Shown here one piece after another: positions 1 through 64,000 of a stretch of DNA of 64,000 nucleotides (position 1 is the stretch's first letter; each line of letters starts with the position of its first letter). The stretch lies in NCBI GenBank assembly GCA_024704765.1, contig JAKMXF010000302.1, positions 397,114 to 461,113 of the forward strand, written 5' to 3'. Both the position numbers and the translations under genes were made by a program. The notes beneath the pieces were generated by a model. That model had not been told where the DNA came from and made no database searches. It saw nothing but the letters and a program-made list of their open reading frames with translations. The DNA is from Oopsacas minuta. Lineage: Eukaryota > Animalia > Porifera.

Positions 1-480
1 ACTCACTAGCTAATAAATAATGCGAATAAAGAAATATATTCACTCTTGTATCACAAACAGGTCACTTATTTATTGTAATTTGTAATTTGTAATTGTATAC
101 AAACATTGAATATATACAATTATAGTCCCGAGACGCTATATGCCAATTTATTAAGCTTCCCATTCAAATCTATAAATAATAATATGTAGATATACGTGTT
201 CTACATAATATGTAATTTGGATAATTTGTGTTTTCACAATTATTATCTTTTATGATCCTTTGCTCTAACCATATAATGCAAATTCATTAGGAAATTATAG
301 ATCTTAAGATCCACTCCATTCAAATTAAATTCATGTGATGCAATCACACCACTTAGAAATATTGAGGTTTATAAGGTTTATAGCTCTTTAGGCTGATAGA
401 ATTGAAATAAGTACTCCTGCTAACTCTTTTTATGAACTATAATATCATTTGAAGTAGCTAACCCATCATATTCGATTGAG

Positions 481-2010
481 ATGGAATATTTTAGAAAAAA
501 ACTTTCATACAGCGTTAAGATTTGCTTCCTAGCGATCTGTGTTGGTGTTATGTATTCTCAAACAGTTTACAGTAGCGTTCTCTTGTCTAAAGCATCGAAT
601 AATACCAATTCGAGTTCTTGGTTAGATCATTGTGACAGCAATGTGTTTCCATGTTCCGATAAAATAGTAGGGAATATTGTTCTAATTATTTTCTACGGAT
701 TAACTCTTGCCTTTGCAGCTAAACTCATTTCGGATGGAGCTGAGCTTTTGTTGGATCTGGGTCTACCAGCTGGGTTAATAGGTGGGGTTATTCTCCCCAT
801 TTTGGGGGCGGTACCAGACTGTGCCATGATAGCTGTATCTGGTCTTGGACCAAAGGACGAAGCTCAAACTCAGCTGTCTGTTGGTATGGGCACTCTAGCT
901 GGCAGTACCATATTACTGCTCTCAGTTGCATGGAGTGTATCTCTGCTACTGGGACGTGTAGACTTAGTTAAAGAGGGTAATCGTACTGTAGGAATAGACA
1001 AACAATGCACAGGGTTTAGTTTATATAAACAGGGTGCTGAGATCTCCAAACAGGTTACTGTTGTAGCTATTATAATGATGATAACTGCATTCCCGTATCT
1101 TATAGTACAGAGCGCTGATTGGGTATTTGGAGCTACCAAACTTAAACAAGCTCAGCCATTGTATGTAAAGTATGCTGCATTAGTTACAATGATAATTTGT
1201 CTTGTCTTCTTCGTCATGTACATTGTCATACAGGTAATTATGTCTGTGAAAATCGGGACCGCTAGAGTTAATAGGCATCAAAAGAAAATGGTTGCTGAAG
1301 CAGCTAAGGCTTTCTACATGACAATGTTTGATAAAAAGATAAACGAAAAAATAGGTCAAGAAGAGAAAAATTCTCTTCTTGAGAAGAAATATTTCGGAGC
1401 CTGGAAAATAGCTGCTGCTACTCGTGTACCTGATTCATATAAGGAAGAAGATGAAGAACAACATTTAATTCCCAAAGAAAAGGAGGAAAAGAATGCGAGG
1501 GATCCAAAATGGTTGATAGCAATTAAATCAATTAGTCAGCTGGTGATTGGTGTGTTTATGGTCACATTTTTCTCAGACCCAATGTGTAATGCACTGAGTG
1601 CAATGACAGATGTGAGGAACATACAGCATATCCCGATTAGTTCATTCTATCTCTCATTCATTATTACACCGGTCTGCTCTAATGCTTCTGAACTTGTATC
1701 TTCTTTCATATTTGCACTGAAAAAGGAGAAAGAGAACATTGCTTTAACATACGCCCAACTCTACGGTGCTGCTACCATGAATAATACACTGTGTTTAGCA
1801 GTGTTTGCTGGTCTTGTATACTTCAGAGATTTAGAATGGTTCTTCTCGGCTGAAGTAACAGTAATTCTCCTTGTAGAGTTTACAGTGGGTATTACAGCAT
1901 TGGCATTCTTCAGAATATACTATGTATTCCTGCTATTCTTTATTATCCTGCTGTATCCTCTCTCGTTGGCCATTGTTGTACTGCTAGAGAACTTAGTTCA
2001 TTGGGGTTAA
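481..2010 (+). CDS. CaCA-superfamily Na+/Ca2+ exchanger-like protein of the NCL/EFCAX type, intronless, 509 aa, no recognisable EF-hand
   Basis: Uninterrupted ORF with about 10 hydrophobic segments. SDGAELLL..GLIGGVILPILGAVPDCAMIAVSGL and SFIITPVCSNASELVSS..AATMNNTLCL resemble the alpha-1/alpha-2 regions of plant NCL exchangers. Confidence 0.8.
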   Translation: MEYFRKKLSYSVKICFLAICVGVMYSQTVYSSVLLSKASNNTNSSSWLDHCDSNVFPCSDKIVGNIVLIIFYGLTLAFAAKLISDGAELLLDLGLPAGLIGGVILPILGAVPDCAMIAVSGLGPKDEAQTQLSVGMGTLAGSTILLLSVAWSVSLLLGRVDLVKEGNRTVGIDKQCTGFSLYKQGAEISKQVTVVAIIMMITAFPYLIVQSADWVFGATKLKQAQPLYVKYAALVTMIICLVFFVMYIVIQVIMSVKIGTARVNRHQKKMVAEAAKAFYMTMFDKKINEKIGQEEKNSLLEKKYFGAWKIAAATRVPDSYKEEDEEQHLIPKEKEEKNARDPKWLIAIKSISQLVIGVFMVTFFSDPMCNALSAMTDVRNIQHIPISSFYLSFIITPVCSNASELVSSFIFALKKEKENIALTYAQLYGAATMNNTLCLAVFAGLVYFRDLEWFFSAEVTVILLVEFTVGITALAFFRIYYVFLLFFIILLYPLSLAIVVLLENLVHWG

Positions 2011-2485
2011 TCCGATTTCTAAGAAGATAAAGTTTTGAGAGTCGCTTTCACGCTTATTATAGTTTCATATATATTCAGCTTTGGTGTATACTAGATTTGT
2101 ATTTTAGCGATATATTATTATTAATATGGGTATAGTCATTATTTTGTTATTAATTGCTCTTTGAAATATACATATGTTCCTCCTAGTACACTTGTCTATC
2201 TAGATTGCAAATATTATTTGTGTTTACAACTCAAGTATTCAGTGTACCTTCCGAATTGTTTACACCGTTATTCCATAGCAACTAAATTGTTTTAATACTT
2301 TATACACAAACCTGACTGCTATATAACTGAGATTATAAAAATGAGGAATTTTGTAAATCTAACAATTTTCTCGTTCATTTTTATTGTGACTTTACTAACA
2401 GAGGCTCAGAATTGAAATCGCCTATATTTATTCTATTATAATTACTCAATTAGTATTTTAGTATTTTCAATTTAAAAGTTTGCAT

Positions 2486-6002
<3,517 letters not shown>

Positions 6003-6238
6003 ATTGATACACATGAATTCGTATATAATGTATATTGTTTTGTTTAAGACATATCGGCGAATCGCTTAGTGATTAGTAGAATTGAATTTGACTGTCTTAT
6101 TGTGTTTTGATCAATTAACTAGCCGGCATTATAATCCATTCACACATCAACATGATTTAGATGGGGATATTACTTAAATATTTGTTTGTTGAATTTTAAT
6201 TAATTGAAAGCAGCTTGTTAATTATAATATAGCTATAG

Positions 6239-9200
6239 ATGGCAGATACTAAGTTCAAAGCTGAATATGCTCTAACAAACAGAAGTAATTGCAAGAAGTG
6301 TAAGGCAACTATAAACAAGGCGGAATTTAGGATAGCTAAACTTACTCCCAGTCCCTTTTCAGAGGGTGAATTACTAGCCCAGTGGCATCATCCTGCCTGT
6401 CTATTCCAAACATTCCAAAGAGTACGAGCTACAACTAAGATAATAGAAGAACCTGATGACGTAGATGGATATGGAAACTTGGAAAATGAAGATAAGAAGA
6501 GTTTACTTAAACTAATTGAATCAATTGAGGTAATTAATAATACATCATACAGGTAATTGTACGTACTTATTTATATTGATGTCGTTGTAGGACAGAATAA
6601 AAGTGAGGAAGACACAGTTAGCCAAATCACCAGGTGATAATTCTACAGTCACTACACCGAAGAAATCTCCAACAAAATTACCTTATACTACACGTAAGTA
6701 TTTACCTAAGATTATTAGATTTTAATTAAACGCATGTCTATAGCTACAAAACAAACTGGTAGTAGTCCCTGCAGCTCCAGAGATAATACTGATACACTTG
6801 GTTTTGAGGAATTCACAGATCTGTGTATCAAACTTGAGAGTAACTCTTCTCACATCGCTAAGAAGAATCTGATCCAAGAATACTTGTCAGCTCTACCAAA
6901 AGAGCATACAATACAAGCAGTACAAATGTTGTTACCAGCTCATGGCAAAGATAAATCAAGAATATACCATCTCAAGGTATAATATCATTATATCGTATTT
7001 CCTCGAATATTTATCTACTATGCACACCCCAATATGTATATAGAGCCGGCAGCTAATGAAATTATTCTCTGGTATATTCTCCTCTGATTTCGATAAGATG
7101 AATGAAATGACAGAACAGAATGGAGATGTGTCTGAGACAATTTGCTCTTTCTTTCTGACATCTAGCTCTGTTTCTCCAGCTGATTCGGCTTCTCTTTCTC
7201 TGACAGAGATTGACAAATGTCTAGAAGAAATGTCACAAGATGGAACTGAGAAACATCAATCTAAAGTTATACGAGGAATTCTCTCTGATCTAACAGCTGT
7301 TGAGCTTAAATACTTTGTTAGATTGATAAAGAAAGATTTGAAGACAGCTGCTGGAGTTAAACCAGTCATGGATGCTCTATCAAATGATGCATATGCTGCT
7401 TTCCAAGTTAGAATCATTCATAATTAATTGATATACTACATTTCTTTACGAATTTTCCCTAAGGCAAGTCAAGATATAGAAGACGTAGTAACGCGAGTCC
7501 TGAAGGCTAAAGCAAATTCAACTCCTGGTAAAATGAAAAAAGAGCTGAGTATTCGTACTAATGTTATGGTACCGATTAAGCCTATGCTTGCTGAGGCATG
7601 TAAATCTTACGCACATGCTTTCAAGAGATGTCCTAATGGATTCTATTCAGAGCTGAAGTATGATGGAGAGAGAGTACAGGTATAAATAAGAAATTATGTA
7701 ATTCTCAAATAAAATATGATAGAGATATTTACTAATGTATTCAGGTACACAAACAAGGCGATGAATTTAAGTTCTACGCTAGGAGCTTAAAGCCAGTTGC
7801 TGGCCATAAAGTCAATGAGTTTACAGAATACCTTCCTAAGGCCTGCCCAGCTGATTCAATAATATTAGACTGTGAAGTTCTGCTAATGGATCTGAAGACA
7901 AGCAAACCTCTTCCATTCGGTACATTAGGTGTACACAAAAAGAGCAAATTTCAGGTAAATTCTTATCATTACGTCATAAAAATTGTGTTATAATGTATTG
8001 CTACAGGATGCTACATGCTGTCTGTTCATTTTCGATATAATGTACTTAAACGGAACGAGTTTAGTAGAAAAGTCATTGAAAGAGCGTAGAAAGATTCTAC
8101 ACAAAGTTGTTACTGAGATACCTAATCGTATACAACTTAGTCAAGGAAAATTGATCGTAAAAGGAGAGAAGCATAAACTGGAAGAGATGATGAGTAATGT
8201 GATGAAACAAGGATTGGAGGGTCTAGTTATGAAAGGGGTGGAAGGGGTATATGAACCAGGTCAGTTGTATTAAAAATTTTAAAACAATTTATACAATCGT
8301 TCACAATTATGGATAATTTGTTAGGGAAGAGACACTGGTTGAAAATGAAGAAAGACTACCTTTCAGATGGAGCTATGGCTGATTCTGCAGACCTTGTTGT
8401 CCTGGGTGCTTATTACGGGACTGGTGTAAAGGGTGGCCTAATGTCTGTGTTTCTTATGGGAGTTCATGATACTGTAAATAATAACTGGTGTACAGTAGCG
8501 AAAGCAGGAAATGGTCTGGATGATAATGAAATACAAAAACTACAGACAAAGTTTGATATGATTAAAATAGGGAAAGATATGAGTAAGGTTCCATCATGGT
8601 TGTCATGTACTAAGACTGTAGTCCCTGATTTCGTGGTGAAAGATCCAAAGAACTCTCAAGTATGGGAGATAGTAGGAGCTGAATTCTCAGAGTCAAGTAC
8701 TCACACTGCAGATGGTATTTCTATTCGGTTTCCCAGAATAGCTAAGGTTAGAGATGATAAAGGTTGGAGGGATGCTACCGATCTACAGAGACTCAAGAAG
8801 CTGTATCAAATATCGAAAGAACACACAGATATTGGTATTCTATTCAGGTAATATAAGATCTATCGCAGTGTGGTTCCCAACCTTTTCACTCATGGACCAC
8901 AGGTTGGGGATCGCTAATCTATAGAATAGATTAATAGCCGAATTTACAAGAATTCATTGTATTTCTTATAGTCCAGACGAACAGTCGGATACAGAAATTG
9001 AAATACCAAAAGTAGGTTCAAAAAGAAAATCTCCCGCTACCAAGACAACGTCTCCTAAGGTAAAGAGAGTAAAGGAAGAAGAAACTAATTCTTTTGACAT
9101 AGTAGATCCACTACCTGATATATTCTCTGGTATAAAATTGTATATTTCAGGAAAATTACCTGTAGATGTTAGAAATAACCTGGAGAGATATATTATCGCT

Positions 9201-9347
9201 TTTGGTGGAGTGGTATTAGAAGAATTTCATAAGACAGAGGCTGATTATACAATCCAGCCAGGTGAAGACTTATCAGAAACCGCGAGTAAAACAAATCTGG
9301 TGACAGAAGATTGGGTTTGGGATAGAATCAAGTCATCAGCTAATTAA
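6239..9347 (+). CDS. LIG3: DNA ligase III, multi-exon gene span
   Basis: N-terminal PARP-type zinc finger (CKKC...WHHPAC), KYDGERVQ adenylation motif, EGLVMK, WLKMKKDYL, SIRFPR, and a C-terminal BRCT (LPDIFSG...EDWVWD). Confidence 0.95.
8866..8916. mobile_element. 51-bp hAT mini-MITE in a LIG3 intron
   Basis: Left CAGTGTGGTTCCCAACC, right GGTTGGGGATCGCTA. Flanks ATCTATCG and ATCTATAG form a 7/8 matching 8-bp TSD with central TA. Confidence 0.8.
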
Positions 9348-9482
9348 GAATTTGCATGCATTTTTAGTATATAAGAATTCTTATTTGTTCTATTCTGACA
9401 GTAATAGTTTCTTACTCAAATTTTATGGTTCATATAGCACGTATTTTAGCACAGAAATTCTAAATGTTACATTTTTATTTTA

Positions 9483-11867
9483 ATGGTAGAAATGGGATTA
9501 GTTAACTACACAATCTGGTTTGGCCTCTTACTCATAGCTACAGAGGTATATTGTGACGAATTCCCTATAACTCTCAACAAAATCTATAGCGGTTCAATAC
9601 AAAATGGATTGGCTAATTCTTATAACTTCACTCGAGAAGCAGGACAAACAGTTAGAGTAAGAACATTTATACCTGATAAAGATTTACAATTACCTCTCTT
9701 GATATCGATTGAACAGAGAAGATCAATTCTCTCCTGGACTTTACCTCTAAATCTGACTAAATTTTCACAATTCAGTTATCATCAAGTTTCCCGTACTCTC
9801 TGTTCGGACTATACGAACACATCAGCTGTAATAACTATTTGGGTATTGACTTCCTCTATACAGCCTATTGGATATAGTCTTGAGGTTACTGCTGTATCTC
9901 AATTCCATCTGATACCAAATACAAAAATGAATTCTACCTCTGTTAGTTTTTCCGGTGGATCTCCGTACTATATCAAGATTTCTTTCCCGGATAATTCTCC
10001 TTCTGACGTCATGAAAATATCTCTAAATTCTAATGATACGTCCTGCGTAATAGCATCACTACAGCCAGCTGAGTGTCCAATAGACGATCTACTCAGTACA
10101 GTTGAGTATAGAGGTGTGTATCTAACATTGAAGAAAACAGCTGATTTCATATTTACCAAAGAAAATGACGTCATAAACAGCACTAAACAGACGGTTAGTC
10201 GCTACCTAGTGCTTGTATCAGCACCTAATGAGAGGTGTAATACTAGTGCTTCTTTGAACTATTATCGATTGGAAGAAACCGGTTTCTCCAAAAAAGTAGA
10301 TATTACTGTAACATTACAGATGGCTACATGGGACTATTGGAGCCCTGTAGTAATCTTGCTGGTACTGATACTCCTACCATTTTTCATTCTAATCTCTCTA
10401 TTCATTATTGAAACAGTACTAATATTCAAATCAAAACTCCTTGAGAGACATTATCCATTAATTTTCTACACACCAGAACTTGAGAACATTTTGCCACCAG
10501 TTGACGATAGACTTGAAAACAATTTGTTAGTCCAACAAGACTTCACTGCCTCTACAAGAGGAGTTGATGGTATGACTAGGAAAGAAATGAAAACTACTTA
10601 TAATCTGGAAATAATAACATTACATGATTTAACTCGTAAAGAAGACAAATATCTTTTGAAGAAATATTGTCTCTATCTATCATCTGTTCTCATAGTAACG
10701 ATGTTCTATTCACTTCCTGCTTTACAAGTTGCTATATTCCGCGCGATTTTGTACAATGCTGGTGATAACGATCTCTGTTATTTCAATTTCAAATGCGCTC
10801 ATCCTCTCGATGGTGCTGTTTCGTTTAACAACATTTGGAGTAACATAGCTTACCTCGTACTTGGTTTAATATTCGTCGTTTTAACAGCGATTAAGCATAT
10901 CATTCGTAACGATAAGTATCCAAGAGAACAAGAAGAGAAATATCGTGATTATAGGAAGAGAGGTATAACTCCTTATTATGGGTTTTATTATGCAATGGGA
11001 TTTGCATTAATGAGCGAAGGATTAATGTCATCAATATACCATACATGTCCTTCTGGTATTAATTTCCAGTTTGATACTACATTCATGTTTATTATAGCCC
11101 TACTCTCTATTCTTAAACTCCATCAAAACAGACATCCAGATGTGAGTGTAAGCGCTTCTACAGCCTTTCTACTTCTTGGTTCTCTGATAATTCTTACTGC
11201 ATTCGGATTGTTAGCTCACGATAATGAATTCATTATCGTGAGAACATTCTACGCATTGATTGTTATTGGAATAACAATCTTTCTGTGTCTGAATATTTAT
11301 TTCTTCTCGCATCCTCAGTTATTCTTCACATCTGTGTTTGAAACTATCAGAGCACGTTCTCTATCTGTTTGTGCACGGTCAATAAAAAACGTTTTTTGGC
11401 CTACAGTAAACCGTCCTCGTATTGTACAAATAGGTATAATTTGCTCAATAAACACGATTTCACTAGTAGGTCTTTACTATTACAAGCTAGATGCAGCAAC
11501 TGCCCTACTAATGTTCATTATATTTAATCTCCTAGCTTACATAGCTTACTACTGGGTAATGAAACTATATTATGGAGAACTATCCCACAGACCAATTGTA
11601 TGGTTATTCTCATTCCTTATGTCTATAACTTCTGGTTTCTTCTTCACCATAGCTCTCGTATTCTTCTTTAGCTCTGTTACGAATTGGCAGTTACCGCCCT
11701 CAGAATCAAGGAATCTTAACAAGGACTGTGCTTTCCTTGATTTCTACGACAACCACGATATTTGGCATGTTTTATCGGCTTTTGGATTATTTTTCAATTT
11801 TCTATCAATAACAATGATAGATGACAATATAAGTGATAAACCTAAGGGTAAGATACGTGTTTTCTAA
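9483..11867 (+). CDS. SID-1 transmembrane family protein (SIDT/CHUP-1), intronless, 794 aa
   Basis: Signal peptide, large ectodomain and about 11 TM segments. Conserved motifs DLCYFNFKCAHP, FNNIWSN, SSIYHTCPS, FQFDTTFM, HQNRHPD, YDNHDIWHVLSA. The second ATG at 9492 is an alternative start. Confidence 0.93.
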   Translation: MVEMGLVNYTIWFGLLLIATEVYCDEFPITLNKIYSGSIQNGLANSYNFTREAGQTVRVRTFIPDKDLQLPLLISIEQRRSILSWTLPLNLTKFSQFSYHQVSRTLCSDYTNTSAVITIWVLTSSIQPIGYSLEVTAVSQFHLIPNTKMNSTSVSFSGGSPYYIKISFPDNSPSDVMKISLNSNDTSCVIASLQPAECPIDDLLSTVEYRGVYLTLKKTADFIFTKENDVINSTKQTVSRYLVLVSAPNERCNTSASLNYYRLEETGFSKKVDITVTLQMATWDYWSPVVILLVLILLPFFILISLFIIETVLIFKSKLLERHYPLIFYTPELENILPPVDDRLENNLLVQQDFTASTRGVDGMTRKEMKTTYNLEIITLHDLTRKEDKYLLKKYCLYLSSVLIVTMFYSLPALQVAIFRAILYNAGDNDLCYFNFKCAHPLDGAVSFNNIWSNIAYLVLGLIFVVLTAIKHIIRNDKYPREQEEKYRDYRKRGITPYYGFYYAMGFALMSEGLMSSIYHTCPSGINFQFDTTFMFIIALLSILKLHQNRHPDVSVSASTAFLLLGSLIILTAFGLLAHDNEFIIVRTFYALIVIGITIFLCLNIYFFSHPQLFFTSVFETIRARSLSVCARSIKNVFWPTVNRPRIVQIGIICSINTISLVGLYYYKLDAATALLMFIIFNLLAYIAYYWVMKLYYGELSHRPIVWLFSFLMSITSGFFFTIALVFFFSSVTNWQLPPSESRNLNKDCAFLDFYDNHDIWHVLSAFGLFFNFLSITMIDDNISDKPKGKIRVF

Positions 11868-12160
11868 TTGATAGTTTACTTGACATCATTAATGTATTAT
11901 ATCGAATTGTATATAATATCTTCATTAGAAGTATTATTTGTTTGTTTGTTGTTTGTTTCTACGTATAGGTTGTTAAAACTTTTTGCTTGAATTGGGAGAA
12001 CACTCTTTCTTATATACTATACATGCTATTTTATCATTAATCATGTTTCTTTTATCTTATATTAATTGGATGAGAGGGAAGAAACATACGTATGTATATT
12101 ATAAATTGGTGAGTTTTGAAGTTTTTAGCTTTCAATAAACTTCTTATAATCAATACAAAA

Positions 12161-13380
12161 ATGGCCACAAATTATCCATTGGATGATTCAATATATATAA
12201 ACTTTAGAAGTCCTCGGAAATTCGTTCCCAGACCTGTATCTAGAGATTCCTCAGTTCAGATTCAGATTCAGATTCAGAACAGGAATTAGAATCTAACCAA
12301 ACTCCAGTTGGAGAACATTTAATAAAGTTCCTGTATGTATCATTAGGTGATGTGGAGGGTGGGTGGGATTCAGATATTTTCTTAGAATCAAGAGACATTA
12401 AAGACGAGTATTCCTGTACCATATGTACTGGGATATATCGTGACCCAATAATGACTAGATGTGGCCATTTATTCTGTACTACTTGCTTTGAGAAGCATAA
12501 AGGTAGGAAAATTACAACAAACTGTCCTTTGGATAGAAAAGTATTAAATGCAACTGACTACTTTGCTGACAGATTCGTGAAGAAGCTAGTAGAGAAGTTA
12601 CGAGTACATTGTCCATTGGAAAAAGATAGTTGTCCCTGGTCCGGACAACTGTGTAATGTTATAGAACATGTAAAAATATGTGACTACAGACTAGTTCTTT
12701 GCAGAGATTGTAAAATGCGTATCAAACGGAATGAATTGGCAATGCACGAGAATTCACACCTTAAGGAGAGATGTAGTCTACTCTCCCAACAGTTAATAAG
12801 AGTTAACTTGCATTCAAAGTCTGAATCAATAAATCCTAGCCTAATACCATTAGGAGCTTGGGCCATAGTGAATAAATCCCTAATCAACAGAGGCAATTAT
12901 ATAACACCATTCTATTGGGTAGTGAAGAATGTTATCGGTCAGATTGAATCTTCTAAAGAGATATTCAGCCCGCCTTTCCTATCATCTATTAATGGCTACC
13001 AATTCTGTGTACGTCTTAACATGAGTGGTCATGGAAATGGGAGCGGAACACATCTCTCTCTATACTTGTATATCATGAAGGGACCGTATGATGACCAGAT
13101 AGTTTGGCCAACTAAACATGGAACATTTAAAGCTACTCTAATGAGCCAATCGGTCGAAGGAGAGGACACACCCTACTACACAAAGACTGCTTCAATCGGT
13201 AGTCATCCAGCATTCAGAAGGAAACTAGATATTGTAAAGAAAAACACATCAGCTGGATGGCCGATGTACATTGACTTTTTCGATCTAATGAATGAGCGTT
13301 TTTACGTGGAGGATTCCGTAGTAATAATGCTGGATATTCTATTCCCACAAGACTCAATTTTTCCAAGTACTATTCTATAG
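12161..13380 (+). CDS. TRAF-family protein (RING, TRAF zinc finger, MATH domain); 5' end uncertain
   Basis: RING CTIC..DPIMTRCGHLFCTTC..CPLD; zinc finger CDYRLVLCRDC..H; MATH domain FSPPF..GYQFCVRL..GTHLSLYL.IMKGPYDD...WP. ATG 12161 needs an intron to join the 12352-13380 frame. Confidence 0.85.
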
Positions 13381-13536
13381 AAGTTCCTTAAATTTGTATC
13401 TGAATACTATTGCTAATAACTTGACTATTACTAATTCGCGTTTGACTGTCTTAATTAAACTCTATGATATCTTAAGTATAATTCCATCTGCAATTAACAC
13501 AAACATATTATCTACGACAAATTCTATACAAAGCAA

Positions 13537-14930
13537 CTAAATCTTTTTGATATCTCCACCAGAAGCTACAGCAACTTTTCCTTTTGATTTTCCCTTCATG
13601 CTACTCTGACTGCTTTTTCTCCTTTCAATAGCTTTTTCCTTTGCTTTCTCTGCTAGCGGTACAAGCATTTTCTTCTTTCCTAGTAACTTAAGTAATTCTA
13701 GTATTACAGGGAGGTAGTTGTGTTTCCTTCTGATATTCTCTATTTGATATCTACATACAAGTATGCCATGCTTGCCAAACAGATTGAGAAAATATAGAAG
13801 AAGAATAGAAAGGAAATTACCTGATAGTTTTCGCTTCTTCCTCTGTGATATAAGTTTGTAGTTTCTCGATCTCTTCTTCAGCAGTCTCTATAATAGCTTG
13901 CAGCTGTTCAGGATCTGAAGATAGAGCTCCTGCTTCACTTGATTCTACCATCTCTCCCATCAATACAGCCTCTAGCAAACGAAAAGTTTCAAATAATTTA
14001 AGTCAATTCGTTTATCGAATAAAATCTGCCAAATATCTCACCCATTTTGAGAGCTGCGGCATCTTTTCTTTGTTCACATTGACTGATTTTCCTTTCATAC
14101 GCCATTTTCCTATCTGTTACAATTGCCATCAAATTGAACCTGATCTCCTGTTCTGGGAATGAACTTATCCTAGACTGCAGAGCTGTTTTTACTGGTATCA
14201 ACCAATTCTGATCTTCTGTTATATTTACTCCCAAGTCAACTGGTCCTTCTCTCAGTCCATCCAGCTCGTATATCCGCCCCTATACAGTGTAGTAGAATTA
14301 ATACTACAACACGATTATTCATAAATGCATGTTTACCATAAATGGAATATAAGCAACGAAATGAAACACGTCATCTCCTTCTTTAGCTTCTACAGGGTCT
14401 ACTGCGAACATTTGTGTACGAGCAAATGCATTATGTATCTCTTTAATAATGGTAGACTCTCCTAGCGTGAGTCCCTTGTCCACTGGGCTGAATGTTTGTA
14501 CGAATTCTCTGAATCCATTCAAAGTTTCTCCCAGTTCGATATCAGAATGTCTACAGTTTAGTAGTACACTCAGAATAGCTTGAGTAGCACATGCATTATT
14601 GATAGTCTATAGATGTAAATGGATTGATACGTTAGTTTATCGATTGTTAACTGTATGTACAATCACCTGTTTTGCGAAGAATAGTTCCATATCTACCGTG
14701 TTGAGTACAACAGTCCCAGTAGATGGGGTGTGGTCAGTCGGTCTCCATCTGTATAGAAAAATAAGCCCATGTACAGGACTGAGTCGTTCTTCTAGATAAA
14801 CCGGATCATCTAGATAGTCTAACACTAGAAGTTCTTCTACTTGTGCTCCCACACAGCCAAACCCTCTTATCAGCTCTGTGAACACACCAGGGTCACTCTC
14901 TATCAAACACCAGCTGTTACTACCGTCCAT
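13537..14930 (-). CDS. UCHL5: Ubiquitin C-terminal hydrolase L5 (UCH37), multi-exon gene span
   Basis: WCLIESDPGVFTELI, FFAKQVI..NACATQA, DVFHFVAY, EIRFNLMAIV. The last exon YQIENIRRKHNYLP..KAKEKA ends at TAG 13539-13537. Confidence 0.93.
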
Positions 14931-15100
14931 ATACTCTTAAACTAATTATTAAAATCTGAATTCCTATCATACACTTATATCACTAAGATAAGACATACAC
15001 AGTATGACGTAATAATTACAATTCATTTAACTGAGAAATAATATATAATTTCTAATAAAGACATCAAGCTTCCTATACGTATTACTTCCCTATTATTATA

Positions 15101-16771
15101 TCAATTATACTTCTCCTTACGTTTACGTTTATTGACCCATTCTCTAACCCAGTACATACAACCTCCTATAACGCCTAGATATAGCAGCACGACAAGAAAT
15201 AGCATCAGATCGAATATTGGTGGTTTAACTTTGCTAACTTCCGTGATAAGTTGTAGCTCATCATAGAACTCATAACTACCATCTTCCCTCGTGTTAATCT
15301 CAATCTTTGCGAAATCGAACTCTGTACTAGCGGCGGATAGCCAATCTTTAAGAGTCTTAATTAATACATTATGTGATCCTAGTGCTTGTATAGGTCTAGG
15401 ATATTTGTATATAAACTTATGTATAGCTTTAAGATACGATCTATCAATACTATGCGTCCCTTTAAGATAAGTAATGTTATCTTGTTTGGAATTGAATATT
15501 ATCTGAGCTAAAGTCTCAGCAATAGCTTGTGTGTTCTCATAAAGATAATCCTCAGAATATCCTCCCTCCCTGTCTAATACAGAATGACTGAGAGGAGAAT
15601 CTGCCTCTGAATTAGAGGACAGTGTAGTACCAACAACTCTACTCAGATAGAACTGTTCATGTGGCCAGGCTTGATTATCAAAACTGAGTTTATTAACTTT
15701 ACGTGTAACTACACTCACTTCTCTGTCTTCACTAACCACACCAATTTTCATGTTAGCTTCTAGTCTGTTGACAAAAGAGGCGCCAAATGTACCCTCATTA
15801 GGTGTTTTAACAAAGTGTGCATACAATCTTTCCCCGCCTAAATCATCTAGAGATATGGAGAATTTAGAATGTACATGTAGATATGAGGTTTTCAATTTTT
15901 CAGGTGATTCAATAGCTTTCTTAAGAGATATGAAATTTAAATTACTTCCTCCACCCAGTGTAAGTAGGAACAATATATTGTAATCTGGTCTACTTTGCTC
16001 GTCAGCATACAGACGTGAGAATAAGCTAGCTATAGCCAGAAGGCTAGCTACACCCCCACAAGCTCTATAGCCATAGCATTGTAAAGGCGATGAACAAAAT
16101 GTATCTATATTAGCAGATAGTGTTATCGTAGGATTCTTATTCTCTCCTCCCAATGAGCCTTGTAAATTGAGTAAAGTTACATTTTTTAACAGAGCTGGAG
16201 ACTGTACTCCTTGTGTAGAGACGGTACGGAGTGCATGATTGTATTGTGTAGATACAAACCGTAGATAACCAAAGGAGAACGGGGATGCGTGTATCAACTC
16301 ATTAGCTTTTACACCCTCGTAAACCTGCCTCCATTGGTGTTGTTCTGAGGGTGCAAAGTACACGGGTATAGGTACATCAGGTGTTAAGAGTTGTGTCTCA
16401 AGTTCAAGCCATCTATCACGTGCGTGTATTCCCAGTTTAGACAGCTCATCAGGAATCATTACAACCATAGCTCCGATATTCCTCTCCACTAACTCAGTGA
16501 ATAAGTTAATACCGAGTATTTCGAGAGGAGCAATCAAGCACTTACGAGCTAAATTAGTAGTAGAGTTAACTGTTGCTAGCTCCATATCAATTAGTGTAGT
16601 AGGAGAACCATATAATGAACCGAGAGCTTCATAATGTGCTAGTCTGTATAGAGTTAGTTCTTTTAGAGATACAGTCTGTGGTAGAGCTAGTAGAAATACT
16701 ATAGCTAGCCATACGAAAGGGAGAGCTGTACTTCTTTCGGATTCTAATCCTAATGATATATCTAATATCAT
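15101..16771 (-). CDS. NCLN: Nicalin (M28-like ER type I membrane protein), intronless
   Basis: ELTLYRLAHYE..LYGS; GGVASLLAIASLFSRLY; YNILFLLT.GG..LNF; WPHEQFY; C-terminal KPPIFDL followed by a TM helix. First true ATG of the ORF is at 16771. Confidence 0.85.
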   Translation of the reverse strand: MILDISLGLESERSTALPFVWLAIVFLLALPQTVSLKELTLYRLAHYEALGSLYGSPTTLIDMELATVNSTTNLARKCLIAPLEILGINLFTELVERNIGAMVVMIPDELSKLGIHARDRWLELETQLLTPDVPIPVYFAPSEQHQWRQVYEGVKANELIHASPFSFGYLRFVSTQYNHALRTVSTQGVQSPALLKNVTLLNLQGSLGGENKNPTITLSANIDTFCSSPLQCYGYRACGGVASLLAIASLFSRLYADEQSRPDYNILFLLTLGGGSNLNFISLKKAIESPEKLKTSYLHVHSKFSISLDDLGGERLYAHFVKTPNEGTFGASFVNRLEANMKIGVVSEDREVSVVTRKVNKLSFDNQAWPHEQFYLSRVVGTTLSSNSEADSPLSHSVLDREGGYSEDYLYENTQAIAETLAQIIFNSKQDNITYLKGTHSIDRSYLKAIHKFIYKYPRPIQALGSHNVLIKTLKDWLSAASTEFDFAKIEINTREDGSYEFYDELQLITEVSKVKPPIFDLMLFLVVLLYLGVIGGCMYWVREWVNKRKRKEKYN

Positions 16772-16845
16772 ACGCCTAGTCTGTAACAAATAAGTCAACA
16801 ATATGAAACGGATTGATAGATTTCGCAGCGGATGGACGGTTAGAA

Positions 16846-16907
16846 CGGTCCCAACCTGGGTCCATGAACCCCTTGGTGGTCCACGGATAACAGCAGGAGG
16901 TCAACAG
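16846..16907 (+). mobile_element. Degenerate hAT MITE fragment related to the 40208 element
   Basis: CGGTCCCAACCTGGGTCCATGAACCCCTTGGTGGTCCACG aligns with 40211-40252. Confidence 0.7.
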
Positions 16908-17247
16908 GACCTCAAAATTTGTATTGCAGTCTATCGGATGGTTTCACAGGTTGTGTCAATTAGCACAGAGTGTCCACGGGCTGAGTTAGAATAACAATCC
17001 AATAACCAAAGTTTCTAAGATAATTTAATAATATAGATACACGCCAAACTCAATAGTAGAATAAAATACAGAACATCCATAACAACCTAATAATATCATT
17101 CTATCTATTTATACATCAAGGGTGTACTTGAAGAAATATAAAACAATGCATATCTTCACACTTCAGATAATCTTTGAGAAATAAACAAATTTCAAATAAA
17201 GAGAGATAAATATACACCTCTACCTCAGGTACATATAGAGACTAGCT

Positions 17248-20128
17248 CTATATATCACAATCTATTGAGTTTGGTACTGAATTATGATAAATATCTTGAA
17301 ATTCACTGCTACGACCCAAACCACCATATTCGAGATGATTGACGTCATAATTTAGCTCGTTTAAAGAAAAGGGATCATTCGTAGCAAGAGGGGTGTTCCA
17401 TTCCATACTCATATCAGGAGTGTAGGGAGGAGGGCAAGTGATATTGTCTGTATAAGGGACTTCTATATAAGGATTTGGATCATATCCCATTGGTTTCATT
17501 TGTATACCATTATTAAACTCAGGATAATACTGGCCTTCGTACGGATAGTTAACATTTGGTCGAGGTTGGTATGTAGGTAGTGATCTGTTTAAATTCATTT
17601 CGTATTTCTCAAAACTATCTAATTGTTCTAACAGGTCAGATACTTCTGAATCTTCTGCTATATTGTTAAAGTTATGTTTGTTATGAGATGAAATAGCAGG
17701 GAGTTTTGGTTGATACCCGCTAATAGAGGGTAAGGATGATGATGATATACGGTTGTCTATCGGGTATTTGGTCAGCTGTTTCTTAGTGATTACATCATTA
17801 ACTGAACTTCTTTGATTGCCAGATTGAATGGTGTTTTGGCTGAATAAGCCATTGGGTATATGAGTATAAGAATCGTCTAGGAACTTAACTGCATCCATGG
17901 TATGTAAACTATTAAATTCATTAACACTGTGATCAGGATCAGATAATGATGTCATCTTAGCTATATCTTCACAATCAGTTCGTTGTGCATTACAATTATC
18001 AGTATAAGAATCTGGACTAGCAGCTGAGTACTGAGAAATCTCTGAGAGAGGAGAATTAATGTTAATTTGCTCAGAAACACAATCTAGATTCTTAGTTTGT
18101 GTCAATTCGTCTCCTTCCTTGTCAGTACTTATATCTAAAGATTTTCTACTCTCTAATTCTACTTTATTAGATTCTGGCTTTACCATAGTTTCCGTCAAAT
18201 CTTCTTTATCAATCAGAACATTATTAGTGTTTTTTAATCTCATGACTAGCTCAGCTTTCTTACCAGTAGAAGGCAAGCTATGTTCCTTACATAATACTTT
18301 AAGTGACGTTACTGTCATACTCTCAAGCTCGTCTAATGTGTATCTACGTTTGGCGATTTGTTCCTTCCCTTCTATCTGTGACAGCTGTGTGACAAGATCG
18401 TTATATATTCCTGGCATAAGATCTGGATATTGTTGTCTGAGTAGATGTAGCTGTAGAAGTAATTGTTCTTGTTGTACCTCCACATCTAGATTAGATTTAT
18501 TCTTGCTTTTTGATTCTGTAAGCGCTGTTTTTGTGAGACGAGTCTTCTCAAGTATTTTGCTCTTCGTAAGTCCGTTACCAGAATGGGGACATGGAATGTA
18601 TTCATGGTATTTGTATGTTTTAATACCTTTCCGTGGTCTCTTGCTAGATCGTGTTTTGAGTGAGCTACTGCTGATTAGATCTTTCTTCAATGTAGATTCA
18701 TTAGGAGGATCTATATTACAGGAAAATATAATATAAAATTGCACTAACATCACAGCCAAATTTAAGGAAATTACTTCGAATGTTGATTCTCTTTGATAGA
18801 GAAGAATGCCTTGAAGAGGTTTCAGATTCATCTTGAGGAGGGAATTTGCTAGATACTGTGAAATTATCAAGCACTGAGTTATCCTGATTAGTGATTGATT
18901 CTTCTACTATTGAGCAGTCAGGGCTAGATTCTTCAACCAGAGATTGATGCTGTAATTGTTCTCTATCATCATGTGATAATTCATAAGCTGATACTGTAGA
19001 AGGAGATGTTTGATCAAAACTGTGTGGAGTGGAGAATCGAACATTGTGAGATTTGTAAAATTCATTATTAGAGCTGCTTTGGTGTAAAGAATCTTGTGAC
19101 ATCTATCAAATAAGAAAATCAAAATGTTCTATTCACAAATACAAACAAATTCTCACCATTGCGCTTAATTTCTTAGCATTCTGTAAACTCTGCAGACATT
19201 CATTGAGGAGTGGAGCTGGTGGACATAGTATACCTCTCTTGATGAGAGCCTGTGCTCTGGGTCGCTCTGATATCTTCTCGTTTAGCTTTTTCATAATCTG
19301 TTTCCTCATAATAGACATCTGACATTGATGGAGTCGTGGTGATCCAGAGAATTCTTTGAGAATATTTCCATCTATTAGTTTACCTCTGAATAAGAATATA
19401 ATAATTATTATTATAATTAAGGATAAGTGTAACTTACTTTGGAGGTCTAGCGAGTAAATTCTTTTTGAGGAGGTCCTCAGTCTTTGCCCTCTCCAGTCGA
19501 ATCCTCTTCTGAATTATATTAGGAGATTGTTCCCTTCCCAGTAATATACCTTTTGATATCAACTCATCAGCTGTGTGTCTGCTCTTGAGCTTCCAAGCTA
19601 AGTCTCTTTGGGCCTGGAAATTAAAATATAAGTGTCTGCAACTCTTTGGGATTTACATTAATTCAACTAACCTTCTGTAAAGCACCTGATTGAGATATTT
19701 TATTAGGATTATTAGGAGGGAAGTTAGATTTGTGTATGTTTAGACCGCGAGTAAGGCCCTCACAGAGCTCAGGGTCCAAATAACCGTTGTGTAGAGGTGG
19801 GTCATGTAATTCGAAGAGAGAAGTATCACATGCTGGAGAGGATCTATAAAATACAAAGTTAATATTATTAAGCAAATAATCAAGATTAATTGGATACTAA
19901 CCTAGATTGATAATTCATCTCGTTTATGTAATCAAAGTTGAACGGTAACTGTGCTGGTCTAAGCGACTGCTCAGCTGGAACAACCGCCTCCACGTCACGC
20001 GTTTGATACATTTCGCGTGGATAGCTAGGGTCAAGAGGAACCGGATAGTTAGGCTCCGGCATTCCACCAGCCATCATATGCATAGGATCTCCCATTGAAG
20101 AATTAGATGATACATATTGTGTGTTCAT
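17248..20128 (-). CDS. MRTF: Myocardin-related transcription factor (three RPEL repeats, basic and Q-rich regions, SAP domain), multi-exon gene span
   Basis: RPEL-like LKSRHTADELISKGIL, LLARPPKGKLIDGNIL and ISERPRAQALIKRGIL; basic motif KTYKYHEYIP; QQEQLLLQLHLL; SAP LESMTVTSLKVLCKEHSLPSTGKKAELVMRL. Confidence 0.85.
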
Positions 20129-20557
20129 GCTAGAGTGACCAGAGCTAGTTAGTTAGAATCGAAATTCAATAAAAATAATATTTATCCTTTCCGTTAGTAT
20201 ATTCTATGTATAGTCCTATCCATAACGCCAGTGCTATCAAATTCACTGAGATTCCTGATCGCAAGGCTTCTACAGCCAAATCAGATTATCCATAAATTTT
20301 AGTATCTCAGCAAATAAAATACATTTAGCTATTTTCATAATGTTGTGTGCTACGAAAGTGGTTTATTGCAATTATGTTTTTTGAAATTATATACTCTACA
20401 AAGGGCTGGTCTGATGACTGCAATGACGTGTGTAAAGTATATTATTATCTGCTTTAGAAATGGAAACCATCATAACTCATCAAAAGAACTCAGTATGTGT
20501 TTGTTTTAATAAAAATATATGCTGTTAAATATGTGTAAATAAATATAATTCTATGTT

Positions 20558-23500
20558 TCATAAAGGAGTATTTCCTTTAGTTATGGAGTAGAAGGGATTG
20601 CTAGGGGGAAGTACGTTAACTGTGTTAGTTGTGGCAACACCATCAGCGTTTGAAGATTGTATTTGAACAGGTTTCCCGTCGGTACCAACTAAACGGATTG
20701 GGGTCGATTTATGTGAGGTTATGTGCTGCCTCTCATTGAGAGTATCAGGCGTGGGAGCATAAGCGGGAGGGGGGTGCGAGGGACGAGAACCTTTTCGAGG
20801 TGAAACTTGCATTATATTTGGTTGTCTTACATTTCTATATCTAGTGAGATGTACTGGCTTTGATAGGCTTTGAGAAGATACTGTATGTTTATCTGTTGTC
20901 CAATCTAATATCTTAGGTGTCAAGGTGTCCGCGGAAATTGTCATGTTAGGTGGATCAGAAGATGGGACTACTTTGCTACTCCGACCTGATTTAGGTCTAG
21001 AGTGAGCTCGTGATGAGTTCTGACTACTCTCAAACGAATTGGAGGGAGTAACAACTCCTGTGGCAATACCCAGTTCTTTCTTAGATCTCTCGTAAGCAGC
21101 ACTAGCTCTCTCTTCTGCTGTCCTGTCACTTCTACCATTCTCTTCTAGAATATTACTCATGTGTTTTCTGTTAGTAGCCATTACCTGGAGCAGAGAGTCT
21201 TCAGCTTGTTTTGCTAGTTTCCTCTCTTCTTCAATTACAGATCTTAATCCTTGCAAAGATTGAGAATTTTTATCAGACTCATCAGCTGATTGTAGGAGAT
21301 CCCCTCTCATTAAAGTGAGAGTTTCTTCTGTTTTAAAATGAGAGAATAAATTCGGCTCTGTCCTTAGAGTAAATGCGTAATCAGCTCTATCTTTAGTTAA
21401 CTCGTCTATTTCGAAAAGAAAATCTCTAGCTAGTGTTTGAGTTCCTTCTGAAAACTTGTCAGTAAATAGTAACTCATCTTCTTCTTTTATAACAGAGTTA
21501 GTATACACATCCTGGTTGGAGTATGAAATAGATTTTTTAGTAGACCATCTATCAACACGGATGTAGTTTGAATGCAGACAATGATATAGACAGAGTATAA
21601 TCATGAACACGATAAGAATCAATATACAACACCCTAGTATACTGCCTACTACAAGAGCTACGCTAGAAGTAGAGGGAACTGGTCCAAGATAAATAGCTAT
21701 AGATACAAACTCGTAGCCGAGTATAGCTTCATAATCAGAATTTTGCAGTTGTTTGAATGTTGTAAGAGATGTGTTTGCGGTTAGAAAAGTGAGAGGGCTA
21801 TTATCCTCTTCTTTAGACATGAAGAATACTATTTTCAGCTGATTATGATTAATTACGGTAAGGTGTTGAATTATACCACAAGATATTCGAGATGTTGTAT
21901 TGAATACGTGACGTTTTCTGCGGCTGTTATCAGCGTCTATTCCAAGGGTATATAGATTGATCAGCTGTAGTTCTGTTGTAACATAGAATTCCTCAGATAA
22001 ATTAGCATTGGATATATTAGCGTTTAGAGTAAGTAACAACAGGTATCCAATGCCTGGATTGAATTCAGGTAGAGTTACATAGTTAGGGGGTGTAGTGGGG
22101 GTAAGGCTTGGCGATACTGTTATAGAGGATGGGAGTGTAACTGATGGGCTGATAGATGATAAAAATGTTGATGAAATAATAGGGGAGGGGTCTACTGATC
22201 GAGATATGTTGCGTTCAATAGATGAGCTTATAGGTATCGAGCTGTTATTGAATATTTGTGCCATAGATGAACTGATAGGTACCATGCTGGTATTGGATAT
22301 TTGACTTATAGATGAACTGATAGGTATCGAGCTGGTATTGAATATTTCTGCCATAGATGAACTGATAGGTATCGAGCTGGTATTGGATATTTGTACCATG
22401 GATGAACTGATAGGTACCATGCTCGTATTGGATATTTGGCTTATAGATGAGCTTATAGGTATCGAGCTGGTATTGAATATTTCTGCCATAGATGAACTGA
22501 TAGGTATCGTGCTGGTGTTAAATATTTGTACCATGGATGAATTGATAGGTACCGTGCTCGAATTGGATATTTGGCTTATAGATGAGCTTACAGGTATTGA
22601 GCTGGTATTGGATATTTGTACCATGGATGAACTGATAGGTACCATGCTCGTATTGGATATTTGACTTATAGATGAGCTTATAGGTATCGAGCTGGTGTTA
22701 AATATTTGTACCATGGATGAACTGATAGGTACCATGCTCGTATTGGATATTTGACTTACAGATGAGCTTATAGGTATCGAGCTGGTGTTAAATATTTGTG
22801 CCATGGATGAAGTAGTAGGTATTCTATTAGTATTGGATATTTGTACCATGGACGAGCTTGTAGGTACTCTACTGGTATTGAAGGTTTGTCTGATAGATGA
22901 GCTGTTATTGAATACTGGTCCCCTTGATGAGCTGGTAGGTATTCGACTGATGTTAAATATTTGTACCATGGATGAGCTGGTAGTAGGTATTCTACTGGTA
23001 TTGAATATTTGACGGATAGATGAGGTAGTATTGAATATTGGTACCATAGATGATGAACCCACGGGAATTCTGCTTGTATTGAAAATTTGATTGATAGATG
23101 ATGTAGAAGATATTCTGCTAGTATTGAAAGTTTGGCTGATAGATGAGCTGGTATTTATTATTGGTACCCTTGATGATGAGCTAGTAGGTATTCTACTAGT
23201 ATTGAATATTTGACCGATAGATGAGGTGGTAGTGGGTATTCTACTGGTATTGAATATTTGATCGATAGATGAGGTGGTAGTTGGTATTCTACTGGTATTG
23301 AATATTTGACCGATAGATGAGGTAGTAGGTATTCTACTGGCATTGAATATTTGACCGATAGATGAGGTGGTAGTGGGTATTCTACTGGTATTGAATATTT
23401 GATTGATAGATGAGGTGGTAGTGGGTATTCTACTGGTATTGAATATTTGATCGATAGATGAGGTGGTAGTTGGTATTCTACTGGCATTGAATATTTGACC

Positions 23501-25546
23501 GATAGATGAGGTGGTAGTGGGTATTCTACTGGTATTGAATATTTGATTGATAGATGAGGTGGTAGTGGGTATTCTACTGGTATTGAATATTTGACCGATA
23601 GATGAGGTAGTAGGTATTCTGCTGGTATTGAATATTGGTACCCTTGATGATGAGCTGGTAGCTATTCTACTGGTATTGAATATTTGACCGATAGATGAAC
23701 TGGTAGTGGGTATTCTACTGGTATTGAATATTTGGCTTATTGATGAGCTGGTATTGAATACTGATGCCATAGATGAGCTGGTTGGTATTCTAGAAGAGGA
23801 AAAAGATTGGGTGGAGATAGGAGCTGTTGCTGATGCTATTCGTGTCGATAAAGATGGAAGTATAACTAGAGTAGATGAGACAGATGATATAGGTATTGTG
23901 GTTCTGAATGTAGTTGATATAATATATGACGTCATCAACAGGACAGATGATGAAATTTGAATAATATCTAAGCTACTACTATTCACTACGGGGGATGTAG
24001 AGCTTGTAGTTTGCGAAGAACTAGGTAAGAAACTAGTTGACTTCCGTCCATACAAACTGATTATTACACTAAACATCTCTAAACCAGTACTATCCGACCA
24101 TTCTTCAATACTATAAACATCCAATACTCTCTTAATATCAGCCGCTAGTAGCGGAGCTGTATTATTAGTTATGTAGAATACGATTCTAGTAGCAGCAATA
24201 GCTCCCGTAGAAAACTGAAGAAATTCATTCTTTATTACATTAAATGCGAAACTTCCAATTCTGAATGAGAAATAAAGTGTATACTCTAAGTATACAACAT
24301 TAGATATCATTGTATTGAGAAACCGAGCGGCCAATGCTATGAAGGTAGAGTTTATGCCAAAAGTATCCGAACCGATTGGACTATATCTAAATGTAACTAC
24401 AAGATAGTATTGTGTAGGTTGTAACTGTGTAAATATTTGTGACGTAGATAGTATAGATGTTAAAGTAGATTGGGAAGGAATAATTGTAGTACTTATAGGT
24501 TGTACTGATTGTGTAGCTGTAGATGATATAGATGGCGTATTAGAAGTGCTAAAAACCGCAGAGGATGATTGTTGAGGTACTAAGTATGATGATACAATAA
24601 CCTGAGAGGACATGTTAAGAACTTGTATTGAACTGCTTTCTGGTATAGTAACTGTTGATGATATAGGTTGTATAGTTGATTGTATGCTTATAGAACTAGT
24701 GAATGATGGAAGAATAGTTCGTGAAATAACAGAGCTTGCTGTAAGTGATTGTGACTCAATAATGCTAGTTACTTCCTGAGAAGCAGAGTCTGTCAAAAGT
24801 GATCGGGTAGATGAAGAAGACGGTACTATGGATGTAACGGGAACACTTGCTGTAGACATAACACTATCAACGAGTGTAGATCGAGATGAAGGTTTAGTTG
24901 AACTGATCTCTATACTCGATTCAATCGATAAGAGAGTTGACATAGAAGTAGACATTATACTGACTATAGTAGATGATATATATTCCATTGTAGTTGAGGC
25001 TATTTGAGGAATTGTACTGGCGCTTACAATTAGTTGAAATAAACTAAATGAAGCACTTGCAGATATGGTATCACTCGTAACATGATCTTTCCAGTCAGTT
25101 AAGTTACAATTTCTACTGAATACATCAATAGCAAAAGTTGCATTAATCAGTGTACTATTCTGAGAGATATAAAATACAAAATTGACGATTGTATCACCTT
25201 CGTCACCCTGATGACTGAATTGAAAAATAGCATAAGAAATAAGGAATAGAGAAATATTAAGATCGTGTAATTCAACTATAACAAGCTCATCAGTAAGATA
25301 ATGAGTATAATCAACATCTTCACTGGATATATTCAAGTAACAACTAGCTAATACCTGTCCGAATCTAGGTAGGTTCACATTATCCGATCTGAAAAGTTCA
25401 AGAATCTGATCAGCGTGATATAATATAGTCATATTAATGTAATGAAGATAAGGATCAAGATCTGTCGTATCCACAGACTGGACATTAGATTCTTTAGTAA
25501 TAAATAAGAGAATAATTGAGAATAGAAATATCTGAACAAGCCACAT
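20558..25546 (-). CDS. 1662-aa intronless mucin-like type I membrane protein with three SEA-like modules and S/T-rich tandem repeats (possibly KIAA1549/UPF0606-like)
   Basis: Signal peptide MWLVQIFLFSIILLF; long S/T tracts; furin-like RRKR; one TM (VALVVGSILGCCILILIVFMIILCL); cytoplasmic tail of about 330 aa. Family assignment is tentative. Confidence 0.8.
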   Translation of the reverse strand: MWLVQIFLFSIILLFITKESNVQSVDTTDLDPYLHYINMTILYHADQILELFRSDNVNLPRFGQVLASCYLNISSEDVDYTHYLTDELVIVELHDLNISLFLISYAIFQFSHQGDEGDTIVNFVFYISQNSTLINATFAIDVFSRNCNLTDWKDHVTSDTISASASFSLFQLIVSASTIPQIASTTMEYISSTIVSIMSTSMSTLLSIESSIEISSTKPSSRSTLVDSVMSTASVPVTSIVPSSSSTRSLLTDSASQEVTSIIESQSLTASSVISRTILPSFTSSISIQSTIQPISSTVTIPESSSIQVLNMSSQVIVSSYLVPQQSSSAVFSTSNTPSISSTATQSVQPISTTIIPSQSTLTSILSTSQIFTQLQPTQYYLVVTFRYSPIGSDTFGINSTFIALAARFLNTMISNVVYLEYTLYFSFRIGSFAFNVIKNEFLQFSTGAIAATRIVFYITNNTAPLLAADIKRVLDVYSIEEWSDSTGLEMFSVIISLYGRKSTSFLPSSSQTTSSTSPVVNSSSLDIIQISSSVLLMTSYIISTTFRTTIPISSVSSTLVILPSLSTRIASATAPISTQSFSSSRIPTSSSMASVFNTSSSISQIFNTSRIPTTSSSIGQIFNTSRIATSSSSRVPIFNTSRIPTTSSIGQIFNTSRIPTTTSSINQIFNTSRIPTTTSSIGQIFNASRIPTTTSSIDQIFNTSRIPTTTSSINQIFNTSRIPTTTSSIGQIFNASRIPTTSSIGQIFNTSRIPTTTSSIDQIFNTSRIPTTTSSIGQIFNTSRIPTSSSSRVPIINTSSSISQTFNTSRISSTSSINQIFNTSRIPVGSSSMVPIFNTTSSIRQIFNTSRIPTTSSSMVQIFNISRIPTSSSRGPVFNNSSSIRQTFNTSRVPTSSSMVQISNTNRIPTTSSMAQIFNTSSIPISSSVSQISNTSMVPISSSMVQIFNTSSIPISSSISQISNTSMVPISSSMVQISNTSSIPVSSSISQISNSSTVPINSSMVQIFNTSTIPISSSMAEIFNTSSIPISSSISQISNTSMVPISSSMVQISNTSSIPISSSMAEIFNTSSIPISSSISQISNTSMVPISSSMAQIFNNSSIPISSSIERNISRSVDPSPIISSTFLSSISPSVTLPSSITVSPSLTPTTPPNYVTLPEFNPGIGYLLLLTLNANISNANLSEEFYVTTELQLINLYTLGIDADNSRRKRHVFNTTSRISCGIIQHLTVINHNQLKIVFFMSKEEDNSPLTFLTANTSLTTFKQLQNSDYEAILGYEFVSIAIYLGPVPSTSSVALVVGSILGCCILILIVFMIILCLYHCLHSNYIRVDRWSTKKSISYSNQDVYTNSVIKEEDELLFTDKFSEGTQTLARDFLFEIDELTKDRADYAFTLRTEPNLFSHFKTEETLTLMRGDLLQSADESDKNSQSLQGLRSVIEEERKLAKQAEDSLLQVMATNRKHMSNILEENGRSDRTAEERASAAYERSKKELGIATGVVTPSNSFESSQNSSRAHSRPKSGRSSKVVPSSDPPNMTISADTLTPKILDWTTDKHTVSSQSLSKPVHLTRYRNVRQPNIMQVSPRKGSRPSHPPPAYAPTPDTLNERQHITSHKSTPIRLVGTDGKPVQIQSSNADGVATTNTVNVLPPSNPFYSITKGNTPL
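22210..23790 (-). repeat. Coding tandem array of 42-48 bp units in two subtypes: QIFNTSRIPTTTSSI and QI(F/S)NTS(S/M)(I/V)PISSS(M/I)
   Basis: Visible periodic sequence. The 45/48-bp subtype spans about 22800-23790 and the 42-bp subtype about 22210-22800. Confidence 0.95.
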
Positions 25547-25728
25547 CGAACTTGCTAAACAAATAATTCAAATTTTCGTAAGATAACATTATAACAAGAG
25601 TTTAATGTATATCAATTATGAATTTAATAATATTCGATATTGTATTTATCTTTTAATTAACTATATTAAACGTCACAGCCCAATAAATACACAAATTAGC
25701 CATGCACTGCACCTCAGCTTATATACTT

Positions 25729-26839
25729 TCAAAAATGCATATTTCCTAAAGAACCGTCGAATAAACCAACAAGTGAATTTGAACTGTTTTTCTTGGGTAA
25801 TACAGGTTTAGATACGATTGTAGGTTGTTGTATATGATAAGCACATTTATAAACAGACTCTATAGATGAATTGGTAAGAGACTTTAGTGTAAGAACGTCT
25901 TTGTAGAGAGGGGATTGAGGGCCGAGCTCAGGGGTGCTTAAGAGACGAGTCAAGTTATCATGAATCTTCTCTAGGTTACTCACTGTCTCTATAACTCGTT
26001 GTTCTTGTGCTGGATCCTATTTACAGAATACAGTCAACTCCTGTCATATCGAAGTCTGAAATTGTATAAATATGGTCATAGACTGTCAAAATAATAAATA
26101 TATATATAAATATATATTCAATCAGATATATCTCTCCGTTTATATCGAAGAAATTATCGCGGTCCTTGAGCTTCGATATAACAAGAATTGACTGTATTAA
26201 TATTGTTTGAACTAACCTGACTGGTAGAAGATCCCAAATTCATTGGTAGGCTTTGCTTATAATTCAGTTTTCTACAGAAGGAAGGTCCTCTTATAGAGTT
26301 AGCTAGCATATTGGAGTTATTTGGTGCTATGAGTTCTATTGAGCATTTGAGAGCTGATATCCAGTTCTGAAGCTCTGAGGAGGAACTAGCTCGTAATTTA
26401 TACGTGTCACCACTAACTGCCATTACTTCAAACCCCATTGGGTCATCTGATAAGTTTATAACAGTCGCGGAGTCTAAAGATATCGATCCTCTTGCTGTTT
26501 GGGATTGTTGATCCTTTGAGATATAGTACTGAAGAATACCAGTACTGGGGTCAAGGTAAAAGTAGCGACGTTGATAACCTAATAATAATTTCAATTACAT
26601 ATCAAAGTTTACTAACAAGAAATAATAAACAGCTGACCTTTCATCAAATTGGTCCATTTCTGTAAATATCCCTCTATAGTACGCATTTTAAATTTGTTGT
26701 CTATTGATTCTCTCATTGCCCTCTGAACAACAGCTGATATCTGACTCTTCTCTTCAATTGACAAATTAGACAGCTGGTCAGCTTCTCGTAGAGGAGATTC
26801 AAAATGCTCAGAAATATCCAATTCACTATGTTGTGACAT
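25729..26839 (-). CDS. ORP10/ORP11-like PH-domain protein with helical region but no oxysterol-binding domain
   Basis: EGYLQKWTNLMKG|YQRRYFYLDPSTGILQYY..RGSISL..GDTYKLRA..WISAL. YKDVLTLKSLTNSSIESVYKCAYHIQ resembles the ORP11 post-PH helix. Stop at 25729. Confidence 0.72.
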
Positions 26840-27343
26840 TATAGAAGTCTAACATAACTTTTCTATAATATTTAATCAAGCTTAAAACATTTAATTATTC
26901 CATTTTACAGGAACCTATTTATTGAAACCCCAAATAACAGAGCTCAAAGATTGAATATAAATCCCTACAAAATACAGTCAGGGTCCAAACCAGTAGCCCC
27001 AATGAAATCATTCCCATAGGATTTGTATTAATTAAGTTAGCTGAATATTAAGTTTTAGTCCCGTGGTCCACAATGTGCGATCTACCTGTACACTGTATAG
27101 GTATTTGAATGCAAATAATGCAATACAGTTCTAGAAAATATAAAATGTAATTATAGTCTATCCATACCGTAATAATTGACACCAACAAGATTAGAAGTGA
27201 AGATTAAATTTTAGTAACTAACAGAATATTATTTGGTATGTGTTTAGGTATGTAATTCTACGTGTTATATGTAGTGTAAAGGGATTACTCTACGTAATAG
27301 CTGGAGATATCGGTACTAGTTCATTAGTCTATTGATGCTGAAA

Positions 27344-30300
27344 TCATTGTCTAGGACTTTGGTACAAATATTGTCCCCTAAACACTCCACCGGGAACTCC
27401 ACGTTCCATTCTCTCCCTCCGTAATTCATCTAGTGCTCGGGCGCGAATGAACGGCGATACTATAGGTCTACGTGGATCTAAGTCTCCCACACGAAGCGGT
27501 GATCTCTCTCTAATGTTATCAATAGTTGTAGTAGGGGGAAGTGTTAGTCTAGCTCTCGCACGGAGTAATTCACGTTCTCGTTCTAAAGCAAACAGCTGCC
27601 TTTCTCTAAGAGATGGCGGGGGTTCTCTTCGAGGGATTTCTTCTCTTTCTCTTATCAATCGCTCTCTGCTAATTATAGCAGCAGGTTCTTTATCCCGATG
27701 CAAATCATCTCTGGAATGAGCTCTGCGAGTCCACTCACGGGATCGGGATCTCCTCCTACGCCCTTTCCCCTCCCGCTCTCTTGACCTGGTTCTAGACCTC
27801 CGCTTGCTCTTTTCACTCTTCTCTATACCCTTAGTAGGAGTTGTGTTGTGTAGCTTCTCCTGCATGGCTAATAATTTCTCGCGTTGAAGATGTTTTGGTG
27901 GGAACTTAGCCAACTTATCTTCTTCACTTTGTGATAAGGCATTACTTTTTATTCGCGGGCTAGTTGTATCAACCGGGGGAGGAACCGGAGGATCCTTCAT
28001 TGGTGTGGATTCATTGTTATTTACTACCTCTTGTACAACTTGTGGATAAATCTCATCATTAGGGAGTTCAGGTTGTGTATCAGTAATATTATTATCTGTG
28101 TTTCCATTGGATATTTCTTGCTGTGATTTGTCTGGGGTTTGTTGCTGCTTGTTACAATTTGATTCTTCATTCTTGCCGGAATCTTTGCTTCTAGAAAATC
28201 GAGATCTTCTCCTTGGGCGTCTCTCTTTCCTAGATCCGATAGATTCATCATCTTTGACAACACTAGACTTGTCATCATCTCTAGGTCTGGGTCTAGGAGA
28301 TTTCCGTATTCTGTCTCTCTTTCTTATTCTCAGAGTAGACCTTGTTCTGGAAATCGGCTCGAATGAAGGTTTAGGTGGAGATTCCATAGTTCTATATAGT
28401 TTCAATGGAACTCCCAATGCATTTGAATCCGGGGGGAAATCTCTCTTCAATCTAACTCTGTCACGATCCAGCAGAGACGGTCTAATTCCAATCCCGATTG
28501 GTGAACCTCTGCCTCGAAATGTGCCGAGATCTCTACGTGCAAGGTCTAGATGATGTGAAATAGCAGTTCTTAAGGGTAGCCGTCTACGCAAGTAGGGAGG
28601 TAAGGCTCTACTTTCTAATCGAGCTTGTTCAATGAATTCTGCATCTGACAATCTAAAGTCTCTACGTGCACGTTCTAAATCCCAAGAAAGCATTTCCTGT
28701 TCTCTCTCTTTCTCTTCTCGTTCTAATCTGAAATCTCTACCTGTCAAATTCCTGTCAAACTTCTTGTCAAGAATACGTCTGTCATTGCTGGCCCACTTGT
28801 CTTCATCTCTGAGTTGCTCAAATGGTTGTTTCCAATCCCTTCCTTCTTCATTAGAATTATGCTGGTAAGGATAAACATCGCGCTTTTTCTCCTCTTCATC
28901 GTGACGTAATGGTTGTTTATCAAGATAATCCCTTTCGAAATACCTATCACCTTGTCGTGCTGTGGGATATTGATCTCTCTGTAGCCGGTGTTCATTGTAT
29001 TCATTAACATGCTCGTTTGGCTGAGAATATTCGTGTGCGAGCCGCCTATAGCCTTCTGACTGCTCATGATGCTGTCTGTGTTCTGGTAAATGTTGAGTAA
29101 CTTGTAGTTGTGGGTGTAGAGGGAGTCTATGTTCAGGAGATGTATGTTCTGGGGGGATTTGATAGGGAGTGAAGTTGTCGTGTTTTTGCATTCGAGCGTA
29201 ATCTTCTTGCTGGCGATACTGGTTATTTTGATTAGGTGGATAACGAACATACTCATGGGCGTGTGCACTATCATGAGGGATTTCGGGTGTTTGAGTGTGA
29301 GAGGGAGTCGGCCACTGTTGCTGGGGGTATCCTTCATAACCAATTGGTTGGCCTGCAGGCTGATTTTGCGGACCGACTAACATTTCCTTTTGTTTCTGTT
29401 TGTAATGTGCATCTCTGGCATCTTGTGACCAATATTCTGCAGTATTGTGGGAGTATGCTTGAACTTCATGTGATTGATAGGCTTGTCCAGGTACTTGTTG
29501 TTGCCCTTGTTGAAATTGATGCTCGCTCTGTTGGACCGGTTCCTGATTATAGTATGGAATCTGGAACTGTTCTGTGTTTTGAGTTTGATTAGCTGGAGGG
29601 TGAAAAGGGTGTTGACCCTGAGGTTGTTGTCTTAAGGCTTGCAAATCTGAGTGATCTCCCTCTCCTTTTCTCTCAGCACCTGGGTAGCCAATGTAACCTG
29701 AATGAGGGTTGTTATAGCCAAATTGATCTTGGAGCTTAATCCCAAAATCAGGATGCAATTTTTGTGTACCTTCAGGCGTAATTTGGCCATCTTTGATAGG
29801 TTTCTTGAAATGTAGGTTAGACAGTGCATCTTCAATGATGGGATCATCCATTGATTTCTTTAATATTTCACCAAGTCCAGGGAATATGTGATCGCCAGCT
29901 GTACTGCTCAGACCAAAGTTAAAAGAGACCTCTCGCTCTGCCTTATCATATGGAATCATATAAGATTCCTTGATTGCATCAGATGTATCGCTCTCTGAAA
30001 TCGGCTTGTATAGTCCGCTAGGGTTGAATAGCTTTGAAGTTATGTCGCTGCTAGAGCCAGTACCTGGTTCAGTTTTAGAACTACTCGAAGAGAAAGGTAG
30101 ATCAGTTTTAGAATGAATCGATGAGAAGGGAAGAGGGGCACTTGGATTAGTCAAAGAACTTATGTCTTGTTTGGACGGATTCGTCTTTTGATCACTGCCC
30201 CTAAAACATAATAATAATAAACATACAAATTCGATATTATAAAAGTTTTCGCATACCTCAATTCTCCTAGTATCAATGTATCGACTTCACTGCTGCTTCT

Positions 30301-33300
30301 TTTCGCAGCAGCTGTACTAAGTGGTGAATCACTAGGTTTGTTCGTAACTATCATAGCAAGTAGTGTATCGGTCTTTAGTGTAGGTACACCTGGACCCTGT
30401 AATGTGGTCAGTAAGGAGGGAATAGTGTCACCTTTAGTGAATGGCAATAGATACAAGTCTCTGACGGTTGCAGTACAACCACCTGCTACTCCACATCGCT
30501 GACGTTTGTGAAAATAATTGAAGAGAGTTGTAAAACTTATTTCTTCGTCACGAGATTTAGGCACCAGTCGCAGAACTACAAGTCCTTTCGTTGTGGATGA
30601 GACTATCTTCTTCAAATAGTCCCAAACCATTGTGTAGACTATCCTTCCATGGACCTAGAACAAAATTCAAAAAACATCAAGTCGCTTCCACTTAACTATA
30701 ACCGGTTAATATATAGCGTGGCCATACCTGAACATTTTGTGGCAGAATTTTTTCCATATCCGGTATGTATGGTCCATAAGCTAGATATCCGTTGGTAACA
30801 CATTTGGCTAGATTGGGCATACTTATGCTACCCCTCCAAACTATCTTGTCAATTTCTGATTGTTCATCACTGTCAGAAAGGGTTGGTGAGAATTTGGGCG
30901 GAGGAATGTCTATTTCTGTTGTCATGAGTGGAGTCACAGGAATGTCATTAGATTTACTTGATTGAGATTGGATATGTTTACTCGAATAAGCTGTTTGTTT
31001 GTTCTTTTCATCAAGCACGTACTTGTTTGAATTCTATCAATAAGAATGGAAAGTATGATATATACTACACACTACTAATCATAAACTAAGCCATGCTATA
31101 TTTTTAAATGGAAAGTCGAAAATGTATAGTAATGGGTCTGAGCCACTAGAAAAGTTTGCATATATAATCTGTAGTCCGTCTTCTTTGAATAAGTTTGCTC
31201 AATTGTTTGTTGTTGGTTTACAAAGTAATAATGTTGATCTGTTTTACTATGTGAACATTTTATGTATTTATTAGTATTTTAAAACTTAAACAACATAAGA
31301 ACTAATACTCGTTTAATCTTGAGCAAAACATCTTTCGTTATATGATGGGCGTGTAAAGCACACAGTTAGTTGCATTAGTCTTTTACAAGGATGATGTTAT
31401 ATGCTCCACATTTGAAATGTTTATACTTAATTTATGCAATAAATATGCTAGTTGTAGTGGCATAGCTGCGCCCAGGTGGAGGCTTGATCTGATATTTTAT
31501 AACTACTGGTTAGTTGGCCACACTCGAATCAAGAAGACCAACTAACATAACATCTGAGAAGATTATTCTTGCAGGCGTAATATTAGTTTGCGTATTGAGT
31601 CCTCTTTTAAAGCATTTCAATAGACAATTAATCATGGAGTGAATGAAGGAAACTCCTTAGATATTAGCATATGGATACATTAGTAGTGGGCTAACCCTAA
31701 TGATCTCAAGTCCTTGTACACAAGGATTAGTTTATTTGTAATTTTATTATTGTGATTTATGAACCGCTAGGATACAGCTTCACAGTACAATCACAAATTC
31801 GATAAAGATGTTGGCAAATCAGATTTTGGGTGTTTTATAAATGCGTACAGTCGAAATCGTTTTTTGCTTCTTTTCTCGTGCATTTTACGGGGCAAAAAAA
31901 CCCGATTTCGACTGTATTAATATTAACGCATTTGCAAGAAATTCATTCTTGCCATAACTGAAAGTCTCGAATTCTTCTAAGTAACATTTTTCGAATTCCT
32001 CGGTAAAAAGTTGTGTGGGGTTCAATTTTCATTTAAGGCTTAGGGCTTTGTTTGGCTAGCATGGCCCCTTGACGGAGATCCGATGGATTTCTACAAAGGA
32101 ATAATTACTAAAGCAAATTGTCTAGTAAAAGTCCTATTATTATGAAGTTCCATACTTCCAGTCTTCTACACTTGGGTTGTGCTTATACAGCATTTTTCTC
32201 GAATATTGAAGGATACTAGTAGTAGATATTGGAACAAAATATATAGCAATGCTATTAGTTGCCTATTAGGTCATTTAATGATTTATTACCCTCTCTACCC
32301 GAAATAAACCAAAAATTTTCATTCGAGAAATGCCAATAAAGTGCTCAGCTAGTTACAAAACTCTGGACAGCTACTAACAATGACTCATGAACAATAGTTC
32401 TCAACACCAGGGATAGTTTATTTTAGGTTTGCAAAGACCTCTTCCTTTACCTCAGTGTTATACATCTCATCTCTGATTAAAACTGATACAATCTGCTCCT
32501 TTACACCAAAATTTATTACCAAGTAATTAAGATAAATATTATTATGTCGAAAGAACTGTTGTGTGGTGTTGAAGATTAAGAGATCACAATTATACAAATA
32601 TAACACCTCCCCTCAGCTCTAAATTATACTATTTTATATTTTAGCAAATGAATTAAATAATGCTATCACCTGAGTCTTTGGTTGATTGTGCACATTCTTT
32701 CTGGCCATTTCTCCACTACTATAGTCAACACTACTTTGTTTATCATGTGTTTTACTACGAGTAGTTGAAATATCAGTTTTAGAATTATTTTTTGATTCTT
32801 TAGCACTGTTAGAACTTTCTGACACCAGTACTTCCGTAGACATTTGTACCAAATTCTCTGGTAGGATCTCTCCCGAGACCACCCTTCGATACAGACTAAC
32901 GTTTTTAGGATCTCTCAAACTGAAACTTAAACTCCTGTATCTGGATAGAGGGGAAGAAGTATAAACAGAAGTATTACCCCTTGTAAGGGGTAACTATTGG
33001 AATCTGCAACATCTCAATCTTACGATTGATAATCATCTTTACTAGAAATGTATTAATAGATACAGTTGTACTGTATATTACCTCATTTTTAGTATTATAA
33101 CTTTTAATGATTACAATATACAGCAGAACTCGGATAACGTACACCCTCGGAAAACGAAAATTAGATTATCCGTTTAGGAAAAGATGTTACATACTAACCG
33201 AGTTCTACTGTACTGACTTTACATTTATTGATTGTTCAGAAATTATTTCAGTAGAATACATTTTTAGACTGAATATTCCGTAATTTTATTTATCAATATT

Positions 33301-36300
33301 AATTGCCAAATATTTTATCGCATCGGAAAATTACTCAATTTGTTCGCAGTCCACACAGGTAATTTTAAAATTTAGTAAGATCTTGCCCTATAACGTAATT
33401 AATTATATTAATAATAGTTGAAGATAAGAGTTTGAATACCCTTTATAACTTCTACTGCATCATTTATTATTACAATAATTATACAATTATAATGAATTAG
33501 CTTGCAACTATTTTCACAGATCATATCTCCCTCTATACAATTATTTGGTTTTATTCGTTATTGGACTTTCTAGACGTAGAATCGATTAGCAAAAGATATG
33601 GGTGTAGAAGTCTCAAAGGGTAACTAGATTCTGACTTTAAGAACAATCTGATACTTTTAGCATGTGAATGAATAATCATATTAGTTTGTTATAAATATAA
33701 CTGGCTGGTGGGATATGTTGAAAGGGTTGTTGCAGCATCAGAGCATCAGGAAGCAAATAGATGCCGTTACTAGCATAGGACAATTATAGACCTGTATGGC
33801 ATTGGGTTTATAGATAGTTAGAACCTTTCAATTACGAGTTAAGTTAGCGTGTATAGCGTATAATACACAAGGTAGAAGGTAGCAAGTTGAAAGTCTTGTT
33901 GAGAATGTTATATCCCTTGTACAAATATTCGATCTACTTATCAAATTTTTGGGATGAATAGCCAAAGTGTACTGTTCTCGAAAAAAGAAGAGGTAATAAG
34001 CTAGACTAAAGAACTCAAGTTTCCAGCAGTTGTATTCACTCAATGGGAATGATTGTATTACTAGTACATTTAGCTTTTATGTGGCTTCTATGACAATAAT
34101 GTAGATGAATTTGTACAGAATATTTGTATTGGAATACCGACAATTCGCAAATCTTCAAGGAAATGATATTGTTGGTTGGTTGTACATTTTATTAAACTGT
34201 CATTTGTTCAAATAATAGCTTGTGTGACACTTGTACTTCAACCTATTTGTAAATGATGAAATTAAACTTCTTTCCCAAATCATGTGGATATATTTAACTG
34301 AGATTCAGTTCAATTTATCAGAACATTTGAAGAAATTTACTGCTCCGTGAATGTCTGTGTTTTTGACCATCATATTGAACCGATCTTTCATTTACAAACC
34401 CTCCCTCACTCACCATTGTTGTAGATAGATAAATGAATCTTCAATGTTCTTCCAATAATATTGATTTGCTCTTTCTTCAGTGTATTTAAGTTTTCATTAG
34501 TTAAGGAATTTTAGATAAATAATTAATTGCTTTTTAGCAGAATTATGTCAATGAATTAATTTCTTAACATCTTAATTATTTCTATTAGTGAGTTTATGAA
34601 TAATTAAATTCTGATACGTTATTATTACTTAATAGAAAACGTATATTATTTGAAGAATGAATCGTTAGATATAATTACAGATGGTAAAAAAATGGGAACG
34701 AGTTGGACCATTGGTGTACATATGACATTAACATCAGAACATAGCCTAGGCCCTAGAGGTTACTAACAATTCACTATTTATTTGCTTAAAACAAACATAC
34801 GTATACGGTATTTCTGACTGATAAATTCATACAACTAAGCTATTGTATCCAAATGCCTTTACGTGAGATGTAATTGAAAATATACGAATATATACTCTAA
34901 GTCTAATATGGTAAAGTAATTCGGAAGAATAATTCGTGACTCGTATAACAGACTTTGCTGAATTGCTGCTATACTTTATTAATTCGTATTCGTAATATAA
35001 TAATAATAAACTATTATCTCATTTTATACTCCTTACATAGAGATTTTAGAACTACCTATTCTTGTAGCGAGTGGAAATGCCACGGTCAATAGCGAACAAC
35101 TGAATCTCTATCTGACTAGCAACTTTAGGAATCGAATCAGAATACTTGGTGTATTCTGATGAACTCTCTACACGAGATAAGAGAATGTCAGTTAATTGTT
35201 TGCGTGCTTTTCCTCTAACAATCTCTTCGTGGTTAGAAATTGGAGTCTCTAGTTTAATATCATATTTACTGGTCGTAGCAGAAAGGTCTTGAGATGGCCT
35301 AATAATGAACAGAAAATAAACGCATAATTGGCTAGTATGCTGGTTTGTATTATAAAGTAATAATATAGAGAAATGCAAAATTTCGAAAAATTGAAATGTG
35401 GTATGATTTCGTTCATTTTTCATCGCCCATAAACTCACAAAAATAATTTGATAGAGCGTATTTGCCCTATGACTTACCTGGGCTGAGGTTTGATAGGTAC
35501 ATGAGTTGAATGAGCTTTCAGCCAAGCAGCGAGACCACCGAGTGTAGGAGCAGATACGCCAGTTAGAATCTTCATGTTTGATTTATCAAGCAGTGTTACG
35601 CGCTCAGAATCAGCTGATGGGAGACCTTTGATTTGATAGAACGACTTGAGATTATTGACTGTCACTTCAATACAGGCGTTTGAACAGAAATGATTGTTCT
35701 GGTTAGTTAGTCTCTTCTGACAAGATTTGAGGTAACAACGTTTTCCTATTACATTACAAATAATACACATTTATAGGTAATATTATAATATGAATATTAT
35801 GAACACCTTCTTTGACTGGAACAGATTTTTTAGGTATTTTCAAAATCGGAATCTTTGCATCTAACCTATGTTGACTGCGTGTTGCAATATGAGATTTAGG
35901 TTCTTTGTGTATTTGAGATCTACGTAGAATTGAGTAAAATAAATCCATTCCACACACAATTTGTATTATTATTGCTTACCTATTCGTTGCACCAGCACTC
36001 TCATTACAAACAGGACATAACCAAATATGTCTCTCTCTAGACATCTCTTCTCCTTGTTCCTGACTGATACCCACACACTCACAGTGAAACCATTTATCGC
36101 ATTTATCACATATTAATATAAACCTAAACAAACACACATATAGAATACAAACGTATAATAGTTTTGTTCAAATTCTATATTACCTATTTTCTTGAGGCTG
36201 ATTGCATATACAGTCTAGGATATTGTTCCCTTTCGCTTCTTTCTTTATATTAGGGTTAGATAGTTTTAATGTTTTAGTTTGTGTTGGTCCAGAGAAAGGC

Positions 36301-36744
36301 GGTAATAACTTGTTCCTCTTTGGGGAGAGCATTTCTTCGTTGCTGGGGAAGATCTCCATGTCAGGACTGTTGAGCTCTAGAATTTGGTCCGGTGCGAAAG
36401 ATTGGGCGGCTAGACCTCCGCCTGTGTTCCCGAAGTCTACCATTAGATCAGAGAAGAGTGAGGAGTCCGGGAGATTTTCCTGTACTGAGGATTCGTGATC
36501 ATCATAATGAAGATTCCAATCAAGCAGGAACGTTCCCTGACAGAGAAATATGAATTACATATAACAATATATTTTAGCTTATTAGCTAAGCCTACTCTAC
36601 CTTTGAATCAGTACTCCCCAATTCAGAATCCTCTCCCGCCGCTTGACTAGCAGGGTTAGCAGTAGAAGGGTTGTGTAGAAAGTCGTCTGCATCTGGAAGA
36701 CCAAGATCAGGACCAGTGTAAAATGGAGGATTCGATCTGCTCAT
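27344..36744 (-). CDS. DIDO1: DIDO1/PHF3-like protein (PHD finger, TFIIS-M, SPOC, long low-complexity C-terminus), multi-exon gene span
   Basis: PHD CICNQPQENRFILICDKCDKWFHCECVG..WLCPVC (about 35990-36220); TFIIS-M KYKNR|YRSLSFSLRDPKN; SPOC VWRGSISM..VWDYL..RDLYLLP; 2.9-kb last exon. ATG at 36744. Confidence 0.85.
31848..31914. mobile_element. Tc1/mariner (pogo/Tigger-type) mini-MITE in a DIDO1 intron
   Basis: Perfect 12-bp TIR CAGTCGAAATCG at both ends, flanked by TA on each side. Confidence 0.8.
33121..33210. mobile_element. Tc1/mariner (pogo/Tigger-type) MITE in a DIDO1 intron
   Basis: TIRs CAGCAGAACTCGG and CCGAGTTCTACTG (12/13 match), TA on both flanks. Confidence 0.8.
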
Positions 36745-37941
36745 TGAAATCTGCGTGAATGAATGTAGTTCGTCAAAATAAACTCTAATTCGCTAGTGAA
36801 TATACTTTGTATTAGAAAGTTATCAATAGTAAGAAGCAGTCCAAGAAAGGCTTCTAATAGAAATTGTGTATACTTAGATTCATACATACACAATAATATC
36901 CATTGTGTTTTGAGCTTAACAACCGAATACTATGGATGAAATCTTATTACAACATTTACATACAATGAATCATGAAAACTAAAGTAATTATACAATAACA
37001 TATTGACAGATGAGTGATGCCATTAGGGATCATGGAAATATCGTAGGATATATGTATTCTAGCTTCGATGATTTTGAAAATATTTATACTAAAATAATCA
37101 TTGCTATACCAAATGTTACTATACCCAGGGGTAATGGGATGTAACATTTGGAATTTCAACATTCTGAGAGTTAACATTGCATTTTTTGTGGAACTTCTAC
37201 AGTGGAACCTGCATAAACTAACACCTCTATAATCCGACAGTGCTTCTGATGTGAAATAGCTTCCAACAATGCAAATTCACCTACATACTCCGACAGAATA
37301 TCCCAACGAGTGTCGGTTATGCTGGTTCCACTGTATTTTTGCAACATATGTTTCTCTATATAATATTTATAGCAGAATATGTTGCTAAGAAAATGTAGCA
37401 ACTCCTTTAGTAACGTAAAATTTCTGGGAATTTTAATTACCTAAGGGTCCGTTAAAACATTACGTAATATTTTCATGAATTAAGCTTTATGTAACGTTAG
37501 ATTGGTTTTATGACCTTTGAGTTTACCCCAATACCTCTGAAACTCCCAGTATTTCCAGATTTAGCATTAACTATCATGTTAACCTAGATTTTGATAAGTA
37601 AAACAATTAGCACGAGCAAAATAGAACAAGGTAACTAAATCTACAAATCATACATCATTTCAAATTCAGCCTACATCATTACCAACAAAAATTATAATTG
37701 CTCTCTACGCTTTTACAGTACAACAGCTGGATAGTACAATTATTTCTAATAATGTTTTATTCATGATTCCATCACAAAATGTTTGTTGTCTACCTAGCTG
37801 AAATAATTCGGTAAAACATACTCCTACATTATTTGAATGTTTGTTAAGCTCTTTGAAAATATTTGCGACTAATAATTTATTCCAAGATTTATTTTCCTAA
37901 AATCAATAAACTATACTTTATAATGCAAATATTATTCTGCA

Positions 37942-39316
37942 GTGACGGATTTAGGGATAAACAATGTACGTAGTACATGTTGTAGTGAGAGTTTATTGTA
38001 TGCTCAATTTCCTGTATTAGCTAAGAATTCAATGGCTCTCAAAAATCTTCCTCATTCAATTCAGACCAGAAGAAAGATACCTAACATATATGCATACACA
38101 CGTTTAATGAGCCTTGAAAACACCAGCTCATTTCTGACAGATGCTATCAATCGCAAATTTGATATTGATTCAAAATTGGGCCTTCCAGAAAGTAGCTATA
38201 CTAAAAACTTTCGAGTTTCAAGCAGATTCTCCCAAGTTAGTGTTGAAATACTTGGAAATATACACAAAATAAAGACTATAGACTCATATATCAATCCAGG
38301 TACACAACTGATTTACTTATACATTAGTACTATCAACAGTCAAGGTTCTACCGTGATACACAGGTGAGTATACTTATATATGCATATAGTTAATCGCGAA
38401 ATCTAATACCGATTAAAAATGTAGGGTACAGTCTAAGTAGATATTACTTACAGTTCAGGAAATTTATTGATAAGTAGAGTTCATCTTAGAACCTTTTTGA
38501 CTAGCACAACTTGCAAATTGCATTAACAAACAAAAAGGTCAAAAGCGTTAGATAATTTTTGTACTTATTTACTAGTCTAGTCAGCGGGTGAGGCTTTAGA
38601 CAGCAGGAATTTTGGGAGTCACAATTTACAGCGAAATAAAACATAATTGTTAATTATTGTACTATATAGGATGAGGGGATCTCCCAAAGGACCATCATTT
38701 GAAAGATTAATGAATATGCAAAAAGGAGATCTCGTGCTAACACATGGAGAAGTCCATTATAAGAGGCAAAAACTCCAAGATAAATTACAATATATCTATG
38801 CTTCGTCATTAAGCATTTTCAGTGCATTTAAACTAAATAGATCGAGTTTGCATATAAGAAATACCTATTCCAGCGTAATGATGCTAGGAATGGTAATAGG
38901 TAAATATGTACCAATACAAGGAAGTAGCTATGTAGGACAGATCGATTTTTTTACCTGGAGGAAAAGAGACGACAACATATACAGAGTACAATATAACAGG
39001 TTCGTAGCAGATGACCCGGTTAATAGTTTTGGAACTTTTGGTCTCTCCATTGGGTAAACTATATTTAATGTTAATGGATTAATTACTCGTTATTTGTAGG
39101 ATTATGATACTGAGTAAGATTCTGGAAAGATCACCATTTCTTGAAAATGTGAATCCAGGAGATACTCTGATGGTTGACGGATCTCTAGACTACATAACTC
39201 ATCCAGAAGTAAGTGGGTTGATATTGGTCGTATCGGCTAAAGAAGTGATAAGATTAGCTAATGTAGGATCAAGATATAGAATTCCAGAAGAAAATGCTAG
39301 CAACATTTCTACGTAA
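37942..39316 (+). pseudogene. Decayed THAP plus DDE_Tnp_4 (PIF/Harbinger-like) transposase relic
   Basis: Fragment ERSPFLENVNPGDTLMVDG resembles the Harbinger motif SGFLD.LEPGD.VMADRGF. Upstream AINRK..KLGLP..RVSSRF resembles a degenerate THAP domain. The frame is broken into three pieces. Confidence 0.5.
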
Positions 39317-39518
39317 TGGAATGAATTAAAATATGATAGTAACAATAAAATTTTGCCTATTTCTATCTGCTAAAGTATAATTCAATTTAGTTGATGTTAT
39401 CGATTAAAGTTGATGATAAGCTATCTCCTACGAATCAGTGTGAAGTATAATTTAGAATTGTTTATGTCAATATTTACATATAATTGTATCTACAATATGT
39501 ATGTGTAGTACAAGAGCG

Positions 39519-42500
39519 TTAGGGGGTAGAGGGAGAATATTTGATAAAGGCTTCGATTTGTCCAAGTCCCTCCCTCGTAATTGGTAGGTGGAATTCTTTT
39601 ATTGGCAAATGAGAGCACTAAAATGATATACAATATTAAGAAATTCATTGAATCAACTTGCTTTTGAGAGCATCATAAATATATTTACCTGATCTTTATG
39701 TGTCTTATTAGTATTCGTAGAACTAGTCGAGAGAGTAGTAAAGCGAGATGTATAGTTGTAGGCATTTCTACGCATAGTTTGAGTTATTTTGTATACATGC
39801 CCTTCTGTGGAGAATATGTAACGTTCTGATTTCTTGTTCAAAATATTGTCTTTATCGAATAACTAATAATTATAGTAGTGTTACGATGTTTTGATAAACA
39901 AAGGATTTTGTGTAGAACTCACCAAATAAAGGTATTTGGTTGTTTCGCTCAGAAAGAAACTCTCCATTCTATCTTCAATAGATTTATCAAGTACATTGTG
40001 AATGGTCGCATAACCACATCTAAATATCTGGATAAATATCCTAGCCAACAGATTCTATTAACAAATTATAGTTACCTTGTTTTAGCGAATTTCTGAATAT
40101 TATCAATGATATCTTTCCCAACATATAGATAAAATGGATTACGTGTTGCCTAGAAATTCTTAGGTTAAATTGACAATTTTTTGAGTTGCTACATCGTTCC
40201 CCTACTGCAGCGGTTCCCAACCTGGGATCCATGGACCCCTTGGTGGTCCACGAACGAGAGCAGGGGGTTCACAGAAAGTGGTAAAAGTGGTGGAAAGGGT
40301 TGGGAACTACTGCCCTACTGCATTTATTCTTACGTATTACAACATATAAATTGTATATACTTGGTATAGCATGTAAGTAGATTCAGCAAATTCAGGTCTG
40401 AGAGGAGAGAAGGGTATAGTAGGGGTAGCTGATTTCCAATCATACCGCTCTGGTAGCATATCATACTTCCTCCATAATGTGTAATAGAATGCATGAGAAC
40501 AGATAGCTTCTCTTAGATCACCAGATAGCACCTGCATTATATAGTATATTATATGGTGTATTGAATTCTATAGTATTGTATACCTGTAATGCTGGGAATG
40601 AAGCTGATAGAGCATCAACCCATGTATTAATCACTTTCCCACTGTTCATGTCTACGTTTGCAAAGAAAGGCGTCCATTCAATATCTGGTTTCCATGTCTG
40701 GCACGGTCGACTGTAATAATTAATATTAAACCCAATTTAAACAGATTTTAAATAATAGCCTTACTCACCCACGTTTAAGATATTTCATAACATTAGCGTA
40801 TTGTTCAGTAAAACTATTCAAGTCCTTGTGATTTCCGAACAAAATATAACTCTACTTAAAAATATAAAATTAAATTAAGAACAGACAAAACAATAACGAA
40901 CAAACTTTGAAAATGTACTCGTAAAGTGAGTCTATCCCTGCTCCTAATCCTGTCATTTGATCTGTCCATAATCCAGACTGTACATCTATTGTGTTCCCTA
41001 ATAATTGTTTGAGTAAATTACATATTTGGTGCAATAACAAGATTATTCTAACTTAACATACCGACGAGTCCAGTTACTTGTGATCTTAAATCTAAAATTA
41101 TTTCCATTGCTTTTCTGGCTAATCTTTCATACTTGACGTCACCTACTAATCGAGAAAGGATACCGAACTCAATCAGGAGGGTGCCAGCCCCAGCAGCACA
41201 GGTAGTATTCACACGATACACTGGTTTTGATCCGTTTAGATTCACCTATAAATTATTGTCAAAAGTAAGAAAAACGTCCATATTTCAGGATAAACCAATA
41301 ATTCATTAATCTTTCTGGAGAGTATTTCGGCTCCAGACTTATCTCTAAAGATAATCAGTGGTAGAGACATGCGATAGTGGGGTTTATATGTTAATCTACT
41401 CAAATTACAATGGGATATTTATTACGTTTCCAAGAGAATCAGCAATATGCAAGTAAATAAGAGGCAGTCATTATATCAGAATACAACTAATAGACTACTT
41501 TTGAAGAGACAAAATAGCTAGAAATATGTGAATTAAAACAAGCTTCTTAAAGGATATATTTATACCCGTGGGTGAGGAAGTCCACTGAAGCTATTGTCAA
41601 AAGCTGGTAGTAGTTTATCAGCGAGTTGCTGTGAGAGGATTAGGAGTTCTCCTGAGTAGCCAGAAGGCCGCAAATCTCCAAAATCCTTCTCTTGATCTTC
41701 AATCAGCAAATGGGAGGAGAGCAGTGCCCCGAGAACTCTGGAATTAAGTAAGATAATATATTAGTTAGTTTCACTCAATTAATTAATAATTAAGAGATAT
41801 TACCTAATTGAAGCTTCAAATACTTGTACTGTTACATTGTGACTAAATGATACTGTGTTAATTACTCTATTTATAGCATCTTTGAATTCTGAAGTATTCC
41901 CCAATATCTGTAAACATTACATTATATTGTTTAAATATTAAAATTGGTTAAATGATATGACACAAGGGAAAATGGACTTACTGCTAGCATATCTAGTGAA
42001 TCCAGTAGAGATAATGAGTAGTTCCCAAGAACATCGTTAATGTTAATATTGTTCCTATAATTGATTTAGATGGTGTTACAGTGTATAGTTTAGTACATTG
42101 TAGGAATGCCAATTTTTCAACGATAAGAATAAATTTACAGGGTGGGTTAATAGATATCAAGATACTTTATTGATTTATTGAATTAAAGAAAAGTAGCATA
42201 CGTACATTTTCGGGTGAACATATTGATTTCAAAATAATAAAGACGAATACAGTCAACTCCCCGTTATACCCAACTCTAATGAGCACACCTGCCAATTCAA
42301 TAACAACTAAATGATCAGTCATCCAATATCCACTGTATGCTGGATAACTTTGCAATGGGAACAAAATAGAAATATATATATTACTCCTCAATTTCCTGAT
42401 CTTAAGACTTCCTTGTTATTAAACTCTGGACTTGAATGAAGTAAGTTATTAGACAACAAATACCGCATTCTTTCTCATTTTACTGACTCACATAATAGGA

Positions 42501-45215
42501 GAAACTGGCCAGCTAATGTCTATCATTCATATGATGTTTGCATATTAAGAAAGATATCATCTATCAGAAAAGTTCAAATGTACAATGTATCCTGGGCTCA
42601 TTAGTTTATAATCAGCGTCATAGTTAATACTATTGTTTGCTTGGTAATAAATAAGTTGTATTAATTGAATTGTAGATTTCAGGTAGGTTGAGCTATCACT
42701 TTTAATTCTGCATGCAAATTGGCAGACTTGTACTTATTATACCGTAAGAGGCACTCTAAACAAATGAATCTTGAAAGCAGGACTAAATTAGCCTTTCCTT
42801 AAATAATAATATTTCATATGTAAATGTATCTATTAGTTTCTACAGACTAGGCTCAGAGCTATGCTCAAGTTTTACAGCTAATATTTAAGAGTAATATCAT
42901 TTGACGAAAGTTTCAATAGTTCTGTGGGTCCACCGTACATAATAATGGATCAAAAATATTTTTAGGAAAGCTAAAATATCCAATATAGTGTTGACATCAA
43001 CAATTGCGAATTTAATATATTCCAAAACAACATTCTTACTCAAGAAATAGTAAACATAAGTACACATAATTAAAGTACAAACTGAATTATAATTTAAATT
43101 CTTGGGTTGGATATTAACATTACGTAAATATTGATAAACTTCGGATAATATAACACATTAGTGAGATAATTGTTTATATATTACAAATAATGATCAATTA
43201 AACTCTGTAATCAACTCCCATTAAATAAATTCATAATAATTGCGTGACTTTAATTCAAAATATCTAAATGAATAACAGTAATGTAAATTTCAAAATGATA
43301 AGAAAATTGATTAAAAACTAATAAAGGCTTGCAGCTCAATTGCAACAGAGTCATCTGCGCCAATTCTTTACATAACCGTGCTTACTAGAACTAAACAATC
43401 CAAAGAATACCGAAAAAATCATCTTTACAGATGAGACTAGTATTCCGAAAAAGAGTAGTATGATTAGGAAGAACAAGATCAACAAGGGAGTGTGTCCTGT
43501 GGGCGACATCATCATAGAGATTACCCAGTTTAGGAAATGGGACACACGGGCTAACGTTGTCTGTAATGGAGTCAATACTGGCATTACATCAGTTTGTACA
43601 TTTCTGATCCCTTCAGATCGAACATTCACAGAATTATTTCGTTTACGCTCTTTGACAGTATCTGACTTTTTACATGATGACTTATGACTTGATTCCGTTT
43701 TATCATGCATGTCTTGGATCTTTAGGGGTTGGCAAAAGGAAAGTAGAGCGAATACGTCCATGTTGTATTTATATGCGTGGGTGTATGTAATAGCTGAGAA
43801 CTTGGGATAATAATTAGTAGATCTCTTTATTATTAGAGAGAGTTTATCCTGTTGCTTTTATTGATAAGAGTAGAGTGTAGTAGTTATGATTTGATGGTTA
43901 TGTTGTCCTCAAGGCCATACTTATACCAATTTGAAACTGACCTTACTGACCTTACAAAAAATGACCTTAGTTGACCTTAGCCCGCAGTGCAGGCAATTAA
44001 GATACCAGGGTGAATTGAGTGTTGGTGATATACAGACTTCAGTATATAATTAGCGATTACAGTTGCATTGAATCATTCATGAGCACGCGGGCATGCTTCA
44101 TACAATAATACTGAATTCTGGCGTGATTATAGCAACGACACAATTACCTGAGTTCATTGTATGGCTACAAATTCCATCTAATTTCAATCGTTCTATCTAA
44201 TTAATAGTAGTAATCTCATATACGAGATGTAATGGTTATAATTACAATAATGCATAGAAATATTATTAATAATTAATATAAGAAATATTCAAATATTTAT
44301 GTGAAACGTTTACAAAAAAACAATCTCACCAGTTTACCAACATCATCTAACATTGCATAGAACAACATTTATCAACAACCAGTACATGTATGTAACTATT
44401 CATTTTGTGAATTGGTTGTTAAGCGTTCATCTGTTTGCACTAAGAAACTCCTTAGTTATCAAATTCTTAATTGGGAAACTATTTTAGACTTTTGGTGATT
44501 TTTTGCAAATAATTTCGTAACAGCATGCAGCATTTCAAATATTTTACAGTTGAATATGGTATTCAATCGTTTTCTAGATATTAAATATTTAGCTTAGAAT
44601 CGCAGTATTTATTGCAGTAAACTCCCCGTTGTATAGTAGCTCAAGGGACCACGAAAAGGAAATTTATGTTACTTTGAGGGTTTGGGACTATATTTGTGCA
44701 ATTTCAGATTTAGATATACGCGAGGAGTTTCACTTTATCCGTGTTTGATATAACAGGTATTGACTATAGATAAATTAAACTCACGGGTTGTTTGTGTCGG
44801 GTCCGCGACCAGTACATTCCACTGGGTTCAACTCGTCGAGAGGGAAAGCATACCGCATATAATTGTCATATCCATGGTAGAACATTTCCTTAGATAATAA
44901 TCTGTATTTCAGTCTATCTGATTCAGAGAAGGGCCTGTACTTCAATTCAGAAGCAGAATAACCTTGTGGATAAGTTTGTCTGTCTATTGTCAACTCAGGT
45001 TCTTCTTGTATAACGTCAGGCAGAGTATAATATATATTGGAATTTCCATTAATATTTTGTAGAAGAAATAAGAGTATCGTTAATAAAATGTGGAAAAAGA
45101 GTAATAACCAGTTCAAATTCATCTTTCTTGCAAAATGATTAAAATCAAAGAATTCTTCTGATTCAGATTGTGGTCTGAAATGAGTGGTTATATTCGGTTG
45201 AGTTGATGTTGGCAT
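39519..45215 (-). CDS. EDEM1: ER degradation-enhancing alpha-mannosidase-like protein (GH47), multi-exon gene span
   Basis: [21 protein letters not shown]; [11 protein letters not shown]; [19 protein letters not shown]; [14 protein letters not shown]; [17 protein letters not shown]; YIFSTEGH. Short C-terminus with no PA domain. The start may be ATG 45122. Confidence 0.9.
40208..40312. mobile_element. Complete 105-bp hAT (Buster-type) MITE in an EDEM1 intron
   Basis: TIRs CAGCGGTTCCCAACC and GGTTGGGAACTACTG. Perfect 8-bp TSD CCCTACTG at 40200-40207 and 40313-40320. Confidence 0.95.
43351..43761 (-). CDS. Orphan 136-aa predicted membrane protein nested on the same strand within EDEM1 intron 1
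   Basis: ATG-to-TGA ORF with a good start context (CAACATGG), charged N-terminal half, hydrophobic C-terminal segments and a basic end (KNWRR). No recognisable homology. Confidence 0.5.
   Translation of the reverse strand: MDVFALLSFCQPLKIQDMHDKTESSHKSSCKKSDTVKERKRNNSVNVRSEGIRNVQTDVMPVLTPLQTTLARVSHFLNWVISMMMSPTGHTPLLILFFLIILLFFGILVSSVKMIFSVFFGLFSSSKHGYVKNWRR
44615..44735. mobile_element. Degenerate pogo/Tigger-like MITE in EDEM1 intron 1
   Basis: Imperfect inverted ends CAGTAAACTCCCCG and CGCGAGGAGTTTCACTT; TA on the right flank only. Confidence 0.4.
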
Positions 45216-45519
45216 GAAAAACGTGTTAATTGTGAACTTCTGTTGTCATTCGTACTAATTATATTCTTAATTGAAACCATTAATACGAATTCAATTACTA
45301 AACTTAGATACATAAACTAATCTATTGTGTAATTATCAATTTGTGCTGAAGTCTAACTGGTTACCGATTGGGTTTTAGGAATGTGGCTATCACGTTTCTC
45401 GCCAATATGTCTATATATACATTTTACAACCAATTAACATATTAATAAAATCCTCGAATGGTACAAGTATAAAAGTTACAAAGAGATATTTTGAGGAAAA
45501 CGGATATATTTTGAATTTG

Positions 45520-48500
45520 ATGGCAGAATCGTTAGGAGAAAACAGGTTTGTGCGGGCTTGCAAAGATGGTCAAGTGGAGAGAGTGAAAGAGCTGATCCAA
45601 GCTGGTGACAATGTGAACCAGGCAGACAGGAGCGGATACACTGGGTTACATTGGGCAGCTTTCAACGGGCATCACAATTGTGTTACACAACTATTGCAAA
45701 ATGAAGTATTAAATAGATTAGACATCAATACAAAGGATAGTAAAGGAGGTACTCCGTTAATGAAAGCAGCAGTCAAGGGAAATACTCTTATTGTTAAAAT
45801 GTTAATTGACAGAGGGGCATTGGTGAGAAACCAATATTATATCTTGTAGATACTGACAAAGTTTATAAACCAGAAACCTATAATTTTCTGTGACATTAAA
45901 AGGCAATATTCAACTACAAATAATTTGAATTTAACAATTATGGAATATTGTAGAACTCTTTTCTGGCAAAAATATTGAAATTTATAAATAACGCCAGAAT
46001 CTCTCAATTCACAGCTTCAATATAATTTGGTAGGTAGCTAAATACGAAAATATTGTATGTAGGTAGATGAGAGAGATCACAATGGTGTAACTGCATTACA
46101 CTTTTCTTGTGAAAGAGGATTCTCTGAGAGTGTTGATGTAATCGCTAAAGTTAGTACAAATCTTAACCAGAAAACACACCAGTTTGGCTGGACAGCTCTA
46201 CACATTGCAGCTCTAAGTAAATAATTATATCAATTATAATGCAGCACACTCTTGTAAATGTAATGCTTTAATGATATTACGTAAATGTGATAGGAGGAGA
46301 AGAGATGTGTTGTAGAGCTATTATAACTCATGGTGCAGATATAAACGCATTGGATACAAAGTTCTCAACACCCCTCATGCTGACTTGTAGCAAGGGTCAT
46401 GATCATATTGTCCGTATGCTATTACTGCGAGGAGCTCAGTTATCACACAGAGACATAAATAACCTCAGTGCATTACACTATGCAGCTAGATATGGGCATG
46501 CAGCTGCTGCTGAAGCTCTCCTCAAGGAGGCGGAAAAATATCCAGGGAGTCTCTCAACTGATGAAGCAGGGAATGAGGATGCACACAGGTAAGTGTAACT
46601 AATGGAACTGTACGAATATCTATAAAAGAATACGAGTAAATCATTGCAATTACTCTATAGATATACGCCGTTACATTTCGTAGCAGAAGCGAATAGACAA
46701 GCAGAAGAGGGAGACGTACCTGAAGATATACAAACTAAGTTTGTAGAATGTTGTAAAGTATTAGTAGATGATTACGGAGCAGGAGTACAGCCTATAGCAA
46801 GCACGTTAGTTACTCCATTACATATAGCAGCTGATGTGGGTAATACAAAGGTAGCTGACTTCCTGTTGAAGCATGGAGCTAATCCGAATGCAACTAATAC
46901 ACAAGGTTAGATTGAAATATATTTTATGAGAGTTAAGATAATTAATAAACTAATTTCATAGGTGATACTCCATTACATTTTGCTGCATCGAGGAAACGTG
47001 AAGTTACTATAGCAGTGCTAGTAACACATGGTGCTTCTCTTGGACAAGAAAGCTATGATGGCATTACACCGCTAAACTACTGTCCACTCAAGGATATAGT
47101 AAGGATTGTATTCCACACCGTGTTTGAAGGTAAATTTAAAGATAATTAATTGGAATGTGGCGAAACACAATTAGTGAGTAATTAATGCAATTGCAATATC
47201 TTATAGGAAATTTGGAGAAGATAGATCAGAGTGAATACACTATACTACATCATCTGTGTAGATGGGGACAAGAAGAATGGCTAGACAAGATACTGGAGGG
47301 TATAGAACATAAAATAAAGATAGAATTATTGTTCAAAAGTGGAGCAAAGCCATCTCCATTTGTAATGTGTTTAACAGCTGGTAACGATAGTTTAGCTGCT
47401 AATATGATCAATAAATACTACAAATGCAAGTAAGTCACAACAAATATTTATCTTAACGAGCACATAACTATACGGAATGCTATTCGTAGATCTCGAGCTG
47501 CAGTGGACTTCATGATGAATACAGATTATAACGGCATGAATATTCTACATGCAATGATAGAACTCAAATCCTACCGAACATTGGGAGCTGTATTCGATTT
47601 GTTAGTGCATGAAGCTGATGAAAATTACAGTAAGTTATAACTACCTAAGTATCTAGAGTTATCAATATATGCCTAAACATAAACAGGGTTCATAGAAATG
47701 TGTAGCTTTCCATGAAAAGATTGTTAGTAGGCAAATTTTGCTATCAAACGAATTAGGAACAACACTGTACGCATATAATACGTATTGAATGGCAATTTTT
47801 TTATATCAAACACTGCTTAAAACTGTGACCAAAAATACAAATCGAAATATTCAATTCGGCGAATCAATTGTATTTTCAAACCCGTATATAATGTATTCTA
47901 TTATCCATAGTAACAATATTACCTGACCTACTCAACATTAATGAACTGGGACAGAGACCAGTCTTACCAGGATTAGCTGATAAAGATGAGAAATTTGATA
48001 TATTAAGCCCTACCCTATACCAGAAACTAGACAAGATAGAAAATGACAAAATAATCCTCCATCCTGTCGTGACGTTATTGACAGAACGAAAAGTATCTGT
48101 TTATAACAAATTCAATTTCTGTTCTTTCTCATTCTTCATCGTCTATCTGTTTATAATATACCTCCTTCAATTCACTTTATCTTATACACGTATGGAATCA
48201 CTAGAAAACCATCATGGAATCAATTTCTTGAATTTCCTGCTAGTTGTAGCACTAACGAATGATGTGCTTATAGTACTAGCGAGATATCTCAGTATTTTGT
48301 ATAGACGCGTTAAACGTTCATCTCTGTATTATTCAAATTGGAAGTTTAACCATTCTAAAAAGAAAGCTAAAACACAGGTAACATGGTTTACAACAGTGCG
48401 CTACAACAGGAAATACTCTTGGTTAGTTAAACTCAAGAATACATTTAAAATACCTTCAAAAATTCGACATCCATTATGGTTCTTAAAACATGCTATATTG

Positions 48501-49404
48501 TATGTATTGCAGCCTGTTGTGTTGCTAGAATGGTTAGGAATTTTCTCTCTTTTCCTGTATCTGCTAACACATTGGATAGGAGTAAGAGCCCAATGGGTAT
48601 TCGCTAGTATTTCATTCACTCTGAATACTCTCAGATTATTCAAATATTTTACTTACTCTGTGTATCTTGGTCCTTATGCTAGTACTCTTTACTTAGCTTT
48701 GACTCGCGATATTCCACGATTTCTGGTTGTATTCGCACTTTTACTTGTAACATTCACTGGAGGATTCAGTCTTGCGATTGTACCGGTTAATAACACTACT
48801 TGTTCTACTTACGAAGATCAAGCATTCTGCAACGCTTCCCAAATATTTTTAAGTGGAATTCGTGTGCTATTGCATGGAAATATATTCCAAGATGCAAACT
48901 TCATCCAATTCCTAGGATTCTATCCTAGCTTGATATACTCAATCTTTATTATACTCATAGTTGTGTTTCTAATCAATTTCCTCGTGGCTCAATTCTGCAC
49001 AACATATTTCAACAATCTTCCAAGTGAAAAATGCTACAAACTTAAAATAGCTACTGAATTTGAAAATACATCATTATCCTATCTCGTGTTAGGGAAAATT
49101 ATTTGTGTATTAACAGCTGTAGTCAAGGCAAAAGTTGCTCAAGAATATTGGAAGAAAATACGACTCGATAAAGGTAAGTATTTTACAAAAATTATCTCGA
49201 TTCTTGGAAAAAGGTTTAAATATTTCTATGTTTTTAGAAACTCTCCAATTGGATAAAATCTCCACTGAGATGTCAGAACTAAAACAACAATTTCATAAAA
49301 ATTTACATATCAATAGAACTACACATGATTATAAAAACTTTACAATTGATGCGAGACAGAACAGAGAATCTCTCATGCAGGAAGATAAATGGCTCTCACA
49401 GTAA
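45520..49404 (+). CDS. Ankyrin-repeat TRP-type cation channel (TRPA-like), multi-exon gene span
   Basis: Many ankyrin repeats (GYTGLHWAA, GGTPLMKAA, TPLHIAA) followed by a multi-TM region with an S6-like LINFLVAQFCTTY. The final intron 49174-49237 joins in frame. Confidence 0.78.
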
Positions 49405-49564
49405 CCCAATGGTTTGTATTAGTAATTATATTATCATTATTTGCTTTCTACTTGTTTAACCTCTGTCTGCATTTCAAGAATATTTTGTAGTGTTTGTGCA
49501 TTCATAATTTTAAAATGATACTCAAGGATTATTAATTTATAATATGTGATGCCATAACGGGGGA

Positions 49565-52069
49565 TTAATTTTGAAACTTAAGAGGAAGGTTAGGGCCAAC
49601 CCTCTCAGAAGGATTGGGGTGCAGTTTGAGGACAGCTCCTGGGTTTGGATAAGGTCTCATCTGAAAAAGGGGACCACTGGCTGTCTCATCTGCTGCTCCG
49701 CCTCTCCCTTGTCCTTTTGTGGGAAGTCCAGTAGACCAAGATCCTCTAAATAACAAATATCCGAGGTTATTACACTAGGGAATATAAGCCAATCACTAAC
49801 CGTGGTATATCTGAATAAGATGAGGGATCCATTGGATCTATTTCATCATCATCCTCTCTGTGTTCTACAGTTAATTAAAATAATATAACATTTATTTAAG
49901 TGAAGAATCGGGTAAACATACTCTTTCTGTCTGCTCTATCATATGGTCTGTGTCTGTCTTTGTGTTTAGATTTACTCTATGGATATATACTGTTAGTAAT
50001 TATGCCAAGTAATATTCAAATCCTGCAGGAACAGTAGAACGTCCCTTCAAAACTGCAAAAATGAAATTAAACCGCATGAATAATTATCATATGAGATCAT
50101 AATTTGCTATCTAAGATTCACTCAATCTAGTACACCAACAAGTAAATATTATCACAAAGATTTTTTCAATAAGAAAGCATCCGAAGGATCAATACGCTTA
50201 TAGTAAGAGGGAACAGTTTCTATAATCTTAAATCCAAACCGTTCGTAGAACTCTATTGCTTCTTTATTATTGGTTTGAACATGAAGGGCAATTTCGTGGA
50301 TTCTCTTTCCCTCACAGTAAGATAAGAGATGCTCTAGAAGCTTTGTTGCAACTCCTAATCTCCTATAAGCACCAAGAACAGCTAGAGTCATTATATACAG
50401 TCTGTTGTTATCCTTGGTTTGATCGATCTTAGCACATACACCACCAACAACAATGTCTTTGAAATACGCGAATTTCGCTAGTTCTCCTAAGTCAGGCACA
50501 CCCTTATAGAAGTTCTCCTGATAGCTGAGAGGGAGAGCAGCTGCATTAATTATTTTCAGTTGTTTTAAGTTGTGCTGGGTTATCTCTCCGAGCTCAATCA
50601 AGTCTTTGAAGTTAGCTTTGTATTCATCATATGTAGCCATCTCGTATTAGCTAGTGCTAAATGTACCAGATACATTGTAAGTTAAGTTTGAAAAGGTTGG
50701 GAACCACTACTATTGATATCGCCACGTTAACGAGGTTCCATTGTATACTAATTCCAACAATTTGACATAATTATTGCTCTTAGACAAGGATGATCAATTA
50801 ATTTGTATTTTCAGCAAACAGTGACAAAAGTGTATTATACAACAATTCCATGATGTTATTAAAAAAGTGAATGGTCATGGCTCATGGGACATAATAAATG
50901 TAGTGTAGCCAATTATTTAGAACATATATCTCAAAATACTAAATATACTCATTGAGTCATTTTGTAGATATTTAATAATCTTCTTAGCAGAAAGTTGATA
51001 AAATACTAATTATGTTATTCAAGAACTTTAACCTCCTTATTGCATGCAGTAGGCCACCTGTCAACAAGATTAACTTACAAATCTATCTGGATGATTTCTA
51101 TGCTGTGATTTATCTTTGTGATTACTCTCGGGATGTTGGTCCTGTATCTGGTCTGGTGCTATTAGATAAATCCAAATAATTCTGTGCTGATATAAAATGT
51201 ATTACTAACTAGAAGTAAGCAATATAATAGATTACCCGTTATTTCATCAGGCGTGGGAGGTTCCCATTGTACGAGATCTGTGTCAGTATTCCAATAGTAA
51301 GGATAACCTCTGTACATTGATAATCAGTAGATTTTGTAAGATGTAGAATAGGTACTATAACCAAAGTTCATTCAGAAAATGCATTAACCCGTGGATTTTC
51401 GTATTTTTGGAGCATAATATAACTGATTACGTATTATCCGTGCACTTATAGAAAATAAGTAAGTAAACTTTTGCTGGGATATAAGATAATTTTGAAACCT
51501 CCTATTTCACGTTCCTAGCAAATGAAACCAGTCTCATTTCAGATATAAATTAAATCACGTACACTTATACGCACATACAATAATCTGAATGGTAATTAAT
51601 TCTTACGTGTTCTCGTCGATAACTTCTTCCCAGTTTGCTGGCAACGTAGACCGATCAAAGTCAACTCCCTAATAATCCATAAATACATAATTGCATGTGA
51701 TTCAACCACTTAATTGTCTAGCGATACAATATCTTCGTGAAAAATCACTAAATCATTAGATTTAAGATAATTAATATATATTCGTAAAATAACGATAATA
51801 AAAGAATAACATACCTTGTCACTAATCAATTTAGTATCTGTTTTACCAGTATCTGTAATAGAATTGAAAATTGAAGACAAATAATTCATTAGAAATAGTA
51901 TAGCGCAGCAGTTCCAAACCTATTTCACCCGTGGACTCCCTCCCATAGACAACAATACAAATTTTTACAGGACCAGTTAGGGAACAGCTGTTCTAGCTTA
52001 AAAAGTACCTTGAGATGAAAGCAAACCTCTTTTAGCGAGTCTAGCCTTCATAGCAGGAGTCAGTGACAT
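49565..52069 (-). CDS. PQBP1: Polyglutamine-binding protein 1 (WW domain), multi-exon gene span, not called as a gene by the ORF track
   Basis: Start [17 protein letters not shown]; WW domain [13 protein letters not shown]|[18 protein letters not shown]; C-terminal [16 protein letters not shown]|[25 protein letters not shown]. Splice phases are compatible. Confidence 0.92.
50152..50640 (-). CDS. NAA50: N-alpha-acetyltransferase 50 (NatE), intronless, nested in a PQBP1 intron on the same strand
   Basis: [61 protein letters not shown]. Confidence 0.93.
   Translation of the reverse strand: MATYDEYKANFKDLIELGEITQHNLKQLKIINAAALPLSYQENFYKGVPDLGELAKFAYFKDIVVGGVCAKIDQTKDNNRLYIMTLAVLGAYRRLGVATKLLEHLLSYCEGKRIHEIALHVQTNNKEAIEFYERFGFKIIETVPSYYKRIDPSDAFLLKKSL
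50695..50709. mobile_element. Solo hAT TIR, 55 nt upstream of the NAA50 ATG
   Basis: GGTTGGGAACCACTA matches the family TIR at 14/15 positions; no partner TIR or TSD found. Confidence 0.5.
51906..51990. mobile_element. Degenerate hAT MITE in PQBP1 intron 1
   Basis: CAGCAGTTCCAAACC..TTCACCCGTGGACTCC..GTTAGGGAACAGCTG. Flanks GTATAGCG and TTCTAGCT match at 5/8 with central TA. Confidence 0.6.
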
Positions 52070-52350
52070 GTTCAAACGTATAGAATAAGGAGAATATACA
52101 ATAGCTTATACAAAAATTAGAGTAACAATATACACTTAGAAATATTTAACAATAAAAATTAGTTATACAAACACACATACAAGTATTACTCAAGTAACAA
52201 TAAGAAATTGGACTTGGGAATATAATTTTATAAATAAAGTTCTACAATTTCGTTAACGAGGCATTATTACAAGTGAAGTTAGTGAAAAAAAAATGAAAGA
52301 GTATAAATTTTGGAGGATATAAAAGAGATTAAGTTGATAGAGTGGGAGTA

Positions 52351-53999
<1,649 letters not shown>

Positions 54000-54075
54000 C
54001 TACAAACTCACAAATATACAGTCAAACAAGTAAATAAAGTATTAAAATGGTGTTAATTACAAAATATTTCAAAAA

Positions 54076-55518
54076 CTACTTTTCTTCTTTGAAATAACGG
54101 CCCTCTACAATATTACAAAATAACTCATTTATCTCTTTTGGATCTTTCAATGCTTCAGTTAGCATCTTTTCGATGTTACGCATCATAGCGACCTTGTGTG
54201 TAGCCGATAATGGAAATGAGATAGTGTCAATTGATCCAGCTTTGAACCAGAATGTTATACTAGTTGTCAAATCAGGTTCTAGGGATTCGATTTGATGCCA
54301 CCAGTAAATTGGGATGTATAGAACATCGCCAGGAGAAAGAACACATTCCATGCCCTCTAATTGGGAGACAAGAGGATATAATGATAGATCTGGAGCTCTG
54401 AGATTAACCTAGATAAAAATAGCTAATTTCTACGCGTAAGGAATTACGTTAATCGATTCCAGAACGTAAAAACAACTTAAAATTAGAAATGATTATTCGT
54501 GTCATGTAATCTAGTGCACGTGTGTACCTTTGATTGTCGATCACAAGGATGATAGACAGGATAAGGGTAGAGCTTATCAAAATGACGTGGATGGAATAGC
54601 AAGCAGCGTTTCTCTCCACCAACTTGACAAAATAAGTTTTGCTGTTCATCATAATGCACTGGGGTTATATTACCTGGTTCTCCTATAAGAAGCATGTTAT
54701 TCGTCAGGGATCCCCATTTCATATCGCCGCTCCAACGCTTCACTAGTTCCCAATTGAATCGACGGAAATCTGAAAATATATTCGGCCCTACTGTATCATT
54801 TAGAGGTTGTTGCAAATAAGAGTATGTATCTCTTCCCCTTTGAGGTAACTGTATTCTTGAAAGAGTGAGAGAACATAAAGTTCACCCATAACTTACACCC
54901 AATTATTTAGTAACTAGCTTTTAGTAGACAGTTTTTCTTAGAGTGATAATGATGTTAATGACTAATCATCTTTCGGGACTGAGTTCCATGATGACAACCT
55001 CTGACAAACTGAATCACGATTACGTATCGATAAATGCAAATCACCAAGTATGGAAAATAATAAAATATGTTTGGACTTTTCTCTGGACGTCATTTGCCAT
55101 GGCAACGCGTTAAATTGATATTCTAAAAATAGCTTACACTGTATTTTTAGTAGCAAAAATTAATTAATTCTATAAATTACCGTTTGACAAATTCCTGAAA
55201 TTTCATTTCATCGGTAGAAGCTTCTAGAACAAATTCCATTTTACCCTTGAGTTGAGTGACTTTATTTTGATCAAAATATTTGAACATTTGATGTCCTTTG
55301 GTTTGCATAACATTATACAGGCCCCTATCACCTAAATTTTCCGTCAGGTATCCTAGATCCCATTTCTCTAATGCAGGTCCAACTAAATTTGAACCTTCGA
55401 TTACAACAGGCAACTCCTTATATAAATAATCCTTGAGCTCTGGACTGTCGACAGATATACGGGAAATTGGAATGAGGGGAAAATTATAAGTGTATAGAGT
55501 AGAAATATCTTCAACCAT
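54076..55518 (-). CDS. HIF1AN: Factor inhibiting HIF (JmjC asparaginyl hydroxylase), multi-exon gene span
   Basis: EMKFQEFV, YLQQPLNDTVG, LTNNMLLIG..GNITPVHYDEQQNLFCQ, LYPYPVYHPCDRQS, PGDVLYIPIYWWHQIES, TTSITFWFK, KVAMMRNIEKML. Intron 1 is 54856-55180. Confidence 0.93.
54943..55017 (+). ncRNA. SNORD2: Box C/D snoRNA, SNORD2/snR39B-like, antisense within HIF1AN intron 1
   Basis: Terminal stem GTGAT/ATCAC; box C ATGATGT 54949; D' CTGA 54979; C' ATGATGA 54988; D CTGA 55009. The guide AATCATCTTTCGGGA matches my recollection of SNORD2 and pairs with the conserved LSU rRNA sequence CCCGAAAGAUGGU. Confidence 0.85.
55086..55106. promoter_or_regulatory. Adjacent CRE-like (GACGTCA) and RFX X-box-like (TTTGCCATGGCAAC) sites in HIF1AN intron 1
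   Basis: 13/14 match to the X-box consensus GTTGCCATGGCAAC, containing the perfect 12-bp palindrome TTGCCATGGCAA. Function not shown. Confidence 0.45.
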
Positions 55519-55855
55519 CTAATATTTAATTAGCTTAATCTGACACAAGAATAAACACCGGTGAAATGAAAGCAGGTTGAACCACGTGGTGTGTAAAGGA
55601 TACCAAGTAATATGATCGTATGATGAAAGCTATGATCTGCTTTAAAATAAGATCCTGTTCTATTGGAGACAAATAGAAGAGGAATCACTAATCTTAGTCC
55701 CACCTCAAAGCATTGTCCTTATGTAAGCAGAATGTAACAATATAGGACTAATTAGAAAGGATAATTTTATCTCTTAGAATAAATCTTAAATCACATAATA
55801 TCTATAGACAAGATCTATGCTACGAAAGTTACGTAGAAATGTGTTTCTAACAAAT

Positions 55856-57429
<1,574 letters not shown>

Positions 57430-57885
57430 TTCTAATTTCACAATTCTAGAATCACAGACAAAACAAATGAATCAAAATGTGCGGATCTGAGATAATGTCT
57501 TTATGAATGTAATTAGAGTTATAAGTAGAATTTCTAGTGTCAGTTTCCAGCATGGTCGTATGGAATGCATCGAATTCCAAGATGTTCGATGACAAGTCAA
57601 TTTGAAAACTCGACATTCCTAGTTTTTATCGAATCATTGGAACAGAAACCCAATCAGAACCTGTACCAGTTTACTTTCATACTCAATCAAAGGTAGTATT
57701 TGCCATGTAAGCAGTCAAGTATGTTACTATAAATACAAGAGAGTATTTCTGTTTGTAAAGTGTGTTCCTATCTTTTCACTGAAGATTTCAATTCTATTTT
57801 TTATTCAATTTTATCAGATTGATTGATAATTTCTTCGATTTGAATTTTTATTAATTTTTGGATTGCTCATATTGTAAATTACGTA

Positions 57886-58479
57886 ATGGCTGCAAATATG
57901 GATTATATTGTCGCGTCTGTTGGGTGTATGTCAAAGAGAGGCTACTCAATTTTCCATGATTACTTCAACCTCGCACAGCTTGTGAAATGCCGACAGGTGG
58001 AACAGGAAGACGTTTTAACGAAGGAACCGCGTGATTCATCGCCTGTGTTTACTGACAATTCACTAGATCGCTTCTCTCCCCCCGATTCACCAGGCGGTAT
58101 GAACATGGCTCAATGGACAGGTGGTTCGGACCGATTGAATGACTGGACTTCTCCCCTGGCAAGTCCATCTTCTCCGCTAGGTGGATGGGGACAGAAAAAG
58201 AAAGCAGAAATTGCGACAGCCAGACGAGGCAAATCTGGTAAAGTAGTAGGCGCAAAGTTGGTTTGTGTGTTTTGCCGTAACAACGGAGAAGATGAATCAG
58301 TGTATACTTCGCATGCTCTGAAAGCCGGCGATGGCAGAGTCACATGTCCCATCCTAAGGGCTTACACCTGCCCTCTATGCCATGCATCTGGAGACGATGC
58401 ACATACGATCAAATACTGCCCAACTAATGCAAACAATCTGGCGAAACAAACGAATCCAAGCTTACTTTTATCGGCATGA
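57886..58479 (+). CDS. nanos: Nanos (tandem CCHC zinc fingers), intronless
   Basis: [47 protein letters not shown]-terminal [13 protein letters not shown] resembles the NOT1-interacting motif. Confidence 0.96.
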
Positions 58480-59615
58480 GTCAACTAATATTATATAGAA
58501 TCCGCCGAGATCTATTCATCTTTTGTCTTTCAAATCAATCTTATTTCAAATCTTTCAAATCTTTCAATTGCTTATTGATTTTTATTGGTGATTATAATAT
58601 TTCGCCTTAGCAATTCTATAGATAATCAATTTTAAAGATTATATTAATGTTGAATGAATATATTAATAATTGTATGAATCATAATTGCCTCCAATATAAA
58701 CATCAAAGAATATAGAGAGCAGGGTTAGAATTACTCGTCAATTTTGGTATATGTGAAATTAGATTTTAAAAGATTATAATGTGGATGTTATGCATAGAAA
58801 TTTGACTCTGGTGGAGTATGACAGCATGATCTGCGTTTCTTGATTAATTCAGAATGTGCAACTAGAATTCAGTGTTCAAAGTTAAAATGGTATGCAAAAT
58901 GAATCATTCACGAAAATTGCACAATTTTCAATTCATCATTCTAATAATGCTAATCATTTCCTACGCAGTAACCGTAGCACATTTTTAGTTAAGAGTGTGC
59001 GCCATATTTAATTACTAAAACGAAAATAAAAATTCATATCACTAAATGAATTCTAATTTTAGAATGGTGCTATAGTAATTGTATTACAGAGTTCGATTGC
59101 GTAGATACATGGGAGATAGTCCATTCATTGATAATGACATCTTTGTAAGTTCCTTAACGTCATGTCGATATTTTAAGAAGATAAAGGAAAAGGACCTAGT
59201 ATGATTCGAACGAACGTAATAATAGCCCTACTTAATTTCCCTATGGCCGCGTGTGTATAAGAAACCCCATCGCGCGAGGCCCATATATCACTACAATTAG
59301 TTGCCCAATTATATAATTCGAAGGAAGTTGGGATAAGTCTTCAGATATTCAAGTGAGAAGTCAGTGAAAAATGTATTTCAACTAGGTACCAATTGTGATT
59401 TCTAGAGGATGCCCTATCAGGACATGTCTAGTGCATTTCTAGTGATAAGCTCACTATCACTGTTTCGTCCTTACAAGATACGCAACAAAACAAAGGCAAA
59501 TCCTTGTGGTGATAAATGTATTATCTTAATTTGCAGACACAAAAAAGACAAATGAAGCTGATAATAGGATTAGATGTAGAATGGAAGATGCATGTGATAT
59601 ATCAACAAGCACGTA

Positions 59616-59778
59616 CAGTTGAAGTCGTGTTATAATGTCCATTTGATTGCACTGCCAAAACGACAAAATAACCTGATTCACAAACGAATATTTTATATAG
59701 GAATTTCGAATACGTAAACAATTTTTGCACTGACTTGACGACAATAAACCCGGTGTCAAAACAACCCGATTTCAACTG
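59616..59778. mobile_element. Tc1/mariner (pogo/Tigger-type) MITE, same TIR family as the 31848 element
   Basis: TIRs CAGTTGAAGTCGTGTT and AACCCGATTTCAACTG (14/16 match), TA on both flanks. Confidence 0.8.
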
Positions 59779-59968
59779 TATTCGCAAATATCATCGAGAA
59801 TGCCTTTGTAATGTTTGTAACTTGATCAAATCTAATAATCATCGAAAAATTGCCTAATCCTAATTTTACTGATTAGCAACAAAACACCCCCACACAAACA
59901 ACTAAAGTACACAATTAAAGAATATCGATGATATAGTTTAGTGGGAGGGTTAATAAGGCTATTTGTAG

Positions 59969-60415
59969 ATGATTATGAAGAAATTGTTGCCCTGCTGTAT
60001 GTTAATAATGACGACTACAAGATACAGTGTAGAATGGGAATAGATGACTTCATTAGTTAATTAACTAAATGAAACTGAATTTGAGTCAGTACGCTTATAC
60101 TATAATATATAGATGAAGTGGAACTAGTAGTAATGAGAGACAACATTTTATCGTTTTCAGTGTGTAGGAGTACGTAAAACAGTAGACCTGAAACAAGAAT
60201 GTCGGAGAGTTACGTGAAGGTACTTTCATCTCATAATGATTTGTTAGGGTAAATTACTAAGACAGATATTTATCGAAGATCAGGTGATTATAAATAATGA
60301 GGAGTTGGAACTACCTTCTCGTATCGTAGATTTCATCATGGAAGAAAGCAATCATCGATAGATATAGGATAGAGATTTTAATACAAGCAAATTTTTACAG
60401 AAATCAGATCTGAAG
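59969..60415 (+). pseudogene. Three phase-compatible exon-like segments of an unidentified decayed gene
   Basis: GT-AG introns at 60056-60112 (57 bp) and 60220-60283 (64 bp) keep one frame (DYEEIVALLYV.., EVELVVMRDNIL.., VIINNEELELPSRIVDF..) that is interrupted by three in-frame stops. Confidence 0.45.
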
Positions 60416-62413
60416 GTAGGAGGAGCTTGACAAAAGATTACAAAAGTAGGATGATGTCCATAAAATGTTGATGTAATTATTCGACCTCATTTGACCTCTG
60501 ACTAATATCATGAATGCTACATGAGTTATTGATATGTGCAAAGTATTAAAAGTTGAATCATATATTACAATGAATATTACTAGCGCCACTGAGGTAAAGA
60601 GTTATGCAATTCTTGAAACCGCAAATTTGGAATAACTATAAATTACAAATTGCATTGTTGTCAATATTAAGAAATAGGGTATTAACTCAAAAACTGATTC
60701 ATTGTGGAAAACAATTCGGCAAAATTAGACATTAATATCCATACAAAGTAGCAATAATTATCATAATTTAATATCCATTGACTGAGAATAGCAACAGGTG
60801 AACCCTGAGGCCATTCTATGGAAATCACGTAGTTATCGGTATATCTACAATAAACATGAAATAATTAGAGCGCTTCGCTTGCTAGGACGAAGTCATAATT
60901 TCGTGAAAAGGTGTGAATTTTCGTCCAAGACTCAAACTTGTCCTAGCCAGGCCCAAAATCAGCCCTGGGAGTCTTCAAACATATATACACACACATAGAT
61001 TAATCGTGTTTTAATAGATATGACAATTGTAAGGAATCCTTTCAAGCATAATAGTTCGAATCGCACATGCAAGTTAGAGGGAAGATAGCGAGTTTAACTA
61101 GTTAGCAAATTAAAAGTCAATTACAGACAAACATTGATTATAAGAATAATACCAGATGTACTGATTCCTATGATATGAAATACATTGTTATTATTCAGCA
61201 AGGCTGCTTAACATGAACCCTTGAGCAAATAACTGGTCGAGAATAAAGCTTAACAATAAACAAGGGTTCCCTAAAGGCAGTTATCCCCTAATCGATACAC
61301 TAGGCCTCATTACCCCTGAGAAGACAAAATTCACTACAAAATAGAAGTTTACTTTACCATTGAACATGTTTCAGACAATTACAATAAGATTAGACACTTA
61401 ATTAATGATCCTATTTGGAGGATTTTAATGAGGAATATCGACTATTAGGCCAAACTTTCCCAGTCATGTTGCTCAAAATTGAAGACTAAGTATTCTCAGG
61501 AATCGTGATGATATAATTAATCTATGATATGCCATTCTAGCAAACATAACTGAAGTAAGCCCAAAAATAGAATTTTCTGGAAAAGGAGAATATTACAAAA
61601 TGATGAGTGAGTTTAAATAAGATTCCCAAATATAGGTAAATAAATTCCTATCAAGTTCTACAATTGGAAATACCTCTATTATTAACCATTCCAATGGTGG
61701 TGTTGTTGTTAAGGTTACTTAATTAATATGTAAATACATATTGAATAAGTAGATTTGGACAGAATTAATAGTCTAAATATTTGTCATGTTTGCATTGGAA
61801 AATGATATTACTCCCTCAGTGTAAAGGTTACTACAGGATAATGATAACTCCCCCTACCGTGGAGATATTAACTTAATGTTACATAAATCATCATATTTCT
61901 GTGATACATTAGGCAATGTTACATATGGCTAACGTAGGACACGAAACTAGTCTTCAGCAAAACAGAAATTGCTGAAGCCGAAATAGCTTTAACTAAGTGG
62001 GTGGATTAGTATGAGATTTGTATTACAGAATACGTATGTATATCTTAGTTGCAATAGTATCAAATCTCAAATAACTACTACGTAGCGCTATGAAAATAGT
62101 TAACATAGGAAGTGAGCATATATCACTAATACTTCCCAATAAATTTACTGACAACAAAAATTGGATGAAACTCCATAAAACCCACGAAGGAGGGATTTTT
62201 ATTGAACAACATTTAATAAATTGTATACTGCCTCTCATAAGTTCTCCATTGAATAAAATTTCCTTAGTGATAGAAATTATTAGATAGTGGTATTGATGTA
62301 TTTTTGAAGGATATAGCAATTGTGCGCCAATTAACGAAATATTCCAGATAATAAGTAGCAATAATATGAATAGAAGTATACGTATGTATAATTATTTTGT
62401 ATTGAAATGGAAT

Positions 62414-62758
62414 TCATACTGGCCAGTCCCATTGTCCAGGAGGTGGAGGCCCAAGACTAGGCTTCCATGGTTCCCAGACTAGCATTTTTTCTGTAAGAGA
62501 ACACTCTCTCTTCGCTTTATCGACCAACTCTTCCATCTGTCCCTGTTTGATTATAGATTCAATTTTATTATCGTCTGTCTCAGTAGAAACAATCTTTAAT
62601 CTCTCTTTTATAATTCGCTCTGTATTCTGCCGATAAGCAGATTTACTGGGCATCTCTGCCAGCAAAGAGAGAGTCTTATTGTACAGAGAACATAGCACTT
62701 CTCTTGCGTTTGGGATCACTTCCAAACCTACAATCTTTGTAGTGCGTTTGATAGACAT
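62414..62758 (-). CDS. NDUFA5: NADH:ubiquinone oxidoreductase subunit A5 (B13), intronless
   Basis: KRTTKIVGLEV..AREVL..LY.KTL..L..MP.KSAYRQNTE..GQMEELV..EL.LTEKML.WEPW..PPPGQWDWPV. Confidence 0.92.
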   Translation of the reverse strand: MSIKRTTKIVGLEVIPNAREVLCSLYNKTLSLLAEMPSKSAYRQNTERIIKERLKIVSTETDDNKIESIIKQGQMEELVDKAKRECSLTEKMLVWEPWKPSLGPPPPGQWDWPV

Positions 62759-63502
62759 TTCTAGTGCTTATTAGTGTAAATACAATATTGAATTATTACT
62801 GGATATCTAATTTGAATGTAATTTTAGTGCAATTATTCTTTACAAAAAAATGGAGTGTTAAGCACATTACTCTACTTTAAATGACCATAACGACGTTTAG
62901 AATTGTCATGCCCAGTATAACGGAATGTTTAATTAGCCAAAAATATTATAACAGTTACATATATAGCGGACATATATTAAGTCACTGTTACTTTGTCCAA
63001 AATTAGATTATGCATCTATTTGGTTCATAGCACATTCTAAAAAGATATCTAGGTAGATAATCATTATTATATTATAGTATTAATTAACCCATCATGATAA
63101 CGAACCTCTCGATAGAATGGAAATATGGAAAAATCGTACCATGACAGATAGTCATGCTCCATTCATTCCTTACATGGAAACATCAAATTGAATGATTACA
63201 ACTTCTATTATTACACATAATCATTACACTAAAATGTATGTAATCATATTGCTAACTTAATTTCCTGGAGAACTTGATTTATAGGAAGTAAAGGTAATTA
63301 TTAATTTGATATTTTCTACAAAAAGTAGACTGATAATACAGCACAGATAATTGTATGGAGTAAATTGGATGAATAGTACATTACAGTGATGATGGTGTAT
63401 TTGAATAAACCAATCATGGCTTGAAAATCATTAATACTGTATGCTCTTGTTATGTATCAACAAATCAATTCGCCGATTTACTAGATATCAATATTCATAA
63501 GG

Positions 63503-64000
63503 CAGTGGTTCCCAACCCTTGCCACCCCAAGACCCCATTCAGCCATGGAGCTAAGTAGGTGGCCCCACACATTGAACATAAATTACACAATTGTAAATTA
63601 TCAACTCATTATTTTGGCATGTAATTTATAATATATGAAAATACTCTACCATTATGGAAATTTGAAATATCAGGTTTGCTTGTGCTTTTTCAGGACAAGC
63701 TCTTTAATTTTTGGTTTTGTAGTAGAAATAGCACATCTCAAATCATCTTCTACTTGTAAACGATTGCGTTTCTTTGTTTTAATAGTCATCAAGGTAGAAA
63801 AAGCATTTTCACATAAATATGTTGTCCGGAATGGGATCAGAGTGCGTAATGCAGATTCTGAAATAAGGGGATACATCTCAATTAGTGACAGCCAAAATTC
63901 GTTTAAGGGTATTGTTTGATATCTGTTCTTTGCTAAACTATCGTTTAACATCTCAATAAATTCCTCTTGAAATATCTCAGGTACATCTTCAACATTCATT
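63503..64000 (-). mobile_element. 3' end of a hAT (Buster/Charlie-type) transposon; transposase C-terminus at 63670-63999, truncated by the window edge
   Basis: TIR CAGTGGTTCCCAACC at 63503 preceded by TCATAAGG (NNNTANNN). Dimerisation-domain motif FW...YPLIS..AL..LIPFRTTYLCENAFSTL..IKTKKRNRL. Confidence 0.9.

Follow-up and report, generated by a model that had tools for sequence, protein, structure and literature searches.

A conserved NAA50 gene on the host strand of a PQBP1 intron in glass sponges, with a putative trans-spliced leader

Spliced-leader trans-splicing in Hexactinellida was reportedly described by Douris and colleagues in 2010. According to the genome paper on Aphrocallistes vastus (Francis et al. 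2023; PMC10282587), the spliced leader of this glass sponge is about 37 nt long and its genome holds 2432 nested genes (12.4%). The same paper states that many nested genes are conserved between A. vastus and Oopsacas minuta, glassin being a nested single-exon example, and that the public O. minuta annotation contains only 83 nested genes. An earlier, sequence-only reading of the DNA analysed here had pointed to such an abundance, and on these figures nesting is indeed typical of the lineage. The O. minuta locus described below, in which NAA50 lies inside PQBP1, resembles the A. vastus nests in having a single-exon guest wholly within a host intron of a small, compact hexactinellid genome. The pair is not named in the passages of PMC10282587 searched, and what is documented here, for one pair, is splicing across the guest, a leader at the guest acceptor and conservation in six lineages. 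It shares with hexactinellid spliced leaders an unpaired acceptor just before the start codon and a 5′ piece of non-local origin, but here only the last 10–12 letters are seen, on one gene. Nesting and spliced leaders are thus already known in glass sponges, and the NAA50-PQBP1 pair adds one documented case.

Two more distant systems are also comparable. In Drosophila melanogaster, 29% of nested genes lie on the host strand and 72.5% of those are single-exon, a bias attributed to selection against mis-splicing (Lee and Chang 2013; PMC3814207). NAA50 is likewise a single-exon gene on the host strand, but guests in flies tend to be young, fast-evolving and testis-biased, whereas NAA50 apparently exists as one copy only, encodes a conserved housekeeping enzyme, is strongly constrained, belongs to an ancient pair and carries a functional splice acceptor. 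Nematode SL2 operons are similar in that the genes are co-oriented and a leader is added at an acceptor shortly ahead of the second gene's start codon. In an operon, however, the second gene lies beyond the 3′ end of the first, whereas here the guest sits in an intron and the host exons have still to be joined.

We analysed a window of 64,000 nucleotides of O. minuta (contig JAKMXF010000302.1) together with seven loci from five relatives (ENA analyses ERZ25071281, ERZ25766962, ERZ25072740, ERZ25072730 and ERZ20067936), which makes six lineages with O. minuta. Logan contigs came from three DNA runs (X1, X2 and X3) and from X4, a run of the same sample that is RNA-like by its behaviour (its joints span canonical introns) but is not recorded as such; the expression data come from a single sample and study. 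Such contigs cannot show where an RNA starts or ends, and their depths cannot rank PQBP1 against NAA50.

The host gene occupies 49565–52069 on the minus strand from start to stop codon, as supported by its reading frame, splice sites, domains and RNA joints. Its eight exons (52069–52009, 51852–51815, 51668–51607, 51309–51236, 51158–51079, 49976–49922, 49864–49801 and 49745–49565) total 615 nt in frame, and all seven introns, of 55 to 1102 bp, have GT..AG ends. Exon 4 alone matches positions 14–31 of the 31 of the Pfam WW profile (E 1.1e-4; 22.6 bits), below the cut-off of 26.9 because it holds only half of the domain; the first tryptophan lies in exon 3 (LPANWEEV). Exons 5–7 encode the central polar, charged repeat region, judged by eye, including HREDDDE. 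Exon 8 matches the C-terminal peptide in PDB entries 4bwq, 4bws and 4cdo (E 2e-8 to 3e-7), that is, the U5-15kD/TXNL4A-binding peptide of PQBP1, whose human form is GPLFQQRPYPSPGAVL. HPD and other unrelated, closely packed genes lie upstream of PQBP1.

Intron 5 (49977–51078, minus strand) is supported by sequence, an RNA joint and the relatives. The sequence-only reading had placed a 1102-bp phase-0 intron here, and its coordinates, donor and acceptor all stand: the donor GTAAGT (51078–51073) follows ..HPDRF, the acceptor AG (49978–49977) precedes SKSKHKDR, and the phase is 0 because exons 1–5 total 315 nt. One X4 joint runs from 49976 to 51079, skipping 1102 nt with CT..AC ends on the plus strand, and joins exon 5 to exon 6, so that the two exon groups of PQBP1 are spliced together across the guest, as that reading had supposed. 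The X4 joints in PQBP1 (49745/49801, 49976/51079, 51158/51236 and 51309/51607) correspond to introns 7, 5, 4 and 3, and X4 loose ends match introns 1, 2 and 6. A further X4 joint, 49171/49236, falls in a neighbouring gene.

The guest is an intronless ORF of 162 aa (50152–50640 with its stop codon, minus strand), which lies complete within intron 5 on the host strand without an internal stop, again as the first reading had it. Against Pfam it matches Acetyltransf_1 (GNAT; E 1.4e-19, 70.9 bits, cut-off 20.7), and against the human NAA50 structures 6wf3 and 3tfy it gives an E value of 2e-52 over residues 14–162 (149 aa aligned), compared with 6e-38 for Arabidopsis NAA50 and only about 1e-11 for NAA10. 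The acetyl-CoA motif R/Q-x-x-G-x-G/A is present (RRLGVA, human RRLGIG), and in the NAA50 alignment LYIMTL and LHVQ are identical in guest and human. The guest thus keeps the Tyr and His that act as catalytic bases in human NAA50 (Tyr73 and His112). By homology, we identify the guest as NAA50, the catalytic subunit of NatE and a member of the GNAT superfamily. The gene is neither silent nor an assembly artefact: contigs of all three DNA runs cross NAA50, and RNA-like contigs cover it at 50161–50658 with a spliced 5′ end. Together with the ORF, domain and structure matches and dN/dS, this cover supports the guest as a separate, functional gene. An exact look-up found no public record of a product identical to this ORF; the gene is therefore probably unannotated in the public O. 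minuta annotation.

Synteny in relatives extends the nest well beyond this species. All seven loci of the five relatives have NAA50, likewise intronless, inside intron 5 of PQBP1, and the codon position of that intron is unchanged. Its dN/dS against the relatives is 0.03–0.14, with dS saturated. Because synonymous sites are saturated while dN/dS stays this low, we conclude from the alignments that the nest is ancient and under selection, as a host-guest pair of glass sponges. In one haplotype of a relative (L004), a 5-kb transposon separates the guest from the exon-5 donor; its ORFs gave no Pfam match.

The element GGTTAAAGTTCTTGAATAACATAAT (51009–51033, minus strand) stands 45 nt past the host donor; all six lineages carry it, 37–47 nt from the donor, while the remaining intron cannot be aligned. 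A pattern derived from it occurs once in the window and once per relative locus; a role as a general promoter motif was rejected, since the pattern is restricted to the host intron. No consensus RNA structure was predicted at this element, and Rfam gave no small-RNA match at E<=1 in 49400–52400, the element included. A TACTAAC at 49992–49998 (minus strand), whose last base (49992) is 14 nt upstream of the host AG, is by consensus the predicted branch point of the host acceptor. The exon-5 donor has 16 nt of complementarity to the stretch immediately before the guest acceptor. Beside the guest, no recognisable conserved promoter block was found among the relatives, and CTCGTTAACG, which stands before both PQBP1 and NAA50, is not more frequent than expected by chance.

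A repeat end had been noted just upstream of the NAA50 start codon. The motif AGTGGTTCCCAACCTTTT is present at 50708–50691, about 50–70 nt upstream of the ATG and with no inverted partner nearby, within a solo terminal-repeat remnant ..TAGTGGTTCCCAACCTTTT (50691–50711, minus strand) of a dispersed MITE-like family. Five copies of AGTGGTTCCCAACCTTTT occur in the window against 0.07 expected; the repeat core occurs six times, with both arms present in one element of about 100 bp (40212–40308), and no autonomous copy is found in the window. As a dispersed terminal repeat the motif is genuine; the corresponding place in the relatives lacks it. Its end presumably resembles those of vertebrate hAT-Charlie elements, and hAT is a putative label.

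The 5′ end of the guest (50641–50661, minus strand) consists of a TTTAG acceptor (50661–50657) and a 16-nt 5′ UTR (50656–50641), as marked by an X4 loose end. Both the AG directly before the ATG (50642–50641) and the upstream TTTAG had been pointed out from the sequence, and the second proved to be an acceptor in use. At 50658 one X4 contig leaves the genome, reading on the minus strand AAAAACTTAC, then AG and the UTR. The overhang comprises 10 unplaced letters, from one contig on one gene in one run, and unlike the other loose ends listed it is not adapter sequence. A structural allele was rejected as its source, the X1–X3 contigs being collinear and uninterrupted through 50658. The 9-, 10- and 11-mers of the putative leader match neither strand of the window, which includes 13.4 kb upstream of the guest, and an origin within the window was rejected; the 12-mer with one mismatch gave one chance-level match, 40 kb downstream. 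Five of six lineages retain a TAG|C acceptor 15–21 nt ahead of the ATG. The best reading of the 10 foreign letters is a trans-spliced leader.

At the other end of the guest, 173 nt (49979–50151, minus strand) separate its stop codon from the host acceptor. The spacing, 175 nt here in the comparison with the relatives, is 142–166 nt in four of their lineages but 356 nt in L007. These 173 nt must hold the 3′ UTR and poly(A) site of NAA50 unless its RNA continues into exon 6. AATAAA is absent from 49979–50151, and neither a poly(A) signal nor a conserved block after the guest stop rises above the level of shuffled sequences. The summed contig depth of X4 falls from about 5000 to 455 across the interval, which is a weak hint only.

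These data suggest the following arrangement, which we judge about as likely as not: a conserved pair in which PQBP1 is spliced across its guest, while the NAA50 mRNA receives a leader by trans-splicing on a transcript that starts inside the intron. PQBP1 would be transcribed through the 1.1-kb intron 5, which would then be removed as one unit, aided by the strong donor GTAAGT and the perfect TACTAAC branch point. The NAA50 mRNA would gain its 5′ end when a leader encoded elsewhere is trans-spliced onto TTTAG, 16 nt before the ATG, and the 10 foreign letters would be the 3′ end of a glass-sponge spliced leader ending in ..AAAAACTTACAG. The guest primary transcript would begin in the intron, past the exon-5 donor; such a start is proposed because an acceptor that has a donor upstream in cis is expected to be cis-spliced rather than to take a leader. 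The guest 3′ end would form in the 173 nt that lead up to the host acceptor, with host polymerases reading through.

Conrad and Blumenthal reportedly found in C. elegans that an upstream donor turns a trans-spliced gene to cis-splicing, the outron rule. Since such rules would predict cis-splicing wherever a cis donor lies upstream, the foreign leader on the guest acceptor argues for transcripts that begin within the intron, against processing of host pre-mRNA, and we favour an own promoter for NAA50 over excision from the PQBP1 precursor. The converse, rather unlikely in our estimate, is that a promoterless NAA50 is cut out of PQBP1 pre-mRNA by trans-splicing at TTTAG, so that each host transcript would give either PQBP1 mRNA or NAA50 mRNA, never both. 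The shared strand and the acceptance of a foreign leader fit this, as does an unspliced X4 contig (50676–51108): host-derived precursors therefore exist, and they extend to at least 50676, 20 nt short of the guest acceptor. The lack of a recognisable conserved promoter block beside the guest also fits, as does the 5-kb transposon tolerated in one relative haplotype, as if sequence upstream were simply discarded. Yet the exon-5 donor should, if the nematode rule holds, splice in cis to the guest acceptor, and no exon 5-guest chimera is found among the X4 joints listed. Operons are, moreover, not reported in hexactinellids (PMC7986045), and the NAA50 contigs have a summed depth several-fold higher than those of the PQBP1 exons, although this measure is weak. 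A chimeric PQBP1-NAA50 mRNA was rejected, as the leader letters match no PQBP1 exon end and no such joint is listed. The mutually exclusive or intron-derived mRNA proposed from the sequence found no RNA evidence. A fuller version of the same idea, in which the PQBP1 intron is a second cistron and a choice between cis- and trans-splicing yields two housekeeping mRNAs, perhaps tuned by GGTTAAAGTTCTTGAATAACATAAT and the 16-nt complementarity, seems to us unlikely; if true and general, it would explain why glass sponges tolerate thousands of same-strand nests.

Other accounts of the foreign letters dispense with trans-splicing. They could come from a first exon of NAA50 that is non-coding and spliced in cis in the usual way, located over 13 kb upstream or in sequence missing from the assembly, given that just 10 letters are known, on one gene only. 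Neither strand of the window contains them, however, and an intron of at least 13 kb across several packed genes would be exceptional beside local introns of 55–1102 bp, which makes a distant exon very improbable. We give equally little credence to an artefact of contig or library, with NAA50 starting conventionally near its ATG without splicing. The reliance on one contig whose overhang is short, and the inability of Logan contigs to show RNA ends, leave room for it, but the break falls exactly on the TTTAG|C acceptor consensus, which is conserved in the relatives, and the overhang differs from the adapter sequence of other loose ends. Intronic transcription with trans-splicing of a leader therefore stays our preferred account of NAA50 expression.

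How NAA50 came to lie in PQBP1 is a matter of history only, compatible with any mechanism of expression. NAA50 may have inserted into the PQBP1 intron as a retrocopy early in glass-sponge history and taken the place of an intron-bearing parent, a scenario we find plausible while leaning slightly against it. Neither O. minuta nor any relative has an intron in the gene, and no second O. minuta NAA50 occurs among 130 homologues. In the demosponge Dysidea avara, the NAA50 gene model spans 277 kb, and thus has introns, and it is not listed within a WW-domain gene. The lack of introns is weak evidence, however, because single-exon genes are the majority in glass sponges anyway (9872 of 16340 in O. 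minuta; PMC10282587), and neither a poly(A) tract nor a target-site duplication follows the NAA50 stop codon. An old retrocopy would have lost such marks.

Our results document in some detail a same-strand nest that has outlasted the saturation of silent sites and that joins two genes of essential type, one of them a splicing factor. With 1.1 kb of intron, a strong host signal and a known guest acceptor, it offers a compact test case for whether trans-splicing permits guests on the host strand. As NAA50 is probably absent from the public annotation, the locus also bears on claims of gene loss in glass sponges.

On the minus strand of the window, an uninterrupted NAA50 ORF of 162 aa (50640-50152) lies within intron 5 of PQBP1, in the same orientation as its host. 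The sequence-only reading had proposed such a same-strand nest, and our exon and ORF model, with GT..AG introns, agrees with it in position, as it does for the AG immediately 5' of the NAA50 ATG, the TTTAG further upstream (50661-50657) and a terminal-repeat-like motif (50708-50691). The ORF encodes a GNAT acetyltransferase (Pfam, E 1.4e-19) that aligns with human NAA50 over 149 residues (E 2e-52), much more weakly with NAA10, 20, 30 or 60, and retains the acetyl-CoA motif and the Tyr/His positions in the alignment. Public records contain no product identical to that of this ORF, and a second NAA50 of the same species was absent among 130 homologues. This NAA50 is probably the sole copy and missing from the annotation, the latter in line with the mere 83 nested genes in the public O. 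minuta annotation (PMC10282587).

The host is a compact eight-exon gene on the minus strand (summed exon length 615 nt, in frame), with GT..AG at every intron. Proteins were searched one exon at a time rather than as a joined product: exon 4 matches the second half of a WW domain, exons 5-7 encode a charged, polar region of the kind typical for PQBP1, and a 16-residue stretch encoded by exon 8 matches the peptide of human PQBP1 in a crystal structure with U5-15kD (4bwq, E 2e-8). Intron 5 (51078-49977, minus strand) is a phase-0 intron of 1102 bp with a GTAAGT donor and an AG acceptor at 49978-49977; the remaining six introns measure 55-297 bp. Of the branch-point consensus sequences in the region, the best belongs to the exon-6 acceptor, and a perfect TACTAAC is found in intron 5 at 49998-49992 (minus strand).

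To examine expression, we compared the window with contigs assembled from the four sequencing runs in which it is present (X1-X4; one sample, one study), run types being judged from contig behaviour rather than from records. X1-X3 act as DNA, with collinear contigs whose overhangs are Nextera adapter sequence. X4 acts as RNA, its contigs skipping canonical introns at 49745/49801, 49976/51079, 51158/51236 and 51309/51607, while at its loose ends (49864, 49922, 51670, 51854) the sequence is that of the neighbouring exons; joints and loose ends together give RNA support for all seven PQBP1 introns. The joint between exons 5 and 6 exactly spans the guest, with 30 letters on its shorter side and an unambiguous placement. 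The 5' and 3' exon groups of PQBP1 are thus joined in RNA across NAA50, and the guest is present in both DNA and RNA-like contigs, which excludes a silent gene or an assembly artefact. The summed depth of the X4 contigs covering NAA50 is several-fold above that of PQBP1 exon contigs, which is a hint only, as contig depth cannot rank genes.

The nest is flanked by two further genes. The 3' end of HPD (4-hydroxyphenylpyruvate dioxygenase-like, glyoxalase-fold) is at 52351-52560 and upstream on the minus strand, some 280 nt upstream of the PQBP1 ATG, and HPD has the top contig depth in X4. On the other side, PQBP1 and a convergent plus-strand channel gene have their ends no more than about 300 nt apart (49054-49654), RNA-like contigs from the two sides overlapping at 49372-49401. 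An X4 joint at 49171/49236 confirms a further skipped canonical intron in the channel gene (49172-49235, GT..AG).

In the public collection, the five NAA50 proteins nearest to this one (76-85% identity; next best 56%) derive from five ENA assemblies, in which we compared seven loci (L001-L007), including two haplotype pairs. At six of the seven, per-exon tblastn showed NAA50 flanked by PQBP1 exons in the same orientation, with exons 1 and 3-5 on its 5' side and exons 6-8 on its 3' side. At L004 a transposon moves exons 1 and 3 outside the compared stretch, at L007 exon 5 has no tblastn match, though its donor is present, and the 12-aa exon 2 gave no clear tblastn match at any locus. As in the window, HPD lies upstream and the ankyrin-repeat channel gene is convergent downstream, the order HPD, PQBP1 with NAA50 inside, channel gene being retained in all relatives. 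In every lineage the host intron has its donor (GTAAGT or GTGAGT) and its acceptor at the identical codon position. Between lineages, NAA50 dS ranges from 1.3 to unmeasurable and dN/dS from 0.03 to 0.14. We conclude that the nest is older than the saturation of neutral sites and that the guest is strongly constrained. In the demosponge Dysidea avara, the gene table (no DNA) gives an NAA50 model of 277 kb, hence with introns, and lists no WW-domain host around it; in human, PQBP1 and NAA50 are on different chromosomes. From these two arrangements, the nest looks specific to glass sponges.

Little of the host intron is shared. Its sole alignable part across the six lineages is a 25-nt element, GGTTAAAGTTCTTGAATAACATAAT (51033-51009, minus strand), which each of them carries 37-47 nt downstream of the exon-5 donor, with copies at L001 5411-5428, L002 5579-5596, L003 5411-5428, L004 342-359, L005 5344-5361, L006 5366-5383 and L007 5739-5756. 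The pattern occurs once in the window and once in each locus, has no Rfam match and no predicted RNA structure, and tracks the donor, not the guest: at L004 a 5063-bp transposon separates it from NAA50. It may act as a splicing enhancer of this long intron or form part of the guest start region. The transposon itself (L004 528-5590; the corresponding site in L003 is near 5596) is carried within the host intron by one haplotype of a relative and has perfect 41-bp terminal inverted repeats and minus-strand ORFs of 452 and 178 aa (script) without Pfam match, one with an integrase-like GYTPFYLMFGRE stretch by eye.

The terminal-repeat motif at 50708-50691, putatively of hAT type, has 5-6 copies in the window against 0.07-0.3 expected. 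Other copies of this CAGTGGTTCCCAACC.. repeat are at 5210-5227, 8869-8886, 40212-40311 and 63504-63521; the one at 40212-40308 is two-armed, with about 100 bp between its arms, and looks like a miniature inverted-repeat element. The palindromic CTCGTTAACG occurs twice in the 64 kb, at 50725-50734 (85-94 nt before the NAA50 ATG) and 52251-52260 (182-191 nt before the PQBP1 ATG), a count not above chance; its placement hints at a start-region motif. An extra A at 50860, in a host-intron homopolymer, appears in the long-contig run X3 and part of X2, and is explained either by an error in the reads or their assembly or by a heterozygous indel.

One X4 contig on NAA50 matches the genome as far as 50658, beyond which it has ten different letters, the minus-strand RNA reading AAAAACTTAC, then AG, then CACTAGCTAATACGAG ATG. 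Since the AG is common to leader and genome, the junction is placed on the TTTAG/C acceptor. An allele was ruled out, as DNA contigs run collinear through 50658. The ten letters match no PQBP1 exon end, and their 9- to 11-mers are absent from both strands of the 64-kb window. Five of six lineages retain a TAG/C acceptor 15-21 nt 5' of the NAA50 ATG, the sequence further upstream not being alignable. Trans-splicing of a leader of about 37 nt is described for glass sponges (PMC10282587, PMC7986045). Taken together, these observations indicate that the ten letters, seen in one contig, are likely the 3' end of a spliced leader.

How two mRNAs arise from this arrangement can be outlined. For the host, polymerase would transcribe through the guest and the exon-5 donor would pair with the exon-6 acceptor. 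For the guest, a leader at its acceptor would imply a precursor with an "outron", upstream sequence that lacks a usable cis donor; working in C. elegans, Conrad and Blumenthal reportedly turned a trans-spliced gene into a cis-spliced one by placing a donor upstream. Based on the leader and this rule, NAA50 precursors may well begin at their own start inside the intron, downstream of 51078, a reading we favour over release of NAA50 mRNA from the PQBP1 transcript. Such release seems unlikely. A 433-nt X4 contig (50676-51108) represents unspliced host RNA that extends from exon 5 into intron 5. Exon 5 cis-spliced to the guest acceptor would read CAC TAG, an immediate stop, and such a splice, if it ever occurred, would encode a truncated PQBP1. 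The donor region (51065-51080) shows 16-nt complementarity (88%) to 50675-50690, 18 nt before the guest acceptor; the host donor could pair in RNA with the guest outron, or the match may be chance in AT-rich sequence. The guest would have to form its 3' end within the 173 nt before the host acceptor, which contain no AATAAA and no conserved block; guest stop and host acceptor are 142-166 nt apart in four of the five relative lineages.

Nesting is abundant and often conserved in glass sponges, with 2432 nested genes in A. vastus (PMC10282587), and same-strand guests in Drosophila are mostly single-exon (PMC3814207). NAA50 in PQBP1 is a real, well-supported further case of this known phenomenon, to which it adds a documented splice across the guest, a leader-bearing acceptor and the deep conservation of a housekeeping pair.

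Follow-up and report, generated by a model that had tools for sequence, protein, structure and literature searches.

A SNORD2-clan box C/D snoRNA gene nested antisense in a HIF1AN intron of the glass sponge Oopsacas minuta, with a candidate snRNA-type promoter

Introduction

The SNORD2-like guides of vertebrates are processed from introns, and human SNORD2 is located in an intron of EIF4A2. Autonomous box C/D genes are represented in vertebrates by U3, U8 and U13, which are driven by a proximal sequence element (PSE) and in which the 5' end of the RNA is the transcription start; these three act in processing or acetylation and, unlike the snoRNA described here, are not ordinary methylation guides. 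Demosponge snoRNAs have been reported from introns of ribosomal-protein genes (Perina et al. 2012, PMC3412847). In Caenorhabditis elegans, intronic non-coding RNA loci, snoRNAs among them, are independently transcribed and associated with UM1/UM2 motifs (PMC1474057), and a further paper (PMC2527325) reports in vivo tests of these motifs.

The gene analysed here, from the glass sponge Oopsacas minuta, resembles each of these systems in part. Its box C/D guide is conserved with human families, as are those of the demosponges, whereas it lies antisense to its intron and is preceded by a promoter element, while the demosponge snoRNAs of Perina et al. are sense-intronic. With the vertebrate autonomous genes it has in common that the U3 gene of O. 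minuta carries the same PSE, at -58. From its sequence, we consider the locus likely to be an autonomous, snRNA-type gene for a box C/D snoRNA of the SNORD2 clan, nested antisense in an intron of O. minuta HIF1AN.

Results and discussion

A complete box C/D snoRNA in antisense to HIF1AN

A contiguous stretch of 64,000 nucleotides of O. minuta DNA, hereafter the window, was analysed. A first-pass annotation had proposed a box C/D RNA at positions 54943-55017, and each feature it described was found where it had been placed. The interval is thus confirmed as a box C/D snoRNA in which terminal stem, C box, D' box, C' box and D box are all present. The snoRNA and the surrounding gene comprise the following features.

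54528-54855, minus strand: HIF1AN exon B, downstream of the intron, JmjC core (lower boundary approximate)
54856-55180, minus strand: HIF1AN (FIH) intron containing the snoRNA gene in antisense (splice sites and homologue match)
55181-55518, minus strand: HIF1AN coding exon upstream of the intron, with Met at its start (weak Pfam Cupin_8 match)
54943-55017, plus strand: box C/D snoRNA of the SNORD2/SNORD96 clan, 75 nt (boxes and stem read directly; Rfam); on the contig, C302:452056-452130, plus strand
54943-54947, plus strand: 5' stem, GTGAT
54949-54955, plus strand: C box, AUGAUGU, invariant in the alignment of three glass-sponge contigs
54965-54977, plus strand: D' guide, AUCAUCUUUCGGG, pairing with the species' own LSU rRNA
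54979-54982, plus strand: D' box, CUGA
54988-54994, plus strand: C' box, AUGAUGA, of which UGAUGA is invariant
54997-55007, plus strand: D guide, ACCUCUGACAA, pairing with the species' own SSU rRNA
55009-55012, plus strand: D box, CUGA
55013-55017, plus strand: 3' stem, AUCAC

The terminal stem comprises 5 bp (GUGAU/AUCAC), and the C box shows a single deviation from RUGAUGA, a final U for which the A ahead of the D box is a possible pairing partner. Both internal boxes are present, and the guide spacers measure 23 and 14 nt. The snoRNA sequence occurs as a single copy in the O. minuta genome, and this locus was the sole match when the window was scanned on both strands for generic box C/D RNAs.

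Around the snoRNA, the HIF1AN intron is bounded by a donor AAACG/GTAAT at 55181/55180 and an acceptor TTTCAAG/AATACA at 54856/54855, and the reading across it (..EFVKR-IQLPQRG..YLQQPLND) agrees with homologues, the exons being searched one by one. HIF1AN exon B matched solved FIH structures over residues 146-243 with E = 4e-38. This match and the intron at 54856-55180 bear out the earlier placement of HIF1AN on the opposite strand, and the antisense position of the snoRNA in the HIF1AN intron is real.

Most animal box C/D snoRNAs are derived from introns, and the snoRNA could accordingly be processed from an intron in a plus-strand host transcript that runs antisense to HIF1AN and has escaped annotation. 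GT and AG dinucleotides are present at 54845 and near 55132 and 55150, where the first-pass annotation had suggested a donor and acceptors, and the demosponge orthologues, situated between same-strand carrier exons, look sense-intronic. However, the proposed donor did not hold up as such, falling within HIF1AN exon B (minus-strand start 54855), so that coding accounts for its conservation. The proposed acceptors fared no better: their region does not align between species, and in one relative (contig L009) the gap between the snoRNA and the HIF1AN exon is only about 66 nt. No conserved plus-strand ORF or exon was seen.

Two guides with targets in the species' own rRNA

The rDNA of O. minuta was delimited with Rfam on contig L007, and both guides were compared with this rRNA, numbered from L007:4085 for the LSU and L007:1149 for the SSU. 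The complementary segments are present in both rRNAs. The D' guide pairs with LSU 1273-1285 over 13 bp, one of them G-U, which places its fifth position on G1276 in CCC[G]AAAG, the SNORD2/snR39B site to which the first-pass annotation had assigned it. For the D guide, the pairing with SSU 1025-1035 comprises 11 Watson-Crick bp and sets the fifth position on U1028 in UUG[U]CAGAGGU; the nucleotide predicted earlier, the U of UUG[U]CAG, was thus the right one. Among shuffled guides, only 0.4% and 0.6% attained a run of 11 Watson-Crick bp placed in the right register. No match of at least 8 bp to 5.8S rRNA was found for either guide, comparison with U1-U6 and U3 gave no match comparable to the rRNA pairings, and a literature search with the guide sequences returned microRNA and primer matches only.

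SSU U1028 probably corresponds to about U919 of yeast, in the helix 23 region, and we know of no methylation at UUG[U]CAGAGGU of 18S rRNA in model organisms. By analogy with known box C/D RNAs, the snoRNA would join a fibrillarin-containing snoRNP, which is predicted to direct Gm formation at LSU G1276 (CCC[G]AAAGAUGGU) and Um formation at SSU U1028. The equivalence of LSU G1276 with human 28S G1509 and yeast G805 is drawn from sequence context and from PMC3511168, in which Gm1509 (human), Gm803/805 (yeast) and Gm812 (Arabidopsis) are tabulated for RF01299/RF00055 of clan CL00072.

Family placement and conservation in sponges

At gathering thresholds, Rfam returned no family in the window, and a permissive scan together with a genome-wide SNORD2 search was needed to place the snoRNA. 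The best Rfam score of the window copy was obtained with SNORD96 (RF00055; 29.1 bits, E = 0.0013), below that family's gathering score of 43; with SNORD2 (RF01299) it reached 26 bits, under the gathering score of 37, yet it was the top SNORD2 match genome-wide. Both families belong to Rfam clan CL00072, and the earlier designation as SNORD2-like therefore stands at the level of the clan, while the window copy stays below the gathering scores of both families.

The sponge snoRNA shares with SNORD2/snR39B the D' guide CAUCUUUCGGGA followed by CUGA and the LSU target context CCC[G]AAAGAUGG, and the same D' antisense element, AUCUUUCGGGACUGA, is found in the SNORD96 consensus. The D guides, in contrast, differ. 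In the sponge this guide consists of 11 conserved nt complementary to 18S rRNA, where the SNORD2 consensus in Rfam has another sequence, whereas the SNORD96 consensus carries CUGCAAUU and CUGA, antisense to 5.8S rRNA at the Gm75 site; the sponge guide, directed at 18S rRNA, is without a 5.8S match. Unlike SNORD2, the glass-sponge gene is also antisense to its intron and, judging from the upstream motif, would have a promoter of its own. As the orthologue of a methylation guide that is both ancient and well known, the RNA as such is ordinary; a familiar kind of RNA is combined with a mildly unusual gene layout, which its own promoter apparently explains.

In three contigs (L011, L009 and L010) from two assemblies of close relatives, the snoRNA is located in the same HIF1AN intron, likewise in antisense, and the gene order nanos-PSMC-HIF1AN-HPD is kept. 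Judged by this gene order and by a HIF1AN exon identity of 90-93%, both assemblies probably represent other hexactinellids. Identity to the relatives amounts to 83-91% in the snoRNA versus 36-44% in the flanking intron.

A demosponge contig (L079) contains two copies of the snoRNA with both guides identical, one of which (copy 1, L079:34-107) reaches 43.8 bits with the SNORD2 model, above threshold. The terminal stem of the demosponge snoRNA differs from that of O. minuta and still pairs (AGAGAGG/CCUCUCU versus GUGAU/AUCAC). Both copies are oriented in sense among the exons of a mitochondrial-carrier gene and, like the demosponge snoRNAs of Perina et al., appear sense-intronic.

From glass sponges to the demosponge, the D' guide part CAUCUUUCGGGACUGA is invariant, and the D guide part CCUCUGACAAACUGA shows no change among all six sequences, the demosponge included. 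That the window copy falls under the gathering score of every Rfam family might suggest a fortuitous resemblance to a box C/D RNA, or a pseudogene in decay, in either case without function. Such an origin is scarcely credible, given that boxes and both guides are unchanged over this distance while spacers, stems and flanks have changed, and given the small fractions obtained in the guide-shuffle controls. The second guide arm has been kept between demosponges and glass sponges, and it predicts a 2'-O-methyl-U in 18S rRNA at its target site.

An snRNA-type element upstream of the snoRNA

Two further features precede the snoRNA on the same strand.

54883-54896, plus strand: snRNA-type PSE, CACCCATAACTTAC; its core, CACCCATA, begins at position -60 relative to the 5' end of the snoRNA
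54904-54916, plus strand: A/T-rich, TATA-like stretch, TATTTAGTAACTA, between PSE and snoRNA (weak; tentative)

To score the PSE, a weight matrix was derived exclusively from the elements that precede U1, U2 (three copies), U3, U4, U5 and U6; the site reached 13.46 bits, the best score on either strand of the whole window; for the 8-nt core, the probability of a background window doing as well in the same positional range was P = 0.0003. Elements of the type A[AC]CCATA are found at -56 to -60 of the O. minuta U1, U2, U3, U4 and U5 genes (-56 to -65 when U6 is included). The RNA polymerase III (Pol III) genes U6atac, MRP, U6 and RNase P carry the PSE at -58 to -69, with U6atac at -58 and RNase P at -69, and U12 shows a weak match only, at -59. 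In the three contigs from the relatives the PSE has retained its distance from the snoRNA despite divergence of the spacer, with lower scores of 9.4 and 8.1 bits.

The first-pass annotation had offered an independent promoter as one of two alternatives, and the snRNA-type PSE at -60 favours it. A high-scoring element at the distance expected for an snRNA-type gene also argues further against splicing from a plus-strand host transcript, an origin we regard as quite unlikely.

The TATA-like assignment is tentative because the stretch is not at snRNA spacing: in the snRNA genes of O. minuta an A/T-rich box, read by eye from the sequences, lies 27-29 nt downstream of the PSE, and the best TATA-like word at the snoRNA lies just 20 nt downstream. 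Across species, only a TAAC/TAGAC-like remnant of this stretch aligns. A shared 3' box was sought in the flanks of snRNA and snoRNA genes; these had only loose A-rich words in common, from which no 3' box could be defined.

An autonomous gene might also be transcribed by Pol III from a U6-type promoter composed of PSE and TATA box. This would suit the TATA-like word between PSE and snoRNA and the occurrence of the PSE in U6, U6atac, MRP and RNase P genes, the last with a core identical to that of the snoRNA, CACCCATA; since the PSE positions of the Pol II and Pol III classes overlap, as U6atac at -58 illustrates, position does not discriminate between them. However, next to the TATAAAT-type boxes of U6, MRP and RNase P the TATA-like word is weak. 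The snoRNA also lacks a T-run at its 3' end, both in the window and in L011, whereas each of the four Pol III genes (U6, U6atac, MRP and RNase P) terminates in five or more T, and this argues against Pol III. We therefore hold Pol III transcription to be unlikely.

For the autonomous snRNA-type gene, the most likely arrangement given that its PSE matches that of snRNA genes and recurs at other snoRNAs, the PSE about 60 nt upstream would recruit the snRNA-gene machinery. Transcription, most likely by RNA polymerase II, would start within a few nucleotides of 54943 and would yield an RNA with its own cap. Transcription driven by its own PSE would need neither splicing nor a host transcript, and the orientation relative to HIF1AN would be irrelevant; the backwards position in the intron is apparently due to this snRNA-style promoter.

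The same element at other snoRNA genes

The U14-, SNORD31- and snoR38-like snoRNAs of O. minuta also carry the PSE. They belong to five snoRNAs collected with Rfam models, so that no promoter motif entered the query, and taken together these five carry the PSE in the same position (Fisher p = 2.6e-6), the individual values being 0.0005 for the U14-like, 0.0036 for the SNORD31-like and 0.012 for the snoR38-like snoRNA. Three other model matches (L081, L083 and L084), weak and without a PSE, look like false positives and were left out of the count.

Read on the minus strand, the element precedes the HIF1AN 3' splice site by 27-40 nt in the window and by 24-40 nt over all three species, and part of its conservation could reflect the branch-point region of HIF1AN. 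Were it nothing else, the snoRNA would have to stem from some other unrecognised transcript, for example read-through from a convergent neighbour. We judge this to be very improbable, as 13 conserved nucleotides exceed what a metazoan branch point needs and the motif recurs at the same distance, at unrelated loci, before the U14-, SNORD31- and snoR38-like and three other snoRNAs. It likewise precedes U1-U6, U6atac, MRP and RNase P, and more weakly U12.

The presence of the PSE at SNORD2-, U14-, SNORD31- and snoR38-like and further snoRNAs hints at a lineage change from intron processing to autonomous genes. A broader proposal, for and against which we see the case as evenly balanced, is that box C/D guides of glass sponges as a class left their host introns and became autonomous PSE-driven genes in either orientation within a very compact genome, together with a Um in 18S helix 23 that would be specific to the Hexactinellida-Demospongiae lineage and guided by the second arm of SNORD2. 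If true, an early-branching animal would have switched its mode of snoRNA biogenesis, as has been proposed in parallel for nematodes. The sponge gene would share with the C. elegans UM1/UM2 loci an expression uncoupled from the host gene, and it differs from them in phylum and motif sequence, in being a computational case, and in that its element is common to U1-U6, U6atac, MRP and RNase P, and weakly to U12. The second guide arm and the possible change of biogenesis are chiefly of interest to specialists in snoRNA evolution; the biogenesis point also bears on the annotation of nested small-RNA genes in compact genomes, and the promoter consensus of sponge snRNA genes is made testable.

A pattern search combining PSE, C box and D box was dominated by matches in terminal repeats belonging to a transposon family, so that only its non-repeat matches were informative. 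Three further box C/D snoRNAs with complementarity to rRNA carry the PSE, these having been found through the motif itself.

Architecture and predicted rRNA targets of the snoRNA

Read on the plus strand, positions 54943-55017 represent a textbook box C/D RNA, and this locus was the sole match when both strands of the whole window were scanned for generic box C/D RNAs (boxes, a stem of at least 4 bp and a 10-nt antisense element).

Elements of the box C/D RNA
54943-54947, plus strand: 5' stem, GUGAU
54949-54955, plus strand: C box, AUGAUGU
54965-54977, plus strand: D' guide, ending a 23-nt spacer (AUCAUCUUUCGGG-A)
54979-54982, plus strand: D' box, CUGA
54988-54994, plus strand: C' box, AUGAUGA
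54997-55007, plus strand: D guide, within a 14-nt spacer (CA-ACCUCUGACAA-A)
55009-55012, plus strand: D box, CUGA
55013-55017, plus strand: 3' stem, AUCAC

The species' own rDNA (L007) was found by pattern search and its limits were set with Rfam (SSU, 1149-3139; 5.8S, 3549-3698; LSU, 4085-8303). Alignment of the guides to these rRNAs, as the first-pass annotation had proposed, revealed both complementary segments. The D' guide pairs with LSU 1273-1285 over 13 bp, one of them G-U, and places the fifth nucleotide upstream of the D' box opposite G1276 (CCC[G]AAAG), in agreement with the predicted G of the SNORD2/snR39B site. For the D guide, the partner is SSU 1025-1035 (11 Watson-Crick bp), and the residue facing its position five is U1028 in UUG[U]CAG, exactly as anticipated. 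In-register Watson-Crick runs of 11 bp occurred in 0.4% and 0.6% of shuffled guides (20,000 trials), and no comparable pairing of either guide to 5.8S, U1-U6 or U3 was found. The second target in 18S rRNA, where methylation is predicted, is moderately interesting.

Genomic context and conservation in glass sponges

Minus-strand exons encoding FIH/HIF1AN (match to solved FIH structures over residues 146-243, E = 4e-38) flank the plus-strand RNA, which corroborates its suspected antisense position within an intron of this gene. The exons were searched one by one; the junction, read as ..EFVKR-IQLPQRG..YLQQPLND, agrees with homologues. Gene nesting is common in glass sponges (PMC10282587).

Host intron
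54856-55180, minus strand: HIF1AN intron; donor AAACG/GUAAU at 55181/55180, acceptor UUUCAAG/, exon from 54855

A search with HIF1AN exon B retrieved two near relatives with 93% and 90% identity. The window (52000-58500) and both related assemblies (L009-L012) have nanos, PSMC (proteasome ATPase), HIF1AN and HPD in one and the same order. The relatives carry the snoRNA in the same intron, antisense there too; this intron is shorter in L009 and L010 (about 220 nt versus 325 nt). Comparison with the window revealed 83-91% identity for the snoRNA block versus 36-44% for the surrounding intron. Differences are confined to the non-guide spacers, and neither the boxes nor the guides vary, save for one A/U difference at the D guide's outer end. 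Judged from its sequence, the snoRNA is a real, conserved guide RNA of an ordinary class, with predicted expression.

Family assignment and demosponge copies

No Rfam family reached its gathering score at the locus. The best permissive match was SNORD96 (29.1 bits, E = 0.0013), whose consensus has the D' antisense element in common with the snoRNA. The proposed likeness to SNORD2 held insofar as the locus was the top match of the SNORD2 model across the genome assembly (61,460,524 bases, 365 contigs, about 35% G+C), in which the snoRNA is single-copy, but its 26 bits fall below the gathering score of 37. SNORD2 (RF01299) and SNORD96 (RF00055) constitute one clan, CL00072, and this group guides Gm1509 in human 28S, Gm803 in yeast and Gm812 in Arabidopsis (Hoeppner and Poole, PMC3511168). 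Going by its D' guide, the snoRNA would be a functional equivalent of SNORD2/snR39B. It differs from SNORD2/snR39B in its additional conserved guide for 18S rRNA, the Rfam consensus of SNORD2 having another sequence at the D-guide position, and as a glass-sponge lineage copy with its own predicted promoter.

A pattern scan of metagenome contigs yielded JAAGOD010004556.1 (L079, 1-4158) from a sponge metagenome, the vent population being described as mostly demosponges (PMC8518922); the contig is probably demosponge host DNA within the holobiont metagenome. It contains two copies in which both guide-plus-box blocks are identical to those of the window, whereas the terminal stem (AGAGAGG/CCUCUCU) is unlike the window's, with pairing kept. 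Copy 1 exceeds the SNORD2 gathering score (43.8 bits), and copy 2 has a degenerate C box (AUGAAGA). As both guides are identical in this contig, the double-guide design would be older than the divergence of glass sponges from demosponges. The contig carries an RPL35A exon and then exons of a mitochondrial-carrier gene on one strand, and both copies lie on the strand of the carrier gene, between or after its exons, an arrangement that reads as the classical sense-intronic layout. Demosponge snoRNAs described so far lie within introns of ribosomal-protein genes (PMC3412847).

A probable snRNA-type promoter element

For the plus-strand RNA, the first-pass annotation had offered either an independent promoter or a spliced plus-strand host RNA. 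The splice sites suggested for the latter did not hold up: the donor at 54845 falls within HIF1AN exon B, the acceptors near 55132 and 55150 lie in a stretch unalignable between species, and only about 66 nt separate the snoRNA from the HIF1AN exon in L009. The independent promoter found support in the sole conserved island outside the snoRNA in alignment A1, CACCCAUAACUUAC at 54883-54896, located upstream at a fixed distance. The species' U1, U2 (three copies), U3, U4, U5 and U6 genes, retrieved with Rfam models, have an A[AC]CCATA-type proximal sequence element (PSE) upstream, one anomalous U3 copy excepted. The core of the PSE begins between -56 and -60 from the RNA 5' end (U6, -65), and an A/T-rich box follows near -30. 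With a weight matrix built from eight snRNA sites only, the snoRNA site being left out, the snoRNA element scored 13.46 bits, more than any other site in the 64-kb window, both strands considered. At unchanged distance, the elements of the relatives scored 9.4 and 8.1 bits. Only 0.03% of background windows equal the snoRNA's 8-nt core in the -70 to -48 range. The element also precedes genes outside the matrix, namely RNase MRP (-62), RNase P (-69; core identical to that of the snoRNA, CACCCATA), U6atac (-58) and, weakly, U12; the consensus across the species' small-RNA genes (L015-L023, L088-L091) is AACCCATA. A second, weaker U3 match (L022, C183:1259-1437, plus strand, 45.7 bits) has its core only 15 nt upstream versus about 58 and may be a rearranged copy, a pseudogene or a U3 with a mispredicted start.

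Seen from HIF1AN, on the minus strand, the element occupies branch-point position, 24-40 nt ahead of the acceptor, and could thus represent the branch-point region of that gene; however, that it also occurs at unrelated snoRNA and snRNA loci argues for the promoter reading as the main one. Given a predicted snRNA-type promoter, the strand of the snoRNA is no longer paradoxical. Vertebrate U3, U8 and U13 are PSE-driven, and the sponge snoRNA likewise has a PSE-type element. Similarly, intronic ncRNA loci of C. elegans, snoRNAs among them, are autonomous and motif-bearing (PMC1474057; PMC2527325).

The core starts at -56 to -60 at the Pol II genes U1, U2, U3, U4 and U5 (weakly at U12) and at -58 to -69 at the Pol III genes U6atac, MRP, U6 and RNase P. 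A terminal run of five or more T is present in all four Pol III genes and in none of the Pol II genes; U6, MRP and RNase P have strong TATAAAT-type boxes. The 3' end of the snoRNA lacks a T-run, both in the window and in a relative's contig L011, and its TATA-like word is weak. As its PSE also stands at the distance seen at U1, U2, U3, U4 and U5, we favour Pol II as the polymerase, probably initiating at 54943 or a few nucleotides from it. No 3' box was definable for the snoRNA.

Further snoRNAs with the element

Five further snoRNAs were located with Rfam models, the promoter motif being absent from the query.

snoRNAs located with Rfam models (P of the core within -70 to -48)
L080, C345:96605-96703, plus strand: U14-like, P = 0.0005
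L085, C110:158534-158602, plus strand: SNORD31-like, P = 0.0036
L087, C302:170934-171004, minus strand: snoR38-like, P = 0.012
L082, C18:25011-25079, plus strand: SNORD18-like, P = 0.07
L086, C255:291505-291568, minus strand: another box C/D RNA candidate, P = 0.14

None of the five reaches its Rfam gathering threshold. Guides typical of the respective family are present in the first four, and a PSE-like element lies about 60 nt upstream in most of the five (Fisher combination, p = 2.6e-6). Motif-anchored pattern searches yielded three more, with the PSE at -59 to -65.

Box C/D RNAs from motif-anchored searches
L055, C210:18291-18418, minus strand: 14 Watson-Crick bp to SSU rRNA
L074, C354:949252-949385, minus strand: 11 Watson-Crick bp to LSU rRNA (CCAAAUGCCUCG)
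L041, C311:247748-247825, minus strand: comparable rRNA match not found

No such element was found upstream of a weaker snoRNA candidate (L024). A switch in how snoRNA genes are organised, possibly across the lineage, would be moderately interesting; the glass-sponge genome papers PMC10282587 and PMC10280926 do not mention snoRNAs. A repeat family starting AACCATACCAGTGTCAAGAAGAAAGTTGGTAC, present as inverted pairs 2-10 kb apart on many contigs of the species (L045-L073), resembles terminal inverted repeats, probably from a many-copy DNA transposon.
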